Source: Auanema rhodensis (Eukaryota; Animalia; Nematoda). Taken from it: a DNA stretch of 64,000 nt. Below the pieces are notes generated by a model. It worked only from the letters and a program-made list of their open reading frames with translations. It ran no database searches and had not been told where the DNA came from. The stretch spans positions 7,130,001-7,194,000 of the forward strand of contig OZ059899.1 of the NCBI GenBank assembly GCA_964057225.1, written 5' to 3'. Both the position numbers and the translations under genes were made by a program. Positions 1-64,000 of this stretch are shown here, in pieces. Numbering within the stretch: the stretch's first letter is position 1; each line of letters starts with the position of its first letter.

Positions 1-2602
1 TTCTGTGAGAAGTGAGGTGCTATAACCGAATTATAACCCTTTTAATCCATTTGAAGCATTTTGACAGTCGTGCGAGTGGCCGTTATTAAACGAACCGGGT
101 CTTGACACAGAAGCAGCCACAACCACCCCTTTCCCCTCATATAGGCATACACATATAATCATCACTGAGTGGTGACAGCTGTATGCAAATCGTAGGACAA
201 ATATTGGCATAACTATGCAATATCCTTATATGAATTCGATTTAAGTCATACGATTACATAATTAAAATAATGTTAGTTATGAATAGATCGTGTCCTCAAA
301 GTGGAGAAAAAGGTGAAGAAAAATTGAAATTCGCTGTTGATTTAAGCGGAAATCATAAAGTGGATACATGTAATAGATATGGTTACATCTTCTTTAATGT
401 CTGACAGCACTCATCGAGACTAGCATGATCATTTTACATATTTTGGAATAATTTGATATCAAAATTTAAAAAAAAACGTGAAAAAATTCAATTCAAGTTT
501 GATAAGTCAAAGGAAACGTCATGAGCATGAGGTTAGCATGAGAAAACAGTACTCGCTTCAAGGCCTGAATATCGGACACATATGAGAAGTCAATTTTACC
601 ATATGTTCCAGAAGGACAAACAGCAATGTGAATGACAATAAACACCACAGTCTTTCTGAACAATACCATTGATAGAAAACTATAATATCTAGGTAACACT
701 CAACAGATGGAAAAAAGAATATCTTTTGTTTCCTAAGTAGTTATTGCACGATACATAACCTAAGGGGAATCAAACCGGATATGAAAAAGCGTGAAGAACT
801 ACGAAATTTTCAAAATTTTCGCTACTTTCAGAAGTTCGAGCGTCGAAAATGCCATTAATCGTAATTCCATCTCTTCATTCATGTCTAGCCTTCTCTAGAT
901 ACGAAAATCTCAGTCCCAAAAGGGAGATACATCAAAGTCCTAACAATAAAACGCAAGCACACTTCATCAATAAAACTGCTCAGCATATCATGGTCATGAT
1001 ATATTACAATCAACTTTTTCTGCAGTATGGTCGCATGCAAATGTGATTGATATTTAAAGAGTCGTCAGAATATATTAGAATAGTATTAACTTGAATCGAA
1101 CATCTTTTGTTAATATTCGAAAGCTTGTTAGCGTATTTACTACGCTTACACACAGAAGTCTCATAAAAGATTATGATGAATTGCAACAGAATAAGTGACA
1201 CCTGAGATGCGATGCAATCCCATGGCTCTAGTGGGCTTGTTCTTCATTACTTCAACTATCCCGAATGCACGAGCATTACTACATGATCATTGAAATTACA
1301 ACCGACTGATAGGTCCGACAACTTATCACAAACTTATGGGTGACAACGATATGATGATGTTACAGGTGAAATATTAACGGAACAGGCGGTATAAACGAAT
1401 AGAAAAGAAGATATATATATATATCTATAATACAGCAAGCGGCAAGCACAAAGGTGCTTATTGCCAAATTCAAGCCAGCTAATGAACCCTAATTAATAAA
1501 TGTTATAAAGTATCTGATAGGGTAACCGCAAAACACTTGGGTTAGAACGGGCGTAACAATAATATGCGAAAAGAGAAATGTTTTAATTCAAAGACAATGT
1601 CCTTCCGAGTTTACAATTTCCAAACATGCTTGCTGAGAAATAATATACATCTCAGCCAAACCGCAATCCCAGAAAGCCAGATTATTAATATTGTTTATAA
1701 ACTATCTTGAATTATATCGAGAGTAAATCTCAAGGGTTAAGATATACATGAAAAATACCAAATGAGAATTCAATATTTAGGCTAAATGTCATGTTGAGCG
1801 CAAATCTATCTTTCTTACAGGCACTTTATAATGCCACAGATATCTTCATTTATTCAAGTAAAGCTCAAGATTATTCTTACATTTGATTAAATGAGCAAAG
1901 CGGACACCGAGGAAACTAATTTAAATGCGTTCAAGTAGGTGGTATAAGTATTTGGAACACCAGATGCTCTAATCAAGCACAAAATTCTTAAAGGAATAAG
2001 ATGGTAGCAATTTGCACAGTTAATACAATATAATGATGAACATAGTTAATTACTAGAATTAAGTTTATGTAGTACCATATGCATTTTTAATGTCGGCTGG
2101 CAAAATAAACATTTCAAAGAGAGGTCACATTTCAATTAGATTCCGCGTGCGAATACAAGAATATGAGAACCACAGGCTGGTAGTAATAAATGCTCAGGCT
2201 AATGACTAATCAATCTATATTGATTCAGATTTTAAAAATATATATGAATAACATGATAATTAGAAAACAGCACTAAATGATTACTTTAGGAACATTTTTG
2301 GTTTCGTATTGCTTGTACAGTTAGAGAATGCAAAAGACCATAACAAAAGATAAGAAACTGTCATGACCTCTGATAATATGATGAATTAACTATGTAAAGT
2401 ATTTAAGAAAACAAATATGGAACTGTGAAAATAAGGTGTAAATATATAATATTCAAATTGATAATATTAAGTTACAAAATTACTAATTAACTGCGATCTA
2501 GGTTATGAATTATGCATCATCAAGACTTACCAAACAGAGAGTATGGTTTGATTGATACGAAAACAGAAATTGATATATAATGTTTGTTTTAAAAAATATT
2601 AC

Positions 2603-3202
2603 CCATCATAGGAACTTCAACATCACCAACTTATAATTATGAACTGATAAAAATGAACGTACCAGAAAATCCAACAGCACATTGACTTGTAAATCCCGTT
2701 CCTGCTATAAAATCAAACAGGTAGCTTATAGCCACAGTTACTTGAGCAGAAACAATGGAAAAAAGAGCAAGTATACATGCAAACTTATGTGAACCCAGCC
2801 TTTGCTCTAATTTTCTTCCCTCAAATAAGCGATACTTAAAGTCGTCATAAATATTTCTTTTTTGCTTACCTTATAGAGCAAAGAAATCATATTATAATAT
2901 AAATGCATATCAGAGCCATGCATAATTATAGGAAAAATAAGACGATGCCATTCACCATTTTCAATTATTCTATATGGGAGTAAGCATAAAGACCCTGTAA
3001 AACATTGAAGTAAAGTAATCAATGTTAATATATGATTACTTGTTTTATCTAAATCTAAAAAAGGAATATATCCAAGAAATATAGCAATCTGAAGAATAAT
3101 AGCTCCAAGCGTGATAGGAGGTATCGGTCCACTATTCAGTAATTGTATTGCGAGCAGATATACACCAGTATTGTCTCTTTGCTGTCTACGACGTTGAAAC
3201 AT
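2603..3202 (-). CDS. Rhomboid protease, RHBDD1/RHBDL4-like; 5' part only, C-terminal exons not found (truncated or possibly a pseudogene)
   Basis: Spliced translation MFQRRRQQRDNTGVYLLA..IPPITL..EWHRLIFPIIMHGSDMHLYYNMISLLYK|GRKLEQRLG..CAVGFS (catalytic Ser motif). No exon with the catalytic His (GHLxG) was seen in the window. Confidence 0.75.
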
Positions 3203-4609
3203 TCTCAATCTTTCTGAATATGAAGATGGAAGAAACGACAAATCAAATCGCTATTTAGTCAACATTAAATTAAAGCCGGTTCGCATATGAAAATAAAAGA
3301 AAAATGTTGAACATGCGATATATAAATAATCAAAAGAAAAAAATATATGTATAATATAAAACAGTATTCTTGCTGCACTGCAGGAGTAATGTAGAATAAA
3401 CTTAGAATGTAATGGAATAGACAATGTCATTGTGATAGTTATGCAACGTGTACATAAAGGGCTTCTTACAAATGATGCGAATACCATTCCCACAGAAGTA
3501 TTCAAAATATTTATGTTTATCTAATCAAATTTTTGTTTGAACCTCGAACATTATAATCAAAAAATTAGCATAAGCTTTTCTCCTTGAATTCAACAACTAT
3601 CATAAACGTATTTTGTTAATTCGTGATTGCAATAATACTGTGCTCCAATGACAAAAACTTTGCTCTTATGCGAAAGTATGTTACCAACAAGAAAAAAGTA
3701 CCAAATCAAAATATTAATTATTTCATAATAGTATCAGTTTACTTTTCATTTTGAGAAATCGTATCAGATTTCTATAAAAATTGCAAGTAGCTTTTTAGTT
3801 GGCATTGAAAATATAAGGTGAAAGGAACCACATGGTCCGCCTAGAGATTATGGTACATATATGCATAGTTGTTATATATAATGTTAATTGTTATAGTTTA
3901 CTGTTACATATTGAACCAGTTGAGACTTAATAATGTAATCATAAGAATTGTAAATAAAGTCAAGCCAAAGTAATTAAATACATAAATTTCTTTAAACAAA
4001 ATATTCTATCAAATCTTTCAATATATATCCTGCGTAGTTCAAGAGAATATGTAGTTACATTGATTGACGAATGGTAGCTAAAAATAAAAAATATGACGAT
4101 TGTAGTAATGTCCGTTCAGTAAAATTTTCCAATACTGAAATTGTAACACTAAATATGAAATCAACAATCACGGAAAGAAGCTGTGATAATCCATATCCTA
4201 GACGGTATACATTGATTAATACAGTTCAATCTTATAGAATATCATGAATGTTTTCAAGCAGCATATATTGTAATTCAGACTAGACGAGTGTTTAATGATA
4301 TAGTAAACTTATCATATTTGAATGAAGCAAGGCTAGGAGATTGCATAATCAATTAAGAAATATATCTTTTCTCCCACTGAGCAAGTTGACGCTTCTGATT
4401 TCAAAGAAAAAAAAACAAAAATTATGTAGCATATCCGGAAATAATGAAATACATCTAGAAATTATTCTAAAATTTTATTATCCATCACAACAAATCACCC
4501 CGAATAATTGCACTAAGGTTAAAAGCAAAAATATACAAAGTAGAATTATATGCATTATTATAAATTAAGGCAAACGATAAGATACATACATATCACAAAC
4601 TTATGACTG

Positions 4610-7385
4610 TTACAAGAGAAGTTCTGACACCTGGAATTAGTATGAGTATTAGCATTGAATTCAAACTCAAATGATAATACCTGTTCAGCTGTTTTGAACG
4701 TAATATTTTCATATTTATTGAAAGGATCTTCTAATTTCCGAACGATAACCGCATAGGCAGCAATAACATTTTCCATTGTCCTCCTTCGCACGGAATCTCT
4801 TGATTCCAAATAATTTAAAGATGAAATAAGCTCAATATTACCTCACACGGGAACTGCTTATTTTCGATACTTGGTCTATACGACAGCTGTCTGGTTGTCC
4901 AAGAAAAGAATCAAAAGCTGTAAAGCTCTTAGTAATTGAAGCAGCTTCCATTCCAGGAATTGCAGAAAGGGGCCCCTATATTAGCTACTATCAGAAAAAA
5001 ATTTATAAATAAAACAAACTTGACTCTGATCGTGGGCAGCGGCTTTTGTGTAAATGTGAATAAGCCCAGTGGATGCTAATATAGCAGAAGCTTCTTCAGA
5101 AACTAAAACATCTTCATTTCCTTCCATCTGAAAAATAAAATAAAAAACCTAAACGGGATAATATACATACCAAAGCTTTTATCATTTCTAGTCGAGTATC
5201 AGTAAACTGATAAAGAATTACGGCAGATTGAATTGATGATAAACAATTTAACGTATAAACAGCAACATCTGAATTTTACTTTAAAATTTGGATACCGAAA
5301 AATGGCTACCTAAAGGAGAGTGTAGCTGAGTTGTTGCTATCTGAATAGCACGATAGAGAGGATCTAAGACACATGAAAAAATCTGAAAAATTCTCTTTTC
5401 ATTATTCTGAACATTGAAATTGCCTTATTAAATTCTTCTTTTGCATCCGAATTACCAGCCATAGAGCCATCATGAGTTTCAAGAACTTCTCTACAAAAAA
5501 TTGTAACGTAATTGTGAAATTAAACACTTTCACATCATTTACCTCAGTAGCATGAGTATATGATGAACAGCTTGGACAGGTAATAAGTCATAATCAGGGG
5601 CCCCCATCTTAATATATATTTTAAACACTTAATAATTATATAGATACCTTAGCTAGAATTCTTTGAACAGCATTGTTCAAACTTGTATGGAAAATATTCA
5701 GAGTTAAAGTATTTAATTCAGTAATGGTTTGAGCTATTTCACTTTCGGTGCCAATACCCGGTCTGAATAATATATCTAATAAAATATAATCAGTTTAACT
5801 TACATAATTTTTCCAGCATAAAAAGTAAACAGAGCAGATAAACTATACAATACCACTGGGTCAGTTTCATTAGCTAAAGCTTGTTCTACTCTGATCTACA
5901 TGAATACAAATTAATCTAAAATAAGAAATAAAAGTATACCTTGAATGGACGACAAAGAGCTGAAGAAATTTGAGCAAGAACTTGTAAAGAATTGTCTTTA
6001 AAAACTGAAAATTCGATATTATATTTAACTACTAAACCATACAAAAACCTTCTTCTTTGCATTCTTTTAAAAGCATTTGAAGCAGTTCTCTTTCACCTTC
6101 AATAGCTTCATAAATCCAAGCAAGCATATCCCCAAGATATCTAAAATAAAATAATTGTAATAATTAGACAAAAAGCATCTACCTCTGTGGATCATGACTC
6201 ATAAGTTCTATAGGTTTTCCACCACCATGTACTCCTTTAGTTAAAGCATCAATATAGAGTCGCAAAATTTGATTTTTTCGAGCAGTACAAAACTCGTCTT
6301 AACAAAACAAAAATAGAAGCATCTATGATTAATAACTAACCAAGAGAATATTTCAATAAAACCTCTCGATCCTGTAATGCAGCAAAGGAAAGGCATAGAA
6401 TATGCTTTAGTTCGACATAATCCATATTTAATATACGACATTCCCCTATAACAAAACATATATTGAAGAAAAAATAAACACCATACGTTGAATGCTTCTG
6501 TACAAAACCTCATAAGCTTTTTCCATTTTATTAGACATATCCTCCATGACTTCCAAACTGAAAGAAGCAACTTTTCGCTATTTAGAATATAAAAAACTCA
6601 CGCTGCCGAATGTTCTCCACTTGATCTTAATAAATTTTTGCTTTGTGAATATATTTCTTTAACTCTATTAAGTGCGGGGAAAAAGTCAGTTGTTACCGTA
6701 CCATCTAATAAAATTTGCATAATACAAAAGCTTTCTTTCATAAACAAACCTGTCTGATTTCCTTCCAACGCTTTTGTTTCAGCATCACTTAAAGAATATT
6801 TTCCTAGAAACTCTTCAATGGTTTTCTGTTTCGTCTCCAAGTGTTTTCTTTAAAAAATATATTAAATAAGTTCACTAAAAAGAAATAGAACTTTTGATGC
6901 TGCAAAGCACTCGTTTTGCTAAGAAGATCTTGAGTTTTCTCTTTATTTTGTTGTATTCTATTCGTCAAATCAGAACAGATGCAGTGCATGAGCCTCACCT
7001 TATTTGCAAAATCTTGCACATAGCAGTTCATCTGAAAAAAATTTCAATGTATTTTTTCAAGCAAAACGAATAATTCTACTTTTTCAAACTCCATAAGAAA
7101 TTCCTTATTTAAATCTACTTCCCTTTGCTCTAATTTTCTCATTAATCTTCGTTCTGTGTGCATATCAATGTCACTAACCATGGGTGACACATAATCAACC
7201 ATTTGAAGAAATTCCTGTAATGTTTGCAATATTTTCTTACAATATATAAAACCTACAGCATCATTATGCAATCGACTAGCTACTAGTTTATCTATCTTTT
7301 TCTTCAATGGATTATTTGATGCAGTAAGTGGAGGAAGAGTTTCTACTTTAGCAGTAGAAGTGGTTCGAGTTTTGTCCTCCTCCAT
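4610..7385 (-). CDS. cogc-6: Conserved oligomeric Golgi complex subunit 6 (multi-exon)
   Basis: Exons give [53 protein letters not shown] and the C-terminal TAEQVSELLL*. A TTTTCAG acceptor lies just before the ATG. Confidence 0.92.
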
Positions 7386-8945
7386 TACCTGAAAATAATG
7401 CCTGCGGATAGTTTTATAAAACAACATATATATGAAAAAAAGTCATAATTCAATTCCTGATTACTGATCTGGAATTCTGAATTCAAAGTTTTTTAATCAA
7501 TTTAAGTGAATTAATTTGTATAATCTATTATGTGAATTCCACGTTGAGCAGTTGATGAACTTCTATTTTCAACTACACGCCACTAACCGAAAGTTTGTAA
7601 ACAACACTAGCTTCCCAATTGCGGCAGGGCCAAAGGGAGATTAACTAAAAATGTTAACTATATTTTAACATATTTCAATTTTAATTTATTGTATGAAATA
7701 ACTTAAATTCAATAATAATTTATTATGTTTTCATTTTGTAACATCTTCCTATCTAAGATTATATGTGTCATACATGAGTTGAATGTCCATCTCCCAAGAA
7801 ATCAAATAATGAAGTATCATAGTCAAACATTTCTGCTCCGTCACTTTCACCGATTTGATAAAACATTGGAATCTACAAAATATATTTAGTGACCAAATAA
7901 AAAAAAGTATCCTACTTCATGATGATTGGGGTTTTCTCAAAATAGCATAGAGATGCTCAAATGACATGATTGAAAAAAATTTTATTTATAATATTAAATA
8001 AACAAAATATTCACCTACTGAAAAATTCAAAGATGTTGGTGATTACCACAGAGACTAACGTTATTAGCCATGTGAGGCACCTTGATCAAGACTACTAAAA
8101 TTTCTTCTCCTTCTTGAAGAAAAGCAGCTTGAACACTTTGAAGGTCATTTGGATTCAAATTAACTGAATAGATAGCTAATCCAGGTTTTAAAATTAATTT
8201 ATACAGAGAGAAGAACTGTTGAGTTTATTTAAGTGCAACGCACAAGACCCTCGTAAACAGCACACACTTGAACTATTAATTTATAGTAGATATGACTGCA
8301 TAAATTGGATCATATATTTTAAATTGTGAAGCATAGTTTTGCCTGTAATTTCAGGCTTACTTTATCTTTTCTGCAGTTCAAGATTGCGGCTTACTTATGT
8401 TCTACTACAAACTATATCTGTTTTTGTGAAAAAAATTGTTTTTTTGAGTCAATATGTTGTTAATAAGAGCTTCTGTATAAATTTATGTAAACAGAAGGAA
8501 TTTTATTTTTTTTAATCGGAATGAATTAGAAGTAATATTATACTTGAATATAAGGTTGTATGGTATTTGAGAACAGCTTGTATTTTGGATAGTGAAGCTT
8601 ATAATTTTCCCCCTTGACCCCACACCTTGATATCTCTGATCAATGTTATAAATGTTCTATCTATCTCTCTTTGTTTCACATTTTCTTCTACTACTATTGG
8701 AACATTATTATGTCCTTTTTTCACCGACGCAATAATGCAGGAAATGTTCTTTATGGGCTTTCTCTTACATTACTTTTGAATCAAATGTGAGAGCCCTTTA
8801 GCAAAACAATAATTAATTCTGAAACTATTATCACTAAAACATTTTAATACGAAATATAAAATTATCTATGAATATGTGCTATATTTTATTTTAAATAATT
8901 TATTAAATAAGTGAAACTGTTAATTTATTCTGATTTTTGCTTAGA

Positions 8946-11900
8946 ATGGATTTATTGGGTACCAGTAGGGCGTACATCAAAGATATGGTCTCCTTAGCGG
9001 GACCACAAATGAAGGTCATACTTATGGATAAAGAAACAGTAAGCTTTTTACCTATATTTAAATAAAAACAAATTTTTCAGACAAGCATTGTTTCCTGTGC
9101 TTTTGCACAATCAGAGATGATGCAGAAAGAGGTGCATTTTATTTGTTACTTTATTTAATTGTACCATTTATAAAGGTTTATTTATTTGAACGTATTGATT
9201 CACCGGTTCCTCGGGAACCTATAAAGCATTTGAAATGTATAGTTTTTCTCCGACCAACTCCTGATAATGTACAACTCCTGTCTGAAGAGTTAAGAAATCC
9301 AAAATATGCACAATACTATATTTGTAAGTTATTCTAATAACCTTATCAAAAAAAGTAATTTTTAAAGATTTCTCCAATATAATTAGTAAAACTGACCTGA
9401 AGTCTTTGGCAGAAGCAGATGAACAAGAAACAGTCCGAGAAGTTCACGAATATTTTGTTGATAGTATATCATTATGTGCTCATCTCTTCATACTCAATCA
9501 AAAAATTGTATACGACAGTATGTTTCGGTTAACAACGCCATCGTTCCTGAGAATTAAGCAATCGCTCACTGCTCTGCTGCTTAGTCTCAAAAAAAGAGCT
9601 GTAATCAGGTAAAAATTATTCATCATTTCTTGCTCTATATAAGTTTCAGATATCAAAGATCATCAGAAGATTGTCATCGACTTGCTGAAGAAATAAGTCA
9701 AGTTGTCAGAAGGGAGGAAGGATTGTTCGAAAATACTAAGCAAGATACTCTCCTCCTTATTATCGATAGGAGTGAGGATCCAGTTTCACCTCTTCTCAAT
9801 CAATGGACTTATGAAGCAATGGTAAAAAGTAATTAGTTACTTTCTTCATAAAGTATTTTTGTTCAGGTGCACGAACTAATTACTATTTCAAATAATCGAG
9901 TTTGCGTTGAGGGCCAGAGTATGGTTTTGAATGAGCTCCATGATGATTTTTATGCGAAAGTAGTTTACCCTTGGAAGTTCTCGAAGTTCATTAATATATT
10001 CTCAGAACGTTGCCATGAATTTTGGAGAAATCGGACAAAATATCAAAATATTAATGAATGAGTTTCAACAAAAAGCTCAAATTCATAAGAATTTAGAGTC
10101 AATCGCGGATATGAAAAATTTTGTGGAAGAATATCCTCAATTCAAAAAAATATCAGGTTAGCGCAAATTTATTAATGTAATTTTTACGTTTTTTGCGTGC
10201 CATATTTTAATTTCAAATTACTTTATTCACGTAAATTACACGTTTTTCTACCATTTTGAATTTGTCAAGGCGGTGCTTAGCTGTATTCATTGATAGTTTA
10301 CTATCTTTTTTAGTTTATAATTAATTAATTATTTAGTTCTTTTAAGGAACTGTTTCTAAGCATGTAACATTAGTGGGGGAGCTAAGTAAACTAGTTAGCA
10401 ATCAGAATCTGTTGGAAGTATCTGAGGTTTAATGCATTTACATAAACTGCTAAATATTTACTTCTTATTTAGGTTGAGCAGTCAATTGTGGCCGAAGGAG
10501 ATCATACAAGATGCCTAGAAAGAGTTAAGGAGCTTCTTAGTCATCCTAAAATCACTCGTTTGGTTTGTTTGGAAACCTAGAAACATATAAATACAAAATA
10601 TTCCCATTTCAGAATGCTTTACGGCTTGTTCTTTTGTATTCATTACGTTTTGAAACATATAATAATAACGAAATATCTAATTTAGTCAATATGTTACGTG
10701 CTAAGGTTTGCTTTAAAAAACGTTTTTATTCGTAGTTGCCTCTTTCTTAGGATACTTCTGCTGCTAGCATAGTCAGATCTTTACTAAAGTTCGCTGGACA
10801 TTCAAGACGTTCTAATGATCTTTTCGGACAAGGCTCTACCATGGAAATGACAAAAAGGTAAACAAAAGCTTGCAAAGTTACCAAAACCCAAAGGTATCAT
10901 TTAGGTTTATAAAAGGACTCAAAGGGGTAGAAAATATTTATACACAGCATGAACCGTATATAAAGGAGGTAGTAGATAACCTGGTTAGAGGACGACTCTC
11001 TGATCAAGGATATCCTTATGTATCGGGGGAAGTTGGAAGGTTTATTTATATTAGTGTGTATGGTGTAAACGAGTGTTTTAGTTTTCGACAGGAAAATGTA
11101 ATCATATTTATTGTTGGTGGAGCAACATTTGAAGAATCCGTATACATCCGAAACATGAACGAAAAAAGGTAAAATTTATCTTACTTTGTTCAAATTATAG
11201 TGCTTTGAATCTGTTTCAGAGCGCAAGGGAGCGGTGGTCCTGCAATTGTTTTAGGAAGCACTTTTATGCACAACGCTGCTAGGTACGTCTCTTTCTCATT
11301 AACAATCGTGCACGTAATAATACATCATGTGTTCCTATCTGAAAACTTTTGGCTGTAAACTCATATGAAATACGGCGCGTTGTTAGATAGGGAAAGACAG
11401 CATAGTTGCCCCTTCGTCAGTGATGATAAAACAAGGAATGGTTTCGCAAAAATTTACAGCAGAAAGATTAACTGTTGAAATCCTTGGCTGTCTGAGACAA
11501 TTTTTGTAAATTTTAAATTTAATATATTACGGTATGTACAGTACGTATTTACTGATCATTTTTCAATTATTGTTAATAGTAAAGTATGATTTGAGTCAAA
11601 CGGTTTTTCCTCTTGGACTTCTGAGCACTCATACAACATACGATGCTACCTTTTATGGGATTGAAAAATGGTGCTTTAGGGGTAGTTCGGTGATGATAAA
11701 ACAAGGAATGGTTTCGCAAAAATTTACAGCAGAAAGATTAACTGTTGAAATCCTTGGCTGTCTGAGACAATTTTTGTAAATTTTAAATTTAATATATTAC
11801 GGTATGTACAGTACGTATTTACTGATCATTTTTCAATTATTGTTAATAGTAAAGTATGATTTGAGTCAAACGGTTTTTCCTCTTGGACTTCTGAGCACTC

Positions 11901-12576
11901 ATACAACATACGATGCTACCTTTTATGGGATTGAAAAATGGTGCTTTAGGGGTAGTTCGGTGATGATAAAACAAGGAATGGTTTCGCAAAAATTTACAGC
12001 AGAAAGATTAACTGTTGAAATCCTTGGCTGTCTGAGACAATTTTTGTAAATTTTAAATTTAATATATTACGGTGTGTACAGTACGGATTTACTGATCATT
12101 TTTCAATTATTGTTAATAGTAAAGTATGATTTGAGTCAAACGGTTTTTCCTCTTGGACTTCTGAGCACTCATACAACATACGATGCTACCTTTTATGGGA
12201 TTGAAAAATGGTGCTTTAGGGGTAGTTCGGTGATGATAAAACAAGGAATGGTTTCGCAAAAATTTACAGCAGAAAGATTAACTGTTGAAATCCTTGGCTG
12301 TCTGAGACAATTTTTGTAAATTTTAAATTTAATATATTACGGTATGTACAGTACGTATTTACTGATCATTTTTCAATTATTGTTAATAGTAAAGTATGAT
12401 TTGAGTCAAACGGTTTTTCCTCTTGGACTTCTGAGCACTCATACAACATACGATGTTGGACTTCCTGTTAATAACAAAATTTGCTAAAATTCATGTTATT
12501 TTATTGCGACTAGTGGTAATAGTATAGTTACAACATTTTCAGCTTTATTGATCAACTCTCTGTTGGAGCAATCTAA
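8946..12576 (+). CDS. vps-45: Sec1/Munc18 family protein VPS45 (multi-exon; last intron 11283-12542)
   Basis: [79 protein letters not shown]. Confidence 0.96.
11416..11498 (+). ncRNA. Box C/D snoRNA, SNORD53/SNORD92-like, copy 1
   Basis: C box GTGATGA 11420-11426, D box CTGA 11492-11495, terminal stem GTC/GAC. Guide TCCTTGGCTGT next to the D box plus internal TGGTTTCGC are complementary to the conserved LSU rRNA segment GCGAAACCACAGCCAAGGGA. Confidence 0.88.
11690..11768 (+). ncRNA. Box C/D snoRNA, SNORD53-like, copy 2
   Basis: Identical to copy 1 from C box to D box; 5' flank differs, giving a weaker terminal stem. Confidence 0.8.
11960..12038 (+). ncRNA. Box C/D snoRNA, SNORD53-like, copy 3
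   Basis: Identical C box, guides and D box. Confidence 0.8.
12230..12308 (+). ncRNA. Box C/D snoRNA, SNORD53-like, copy 4
   Basis: Identical C box, guides and D box. Confidence 0.8.
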
Positions 12577-13838
12577 GTCACCTAGTTCATTGTATTGCTA
12601 TATCGTCCATTCAACGGTTCGCCATTGATCTTGTGATTTTTTTGTAATTTCATGCATTTTTGTGCTTTTGGTATATACATATTTATATTACTATCATTCC
12701 ATAACGTGATATGTACTATTTCTCTTTAAGATGAATCAATTATCCTTTGTAGATATTTACATATTTATTTATTTACTTTTGAGCAGATAGATTTTCTGGA
12801 CATATGATAAACGCTCGTTTTTACATAATAAAACTTAATTTGATCTGTTTATCGTTTTCATTAGTTTAGCAACCGATAGAATAGAATGAAATTTTGAAGG
12901 TTACACGAGCTAGCCTGTTTCCCCATTTTATTGATCGTGTCTCTTATGACCTCCTGGCAATCGGCTACTTATTTTGCATGTATTTCTATAATAGTACATT
13001 ACAAATTCAATATATTTCAATATTTTCACTCAAACAATACGTTTCGATTCACAGATTGCCCTCACATAAAATGTATAAATTGCATTTTTCATAGTTTTTG
13101 TTATGAAGCTTGTATGATCTCCGTAGATTTGAAGTTACCTGTTTTTCCACCTTGATTCATATTGACTACTCTTGTTTTTTATTACCTTTTGTTTGTTATA
13201 ATACTAGGTTTCATACATAATACTTTCAGAACGTAGTAGTCTATTTTATTCTCATATAAAAGTATAATACGTTATGGACTCTGCACCGGAAGAGTCCGAT
13301 AATAGAGAAGAAGAATGTTGTCGCTGTATTGCTGAAGTGTTTACGGACTGTTTCAATATATTTGGAAAATGCTTAGATGCAATTCTTGGATGTTGTTGTA
13401 TCTGTTCAGCTGAATGCTGTTCATCTGATTGTTGCTGATCTCTCTCTATGACTATATCATACGCTGTTGAAATTAACCTTTCATGTAAACCATACTTAAC
13501 AAATATCACAAACAGTTTTAATGAATAAATATTTGGCATAAAAACATATTAATTATGATTTGATGTTTGTATTTTGATAACAAGGCATGATGTGTTCAGA
13601 ATCCATTCGATTCTTTTATAATCCAATGAAATATGAGGTTTTTGAAAACATAATAAAAGCTTGATGAGGAAGAGAAAGCTTGAGAGGAAGTTAAGAGACG
13701 TATCACAGATGAATGCCCCAGCTGATGCGGAACCCGAAATAGTTATGTGCATGCAAGTGATATAACAACTTTGCGGTTTTTGATCTTTCCAGGAAGAATT
13801 TGCTATATAAAGGTTTGTGTCATTTGATTCTTACATGG

Positions 13839-15336
13839 TTAACAGCATCGTTCGCCACAAAAAACTGTTATAGATGCTACGATCGTGTCTAATATGGCTA
13901 TTCCGAGAGCACCGACAGCAAGCCAGAATGAGTAACCAACCTTAAGAAAGTAAATAAAGTATCAAACTACATACATGCTTCAAAAATCTTACCTCACTCG
14001 TCATCTTGTCTTTAATATCTTGGAAATCTTGTATATTTTCTGTAAAATATGAAATAATGAAAATTCAGCTGCTAGACGCAAACCATAAGCATGTTTGTTG
14101 TTAACTGCATATACTATTACTGCTACTGCCAAGAATATAACAACAAAGAAAGATAATGGTGATAATGGATGAAGAAGATATTTCTTACAACAGCAAGCAC
14201 AGCTGAAAATTGAAAATAAACGTGATTAGAAAAGTAAATACAATTTTGGTTTTAATTAGTTAGATTGTTCGCACTAACCAGCTAAATAAATTCCAGAGAA
14301 GCGCAATAACTTCAGTTGCAATAGCTAATCCCATGAAAACAATCACAACTCGTTCCCAGTCAGCCAAGTTCTGGAAAACTCATTTATGTCATATTGCTGT
14401 TGACACATGGTACTCACTTTCCACCACATTTTACAGTAATCCTTATCACTCATATTATTTGGAGCTTTATGTCCACCAGGAAATGAGCAAGCATATGGTA
14501 AGATACCTTGAGCATCAGGAATATCCAAGTTCTTTAGATCATTCTTTATTTGATCACTAAATTCACGCCATCCTAAATATATATTTTCTTATAATATTAC
14601 TATATTAATTGTTTATTTTATATTTTTAAATAATTAATTTGAACTTTTTGTGATAAAATGAATTTCTCCATATTATAACGATAAGGTCTACCATTCAACA
14701 TGAATACTAATATGATGTTTTTCATCCTATGTTTTTAACTTCTATTTAATCAGAATAAAAATATAAAATTAAATATTCAATTGAAAGAATAAAATATTTT
14801 GGAACATTTTGAACTGTCGTTTCAGTGTTCAATCAGGTCTATGCCGCTTGACAAAAAAAATGTCCTTTCTGTGTGTTGGCGAAAAATCAACAGAAAGAAA
14901 ATCTATTTAGTCTCTAATCTCTATATAATTTTTAGATATATTATATTTTATATAACCTATATATTAAAATATGTAAATACAAGTTGTGCAATAATTAATG
15001 AAAATGAAATCATAGTGAAATTATTATATTATCATATGAGAATTTGCAATGACTTACTTCAAATGATAGATGTTCGTATACTATTATATTTATATTTAAA
15101 TGTTAAACTTATATTGAATTTAACTATATAATTAAAATTATATGTTCAATATATTACTAGTAGTATGTTAGATTGAAAGAAAACCTATCAGAGGACAAAT
15201 AACTTCCGTTTTCAAAATTTTCCTCGTACATGACGTAACATATATTACCTGGCGTAAACATTGAAGTTAATGTTAGAGCTAAGCAGGCAGCCATAAGTAC
15301 TCCATAAATAATCTGACCACACGCCGAAAGACACAT
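13839..15336 (-). CDS. Claudin-like (Clc-like) four-pass membrane protein
   Basis: Spliced: MCLSACGQIIYGVLMAACLALTLTSMFTPGWREF..GILPYAC..YCKMWWK NLADWERVVIVFMGLAIATEV..CACCCKKYLLHPL..VGYSFWLAVGALGIAILDTIVASITVFCGERCC*. Four hydrophobic segments, W-GLW-like loop, GYSFWL motif. Confidence 0.8.
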
Positions 15337-16135
15337 TTCTATTAAGTAAAAAAAAATAATTATTGATTATACACTATTAATTCTAATAAATAACGAAAAT
15401 TAAAACTGGACAGATATTAAGAAAGATTGAAAAGTTGAAATCCGCATAATATTTGTAAATACTTGAAAATTAAAATAGTTTGAACATGAAATTCTGAGGA
15501 AGAGATTCATGTGTAAGCATGCGCAGAGGAACTATGCTGAACCTAAACGAAAAGAGTGTATATCGCCGAAACGACAAATGTGCAATGACTGAATTATGTG
15601 ATTCAACTAGGGTTATAAAGTGATTAAGAGTTCGTTTGTTTATTTGAAGAAATATTGGTTATAATATTGTAGGAACCATCTGATAAGCAGTATGAAGTGT
15701 ATTATTCTGCAATCTTTCAAAATAATTTTATGATGACTCATTAGGTTTAGAAAGTGTTTAGAATAAGATGGTTGGAGAACACTATGAGTGAATCAGAATG
15801 ATTATCCTGTCTGAATACAGAAAAAACTATTTGAATTGTAACGATTCCTCAGGGTGTGCCGGAGGTATCATAAACATCGGAACGCTTATTAACGACATGA
15901 CGAGTCGCGTGTCTATTACAGGTTTTGATGTTAACGTTTGTTGGTTAAAGTTTATACGTGGCTGTTTGTGTATAAAGAGAAGGTGGGTAGGTATGATTGA
16001 ACAAAAACAAGAGAACGATTCAAGAAAAGCTGACGGTCGAAAAACGGTTTGCTCAACTGAAGAGTTCAGACATGAGACATGGTTAAAGGTGTATGACATC
16101 AGAATAAGCGGCAGATTTAAAAAAAGGATGAAAAG

Positions 16136-16177
<42 letters not shown>

Positions 16178-16223
16178 GAGAGAGAACGCGAGAACGAGAG
16201 AGAGTGAGATAGAGTAGAGTAGA
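16136..16223 (+). repeat. (GA)n microsatellite / purine tract
   Basis: Directly visible GAGAGA run with degenerate flanks. Confidence 0.9.
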
Positions 16224-18907
16224 GGGTTAAAGATAAAATGAGAAACTAGTCAAATAAGACTATGACACCAGGTACTATTAGGGCTAGAGTCAACATATGA
16301 ATGTTTAAACGTGGATTTTTGTATGGCTTTGTCCAGAGAAGTCTTCCTGTAGATGGTTCCACATAATGATATTTCAAAAGTTTTTGTTGACAATTGGAAC
16401 ATAGAATATAATTTTTCAAATGAAATTCTAAAAATTGTACCCAAAACTTTTTAAAAGTAATTTTCTCATAAATTTTACAAACAAAAAAGAAATGATAGAT
16501 AAGAGAAGTATGTTATTGTTGATTTTCCAATTGATGAAGGAAAAAAAGAAAATATCAATCATTAACTCAAAGGAATAGTTGAATCAGCACTCACTGTACT
16601 TACATGTTTATAAGTATTCATTTGAATTTAAAAAATAAATAAAAGTTGAAAAAGTATGTGAGTATCATATAACTTTAGTTCAAAATAAACAAGGCATAAA
16701 GACTTTTCCATAATAACTTTATAGTTTAACTTCATTATAATCTTTTATATGTATAAGTAAGTTATAAGTTTTTTTTTCAGTTCCTCCTTGTGATAAAATC
16801 TACTAACAACGATGTGAAGTTGAAACCTTTTTGGAAATGGAACGATTCATTCCCAGATTGCTCAATAATGACTCATCAGAAACTGGAGAGGTTTAACATC
16901 CGAATTCGAGGATAAAACGAAAAATAATATGAACTTCCAAGAGAAAACTAGCAGCTTCACATGATAGGGGGATGATGCATTGAATGACATTTAAAATCGT
17001 CTCCCAAAATAATAAAATAACAATAAAGCTGATCAAATATGGAGAAATTCTCACATAGCAATGGCATTTGCGGTATACAAATCAAAGATTTTGTAATAGT
17101 TATTGACGTTTTATTTGATTTTAAAAAATTGAATATAATTAGATTATCACATATAATATACTTCAAGATAAGAACATAAAATAATATTTTAATGGAATAA
17201 AGGAAAACTATGTATGTATATGTAGTTTATGAAAACCTATGTTTGCTGCTAAGCAACGCTATCAAACTTTTTGACCAGATGCTATACTGATTATATCTAT
17301 TGCAAATGTAATAATTAATATTTAATATTAAATTGTTCATTAAATTATAATAATTAACGTTAAATATTGGTATAAAGATCGGAAGTAATATCATGATATA
17401 TACATACATACATAGGTAGATATGACTATGATCAAAAACGAATAACAGGTTATGAGAAATCATGTTCAGGAAAAAAACTGTGGTTTCACAAAGGACAAAT
17501 CATAAAAATTAAACGAAAGGACCAGAGAGAAAGGATAAATGGAAAAACTAGTTGAGGAAGTTGACAAAGATTTGATGTCGTCAATGGAATGCTTCTTAAT
17601 GTACATGTCGGAAGAATGTAAAACAAAAAAAATTAAGATTGAAACCTTTGAGCTGAAGAAAGAGACATAGGGAGATAGAAATTTTTAATTTTTTTTCCAG
17701 AAATACTTCTGTTTTATTCTCTATTCTAATAAATTCTGACACACATATATTTATATGTTTCTGGGTAGTCATAGCAATTTTAAATAAAAATATGAAAATT
17801 GTTTCTATGGAATCAAAGCACGGTTGCAGCAGATTTTGAAATAGTTTCTAAGTTAATCTCAGTTTTTTCATATATTTTTATACTCATATTGTTCACCGAT
17901 CAGAATTAAAAATATGTAAATAAAAATTTTGAGATTTAAAAAAGAAAAAATAAAGAAAACAAAATATCTTCAATTGGTAATATTTTATATAAATATTTTA
18001 TAATAAATAATAAAATATAAATTAAAAAACAGATGAAATATACATATTGAGAAAAGAAAAAAATAATTATAATAAATAGAAGTGAAATATTGATTTGAAT
18101 TTGAAAATTTGATAAAAAGTCTCAAAAAAGAATATCAAATTACCTGGATGAATGTATAGTTTGTATGCATATACTATATGCATATAAGGCTTCAGGAAAA
18201 AGGAATTGAAGAATGTTTGAACAGATAATATGACATGTCAAGAGGTAAAAATTGAGAAAACTTTAATAACTAATTATTCAAAGTGTATACTGATGCTGTT
18301 TATAAAAATAATAATACAAAATATAATATTTACTATAACAATCTGTATTATCAGATATACAATCTGTAGCTCATGATGATATTGTTGTGTTCTGTTCTCA
18401 TATTAATAGCAACGATATTGAATTTTTATTAGAAAAAATATAAAATATATTTTATTTTACATTAAAATATGTTTAAATAAATAAATATTTATATATAAAT
18501 TTAAGTTTCAATATAATAAAAAGAATTGGCTATTACTAGAACATATGTAATATGCATAATGTATAGCAAGATGGATATGAAATTAATTAATTTACGGCCT
18601 TTCATATATAACTGAAGACTTTTTATTGAAAGCTTTTCACATATTTCATCTTTTATGTTCATTTTCTATTATATAATATGGAAATATGCCAAAAAATTAT
18701 GTATATACTCCCTTTTCTATACAGATGTTTCTTAAACTCACCAGCGAACACATTTGTTTTGCTTCTCACTAGCTGGTCCAATGGACGACTCATATTCGGA
18801 ATAGCATACAGTATGTAAAGAGATGGTATATAAACCATTAAATCTATTCTAAAAGCATTTTCTTTCTATGCTTAAGATTAATACTATTTTTCTTTTTCAG
18901 GAAGAGG

Positions 18908-20451
18908 ATGAAAGATTTTGCTTGGATTTTAGGCTTATTTAGCATAGCTTATGGTGTTGAACAAAAAATTGCTGCTAAAGGCCATGTGAACTGTCGAGGT
19001 GTACGTCAGCCAGGCGTCTTTATCCAACTTTATGATGAAGATTCAAGTTGGATTGTATGTATACAATAATCTATATTATACGTTTTAAGTTTTTTTCTGG
19101 GAATCAGATGATTTGATGGGTACCACAAATTCTGATGCTTTTGGAACATTTTGCATTAAAGGAAAAACTTGGGAAGTAAATTATACTTGATAATATTGAT
19201 ATAATCTTATTTTATATTTATAGTTTACTCAAATCGAACCATATATTCTTATCGAACATAATTGTGGTTATGAAGGAACTGAAGAAAAAGTATGTTTCAA
19301 TCTCATATTATATTGAAAAGTATTTTAATTTGTGTTTGATATCATTTAGAATTTTTGAAAAAAAATTTACGGTTGCATTCACAATTTCAAAATTATTCAA
19401 TATAAGGATTAATTATAATAAGTTCAGACAAAATACAAGCAATATCTCAGTCCACATTTTATAACTCAAAGAAATAATTCATATTTTATTGAACATTTAG
19501 GTGAATTAGAATTATTAAAATCAGGTATGAAAATGAAAAAATATATTAATATAAATTACTGTATGTACATTTGATATAGATGCACCAATACAAGTATACA
19601 AAAGAAGAAATTTAGTTTATAAGCATGTTCATCGTATTCATCAGGATCGCATTAATGAGTGCATGCCTTACTATGCTACATATAAAGATTATTTTGAAGA
19701 GGTATAAACATTCATAATATTATTTTAATTATATATAATATGTTTAAGCAAGTATTTCGTAAAAACAGTACTCATCCATATTTATTACAAAAATCAGATC
19801 ATGAGTTTGAATCGACTACAATTGCATCAGTCATAGATCATGATAAAACAAATATGAAGAACATAGAAGAAGATATATTAGAAATGGAAAAAGAAGAACT
19901 GATGATATTAAAAGAATATCATGAAGATGTTAATTTATTTATTTAATATTCGATATAATATTACCAATTTTAGGAGAAAAAATTTTTAGACGAGCTGAAG
20001 AACAACATGAAGAGCGGCTTTCATCAACCAACTAAGAAGAATGACTTTTCCAAAGAGGTTGTTCATAGACTATTGTTTTCAGCTATATGATTTTTGAAAA
20101 ATTCAGGAAGATGTAGGAAAACAACCAAGTGAAGGTTATAGTGATTACTCTGAAGTTCAAGAGGTTTAAAAGTCATTTTACTTAATAATATTGAAAAAAT
20201 ATATATTTTAGATTATTCAGCATCATATACCAGATGCTCAACTTCTTGATGCCGTATTAGTCAATCATCATGAGTTATCCCACAAATTACCTACAAAACA
20301 TGCTGATGAGTTAGATGAAGTTTCATCCATAATAAATGGAAATCATTATGATCCATGCGCTTATAGAAGAAAACGATATCCACATGTTCCTATTCATAGG
20401 AACGATCCATGTTATCATCATTTTATGAAAGTATCTAATCGAAAATTCTAA
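18908..20451 (+). CDS. Secreted transthyretin-like (TTR-52 family) protein with a long acidic/His-rich C-terminal extension; 3' end approximate
   Basis: Signal peptide MKDFAWILGLFSIAYG, then KGHVNC..IQLYDED..DDLMGTTNSDAFGTFCIKG..IEPYILIEHNC (TTR signature), followed by further GT-AG exons. Confidence 0.8.
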
Positions 20452-22016
20452 TTCTTTCAGTTTTTTCTATTAATCAATATCAATTTGTTATTATTTTATG
20501 TTATTCAGTATTATTTCTATTTTTAGTTTCATTTTTATTATATAAAACTTATATTGAGCTACATATAAGCATTTTAAATAGAATTATTGAGTTTTTCAGA
20601 AACTATATTCTATTTAAAGGAGCGTGATTACCCACTACTCTTGCAACATTCCTATATTCAAAAGTTTCTGAATACATGCGGTACACTTAAATTCAGCTTC
20701 CATTCTACATTTCGTAGATACTTCTGCTCTTTCATCTTAGTGTTTTATGTTTTTAGCTAACTCCGCTTTTCCCTGTATTCTCTCTATCTTACTTCTATTT
20801 TATTTCGCTTAAACGAACTTAAGAACGATGAAAGTTGAACAGAAAAGAACGCAAATTGTTAACTTTGAGCGTACGGATCTCCGGAAAGGAAGATAAGGCC
20901 GAACCAACCAACTTCAATCATGCTATATTTACTGCTGTTTATCCACGCGAAGCTCCAGCTGACAAGTCGTCCACTATTTCTCGATTAAATTAGTCTTATT
21001 AGAAGATCCTACAATGTCTGCTGTTCCCTCCATCACCCTCTTCCTAACTCTTTCTCTCTCCGTATTTGTTCCTTTTCTTTTCAATCCCTTTCCTCTCATT
21101 CTTCCAGCTTCTATCTCTAGCTGCTCTCCTCTCAATAAGACCTCCTCTTGTGCCTTCAGGCCTCCTTCCGGCACCCGTCTCTCACAGCAATCGATGGAGC
21201 TCTGCTTCACCTGCTGCTCGCTGGCTTATAGTGTTATTTAGGGTCTTAAACAAGTCCGACTTAATAATAATAATAATAGTTAAATAATTTCTACATATAT
21301 TTTCTCCAAATAAATAACAATATTCTTTATAATATTTCTTTTCCTATTTTTTATTTCTCAATTCGAGTTCAAATCTTTTTTTTTATGAATAAAATTATAA
21401 CTTTTCTTTTTGAAATTGAGTATTTCATTGTGAACGATGACTTCTGCTGTCAAAAATTATTGATGTATTCTTCTACAACTTGTTGTAAAAAATGATTTTT
21501 TACTTTATTTTTAATACAAAACAAAATTATTTTATTCGTAATCTATATTCTAATCCTTAATATTATTTTAATATATATATATAAACAAAATTGTAGTCAA
21601 AGTATAAAATTATTTTTTAATATTTGTTATTGAATATAGATTTTAAACGCTCAATGGATTTTTATTAAAGCTTTGTAATTTAATACGTGATACCTTCATT
21701 CAATCTTTTTAAGCTTCATCTACTTTGTTTAATATTTTCATTTTAAAAATCTATATTTTAAAAATTCTTTAAAGTGAATAAGAAAGCATACTTTGGTTGA
21801 ATAAGGAAAAAAGCAAAAGCTTTAAGTATAAAAGCTTATTGATTAGTGCTAAAAGCTCTTTTAGTTTGAAATTAGTTCTGTTGGTAGATAGGACCTTTAA
21901 TTCACATTTTCTTATTTTATCTCATTTCTTTTCTTTATTTTCACAAAAATAATTTTAGTTTTCATTAAATAATCTTTTAATTTATTTTTCAGATTTATTT
22001 CATTATGTTTCCATAA

Positions 22017-22408
22017 ATGGGTGGTGTGGTTTCATCGCTTGGCTTTAATCAGCCTTTTGTCTTAGCTCTGCTTGGGTAGGTTCTTTACGGAAGCGTTAAT
22101 AACATTTTATATTAAATAAGTATTATAAATATTTAATTTCTTATATATAAACTTAATATAATTTTGATATATCAAATATTTATCATAAAAAAAGAAAACT
22201 AATTATTGTTCAATTCCAGCATTGTACTTATGTTAGCTCTTACTGTTATGGCTGTAAGTGGTGATCCAGAGCCAGTTCATCATTACGATATTATCGTAAG
22301 TAACCTTGTTGTCTATTGTATTTTTTGAAGTTTTTTTAATGAAAACCATCATTTCAGCCTCAAATTCGGGTACGAGCACCAACTGCGGCACCGAGAAAAA
22401 CCGTCTGA
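22017..22408 (+). CDS. Unannotated 61-aa microprotein (exons 22017-22075, 22220-22295, 22358-22408)
   Basis: TTTTTCAG acceptor upstream of the ATG and two phase-compatible GT-AG introns. Product MGGVVSSLGFNQPFVLALLGIVLMLALTVMAVSGDPEPVHHYDIIPQIRVRAPTAAPRKTV*. Confidence 0.72.
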
Positions 22409-22518
22409 AGGTATTAGCCGATAAGATATAATATATACTTTTCATATTTGAAAAATAAAAAAAAACTAATTTATTTTGTACAAAACCTGTTATATATGAA
22501 TGAAATAATATGAAACTC

Positions 22519-24636
22519 TCAATATTGTATACAGACAGTCTTAGCTTCTGTAAAGAAGTGAAGAGAATCTTCAGTTCCTTCTCTTCCAATTCCTGATTGT
22601 TTCGTGCCGCCAAATGGCATTTTCAAGTCTCGAGTCTGTGATTTAAATGAAATTTTCAGCATCTGTTAGACAATTTCTATAACATACCAGCCAAGTGTTA
22701 CACCAAACAGTACCCACACGAAGTTGATTAGCAGTACTGATTAACTCCGATACATTTTCACTCCAAATTGTAGCAGAAAGGCCATAAGGTGATGAGTTTG
22801 CACGGCGAACAACCTCCTGAAAAATATGTTAGATGTTCATGAAGTAATTAAAACAAACATGTTCATCCTCAAACTTAGTTATGCATACAACAGGACCGAA
22901 AATTTCTTCATTCATGCAACGACTCTCATCAGATATATCTGTTACAACTGTAGGAGCAATATAGTATCCCTAAAGTATATCATAATCTTTTAGAATTTGA
23001 TTTAGTTTGACAAGCCTCAGAACATTTTCCTGAAAGGGTTAAAGCTCCCCCACAATGTACTGTTCCTTCTTTATGTGCTATATCTATGTAGTGTTTAACC
23101 TACAAAGGAAATATCTAAATTATTGTTTTCTATAAACCAGCAGGAAACCTTTTCAAAATGAATTTTTGAGTTCATAGCTCCCAATGTCATATTTTCTTCT
23201 GGATCTCCAACGGAGTACTAAAATATATTTCAAATTTAAATCTGATCATATATCATCAACTATACTTTCTTTGTTTCCTCTAAAAATTTCTCCAAGAATA
23301 GATTATAGATCTTGCTATGAACATACAATCGACTAGTACATAAACATATTTCTCCTTGATTAATGAAACAAGATCTAAAATCCAGTAAAGTTGATGAATC
23401 ATCTTCATTCGAATACCTTGCAATTGTAGCGATATGCTTTTCCAAATTAACAGAAGGATATACTATGGCAGCATTTTTGCCTCCCATTTCCAATGAAATC
23501 TTTTTGTTGTGAACTGCACCAGTAGCACCAATTCGTTTTCCAACAGCCGTACCTGATAAAGTAATGTTTTAACGTTAATCTGTGTTTTGAGATAACATTG
23601 ATAATTTTAATAAAAGAACTAAGATTATTAATATAATCTATCAAAAAATATAATAAAGTCTTACTTCCGGTGAAACTTATCAGTGGTACATCAGCATGCT
23701 CAACCAGATGCTGTCCAGCAGAAGGGCCGCTTCCAATAATCATATTAACAACACCATCAGGGAAACCTTGAATAATAAGAAGAAATAAACAAAGTAATTA
23801 AGAGCATATATTACTTACCAACTTCTTTGAAAGCATGCATTAAAACCCAAGCTGTAACGCTAGTTAACTCGCTTGGCTTACAAACTACAGTATTACCAGA
23901 TATCAAAGCTGGAGCCAGTTTGAAAGAGAGCTAAACATAAAATGTCGTAAATCTGTTACAAAAAAACATAATTTACTAAGTACAATGGTAGATTCCAGGG
24001 ACTGATTAATCCTGCAACACCAACAGGATCTCTTTTAACGTAGTTGATAGCTCTGGTTGGCTTTTCCAAAAGTGAAAATCTTAATTGTATATGCATTCGA
24101 AGATTACTCAATTTCTGAAAACGTACGATTCTGTGTGATGCAATGATGAACTTGCAAAAAAACGGAAGTTATGTACACATCTTGGAATATCAACAATACT
24201 ATAATGTGAAATGAATTTTTTATAAAATTCAAAACTTTACGTGGCCAGTTTAATTGGCTTTCCTTGGTCGCGAGACTCTAACTCAGCTAAGCCATTCATA
24301 TGTTCTTCCAGCAAATTTGCTAATTTTTCCATCAAATTTGAGCGATACTCTACTGTTGTTTGAGACCAACTGAAATCACCTCCTCCTGCATGTATTCAGT
24401 TTTCAACGAAAAAAATACCTTTCAAAAGCTGATTGAGCAGCATTCACCGCTAGTTGGACATCTTCTTTTGTAGAGTCTGGTATGCGAATCCAAGACTTTC
24501 CTGTTCCTGGATTAACTGAATCCATCACCCCACCTAAAGCAGGTGCAACAAACTGCCCATTTATAAAGTTTGTTAAATTTTCGTGTTCTCCATTTTTCGC
24601 TTCAATCAAATTCGCAATAACATCACCAAGTGCCAT
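22519..24636 (-). CDS. alh-10: Aldehyde dehydrogenase ALDH8A1-like (2-aminomuconic semialdehyde dehydrogenase)
   Basis: LISPWNLPLYL, ISFTG, EMGGKN, NQGEICLCTSR (catalytic Cys), EEIFGPV, PFGGTKQSGIGREG. Confidence 0.9.
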
Positions 24637-25027
24637 CTAAATTACAAGTAGAAAATCAAGCATTTCAAAGACGATAAAGATAAAAAAAAACAAAAACTTA
24701 TGATTATAAAGGATTTCAATAACTTTTGATTTGCAAAATAGAATACATGTTGAAGTTGCTAAAAGTTTAAATATTTGTCACACCATTTGATATTAAAAAA
24801 ATAATCAATAGGGTCGTCAAACCGGTTGATTTTCCATGACCTATGAAGAGGATAACAATCAGAAGTTTACATGATATTATTGATTATCTTATTGTTATAT
24901 GAATAGATGACTAATAATGTTCAAAACTTTATTAAAAATATATAAAAAAGTAAACAAACAAACAAACAAACAAAAAGCTATTTATAAACCGGTGAAAATT
25001 AAATGTCTTAGTAGAATGTACAACTAT

Positions 25028-25962
25028 TTACTTCTTGAAAGCAAGGTGAAGTCCATCACCGCAGTTCAACAAGACAGAGTTTGATTTATTATCGTTGTAT
25101 ATCTGAATAAATCATTAGAAACGATCTCAATAATATGAATACCTTCTTGTTGGTGTCGTCAATAGACTTGGAAGAAAGATCTTCAGCAGGGTATCCAGTA
25201 GCAACAATTCCATTCCACAGAGACTGAACAGTACAGATTTGATACTTAGAAACTATGAAATCACTTACGTTGTCAACCATGATGACACCTCCTTTACGGA
25301 GAAGAGTCATACAGCGATCATAATAGTTGGGATAGTTACCCTTGTCAGCGTCAATAAAAGCGAAGTCAAAGGTTCCAGAGGCTCCATTAGCAATTAAGTC
25401 ATCTAAAACATGAATGTTATAGAAAAAGAAAAAGAAATAAAGAAATCATAAACATTAATGAGTTTGAAAATATTACCAAGAGATTGCAAAGCTGGGGCTT
25501 CAACAGCGCAGATTTTACCAAAAGTCTTTGGGCATTTGGCAATGATTTTTTCTCCAAACTCTTTGTAGTTTTTGTGATCAATGTCAAAAGTAAAAACCTG
25601 AAATGATTTAATGCATTATATATTTTACAAGAATATATTCTCACTTTTCCATCATCTTCCAAGGCCAAAGCCCAAGCAAGAGCAGATGCACCAGTGTAGG
25701 TTCCGATATCAAGGCATTTTTTAGCTCCGATCAATTGAATAAAGTTTTGACCAACAGTTAGAACCTCTGGAGCTCCTAACATAACATTCCTGGGAGCATT
25801 TTCAAGAGTGTGGTTATGAAGTTCCTTTTGTAATGGATGTAACTTAACCGAATGCTGAAAGATCGAATTATACATGAAATAAATTGAGCTAGATAAAACC
25901 TCAGTGCAGTACTTGATGATAGGATCTGCTCCAGCTTCGTGACTCTTGGCAACAATGCTCAT
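25028..25962 (-). CDS. Catechol O-methyltransferase domain protein (COMTD1 / nematode comt family)
   Basis: MLGAPEVLTVGQNFIQLIGAKKCLDIGTYTGASALAWALAL, FDFAFIDADK, GGVIMVDN, GDGLHLAFKK*. Confidence 0.93.
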
Positions 25963-27059
25963 TTTTGACTGAAAAATATAAACGATTTTGAAAATTAAAG
26001 AATGATATGAAAGAAAACGCATAAAAGAGTAAACTGATAGGACGATTCAATGCATCCCACTTTTATACTTTTAGGGGAGGATATGAAAACGTTTTACAAA
26101 TAAATATCAAATACGCTGCTCGACTACACATCAACTAAAATAGCAATGGCAAATAAACTAATGATATCATTTAGATTCTGGCGATTACGAAATCATCTCC
26201 GAACAGGCGGAAGTCCACGATACTTCAACATGTGCACGTATAGGTTCAACGATCACTCAAAGAGATTACTGCGATATTTTATTCGAAAGTTCAATAAAAC
26301 ATAAATGAATCATAATGCAACGTGTGAAACAATGATTACTTCTTTTTAGTCTTACAAAGAATTATTTTCGTTTGTAGACATTCGTGTCATTTTTAATGAT
26401 TTTATTTAAATCATCATTTCAAAACTGCTATCAAAGAAATAAAATTAATAAAGATAATAGTAGTCAATGATATATCAAAGAGCGGAGACGAATTCATGAT
26501 TGTTATTTGTCGCTATTATTATCTTTCCGGAAATTTTTAGTTTAATCGTTCGATTTCTTTTAAAGCCTACAATGGGATCATTCGATCTGAATGAAAGGTC
26601 TCAATCTAACGAATATCAGTAATGCAACGTAATCTTTCAATAGTTATTTCAAGAGAGATCATAGTGTTGTTTGATTTCAACTTTTTGTTAACTCTAATGA
26701 ATCATCATTTTCAATAAAGAAAATGAGGGAAAAAATTCATTCTAAACAATATTTAACGGAAAAGAAGTTTTGTAGAACTGTGAACGTGACAATTACATTT
26801 TAAAATGTCTTATTTATGTTATATTTGTATTCGGTACGTATGCACTCCGTTTGTCTCTTGGCCGATTGTTTGCATTGCAGATCACATCATATAGATCATT
26901 TTGTGATATTTGTTTTATTGTTTTCGAAAATTATTCAATCGTATTCCTTATTTTCGGTTAAAATTTAAACACGTGTTGTGGTCAAAGTTTTATTGAATAA
27001 TTACTTAATACGGATTAGCTCTGTACAATTCAATGCTTATTGATAACTTTTTGCTGGGC

Positions 27060-28007
27060 TTAGCAAAGTCCGCAGGTTCTAGCACAGTAGTTACGTTTCT
27101 GCTCTGGCTGGTAGAAATTGCTTTCACAGAAACCGTTTTGCTTCCAGTTAAGACAACTAAAGGTTTTTTTAATTAATAAAAAAGGTATTAGCTACATACT
27201 TAGTTCCGTGATCAATGCAGCCGGCCCTAGTGGTGGATGATCCGATTGAGGAGTCTAAAACAAATCATTTTTTAGAAGATCTTGAATAATGAGCTTTGAT
27301 TGCTTTGAACGTACTTGAGCAGAATCCACAGGTTTTTTTGCAGTTGTCCCTAACAAAATCTTGAAGATCGATGTTGCGACAGATGGTGATATCATTGGCA
27401 CATTCTACGACAGCATCAACACATCCTCCTTAAAAGTTGAAGTTTAATGGACTTATGGAAGTGTTATGAACCTTCCAAACAGAATCCACAAGCACTTGGA
27501 CATTCAGAAGCAATAATTTCACGCCATTTAGGATCTTTACATTGAGCAGGCTTAATAGTAGCACAGTTCATAGCTGGGACTGAAATATAAGATCTGCCTT
27601 CAAGACGCATGAGTTATGAAGAACTCACGTGGCTTATTGGCGCAAGCAAATTGTGGAGTTAAGCAGCAGTATCCGCAACTTTTAGGACAGATTGAAATCA
27701 TAGCTTGTTTTTGCTCTTCATTGGGGTTGTTAGCAACTGTTTTACAATTAGGAGCTCTATCATCTTCTTTGGTTCCAACTTTAATAGCTGGTGGAGTAAC
27801 TAGAAGAGTATCACACACGGCATCGGGAAGGACGTTATCGCATGCAACAGCTCCAGGTGCCCACTAAATTGAATATAATTTACAAAATCTATATTGAAGT
27901 ATTGTTTTTACATTTCCGTTAGCATCGGTACAGTTGAAATCACCGGCAATAGTAGTAGCAGAGCTGAGAGCGAAAGAAGAAAGTGCAACAATGAGAAAGA
28001 AGAACAT
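27060..28007 (-). CDS. Secreted ShKT (ShK toxin-like) multi-domain protein
   Basis: Signal peptide and repeated CPKSCGYC / CPSACGFC / CKKTCGFC / CARTCGLC motifs. Confidence 0.92.
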
Positions 28008-28543
28008 TCTGAATTAAAATAATTTTTAAAGTGAAATTAATGTTGCAAATGATAGTAGGAGAAGATGAACTGTGAAATGGCTTAACTGTTAGATCCTTAT
28101 ATATCATGGTGATTATAATAGCATTGTTTGATTAGACCTTAACGCATTGTCACCTGGCAACCTCTATTATGTTTCGTTCTGGAGCATACAGAAGAAGAAT
28201 TTCCTATTTAGACAGGCAATACTCGCTAATATAGACTTTGTCTTTGATTGTTAGCTAATTCCGCATATTTCAACAGCAAATTTTGATTCATTTATTTGGC
28301 TCCAAATACTATTGTAAACATGGGAACAAAGATAATTTATACATTTATACATATCCTTTCTCTTACTTTCGTTTTTGTCTCAATATATTAATCTAATTAT
28401 AATATGATATCATTAAAATTTTATTTAAAAATTTAAAAAAACATTCGTTATAAGATCACAATAAATAATCATACTTAAAGCTGTGTTATAGTTAACCAGA
28501 ACTAAGCTTTGAGAGTAGCGCACAAGTAATTTTTAAATGCTGC

Positions 28544-29875
28544 TTAGCGCTTCAGCATAGCTTCAATAGAATCTGCTATGATTTTTGGCTGATTTTTCTG
28601 AAGAAAATGACCTTCAGCGGGAAATCCGAGTGTGATCTGAAACAAATATCACATGATCCATAACAGAAATAGGTAATATACCGATTTTTGTCCTTGTTTG
28701 ATTAATGACATCGTCTCCTCATATGCTTCGTCGTAAGATTTAGAATGTTTTGTTTGACAAGTCTGAGAAACAAAAATAGTTCAAATCATATAATAATCTA
28801 CTCACCACTTCCACGTTCTCATGAAAAGCTTCGGCTAGCCCTTTCGTAACAGGAATTTCAATAAATAAATCTTTTCCACTATAGGCAATCATAACTTGAA
28901 CCTATAACAAGATAAAAGTAATTAATTCTATATGATATAAACAAGATTACGTTTTTCGCCAAATTAATACTTTCAATTTTTGGCAATAATCCATCCATTT
29001 CCAAATGTCTCATTGTTTTCATACAAGTAATAGCTATTTGACCACTGTCGACTCGTAATCCCAAAAAGCGGTAAACTGTAATATATATGTTGATGAATAT
29101 TGAATCCTATATGATAATTTACGTTTATAACAAGCAGTATGTATTATTCCCTGCAAAATAGTTCCCAAACTGTAAAGCCACAAAGTTAAACGAATAATCC
29201 AGAATGGGCGAAGTCCTCTGTGTAATCTTAAACCCGTAGGATTCAGAAGAACAAGACCCTTTAATATATCCTATAAATTAAATAATTATACAACTTTAGA
29301 ATATACAAAGACATACCGTCATGAGCGAAGCACTACCTGTTGCATTTTCACATCCTCTACTATGTCCAAGTATAACTACTTTTTCTTTTAAATTTAACTT
29401 AAGAATATTTTTTTATATTTAAAATATTACTTCCCAACCTTCTCAACTACAGATTTGACGTAATTATTTCTCTCAGTATTATCAAATTTCAGTAATAAAT
29501 GGCCTGAAATTCTTATATATATATATTTTTTTTATTTCTGTGCAGAAATATTCACCTTCTGTTAAACCATAAGCGGGAAAATTCACACCTATTACACGAA
29601 TTCCTTTTTCGTGGAGAAATGGTGTAACATATTTGAAATCTTTATGTGAGCCTGGTGCTCCATGTAATGCTACAACAGTTCCAACGTCCGAGCCACTGGG
29701 AAGAGTATCCTAAAATGGCTTACTTAGGTTTTCATATAGCCACTAGCAATACCTGAATGACTGAAGATACAGTGATAACTTCTCCAGATTTTAAAGGAAA
29801 TGTAATGTTTTCATTTCGAACTAACTGTTCAAGTTCTTTGCGCTGCAAAGCCGTCATGTGAAAACGACGAAAAGC
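28544..29875 (-). CDS. Alpha/beta hydrolase DUF1057 family, paralogue A (start uncertain; Met at 29857 possible)
   Basis: VALHGAPGSHKDFKYV, LGHSRGCENA nucleophile elbow, EGHFLQK. Confidence 0.88.
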
Positions 29876-30597
29876 CTGAAACAATTAAGAAAAATAAGAA
29901 AATAAATATAATATTTAAGAAAAGTTCCCATAGCTCATTAAGAGGAATCAAAAAAAACACGTAAATACTTATTTTGAATTAGCTAATTTATGGACAATTT
30001 GTTTTCAAAAGCTAAATCTGAATTGGTGTCGTCAAATAGATTTGGAAGAAAAGCACGAAAGACGACTTTGACCTCAATTACCCGACCTCGTTATGTACAC
30101 AGAATATGAAAAAGAGGAATCGCAGTGTACATTAGAATAGCTAAACAGTGTTTCTTATTTTTTCGTGAACAAATTGAATAAAAAAAGAAAATTGAAAACC
30201 TGTTGCTGAATTGTACAGCTCAACTTAGTCACAAATCGATATTCCTCTTTCACGTATGCTGAGCACAAAGATAATACAAATCTCATTATTGCTGAAATAA
30301 ATAATTTAGCATAAAACATATCTTTTAAAATAAATAATTAGCGATAAAAGTGCAAAAACGACCAATTATACACTTTAGATTGAGATAGCAAGTAAACAAT
30401 ATGATAATAAGAACATGATGAGTTGCTTTATTAAAAATTTATGATAACCAAAGTTAAACATATTTAGACATAAACATTAGTTTATTAGTATAAACTTAAA
30501 AAAGAATATATACACACGTTTTTGAAAATAATGATTCTATAGAGTTGAAAGAAAATTACACAGAAGGTTGATAACACTAAGGTCATCCTGTCCAAAA

Positions 30598-31831
30598 CTA
30601 TAAATTTGAAGGAACAGTATGATAGCGATTTTCAACCATGCTCTCGATCACTTCGACAACAAAATCAGCACGATTTTTTTGTAAAAAATGATCTTCTTTC
30701 TCGAAATAAGTAGCAAGTAAACGCTCTCCAGAGTTATAAAAATTAGTTGCTTCATCGATGACTCGTTGATTATCTTCTTTATCTCCAAGTGTCGGACAAT
30801 TCTATTCACAGTTTTAAATAATATTTTGAGAATTTAATACTTACTATTACTTTCATTGTTTCAAATGATTTAACATAGTCAAGTGAATGTTCCGGTTCAA
30901 TAAGAAAATCTTGCCCAGAAAAAGCATACATAACTTTAACTTTTTTATGATTTGAGATCTTCTTAATATAAGGTAACTGCTTGTCAAAATCAAAGGTTAG
31001 AATTTGAGCTAAAGCATTGGCTGCAACCCTCCCATTAGGCACTCGTAGACCAATTCTATTATAAACTTAAATAGAACAACATTAGCTGTAATAATGAGCA
31101 AAGTGTACCTATTTCTAAGAATTTAAATATAAAGGGAAATTTAATTTTTGTCAAAAATATGAGAGACTTATAAATCCCAACAAAGCGTGCACCTCTATGT
31201 CTCCAAAGCCCTACACTATTAAGCATAACAGCGCCTATTGCTTCATCCTTAAATATATTTAAACGACTGATTTGAAAAGTTAAAAAGGTTTTCATACAAC
31301 ATTATCGGCTGTTAATTCCAGAGCATTTTCACCTCCACGAGAATGTCCGAGAAAAATAACATTCTTATTCTTCGTTAATTCCAATTTATTTATAATAGCT
31401 TGCGCATAATTGTTTCTCTCATCATTTGTGGAAGTTAGCCGACCAGGAGCTGCAAATGTAGAAACGGTAAAAGAGATACAACAGCACTTCCTTTACATTC
31501 CGTAACTCCAATTCCTGGATAATTAATGCAAACCATTCGAATTCCTCTTTTTTGTAACTGAGGGGTTATATACTTGAAATCCTTATGAGATCCAGGAGCT
31601 CCATGTTGGGCAAAAACAATTGCACGGGATTTGTTCGCTGGGTCCGTATCCTGTAGAGTATATATAGAGGAAACTTTAGATTTTTCAAACCTGATATACA
31701 GCATTCACACTAATTTGCTCCTTATACCCGTTCACAAATTTCACAGGAATAGAGTACAACATGTTTTCACTGTCCACTATCTGCGTTGATATGAAGCGTT
31801 TTTGAATTGAAGATAGTCCTAATCGAATCAT
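30598..31831 (-). CDS. Alpha/beta hydrolase DUF1057 family, paralogue B
   Basis: QHGAPGSHKDFKYI, LGHSRGGENA, EDHFLQK. Confidence 0.9.
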
Positions 31832-31966
31832 GCTAAATTAAAATTTTATAATTTAAATAAAGTTAAAGTCAAATATAAAAAATGCAAAAAGGTAAAATGA
31901 TTAAACATTATTTGTAATCTATCATTATAATACTTCACAAAAAGTTTATACAATTCAATTAACAAT

Positions 31967-33248
31967 TCAACATTTTTGGAATATTTTTTCTACACTATTA
32001 CATATGAGAGATGCTTTTGTCTTTTGAAGATAATGTCCTTCTTCAGGAAAATAAACCGATAAGCCCTGGCAAAAAAATCATAAAACGGAGGTGAAATTGA
32101 GACTATACCTCTTCTGACGAAGAAAACTTCTCACATATCTTTTCATCTGTTTGAGTATCATCATAAGTCTGAAACAATATAGGAATATTAAAACATTGTT
32201 CTAGCTTACAATCTTTGGTAATCCAAGTTGTTCAGAAAATTCAGCCAGAATTTCAGGCTCGATAATCCAATCTTTTCCAGAATATAGAAACAATGTTTTT
32301 ATCTAAAATATCATAATATACATATGTTGAATTTAAGTTAGTCACTTGGCTTGTTTTCCACTTCGGTATATATTTTGCTTGTTCTCCTAATGCCATTGTG
32401 TTTAAGCTTTTAACACTGTTAGCTGCAACCGCTGGATTTGAAGTTTTCAAACCAGCAATTTTATAGACTTGAAAACTTTGATTTATTTTAGATTTACTTA
32501 AATGGTTTTACGTGTTCTAATCAAAACGCCTACCAATGGTTGAATAGGTTTCATATCATATAAACGTTCCAATAGTATAAATGCCCAACGAGGACGAATA
32601 CCTTTATGAGCTCGAAGTCCTGTTGGGTTCACTAGCAATAAACCCTTTGCCTAAACAACGTTTTAGTACAAGTTTTATGCTAAATTACAAAACCTTTCTA
32701 TCTATACTTAGCATTAGAGCATTTTCACTACCCCTGCTATGTCCCATGAATATGATCTAAATTAAACTTTATACACTATAAAACGAAAACTGTTACCTTA
32801 TCTTTAAGCTCCAGCTTGTTTAATAATTCATTGAAGAGGTTATTACGTTCAACATTATCAAAATGTATGCCTTTTGGCTCTAAATCAAATGGTATATTTT
32901 AAATAATTGCAAGGAAATCTAAATACCGTTCGTAATACCAAATCCAGGATAGTTTATGCTTATCAAACGAATGTTTCGCTGCTCCAACGTTGGCCTAATA
33001 TACTTAAAATCTTTGTGTGAACCTGGAACTCCATGTAGAGCTACCACTGTACCAACAGGTGAACCTTGCGGGTGTGTATCCTGTATAATTAGAATAATAC
33101 CAAAATATTATGAACTTACTTCATATAAAACATCAACATCAATTAGAATACCATGCTTATTAGCAAAATTCAAATGTTTTGTGAATAAAGCTGCAGAAGA
33201 AAATGGAGAAATTTGAAAAAACAGGCTTTTGGAAAATCTGAGAGCCAT
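31967..33248 (-). CDS. Alpha/beta hydrolase DUF1057 family, paralogue C
   Basis: LHGVPGSHKDFKYI, MGHSRGSENA, EGHYLQK. Confidence 0.9.
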
Positions 33249-33539
33249 CTGCTTTTTATTTGAGTGTACTTTGGACTTTGTAACTATGTAGCGTCAGAAT
33301 ATAACACCTTTGTACTATGGGTTCAGTACTCATATATAAGAAATATATACTAACAATCTTTATGAACATGGTTCTAATATTTGAAGCCACAGGGAATAGG
33401 AGATCATAGTAAAGATCAATATGATTGAAAATATGTTAAAATCACTTAAAATATTACAATAAATTATTTCCATTCGTTAAACGTAATTAATAATTTTAGA
33501 AAAAACAGTAACAGTAGATTATGCTAAAAGTAATGTTGA

Positions 33540-35440
<1,901 letters not shown>

Positions 35441-35749
35441 ACAAATACCTGGATTTGGTAAAAATTATTAATAATAAATAACTTTCAACAATTTTAAATA
35501 AAACGATTAACTAATTAGAAATACATAACTTTGCTTATTATATAAGCTATATAATATACTTTATATCCACACCATATAGATAGCATTAAAGGTCTTCTCA
35601 ATTTTGAAAAATGGTCTCGCCACGACCTACTCTCTGACACGTCAAAATTTTATGCTTCTATGATAAGGTCTGTACTGGTAGCAAGATTTTTTCAATAGTT
35701 TTTTTGTAATTAAAGAAATTTATTCAATATTTTAATAATTTAAGGTAAC
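35441..35749. promoter_or_regulatory. Compact bidirectional promoter between sel-12 and ostd-1
   Basis: Divergent ATGs about 310 bp apart, AT-rich flanks and a central GC-rich element GGTCTCGCCACGA at 35613-35625. Confidence 0.65.
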
Positions 35750-38413
<2,664 letters not shown>

Positions 38414-38683
38414 ACGTCTTTTGTACGACCTCAGGCATTTTGATACTAGGTCACATCACTCATTACGAGGGTTGTTATTTATTTTAGTTAAAATTGCCTT
38501 CACATCGTTCTAGTGATATTGCTTCCGGGCCTATTTATTTTTTTTCGTTCTCTTCTGTTATCATCGGGATCATCATTGTTGTATTTTATTTATTTCACGT
38601 GTCCACCCCACGGTTTTTACACTTAAATGAACTTTACTAAGTTTGCTGTTCTCGTTAGTTTTAATTCATACGTTTTAAAAAAT

Positions 38684-38786
38684 AATAAACATCAAGTTAT
38701 GTAAGCGCAGTTTCATTAAAGTTATTAGTGTTCTATCACTTGGATATCTTGTTTTCTTGAAGCACTAACAACCACAATAAATATAG
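38684..38786 (+). promoter_or_regulatory. Operon intercistronic region (ostd-1 to mrpl-28) with Ur-like element
   Basis: AATAAA at 38684, short hairpin AGTG-ttctat-CACT then TATCTT (UAYYUU) at 38745-38750, and an AG acceptor directly before the ATG about 100 bp after the poly(A) signal. Confidence 0.7.
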
Positions 38787-40100
38787 ATGTCTTTGGCTAA
38801 AAACCTGAAAGCTATAACATCCTTGGGACCTCGACCTATTGTTACTTGGGATAAAGTGATTTCTTTTTTTTTTTCATTAGTTCTTATTATATATTAGGCG
38901 GAACGAATCAGGCGACATGAAGAAATTTGGGGGAATCCCGAATCAATTGTTCATCGTCTTCCCGAGCATTATAAGAAAAGATATTGGGACAATTTGCTGA
39001 GGGATGCTGTTCCTGTTCATTACAGGTAAATAGGATTTCAACTAAAAAAAAGAAAAGAAAAATGATCAGAATACAAACAGAATGAAATTTTCTTTGTTTA
39101 ATTTTAGATCGCCTGCTTCTCGTTATACTTGGGATCCTAAAAGAAATGTTCAGGTTGAAATCGAAGAATATCCCATCATAGGTTTTAGTTTTTTGTAAAA
39201 CTTATTCATGGGTATACGTTATTTCTCAGGCTTATGTCCTCCTGAAGCCGATAAAGGGTTATGGGGAGGAGAAGGAATCGTGAAAGGTTGGATCGAGTCT
39301 CGTCCTTATACAAAGAAGAAGGTTCTTCCAAGGTATTATTCTACTAGAGTGAATTGTTGAATATTTATCTATCTAGGTACTGGGTACCTCGATTGTTTTT
39401 CCCCTATTTGAAGAAAGCCGTTTTTTACTCTGAAATACTTGAGCAATATTTACAGGTTACAATATATTAAAAAAAAATCATTTGTTAAACATGATTTTGT
39501 TTTCAGATTACTGTTACAGAAAGAGCTTGTCGTCTTATCGATGAAGCTAATGGATTAGATTATTATATTCTCGAAACTCCTGAGATTGATCTCAAATCTA
39601 AGTTGGGAAATAAGTATGTTTCTTTCTTCTATGTTTTGCTACAAGATTTTCCCTTTCAGGTTAAAACAAGAAATGCTCGTTCGCCTTGCTCGTGGTGATT
39701 ACTACCCTGACGATGAAGAAAAGAAGAACTACATCAAAGAGAAGTGAGTAATTTATTGTTTTCCTATCATGTTTCGAATTAGATACGCTAAATACGTGGT
39801 ACCTTACGAGGAAGCAGAATGGGTTGGCCTGGACTTGAATGAAGCCGCTCGGAAACAACAACTATATGAGGAAAGTATTCAACCTGAGCCACTTAAATTC
39901 AAGTAAATTTAATTTAAAATGATTCTGTTTACGTCTTAAACTCTCTTAGGTATGAACGTGAATTGGTTGATAAGTTGAAACAAGGATTGGACATCTCCAC
40001 CAACGAGGAACAATTTGTACCGAAAACCGAAGAGTCTAAATTCGGAGAACGATTATTAGGAAAATACATGAATCCATTAGCCAAAAAGTTCAAAAATTAG
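38787..40100 (+). CDS. mrpl-28: Mitochondrial ribosomal protein L28
   Basis: [67 protein letters not shown]. Confidence 0.93.
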
Positions 40101-40183
40101 TTTTGTGTCTAATTTCTCTATTGTTTTTTGTATATAATAGTTTAGCTAGGTTGTTTGTTATCTATGTTTGTTACAGCCTACCC

Positions 40184-40293
40184 AATAAATGTTGGCAATT
40201 TTATATCAAATACTTTATCTTTACGGGAGTTATTCCAATGATATATTTTAATTTTTGTTGATATATTCTATTTTATCGGTGTTTTTTTTAAAG
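40184..40293 (+). promoter_or_regulatory. Operon intercistronic region (mrpl-28 to acs-11)
   Basis: AATAAA at 40184, UAYYUU matches at 40211 and 40216, TTTTAAAG acceptor ending at 40293. Confidence 0.65.
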
Positions 40294-40294
40294 T

Positions 40295-42296
40295 ATGCTG
40301 TCCCGGTACAGTAGGCCCTTCGCAAACAGCATTAGGGGAATAGCTTCGCGTGATGAAAATCTTACAGTTCGAGCTCGAATGCATTTGAACCCTGGAAAGG
40401 TTTTCTTATTAGCATTACTTATCTCATTTTTGTACTAAAGGTAGCATTCATTGAAGACACTAGGACATATACTTATGGTGATTTTTTGAATCGTGCTGGT
40501 CAATATGTTAGCATACTAAACTCTAAATATGGGATTGGAGTAAGGAAACTAATTTAAATTTTAATTATTGAAATAAAATGTTTAGAAAGGTGATCGAGTT
40601 ATCTCAAGGACTACGAAGTCTATAGATTCTGTAGCTTTGTATATCGCTTGCCTTCGTTTGGGAGCGATATATATTCCTGTTAATCCTTCTTATACTAGAA
40701 ATGAAACTGCTCATTACATTAGTGTTTGTTTTATTAAACTATTTAAAACTTGATTTTTGCTCCTGCAGGATTCAACTCCAAAGTTAATGGTAACATGTGA
40801 TGAGGCTACTGATTTAATTTTCCGGGATAGAATTAAACATGTTGTTAGGGAACAAATTTTATCCAAAGAAACAAAAAAAGTAATTTCTGTTTGCTTATCC
40901 AAAAAATAATGCGTTTCAATTAAGATTAAACCAGAGCTTGAGGTTGAAAACGTTGAAAGTTCAGATGTCGCTTGTGTTTGTTATACTTCAGGAACAACTG
41001 GTTATTATAGCTTTCATTCATTCATTATATAAAACGTTAAGCTAATTTCAGGATTGCCCAAAGGAGCAATGCTTACTCACGGATCATTGTCTGCCAATGC
41101 TGAAGCTCTCGTTGATATGTGGAGGTTTACTCACGATGACAAGTATATTTATCTTTGAGTAGAGACTATTTCTTATTTATTAAGATTACTTCATACTTTA
41201 CCTTTCTATCATGTACATGGAATGTTCATTTCTTTGAATTGTTCATTTTTCTCTCATTCGAGTGTTATTTGGAGAGATAGATTTAATGTTGATGATGCTT
41301 TGAAATGGATGCCACATAGTACTGTCTTCATGGGTGTTCCTACTTATTATACGTTAGTTTATTATCATTTTAAGTATGCAATTTTGCTTTTAGACGATGT
41401 CTGAGTCATCCTCTTTTTACAACTTCGGCGTATCGTTCCATCAGATTGTTTGTATCTGGTAGTGCTCCTTTGTCTTTACCTGTGTGGGAACAATTTAGAG
41501 ATACAACAGGCCATACAATTCTCGAACGTTACGGAATGACTGAAGGCATTCATATCATCATGTATCTTATTAATTTAGTTTTGATTTATAGCTCAAGTTA
41601 TCTGCTCAAACTCTTATGATATCAAGTACCGAAAGCCCGGTTCTGTGGGAAGAGCTTTAAGAGGAACAAAGCTTCGTATTAACAGTACCGGAGGTATTGA
41701 AATTCAATCTGATTCCTTGTTTGCTGGATACTGGAAAAACCCGGAAAGAACTAAAAAAGAATTTACGGAAGATGGGTATTTTATAACTGGTGATGTAGGT
41801 GAAATGGATAAAGAAGGTAAAACTTTTCAGAAAAAAAATGTGAATTTTTATGATTCAGGTTTTATAAAAATTTTGGGAAGAGGTAAAGATTTGGTGATCA
41901 CGGGAGGATTAAACGTCTATCCAAAAGAACTCGAGGATGCCATTGATAAGATGGAAGAAGTTTCAGAAAATGCCATTATTGGTAAAATAGTTTTCATATA
42001 ATAAATTGTATATAAATCGTTATTCTAGGAGTGCCACATAAAGAGTTTGGCGAAGCTGTTGTAGCTGTAGTTGTTCCAAAGAAATCTATAGATCAGGAGG
42101 CGTTTTCAAATAAAATTCTGAGCCATTTGCGCGAGCAGTTCTCTGGCTACAAGGTAAGAGTAAAGTGCAATTTATTTATAATTTTTTTTAAAATTAGGTA
42201 CCAAAAAAGATTGTTTATTTGCAAAGTTTGCCCAGAAACTCGATGGCTAAGGTTCAGAAAAATGTACTTCGAGAACAGTTTAAAGAATCATTTTAA
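40295..42296 (+). CDS. acs-11: Malonyl-CoA synthetase (MatB/ACSF3-like acyl-CoA synthetase), predicted mitochondrial
   Basis: [52 protein letters not shown]; Arg-rich N-terminus. The family call is firm; the symbol is less so. Confidence 0.85.
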
Positions 42297-45107
42297 TGCT
42301 TCAAAGTTTAAAAAAGGATAGTTTTCAGAATAGCATGGTAATCGCATAAAACATAATAGTTTTATGCTGGCCTAGTTTAGCTAGAAAAAGTACTTTAGTT
42401 TGAGGCTGCGATTTAGGAATATATTTACAGTGTCATAGGATTCATATACCACTTTACAAGTATAATTTTAATAAATACTGTGTATTATATAATATTCTTT
42501 TTTAATAAAAATTCGTAGACAGTGTTTTTTTATTTTGTTTAGATAGAGAAAATTATGTTAAATCAACTTTGAGCATTTAGTCAAGGGACTTCTGCTGTTT
42601 TGAAAGTTTCCTAAAACAACAATGACATGACAGCCAAATATCATTACTTATTATTTTCTCTTGTATAATTCATATAGTTTACATGGCCATTTTTTAAGTT
42701 ATCTAAGGATTCTATAGTTATTTTGCTGGTTGCTGAGGTAATGTGACTTGTTAAGATCAGTTATTATTAAATTAATGTATCTGTATTTAATTACCTCACC
42801 ACTCATATTCAAAAGCTAGTAGAATTATATAGAAATAGTGTTTAAGAGTATTTGAAAAGATTGCCAATGAATTCTTGTTTCTAGCTTGAAGATAAAAAAA
42901 ATCAATTACAGGTTCTCTTTCACATGATACACAAAATGAAAGACGCTCTTCGAACATCAGAAGCGAAACATAGCTATATACTTTGAGGTAGTTTCGGTCT
43001 AGGACTTTTTTGGTGCATGACTAGTTTCTGCTGACGTTGTTCTCATTTTTCAATCATTCGTAAGATTAAACCATTTTCTTCAGATGTCCTTCATTTGTTC
43101 ATTAATTCAAAAATATTTGTTTTAATATCAGAAAACTGTATATTATTCGTAGTTAGTAGTAACATTATTTATTGTTTTTTTCCAGGATTTTCTTCGAAGA
43201 ACCAAAAGACTGCAGAACACCAGGTCAGATTCTTATCTTCATCTCTTTTGCCTGTGGATAGTTGTGTTCGTTCATTTGGTCTATGACGATGACGTTTGCC
43301 TCATCTTGGAGGACAGTCATCTTTTTGTCATTACGTCCTATCTGTTTTCTATATTCCGTTTTTATGTTTTTTTTCTGATATTAGAACATTTCATTCTAAA
43401 CGTTGAATACTATTTAACGTTAACTTTTCTGTTCGTCGTAAATTGCTTTAAGTTTATTTTTCCTTTGATAAGAGCCTAGAAACGTTTTCATTTCCGTAAT
43501 AGTTTAATACTTTGTTTTCGTACTCTTGTTGATATAACTCATTTACCTAGGCTTAATTGATATGAATCCTAGATGTTTTGTCTTGTATACTAATATAACT
43601 TGATGAAAAGAAAACAGTTTTCACCGTACATATAGTGTACCAGGCGTTTGTTTGGCGTAAGTTTTTCTCTCATCTTTGCTTCTATCTTATTTAAAATCCC
43701 GCCGTAACTGCGTTCACAAAAACGTTTAATACTACTAGCTGTCCTCACGTTTCTGGTATACAATTAAACGGAACGAATTGTTTGTTTCGTGAAATATTTT
43801 TCTTTCTTGAAGCTTCATCATTGTTTGTCATCATCACTTAAGGAATTGATTTATTTCTTCATAACTGTTTTGTTTCATTCATATTCATGTTAACAATTCT
43901 TAATTAAGATCAATTTGTTCCAATTAAAAAAAATTTTTTTTTGATCTCAGCTTAAAAAAATTATGAGATTTCTGAGACGGCTGTATCCGTGATTAAAAAC
44001 ACCTTGTCATATAATATTTGTCCGAAGGTTGCCATTCAATAGCTAGCTAGCTGTTTGCAATTTAACAGTCTATGAACTCAATTGCAATCCTCAATAAGTA
44101 TCTGATAGATACAAGTTTTCTTTAATGCTTTTGATTTTGAAAGATGTCTTTAGCTTTTACATAACGTCACTAATCATCTTATACATACATATATGTATGT
44201 ATATATAAATATATACTATACATATCTGTTATGGACTTCGATAATGTTGACTCATCATCGCGTATAGTTTCTCATCGTTCTGTCATTTTCTTCTGTATGC
44301 TTCTATACTGATATTTCTACCTTGTTTTATATCAAATACTAATTTCTTTCTAGATACATATGTCCATATATGATGTTTAATATTTTGGTTTTGGTATAGT
44401 TTACTAGTGATAGTTACTTCCCCGTGGGTGATAATTAAAAATACATAGTAAATGGCAATACAACTTCTTTACCACTTTTGAAAACACGTTTTTTTGTGTT
44501 CTTCATCTCGAGGTCGTCTTTGATGATGATGCTGCTGCTGAGTTAACCCTAGGCCCAGTCCAGGTTCTATAGGCAGCGCCATCTTCATAGTTGTCCCCAT
44601 GAAGATCAGTTCGTCTATTGAAACAGGAATAGTTACGTTAACACCCGAAATGGCAATTAGTTATTTGCCGCCCAGTTTTAGAATTTTTTTTGTCTTTGCC
44701 CTATGTTTCTCGTGCATCGTTTCCGTTTTACCTATATAATATAATTTCTATTGGTAAATTGACATTTAAACTTTGCAACAAATATTTAATCGAAGTAAAT
44801 TTGAAAGTGTTTTACATTTTGAGGTTTGCTCTCATTTTCTTTTGCATACAGAACTTGTTTAGAGAAAAAAAATGAGCATAGTTAGAGGTACGAGAATTGG
44901 TGATTGTGCGTGTAGCAGGAGGTGTGTTTACCGGCCACTCATCAGTGTAGATAGCAGCCGGCTTCTATGTTTCTCCTTACTCTCTCTACTCTCTCTTTCT
45001 CTCTTTGTTAGTATTCAATCTTTTTTTTTAAATCTGTGTTGTTGGTAATATTTTTTTGAGGGTTTTTGTGAGTTTTATTTCAAATTTTCCTGAACATTAT
45101 TTTCAGG

Positions 45108-45111
45108 AACG

Positions 45112-45149
<38 letters not shown>

Positions 45150-45153
45150 CGTT
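45108..45153. repeat. Perfect 46-bp palindrome: (TA)n flanked by AACGTT
   Basis: AACGT(TA)nACGTT is its own reverse complement. Confidence 0.92.
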
Positions 45154-48100
45154 GCTCTTAACTATTATATTATTAATTCTAGTAATAATCATTTGAATTA
45201 TGAAATTTTGTTTAGAATATATATTTCTAGAGTTAGTGTTCTATATTCTGACAAATTATTTTTAAAAATACTTCTTATTGCTTATTGTCATATTAACTTT
45301 ATGAGTTTTACGTCTGTATGTTCAAAAATCATTACTATTGGTTGAATTATTGTTAGAATGGTCTCTTTATGGTCTTGCTCAGTTAATGTTTTTCGCTCTT
45401 CTCTTTTTTTCTCATTTGGTCTTCTTCACTTCTGTTTTCGGTTAAACTGATCGTTAAGCGATTGTTAACGTCTGATGTCTTTGATTGTTTCACGTTTTGC
45501 ATCTATCTATCTGCTATGTTTGAGATACTATTCGCCATTCAACTATAACAACAGATAGAAGATTTGTGCTCATTACGTTCTTGAAGCTATAGTGGACCAT
45601 TAGTCGAGTAAGATAAAGAGGTAATGATGATGGAGATATTGTGGTTGAATGAGAGATGAAGAATAAAAGTGGAAAGGATGGACGAGTAACATTCTTTATC
45701 GTAGTGTTACTTTTCTTCTTCTTCTCCTTCTTGTTCTTCTTGTCTCCGTCTTCGTTTTCCCTTATCCTCTATCTATGTCAATTTGTATGCTCACGTGCGT
45801 GGGCGTCGGCGAGTAAGCAACCGACTGAGCACTAGATCGTCGTCAGCGTTGTCCTCACTGCTTCGGCCAGTACCTTGCCACCTCGTATTGAAACACTTTA
45901 TTTGAATTAGCCTACAGCTGTCCGAATCGTGTACTGTTCCAATCTATACCTGCAAGATGATCATTGGTGATGTTCGTACAAAATTGTATTGTCGCTAATG
46001 ATGACGAATAAGAAAGCATTGACGAATATCATTGGAGAAGCCGTATGAGGGTGACAGGTTGAAGCGAACATGTATGTTTTTCTTTGCTGATCTTGTCTCA
46101 GTTTCAACTGTCATAACGCTTGTTAATATGTAGGTCGCTTGAAAATCAGCTGGCAATGATCACATTGCTATGCTGTACAGACTGCGCACTCATCATGTGT
46201 TCCGACTTCATAATCATATAGGATAGACGACATGATGACGTCAAATTCGTAGACGGCTTGAAGGTCAAATCCATAAAAACAAAAAGGTTACCTATCTGGC
46301 AAGAACTTGATGCCAGGTCGTGGAACCGCATTTGATATCATGATTGGATTCGTCTAAATGGCTCAGGTAGCAGCACACTTTCTTCTCTTTTGACTCCGGG
46401 TAGAGTTATTTCATAGGCAGAGAAAAGAAAACATTGATGAAGATAACTAATCATAGTGTGAATACGAAGACTGGGATTTGATTAGTTTTACGCGTCCCGT
46501 ATCAGAACTGGGCAACTGTTCTTAGAAAAATTTCTCAGCTCTACGTCTCTATGATCATCTCACATGCTTTCTCTAATTCTCTTCACTTTGAAGTTATACT
46601 TCGTAATCTTAGTCATCTATTTTCATTCGTGCTCATTCAAATATAAGTTTATGAAGCTATGCTGTGTTAATTACTTTCAAACTTGATACCTCAACACAAC
46701 CTTCTTCATTACTTCTTTTCTTATCTTGACTTTGGCGCTAATATCGTCGTTTTCTATCAGCTTCTATGTTTCAACTTCCAAATTCATGTTGCAAACTCAT
46801 TTTTTCTTCTTTTCAACTTCGCCTTTTGAACATAGGGATGCTGTGTGACCTTCTGCCGGCCTGACGTCTCGTCTAGTCGCCACTCTTTTGGACCAAAATC
46901 ACTCTCCTGTGGTCGTCTTGTTGTAGTTGGTAGTCCGACAGACCGCGAGGTGAAGACGAGAGGAGATAGAACTGAATACGAATACATACATGTATAGAGA
47001 ACACGATAAGCATATGATGAATAAGGGAGAAAAAAGACATGCAGGCATATAGAGAAAGTTAAACGGGGCCAAAACGGCCCTTTAAGGCAAATGAAGGTGC
47101 GCCGATTTTCTACGATATGAAGAGAGAGAAAGAAGGAAGAGAGAGAGAAGCAGAGAGAGAAAAGGAGAAGGGGGGAGTAAGGTTAAGGGACTGTGCGACT
47201 GCGTGACGCGATGCGTCCTCCAGCATTCGCACAGCACCGTCTTATCAGTCGTCAATCGGCAACTACGTCGTCCCTACCAGCAACGTTGATCATCTGACTA
47301 TCCGCACCGGCGATGATTCCTGTTCTCTTCCAATATTTAATATGAATTTATATTGTTATCTTATGTGTTCGGATCAATTCTGAAGCTATTTTTTGGCTAT
47401 TCCTCAGATATATTAAATCTTAAGCCACAAATAACAAAACTGCTAAAACTGATATGCTTTGATTATTTAAAATAAAAAAACATTCGGAATTGACTGTTTG
47501 TCGTTGCTCCTATAATCCATAATTGATTCATGCTTTGATGTGAAGTCAGTTGTCATATTCCAACTTAAATTATTATCTTTTAATCAATTTATAAAAATAA
47601 TAATTAATATTAATTTAAATAATAATTATAATATTATTTTATATAAATATGGATGATCTGTTAATATCTTTCTTTATATATTTCACCTTTCAGTTCATTA
47701 TCATATTCATGTTCTTCATCTCTTTATCTATATGATATAATATATATTATTATTATTATTATTTATTTTAAATTATTTTATTTTTTCATAATTTTTCATA
47801 ATTATTATATTTTATTTTAATTTTTAAAATCATTTATTTATATATATATATATTTATAACAAAATTTCATTTTTATTCTTCTTAAAATTAATTTTCACAG
47901 AAATTACAACAGATATTCAGCATAAGCTTATCATTATGTATTTCAAGAGATGTTTAGTCATTTTTTTAATTTTAATCATTATTATTGATTATACAGATTT
48001 ATAGTAAATTAATTATTCCTATCTTTTCAAATATATTCAACCACCTGTATTAGATTATCAATCTAGCTTTTGCTATCTATTTGGATACTAGATAGAGTTC

Positions 48101-48813
48101 CCTATGGCACAATTCAGTGGAGGAAGGATTCAAGCCACTAACGAACAGCCGTCATCAGCCTTTGTGGTTTGGAGAGCTGGACGGGTGGGGTGGGGAAGAC
48201 AGAAGAGATGGGGTGGGGTGTTAGGGTTGTGGGGGAAGTAGATCTAGACGAGAAGAAAGATAGAAAAGATGATATCGATTAGCTATGATCACTTGTATCC
48301 CTGTCTCCAGGCACATCACCCACTTGTTCCACCAGGTGATCATCATATGTTTCCTGTTAAGAATATCTTTTTTATCATTTATTTTAATAAAAAAAGGTAA
48401 TCATTTTCATTTAATACATTCAAAAGAACATATTCTTAATACAAAAATGATATAATCATGATTACTACTCTCTTTTCCTTTAATTCTTTCTATTTTTCTC
48501 TCTTTCTTTCACTTCATCTTCTCTCTATGTTTCATGTTATCCATCTAACGTCAATGAAATGATATTACCAGTTGTATTGTCATATCGTCAGAATTTATTT
48601 TTCTTTTTTTTTTGAAATATAATACCATCAAAGAGAATATGTTTCATATCTTTATTATTTCAAATACATCATTATATTATATAATATATTCTTCATTTAT
48701 TGTCATTCATTAGACAAGATGTACTGATAATCTATCTTTTTCACAACCTATTTCCTTTTCATCATTTAAACACTTTTACTACTACTTGTATGTATTCCTC
48801 CTATTAGTTTAGG

Positions 48814-48843
48814 TTCTTCTTCTTCTTCTTCTTCTTCTTCTTC
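48814..48843 (+). repeat. (TTC)n microsatellite
   Basis: About 10 TTC units directly visible. Confidence 0.9.
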
Positions 48844-50740
48844 TGTTTATTTTTCTTAATATCATTTTGTACGTTTATCACAGAGCTAATAACTACCGGT
48901 CGTAGTTAAAGTCAGAATCTGTTGTCTCGTGACCCCCATAGTTCCCCTATTTCTCTAACTATCAGTTACCATTCCCGTTCTTTGAGTCGTTTGCCACCTA
49001 GCTTTTTCTGGATTTAGTATTCTCTACTATAAAAACTTTAATTATTCTTATTTATTATAATACATATATAATATATTTATGATTATAATTCTTTTAATCA
49101 ATGTTTATTCTATCAAAATAATTATTTTTGAATTGTTTACAATCAATTTAATTTAATTTTTTATTCAAATTAATATTTATAAACAAATTATTTATTTCAT
49201 TTTTTAATTTTTTTAAAATTTTTTTAAAATTACTTCTAATATAAATTTTCTTTTTTTTTCCTTTTCAATGTGCACAATAATATTTGCAACCATTGTGGGA
49301 GATATTGTTATCAGCTTATCATTTTAATGGTTTGGTTTCCGCTTTTACCTCTATTTCATGTTCTCTTTTCAACTTAATCGTTTCATGATTTATCCGATAA
49401 CCTCTCACTTTTTTTTTTCAAAATCTATGTAAGCATTTCTCTTGTGCTCATTAAATATTCAACTATAGATAAAGCTTAAATCATTTCAGCTTTTAGTTAT
49501 AAACTATATGTTTTCATATTGTTATACTTACTATTCCTTATTTTTCTTTTTCTAAATATTTTTATTCAGTTTTTAGATAAATCCTTCAATCATTAATACT
49601 GATTGTTTCAGCCAGACAATCCTTGTTATATCTTATCCTCATCCCATTATTACATGGCGCCTACTTGTCGCCATTGGTGTGTCATGCAATACCGTACCTA
49701 TAGCTTATTCTAGGCTTTCATTATATTTTAAATGTTATTTTTCACTATTTTCTACCTATAGTTATAACGTTTTCAGACAATCTTATATTTATTTATTTAT
49801 ATATTAATCTACATACATATGATGAATTCAGATTACTGTGTTTGCATTCTCTTAACTATGTGCTTTTCTACAATATTCTTCAAAATTTTATCATTTTTGT
49901 TTGAATTCATTTTTTATTAAAAATTAAGAAAATAACATAAATATATTTATTATCTCATATCATGATAATTTGATTCCTTTTAACTATTCTTTATTTCATT
50001 TGATATATAAATTTATTTGAATCTTATCCGGGTTCTTTAAAAATATTTTTTTATTCTGTAATCAACTTCAAAAGATATAGCTCTTAATGCTCAATTAAAA
50101 GTTCGTGATGTGATGTCATGTATGTAACATTCTTTCATATGTTTTTCTTTTCTTAACCAGAAACATATACATATATATAACTATATATGTATATATATAG
50201 TTATGAATGATTAGGATAGGTAAGCAATATGTATCTATCCATCTATATACTATATACATATAAATAGATCAATCAATAGTTTTGTCTTATGAGTTGTTAT
50301 ATGAAACTTAAAGGTGATGATGAATCATTAGTTGATTATTCCTTTTTTTTCCTCAACTATTTGACTCTCTGTGTTGTGCTTTTCAACATTCATATATTAT
50401 ACAATATGTATTATATTTATCTAAAAATACATTTGAATTCATCTTTATTTCATTTTTATTTTATAAAATAAATATTATATATATCTACTTCCTTTCTTTT
50501 GATAATATTATTTTAATTCTTTATTCCCACAATTGACATGTGCAGTTTATCTTTCTTATCTTTCTGCGACACACCTTTTGCCACTCTTACGCGTTACTGT
50601 TTTTCAATTGTCAAAAAATCTTTTTCTATATTTAAAGATATTACTGATTTTATTCTGTTTATATATATATATATATATATATATCTTTCTATTATATAAT
50701 ATATAATATATTTTATTCTTATTCATTATCTTTAGGGGTG

Positions 50741-53040
<2,300 letters not shown>

Positions 53041-55191
53041 CTATATATTATCACATTGATATATACCAAAAAAGAAATCTGCGTTATTTATAGGCTTAGC
53101 CTACAACCTTATCATGTACAATACAGGGCTAATATTATCTATTATGGACAATATTATGTTTTTTTTTGTTCATAGTTTACAAAGAATATCTATTCTCTTT
53201 TCATAGAATATGTCTCTTGCCTGCACCGATGTAATCCTTCGATTTAACAGAGTTTTTTCTTTATAGTCTGCTATTCATTCATTCATTCTCTCTCTATATA
53301 TCTATCTATCTATCTCTCTCTCTCTGTCTGTCTCCCTCTCCTTGTCTCTCACTCTCTCTCTCTCTATTTATATATTTCCCCTCTTAAGCTTGAACATCCT
53401 TTTTCTTCATATTATATGGCAAATTATTGTACCCTAAACCTATATAGTCTTAGATGCATGTAAATAACCGAAATATGTGAAATATCCATTTTCTTTTTTT
53501 TTTCCAACTAAATAGATTACATTCTCTATACGTTTTTAAAACGTTTGAGTTTGATTTTTCTAAATTTACTCTAAATCACTTTAGTATCTATTCCTTTTTT
53601 CTCTCTTCTAATGCTTCAAGCAAAACTTTTAAAGTTTATTTGGTCAATAATTTTTCATAAAAGAATGGATACACATAGTGATATGTAATTTCTATGAATA
53701 TACACATACACATGCATGGTCGTATCTTTTTGTTTGAAATATCTCAGAGAACAAAAAATTTTTTAAAAATTAAATATTTTTTTCTATAAAAACAATATCT
53801 GAGATATAATTTATAGTATATAAATAGCCTATACCTAATTTTCATTTCCTTCCCCTTACTTCCCTCCTCTCTCCCCCCCCCAACCCTTGTTCAATATAAT
53901 TCCTTCATTTTTTCTGTCATGGAACGAATCGTGTCTCAAATCGTTCCTAATCGTGATCCATTCATAGATTTGCCATTTTTCATCTTTAAAAGTGATATCG
54001 ACCAAGCTGTCAGTGATCTAATAATATCATTTGGTTTGGTATACCAAATTATATTCTGTCTGTATAATTCTTTCATTTTATTATTTTAAGTTTTAAGACA
54101 TTTTCTTTTTCTTCTCCGTCTTCTATTTCTTCTCCTTTTTTTTCAAATTTTTATTTTTACAACTTCTTTTTTCTTCTTTTTCTTAACAACTTAAGCTGCT
54201 CGTCTTCAATCAAGCTAATTAAGTGGACCAAATTACTGTACATAAATCCACTTATAGCAGTTTCAAGTTGTGTCCAGCATTTTCATCTAGTTTCTTTTTT
54301 TTTTCTGAATGTTTCATGCACCCTCATGGATATCAATGTATTCTGATAAATTTTAAATACTTATATATATTATATATATAATATATATAATATATATTAG
54401 TATTTAAAATAAATATAATTATCGTATATTATTCTTTATTTTTGTAATTTATATACAACAAATTTTATGAAATAGAAACAATTCCAATTCTATATATTCA
54501 ATCAATTATATAAAAGAAAAGAAAAGGAAAAACACAACACAACATATAACAAACTACACTACATACTTCAAAGTTTTTAATCTTTATTTTGCTGATAAAT
54601 TATAATGGGCGGAGTTATAAAAATGTATTTAAATAATATTTTATTCATAAATATATACAAATATATATGATTTTCTAGATTAAAATCATATATTTTATTA
54701 ATTTATATTATTTTTTAATTAATATAATATTTCATATTTATTGATATATTATTTTATTTAAAATTTAAAATAAAATATTATTTATATGTAATCAATAAAT
54801 AAATTAATATTTATAAAATATATTTAATCTGTTTTTTTCATCTTTAATGTAGTTGATTTATCATGGTCCTAGAATTACCAGATTGTTCGAGAACACGAAT
54901 TAATATGATGACAATTAGAAACGTTAAAAGGGCGGGCGACGTGGTCTCTTGCCGTGGTGTAGGTAGATCGTGTTGCTGTTTGTCCTTGTAACTGAACAGT
55001 TTTCTTTCAATTTCATTTTTCTCAGGAGACTTTAGTCTCTGTTTGTTATTCTTGCGTTACATTGCCTGTTTTTCTGATGGAATTGAAGATACATCCTGCT
55101 ATAAGCTTGTTTTGTTTCTTATTTTGTCTTAAAATTCTTTGCTATATTTCATGATAATTTATTTGAGTTTCGTACGAAAAAGCTAGCAACC

Positions 55192-56053
55192 ATGGTTTAC
55201 AAGTTGACATATTTCAACTGCAGAGGTAGTTTTCAAATGTTTTTCCTATTCACACTCTTCATTAGGACTTGGTGAGCCAATTCGTCTCATGCTCGTTGAT
55301 CAGGGGATTGCTTATGAGGATGAGCGCTTTGAAGTTTCTGAATGGCCACAGTTCAAGCCTTCCATGGTAAAATATATAATTTTCAATTGAGTCAGAACGA
55401 AAAGAAAATTATAGACATTCGGACAAGCTCCAGTATTGTACGAAGGTGATAAACAGATTGCTCAAACTGGAACTATTAACCGTCACTTGGCCAGAAAACA
55501 TAGTGAGATTACTAGTTTAGTGAAAGTCAAGAAAGAATCAAAATGGTTATAGATTTGAATGGAAGCAATGAATGTGAATCAACCTTCATTGATATGGTCT
55601 TTGAAGGATGTCGCGATTTACGTACCAAATACGGTGCTATCATATACGGTAACTTTGAAGCTGACAGACATCAATTTGCTACTGAAGTTATTCCTCAACA
55701 TTTTACTGTATTGGAAAATCTTATGAAAACATATTGTAATGGAGAGAAGTTTGTTGCTGGTGAAAAGGTGAAGAATTCAAGAAAAGAGATAGATAATGAT
55801 GAAAATCCTCTTAGATATCTTACGTCGATTATTCTTTATTCGAGCTTCTCGACATAATGCTTGTTCTGGAACCAACTATTCTTGACAAGTTCCCTATTCT
55901 CAAAGCGTTCCATAGTAGAATGAATAGCAGACCATCTCTTCATGTAATACCTTTTCCATTTACAAAATGTATTTCTTATAAAAATTAATTTAGGCTTATC
56001 TGGAGAAGAGAGCTATTTCTAATATTCCTATTAATGGAAATGGAAAACAATAA
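55192..56053 (+). CDS. Glutathione S-transferase, pi class (gst-1-like)
   Basis: MVYKLTYFNCRGLGEPIR, FGQAP, ISYVDYSLF and C-terminal PINGNGKQ*, typical of pi class. Confidence 0.93.
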
Positions 56054-57831
56054 ATGCAAAATGAGAATCAATTTTTTTTTTCAAAATAAATTATGAATAT
56101 TGAACGTATTTTACATAAAATCAGCCAAACATAATAATTATTCAAACATTTTAAAAAATAATTAAATTCATCCCTATCCTCTATACTATAAAGTCAAAAA
56201 AAGGTTTTTTTTTGTCATTTAAAGCTAATATTCATCGTTTTTTTTTCTATTCTCATGTGTATGTATAAATACCTCATGTAAAGTTACAAACTGAACAATT
56301 TACGTAAAAAACTCGTTTATTTTTCAATTCAAGATGTTATTATTGACTTTAACTTTTCAACATTTGAGAGAAAGAAATAGACCGAAAAGAAATGTTTTCA
56401 AAAGTTCTCAAAACTTTTTTTTTTTTTGAAAAGCTTTTAAAGGCTTTTTTCTGTTTTTTTTTAAACATTGTTTTCAGTTGAAAAATATCAAATGTTCCCA
56501 TATTTTTCCTAAGATAAGAGAAGTTTTGTTCAAAAATTAGAAGAAAAAAGATAACGTTCATTCTGATAAGAAGCATATTAAACCTGAACTTTCCTGCAAA
56601 ATTTGTACGTGATGTTGTTCATCATTCAAATGAATATTTTCATTCGTTTTTACATAAAAATATAAAAATAAATCTTTAAAAAGATCATTTTCATGCATTT
56701 TTTAGTTTGTTATATGTTTATATTATTATTTTTATATAAACTAACAATAACATTTAAATGAATGTTTTGTGAATAATAATAAGTTTTTTTAAAATAAATA
56801 ATTTCATTTTAATTGTATTTTAACCTTTATTTACCCTTAAACACATAAATGTTATTTTCATGTAGTCTCTTAACATGAAAATAACATTTATTTTTTTATT
56901 TTTTTTCTTTAAAATTTAATATATAAGTTAGCAATAAGTTGTATTTAATTTGCCTTGTTTCATCAATTTCTAATGCTGATTAACTTTCGTAAAAACATTT
57001 TTTTCTTAATTAGGATTAAATCTATCATTATTTACCTCATCTAGTTTTCATACTATTTATCTATCTGAATGACATCACATCTTGAATCGAATGTCATCAT
57101 CCCTTTCATACCCTCTCGAAAAACTTTAATTCTTCAAGGACAAAACACAACTTTTTGTGTTGATAATGAAGTTTTTTCTTCCAATTTACTTTACATAATT
57201 ACGAAAAAAAACGAAAAAATAAACGAAAAAGTTCGTTTTAATATTAAATTTCAAAGTTGGCATTCAGATTAATGCTTAAAACCTACTTCTCATATCTACT
57301 TTTCTGAGTAAAAATATAATGTCAAATAGTGAATGTATTGAATATAAAAATAGAAATATTAAATGGTTTTTAAGAATATTCAAGTAGTTATTCTCTTCAA
57401 TTTTCAGAAAGAATTTTTGAATATTTTATAATAGTCTTAAAATAGTTTTTTGTTATAAGGATAAAGTTTGAAAGTAGAAAAGAAAAATAAAAAATAAAAA
57501 TAAATTTCAATCAATGAAAGTGATAAAACAAAATTTTAAAATATCATAACAATACATTGAAACATTATACTAAAAAGGAAAAATGTAATAAAACATTTTT
57601 GAATTAAAATGATGAAAAACAAAACAAAAAAACTAAAAACAAGTAAGATATATAATGAAACAGAGTAACAATGCAATAAAGACTGCAATAAGTTTGTACC
57701 ATGTTAAGCAATATAGAAAATTGAACTTAAACGAAATGTTTTCTTTATATATTCTATTTCATAGTAACAGTTGTCCTCTTCTGAAATAAGTATATCCGTT
57801 GCATATAATGTTCTTCTCGGCAAAGATTTGT

Positions 57832-57903
57832 GGCCGAATGGTCTAGGGGTATGATTCTCGCTTTGGGTGCGAGAGGTCCCGGGTTCAAATCCCGGTTCGG
57901 CCC
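57832..57903 (+). tRNA. tRNA-Pro (anticodon UGG)
   Basis: 72-nt cloverleaf, acceptor stem GGCCGAA/TTCGGCC, anticodon TGG 57864-57866, GGTTCAAATCC T-loop, T5 terminator just downstream. Confidence 0.98.
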
Positions 57904-58342
57904 AAATTTTTGAATTTTGGTGTTATATTTGTACTGTAGCAATTTTCAGAATCAAACCATGTATCTCTTTTGAATATTTTTTAATAATTAATTTAAAATA
58001 CATTTAAACATTATGAATGTTCCATGCTTTATCTCATTCTGCTTATATCCATCACAATGGGCGAAATTTGAAAATAACGAACGAAGAAAATGTTATTAAA
58101 TCATACATCATTTCTCGTCTAATTGCACATTCTACTCATTATACATTAGGATGCAGAACTAGTGGAGTTGTGTATGGAAACAGCAGAACGTGAAATGAAC
58201 AAAAACAGAAAATAGGTGAAAAAAAAAAAGAATAAAATTATAATTATTATACATGAAGAAAACATATATTATAAATTACATTATTATATAAGATATCTAG
58301 AAGTTGTTACGCCTTTTCATGGAGAAGATGAGATGATTAGTA

Positions 58343-60129
58343 TGAGGTAGATAGTGTACGAGGTTCATACATTGTGAGGGACAAGTAAAAATACCATACA
58401 GAACAATACAATTTTCAAAAAAAAATTAAGAAAGGCTCACGTGCTTCTAAATTACATCTTTTAAAATAATTCTATATTTGTTTTCTGGGTGAAAAAAAGC
58501 TGCGAAACCAATAAAAAATAAAACAAGGGGACTAACAACAAAACGAAAAAGAGAACAGGAAAGTATATGCCAATACAGGTAGATGCAAATACCGTATACT
58601 AGCGGAACCGGTGTGTAAACGTAGGCAGATATACTTAACTATTATACATGGAAACAGATATCATGAAGAAAATATAAATTTTGATTGGTCATCTCTAGAT
58701 TTGATAGATTGTGTTGCTTGTTCTCACAAGCAGGAAATCCAATAATCAGAGATTGAGCCTACGTATGTTATAGATGTGTCTATCTACAGCTTGAAAGCCT
58801 AAATTGAAGCGCCGAAAAATGCAATACATTGAGTTCATAGAGAATTTTGTTTCACAAAAAAAAAATAAAAAAACGAGCGTTGTAGATGAACACAGTCCAC
58901 TCATAAACCACCAAAATTTCAACAAAAGAATTGAACGATGTTATAAAACACAACAAAGAAATAGAATAGTTATTTCATATCTAATTCATCACTGTGTTCA
59001 TTTAGCTTCATAATCTATTTCCAAGTATGATAATAATCTTGTATACAGATTTTGACCTCGTGTGTAAATATCTTTTATAGAGTGAGAATAGAGGTATAAT
59101 CAATGAACACAAGTCTCTAGTTCAGCAAAAGTTTATCATACAAAAGATCTCTTCAGAAAGCTAAATAAAAATTTTTGAAGATAAATAAAAAAATTCCAAA
59201 TCAACTAGTGATTCTGAAGTCCCGCAAAGATAGGTGGTATATGAGGGCATACTCTAGATTAATAATTCTTAAACTTTAAAAGAAAACATGTATAGAACAG
59301 GCTAGCAGGGAATTATTAAACGAAATAATTAAAAATAAACTTTTTCTCAACGGAAACGTTTTGGAAGGATTACTTCAACTTTTTTGAAACAAGGATAAAA
59401 ATATTTTTGGCGTTAAATAAATCACCAGGTACAATACACACAGGTAAGGAGGTAACTGGTACAGTAAAACCGGATTTGAATAGAATTTGACTGTCAGAAT
59501 GAAACGAAAGATTTTCTTCGTTCACTTCCGGTTAACAGCTGAGGTAGATTAGATGAGGTGGTTGTTAATAAAAACATAAAATATACTTTGTAGTGAGAAG
59601 ATCTGATCGTAAGCTGGAGCCTAACGACAAGAGTACGCACGAATCGATTGCGAGAAAATTGGGGTGGGGGATTGGTTCGAGGTAGTTGTAAATAGACGTA
59701 GATAGAAGAGAGGTATGACCAGATTGCTAGACGGTCTGCAGCTTGTATATGGCTAACCGGCCAGGTACACACACACACAGAAAGTCCCGCATTATGTTTG
59801 AGATGATGAACAGTTTAAGATTATATGATTGATAATAAACTGAGAAATATCAGGAGATTGAGTAATGTATATGATGAATGAAGTATAGATTACATAGAGA
59901 AACTCATATACATGTAAAAACGGGATCTTTCTAGCTGAAGCTATGCGGAGAGTTCCGGCTGAACCGGCAGCTCAAGTAACAACGTTCAAACCGGCACTGG
60001 GCATGACACTGGACCTGGATAATAAACATGAGGTTGTTGGTACGGAAACTCCGACGTTTGAGGTAGATTAATAGGGAGGTATAATATATGATTGAGGTAA
60101 GCCAGTGATCACGCCAGTTGCAGAGGTAG
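58343..60129 (-). promoter_or_regulatory. Cluster of let-7-family seed-match sites in the putative daf-12 3' UTR
   Basis: Read on + as miRNA-sense: TGAGGTAG at 58343, 59540, 60059; GAGGTAG at 59679, 60123; TGAGGTA at 60093; GAGGTA at 59091, 59449, 59710, 60076. Confidence 0.85.
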
Positions 60130-60244
60130 ATAATATGGATATAACGAACAATGAAAGCAGCAGTACTGGACCAGGATTTGAATGAGTAAAAATAATTTCG
60201 AAAGATAGACGGCAGGAGGAAGGACTCATCTAGTTTCTTGTCCG

Positions 60245-63200
60245 TTATTCAACCTTGAAGATTTCACGAGGAAGCGCTTCGGTTTCTGCTGAATCGACGG
60301 TACCCAGGAAAAGCATACCAGCATTATGACTGATATCTTTCAGCATGTTCAATGCAGATGGAAGCTGAGTAAACAGCTTATGAGCATCTTCTCCATAAAG
60401 AGATTCCAGATATCTGAAAAGGAATAGAACAGTCTAATTCAGATAAATTGATAAGAAAGGAGAGAAAAATTTAGAAATTGCAACATACCGACGCAAGATT
60501 TTACAATAATGATCATGGAAGATGCTGATTTGTTGTTTATCACGCTCATCTGTGATACAATCACGAGGAGAGAACATAACTATCAACATAATTAAGGCAA
60601 TGGCTAAGTCATTTGTTCGAATATCGTCATGGAAGAATTGGAAGAATCTGTTGATTATTTCATATAAAATCTCATTTATTGTGGTTAACTTACTCATATA
60701 CACGATGTTTTTGCTCTCCGTGACTATCTTTTAACTGGTCGAACATATCAAATGGAACTTCTCCCTTAACTGTTGGGGACCGCCAAACTCCTTTGGATCC
60801 ATCGAATCGTGTTAAGCCGCGAATCGTCAACATCTCAACCATGGCAGCTGAAAAACAAATAAATTTATGATGAAGATAAGTTAAGCTAAGCATACCTTTC
60901 AATAAAGCGAATTTGCCATCTTGTGATAAATCATTGAATGCGGGTAGTCGTTTTGCCATTTTAACAAGACGCCTCATGGCAACATCCATGATATTCATAA
61001 TATCAGCAGGAGTCTTATTCGTCTTCAAGAATGATTCGCGTTGACGTCCCTGTTCCATAGGATCATTCATGCCTTTGAAAGCTTCAGCAACCATATCAAG
61101 GTCCCGAAGTTCCATGGCATTCAGTTGGAAACTAAGGCGAGGATCAGAGGAGCCATATAAAGGAACATTCTAAAAGTAATATATTGATATTATTGCAAAA
61201 GAAGAATAATAAGTAGCATACTTCTAGCACTCCTCTACTTGTTTGTCCTTGCAAAACTTGTGGGCTGTCAATTTTAAGAGCATCCTGAAAAAGATTTCCA
61301 TATTTAGCTGTTCATTAAGTTTAAGCAAGGTTTTGAAAAATTGTCACTTTTTCGCTGCACTTGAATATGATCTCACAAACCTCTATAGTTTTGTCAAAGT
61401 AAACTTTCATACTAGCAACCTTCTCAGCATAATCAGAATTGGAATATCCGCATCCACCAGCAGCAGTTTGATCCGTTCCCGGCACGGCAGCAGTTGCGGA
61501 ATTTCCAATTTCAATGTACGTCGGCAAAGCTGGAATAACTAAACGTTGCATTACTATGACTATCCAAATAGCATTGAAAGTTTAAAAATTTACCTGGAAC
61601 ACCTGTACGAGCAGTGGGTTGAATCATTGTGGGACTGTTAACAGGCATTCCTTGTATAGGACTACAGAATGTTCGGGGTTGTGGGCTACCAAGACTAGGA
61701 GAGTACGATGGTCTGAAAAATGATTGCTTTAATGAAACCGCATTTAAGTAGTTGATATACCTTTTGTTTGGTGGCTCTTCTCCTGGTTTACTTCCAGCTA
61801 GCTGAACTAAATTCTGGTAATCATCTATTGTCAGAATGACTTTTCCAGATTGAGTATCAACTGTAACTGGAGATGGAGTACTCGGGTTAGGTCGGACAAT
61901 TGTTGAGCGTAGTCTTTGCTGCATCACGAGATTAGGATCATACTGAAATACAAGTGTGTAAAAAACAGGATAAAATAACAAAAATTGGAAAAGTGTGCAA
62001 AACTTTGAACTAAGCGTTAGCATTTACTAATGAAAAACTAATAGCAACTAAACACATAAAGACTAAAACTACAACTACAAAGGTTGATACTAATGATAAG
62101 CCATGTCAAGCTATGAAAAGCTTTACTCACAGCATCAGGACTTCTTTGACCTCCTAAGAGTCCGATAGATCGCGACGGCGGAGAATCTGAGGCCGTCGAG
62201 CCGTTAGGGCTAATCAATGGATACTGAAGAAATGAGGTGAATATAAGGCTAATCCTCTTATTTTTTTCTTCTATTCTACATTTTTTTAAATACATATATA
62301 ATCATTTAACATTTGTTTTTACGAGAAAAAAATTTCCCAATCAAGAAATTGAAAATTGAAATGTCATATAGGATTATAAACATCATCTCACATCAGGAGG
62401 AGGTAAATTAGGTAACTGTAATTTGCATAAAATCACTTCAAAGTTTCTTGATTGGTAATTTGATTGATTATTGTTATAGTAATTTTCTACTTCATACTGA
62501 AAACACGTGTCGAGTGATAGCAAATGTTAAACATAACCTACCGCAGCACCAGGAGGGCTGACAAGTGGAGCAGCTACACCACGACCATTCATGGGAACGA
62601 GCTAGAAGAAGACGATATCAATACGAGTATGAACATCAGTCATGAATATCTTTTCTCATTCTCGTAAAATAATTTCATTTTCTCTCCAACATTGAAATCA
62701 TAGTTCCCATAAAAGTTCTCGGTACTAATTGGTTGATGGAATTCATATTTCCCATAAAATATTACAAGACAACATGAGAATTTTGAGACAATTTCAAAAA
62801 TAATTTTTGCCCTACTATATCTTTTAACCAAATATAGTATATATAGTATATATAATATATAATATAACATACTTAATAACTGTACTTTATGTTGTAACAT
62901 TCGCAATCATTTTTTTTACACTTTTGAGAAATAAAAAGAACTCGCAAATATCAATAAATTCGAGATTTTTCAAAATCAATCTCGATAATTTATTTCTCTA
63001 TATCACAATAATGAGCAAACATGTCAACGTGTTGATCGGCTAAATGATCAGAGTATAACTGATGAGTAAGCTATTCTGACATAATAGTCATCTAAGTCTG
63101 CTGATGTAAATGAGTTTGTCTGTTACTGAAATGAATCCTGCGGTGTTTTCGACAGGATCATAATCAAAGAAACTTTTTGACAGAAACTTCACTTTGTGCT

Positions 63201-64000
63201 TACAATTGGAAATATGGTATTTTAGTTCAAAACAACAAAAATAAAAAATTAGATGATAGTAAAGACAGCATTTACATCAATCAATTTCCTCCATAAACCT
63301 TGCACACTATATCTTTTAAAGTTGTTTTTAAAAATTTTATAAAGTATAAACTCTGAAGATAAGATATACCTGAGGTTGCTTCATCTTGTTTTGATTTGCA
63401 AGATTATTCAGTCGGGAATTTTTCCTTCGTCTTAATTGCTCATCATTAAGAATCCATTCTTTCTTCATGCCAACCTACAATGTTATTTTCAATTCAAATT
63501 TTCGAATGAATTTTGTATAAAACTTACAGCAAAACATTTCCGTAAACGACATTTTTGGCAGAAGCGACGGCTAACTGCATTAATTTCGCAATCTTCAGAA
63601 TATGGACATTTGAACTCCTGAAACATTTACGAAATCAATAAACTAAATTAGTATCGTTTTATGAAACATAAAAATGGCCATCAATTGAATAGTTTTCCAT
63701 ATATTTAAAAAATATGCAAACCGTTCAAATTAAAATCAAATTAAATGAAAAATTTGAATTTAGATTGTGTATCGCCGAAGACTTCTATGACCCTCGGGTA
63801 TTATTAAATCAATGAAAATGTTTCACAATTGAAATTCTTGATGAAAAAAACAAAAGTTCTCAACAACAAACTTCGGAGACGTCGACAAAAACAAAAAATA
63901 TAGAGAGAAACAGAGAAACTCATGATACTTTGACATCATCATGCTATTGGATATCGTACCTTCGGTCGCAATGCATTCCTTCGGAAGAAAGCTTTACAGG
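60245..64000 (-). CDS. daf-12: Nuclear hormone receptor DAF-12 (5' end lies beyond the window)
   Basis: [17 protein letters not shown]|[29 protein letters not shown]|[10 protein letters not shown]; [57 protein letters not shown]. Confidence 0.97.

Follow-up and report, generated by a model that had tools for sequence, protein, structure and literature searches.

A putative array of let-7-family target sites downstream of daf-12 in the nematode Auanema rhodensis

The DNA that follows the daf-12 stop codon in Auanema rhodensis is most probably a 3'UTR that carries a selected array of target sites for microRNAs whose seed is that of let-7 (GAGGUAG), through which Argonaute would lower the amount of DAF-12. 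The array is found in a stretch of 64,000 nucleotides (contig OZ059899.1, positions 7,130,001 to 7,194,000; hereafter the window) and is made up of ten canonical seed matches, along with a few marginal ones, in what would be the daf-12 mRNA. We propose that let-7-family microRNAs loaded into Argonaute would dock on these sites as their levels rise in mid to late larval life, and that the docking would lead to translational repression and mRNA decay, and so to less DAF-12 protein, as is the case for daf-12 of C. elegans. At least one of these microRNAs would be a mir-84-like species encoded on the same contig, 1.49 Mb away, and the four sites nearest the stop codon would act cooperatively, as neighboring sites 16-29 nt apart are known to do. 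We infer from these data that the sites are part of the mature mRNA, that they are bound and act in repression, and that there is a return arm in which DAF-12 would drive the microRNA genes; it is very probable that A. rhodensis shares the timing control described for C. elegans. In that species let-7-family microRNAs set the level of DAF-12, a receptor that decides whether the worm arrests (as a dauer or an infective larva) or grows, and that serves as a drug target in parasitic nematodes.

The seed array and the gene it follows

Over positions 58343-60244 of the window, the minus strand, which is the strand of the mRNA, contains ten copies of TACCTC, the complement of positions 2-7 of UGAGGUAG, and the plus strand contains none. 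A preliminary description of this DNA had given the same count and orientation, and its division of the sites into three 8mers, two 7mer-m8, one 7mer-A1, and four 6mers is reproduced exactly. Four of the sites are packed within the first 180 nt past the stop, and these are a 7mer-m8 at 60123-60129 (+117 from the stop), a 7mer-A1 at 60093-60099 (+146), a 6mer at 60076-60081 (+164), and an 8mer at 60059-60066 (+179), at spacings of 29, 18, and 16 nt, confirming the earlier claim of four sites in the 71 nt between 60059 and 60129. The same seed search places the remaining six further along the minus strand: a 6mer at 59710-59715 (+530), a 7mer-m8 at 59679-59685 (+560), an 8mer at 59540-59547 (+698), two more 6mers at 59449-59454 (+791) and 59091-59096 (+1149), and finally, at 58343-58350 (+1895), an 8mer with AACCTC 10 nt upstream. 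All three 8mers read TGAGGTAG on the plus strand. The marginal matches, also on the minus strand, are an offset 6mer, CTACCT (positions 3-8), at 58577-58582, and two instances of ACCTCA, at 60029-60034 and 59554-59559.

This array is specific to one strand and exceeds by far what chance would give. When that strand was shuffled 20000 times with its dinucleotides preserved, TACCTC was seen 0.59 times on average and never more than 6 times, versus the 10 observed (Poisson p ~9e-10), while 7mer-m8 matches number 5 versus 0.12 expected (p ~2e-7). A test for k-mer enrichment agrees, as TACCTC ranks first among the 4096 hexamers in the stretch, ahead by three orders of magnitude, and its density is 5.3 per kb in the array versus 0.21 per kb per strand in the rest of the window. 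An extended form, ATCTACCTC, is common to four of the five m8 sites. Repeats within 57950-60300 do not extend beyond the seeds and some bases on their flanks (no longer than 18 nt, with 83% identity), and thus the sites are independent of each other and not copies of a duplicated unit.

The gene 5' of the array is, as judged by exon-wise matches to the structures of DAF-12 LBDs, the daf-12 orthologue, the exons having been searched singly by reference and not as a joined protein model. Four LBD exons with ordinary splice sites are read on the minus strand above 60244, at 60896-61169, 60694-60847, 60489-60647, and 60245-60413, the latter being the last coding exon, with a TAA at 60245-60247, and their best structure matches are 3up0, 9tl4, and 3gyt. 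The first of these exons (60897-61169) matches the Ancylostoma DAF-12 structure 3up0 with an E value of 3e-37, its remaining matches all being DAF-12 LBD structures as well. In the case of the last exon (60248-60412), residues 1-55 pair with the C-terminal 55 residues of the Ancylostoma chains 3up0 and 9tl4 (E 4e-19), and the translation and these chains share the same ...FKVE terminus. As this exon is matched over its full length to the DAF-12 C-terminus, the TAA must be the true stop, and the first base past it, on the minus strand, is 60244. Pfam recognizes Hormone_recep in this gene, and a zf-C4 exon is present further upstream, near 63489-63626. In terms of exon identity, the strongylid DAF-12 proteins are nearest (~70-85%), followed by the Caenorhabditis-type (~57-66%) and then by Pristionchus, and orthologous loci in other nematodes are retrieved with these exons by tblastn.

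Extent of the putative 3'UTR and conservation downstream of daf-12

In its long form the putative daf-12 3'UTR would measure ~2.0 kb (58250-60244, minus strand), starting after the stop and ending where a candidate distal poly(A) signal, AATATA followed by a run of T (58265-58270, +1975), would place its lower end. The sense strand of this region is T- and C-rich (C > G, T > A), and the region contains no open reading frame of note. Surveys of C. elegans 3'UTRs provide a list of ten common nematode poly(A) hexamers. None of these occurs in the first 1107 nt past the stop (59138-60244), where ~4.9 would be expected and where only 0.5% of shuffles contain none, while the antisense strand of the same 1107 nt holds 20 such hexamers; it is therefore very probable that the mRNA includes the first eight sites. 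Five poly(A)-like hexamers (GATAAA, TATAAA, TATGAA, AATGAA, and again TATGAA) then follow within 165 nt (58974-59137, minus strand, +1108 to +1271), surrounding the ninth site (59091) and presenting a candidate proximal 3' end. This arrangement, of a hexamer-free 1107 nt and then a cluster, has the look of a region under selection to avoid early polyadenylation, after which a proximal 3' end may lie. Further candidates are found at +1767, +1876, and +1975. The canonical AATAAA is not present on the sense strand for 3.3 kb, which is uninformative, as 1.1 would be expected in 1.9 kb. The UTR is limited to ~2.3 kb by an adjoining gene for tRNA-Pro(UGG) on the plus strand (57832-57903), positioned tail to tail with daf-12, ~440 nt past the last seed site. 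Also converging on daf-12 is an open reading frame of 104 amino acids at 55543-55857 of the window (plus strand), which, judging by eye, we take to be part of a glutathione S-transferase-type gene.

To compare these data with other nematodes, DAF-12 proteins were identified by word searches (the queries being an exon, an alignment of the first hits, and a Strongylus protein), their loci were fetched, and the DNA beyond the stop, which tblastn with the last exon located in each locus, was scanned for seeds, with the loci of Haemonchus and Nippostrongylus left out of the comparison. Summed over nine other nematode loci, the regions downstream of daf-12 contain 20 seeds in the sense orientation, versus ~4.4 expected, and 2 in antisense. 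One example is a Caenorhabditis-type locus (C-terminus ELPGEFFKIK), with 6 sense seeds in 1.15 kb (p 2e-4). Another example is Pristionchus entomophagus, with 4 in 0.72 kb. Two sense seeds each are present in Necator americanus (in 0.9 kb, up to an assembly gap), in Teladorsagia circumcincta (in 1.0 kb), and in two clade III loci, and one is present in Mesorhabditis belari, in 2 kb; two transcript-like contigs and a Strongylus contig, all too short to judge, hold one in all. The array of A. rhodensis is larger than that of the Caenorhabditis-type locus (10 sites versus 6), with four of its sites next to the stop, and neither the positions nor the sequences of the Caenorhabditis sites are conserved in it.

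More specific conservation is apparent with the strongylids. The downstream DNA of Necator and Teladorsagia, whose assemblies are both gapped and show two seeds each in the sequence available, shares long conserved stretches, both of their sites included, as revealed by blastn. Between these two, a hookworm and a trichostrongylid, ~1.1 kb past the stop is 82-97% conserved, with 97% reached in a stretch of 67 nt that surrounds a let-7 7mer-A1 site. Three of the Necator/Teladorsagia blocks recur in A. rhodensis, in the same order. The first, AATCATAT.TTA.TACCTC, has its counterpart in the 6mer at 60076. The second is a block of 80 nt not related to let-7, CACCGGTT.CGCTAG (58585-58660, minus strand, +1585 to +1660), recognized through blastn and alignments and 85% identical over its core to the Necator and Teladorsagia DNA downstream of daf-12; a search for a common fold of this CACCGGTT block gave a weak signal and no common fold. 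The third is AACCTC, 7-8 nt, and CTACCTC, which finds its equivalent in the 8mer at 58343; its flanks align only moderately, and the 8mer and the second of the conserved strongylid sites are probably orthologous to each other. The collinearity of the blocks suggests homology between the strongylid daf-12 tail and all 1.9 kb of this region, a tail that would have been stretched by insertions in the lineage of A. rhodensis, with further sites gained. Most of the sites in the array are lineage-specific, and seed enrichment as such recurs in other nematodes.

From the signals and the comparisons together, a UTR of 2 kb and one of 1.2-1.3 kb are both plausible and may coexist, and inclusion of the ninth and tenth sites would depend on which 3' end is used. 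It is possible, if on the unlikely side, that the array is real but that the main mRNA ends at ~+1.2-1.3 kb, so that only the first eight or nine sites act, while the 8mer at 58343 and the block at 58585-58660 are outside the mRNA or are part only of a minor long isoform. Such an end would make sense of the five poly(A)-like hexamers that come directly after 1107 nt without any, nine of the ten sites precede +1155, and the sites of the Caenorhabditis-type locus likewise stop before its first AATAAA, at +1466. However, AATAAA is not among the five hexamers, and strongylid DNA downstream of daf-12 contains matching blocks, in the same order, for the stretch at +1585 to +1660 and for the 8mer at +1895, which argues that these two are part of the same functional unit. 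The best argument for the long form is the comparative one.

Predicted let-7-family microRNAs and a possible feedback loop

The genome encodes predicted precursors of the let-7 family, as two stable hairpins with the let-7 seed were found, both beginning with TGAGGTAG. The first is the mir-84-like hairpin, of 71 nt (C7:8684015-8684085, C7 being the contig of the array), whose 5' arm begins with the seed and whose minimum free energy is -29 kcal/mol (z -7.3); it matches the full Rfam model RF00811 (mir-84) with 33 bits and an E value of 7e-5, a score below the gathering score of 60. The second, near C7:12475093 on the minus strand (-27.7 kcal/mol, z -5.3), has the let-7 seed followed by TTCGAATTT on the 5' arm and has no match in Rfam. 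Scans for seed-plus-star patterns recovered the mir-84-like hairpin and nothing else convincing, and no hairpin was found for a family member starting with UGAGGUAGAU, which would suit the ATCTACCTC flanks. The canonical let-7 22-mer was not found in the assembly in hairpin context at up to 3 mismatches, and searches with the first 14 nt of let-7 at 1 mismatch, or with the seed plus GGTTGT with a gap, returned non-hairpin look-alikes only, while miR-1, the positive control, was found exactly and in a good hairpin (C7:15076884). Lin-4 in its C. elegans form, and miR-100, were likewise not found in the genome, at 2-3 mismatches. A scan of the whole genome with the Rfam let-7 model scored 57 of 17887 candidates and is thus uninformative.

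As to pairing beyond the seed, every site was paired in silico with canonical let-7 and with the two microRNAs predicted from the hairpins, and the duplex energies were calculated, the control being the 25 nt upstream, shuffled. The strings that the preliminary description quoted at 59554 and 60123 are present in the sequence. Its proposal that the sites resemble the 3' regions of microRNAs is not supported by this analysis: over the sites of the array, the mean energies equal those of the shuffled controls for all three microRNAs, including those from the let-7-family hairpins of this species, and 3' supplementary pairing is therefore at background. As a set, the sites look seed-only. Of the individual sites, the one at 59679 can pair without a break with the mir-84-like microRNA up to its position 10 (duplex -17.3 kcal/mol), and the one at 59540 has an imperfect ACCACCTCA 12 nt upstream, at 59554-59562, where AACAACC at 59560 could be usable with canonical let-7.

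The missing let-7, lin-4, and miR-100 may reflect either true loss or divergence of the let-7 complex, or gaps in the assembly. Precedents for both exist, as loss of let-7 is reported for some Caenorhabditis of the japonica group, in work cited in bioRxiv 10.1101/2024.07.19.604269, and as an early Haemonchus assembly was without let-7 although reads for it existed (PMC3282659). The absence seen here could be a loss as in Caenorhabditis or a gap as in Haemonchus. One scenario that would build on a loss, and that we consider improbable, is that canonical let-7 is gone and that the dense, mostly seed-only array is served solely by sisters of let-7 (the mir-84-like microRNA, for example), the number of sites having grown to offset the lost high-affinity pairing through seed plus 3' region.

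The preliminary description also had the entire loop that links DAF-12 with let-7-family microRNAs conserved in this species. The arm from the microRNAs to daf-12 is probable, given the seed array, the let-7-family hairpin, and the data from other nematodes; the arm from DAF-12 to the microRNA genes, for which the evidence is an enrichment of half-sites, is suggestive only. Activation of mir-84 and mir-241 by DAF-12 is known from C. elegans (Bethke 2009; Hammell 2009, as related in papers that cite them). The mir-84-like hairpin is preceded by 6 kb (C7:8678000-8684022) in which AGTTCA occurs 16 times versus 4.7 expected (p 4e-5) and AGTGCA 5 times versus 1.6 expected, the expectations being taken from 195 kb of this genome. 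Two direct repeats, AGTTCA-N8-AGTTCA, are also present (at -3071 and -1390), versus none in the 195 kb of background. The AGTTCA half-site, however, is bound by other nuclear receptors too. The high-affinity element for DAF-12 is a DR5 of AGTGCA-type hexamers (PMC3140985), and no such DR5 is seen upstream of the mir-84-like hairpin, where the repeat spacing differs.

Seed-match arrays are also known from the 3'UTRs of other heterochronic genes, C. elegans hbl-1 and lin-41 being examples, even if the genes are different. For C. elegans daf-12 itself, edits of the endogenous UTR demonstrate dependence on let-7 pairing (PMC9161110), and ribosome profiling demonstrates late-larval repression (PMC3514671). 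The system in A. rhodensis has in common with it an orthologous gene, multiple let-7 seed matches on the mRNA strand past the stop, and a predicted mir-84-like microRNA in the genome. It differs in that let-7 3' pairing matters in C. elegans, while there is no sign of such pairing here, nor was canonical let-7 found. P. pacificus daf-12 is already among the listed seed-matched let-7 targets, and the let-7/DAF-12 circuit of Haemonchus has been described as uncharacterized (PMC6677322). The array, along with the blocks that it has in common with Necator and Teladorsagia, indicates microRNA control of daf-12 well beyond Caenorhabditis. Concrete sites to mutate are provided, with modest added value for parasite biology, and no new mechanism is called for.

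Other potential readers of the motif

The sites could in principle be read by something other than a microRNA, such as an RNA-binding protein of the CUACCUC type or a DNA-binding factor at a downstream enhancer, which we regard as quite improbable. The shared ATCTACCTC extension would fit such a reader, as its positions 9-10 are left unpaired by both of the family microRNAs found. On the other hand, a DNA site is at odds with the 10:0 strand bias, the core of the motif is precisely let-7 seed positions 2-7 or 2-8 with a frequent A opposite position 1, which is the signature of Argonaute targeting, and daf-12 is a proven target of the let-7 family in C. elegans.

Even less credible is a function of the plus strand, on which the TGAGGTAG strings would represent the 5' ends of let-7-family microRNA genes or belong to an antisense transcript tail to tail with daf-12. 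The strings do resemble the 5' ends of microRNAs, but at all ten positions the predicted folding is no better than that of shuffled sequence (z from -2.0 to +1.9, versus -5 to -7 for the true hairpins in this genome), and no Rfam microRNA match is seen at E values up to 1, the tRNA-Pro being the sole match in 57700-60400. An origin of the seed matches by chance or through the T- and C-rich composition of the stretch is the least tenable reading, since, even if an excess of C over G and of T over A somewhat favors TACCTC over GAGGTA, it is refuted by the shuffles of the same strand, and the top hexamer is exactly the let-7 seed match, with a bias that recurs in other species.

A separate observation concerns CCGGTT, the second most enriched hexamer (p 3e-6), of which five copies are present on the mRNA strand, at 59994, 59967, 59760, 59473, and 58611. 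One of these copies is inside the 80-nt block at 58585-58660, and the DNA downstream of daf-12 in Necator and in Teladorsagia contains two copies each. This hexamer may be a site for another microRNA or for a protein.
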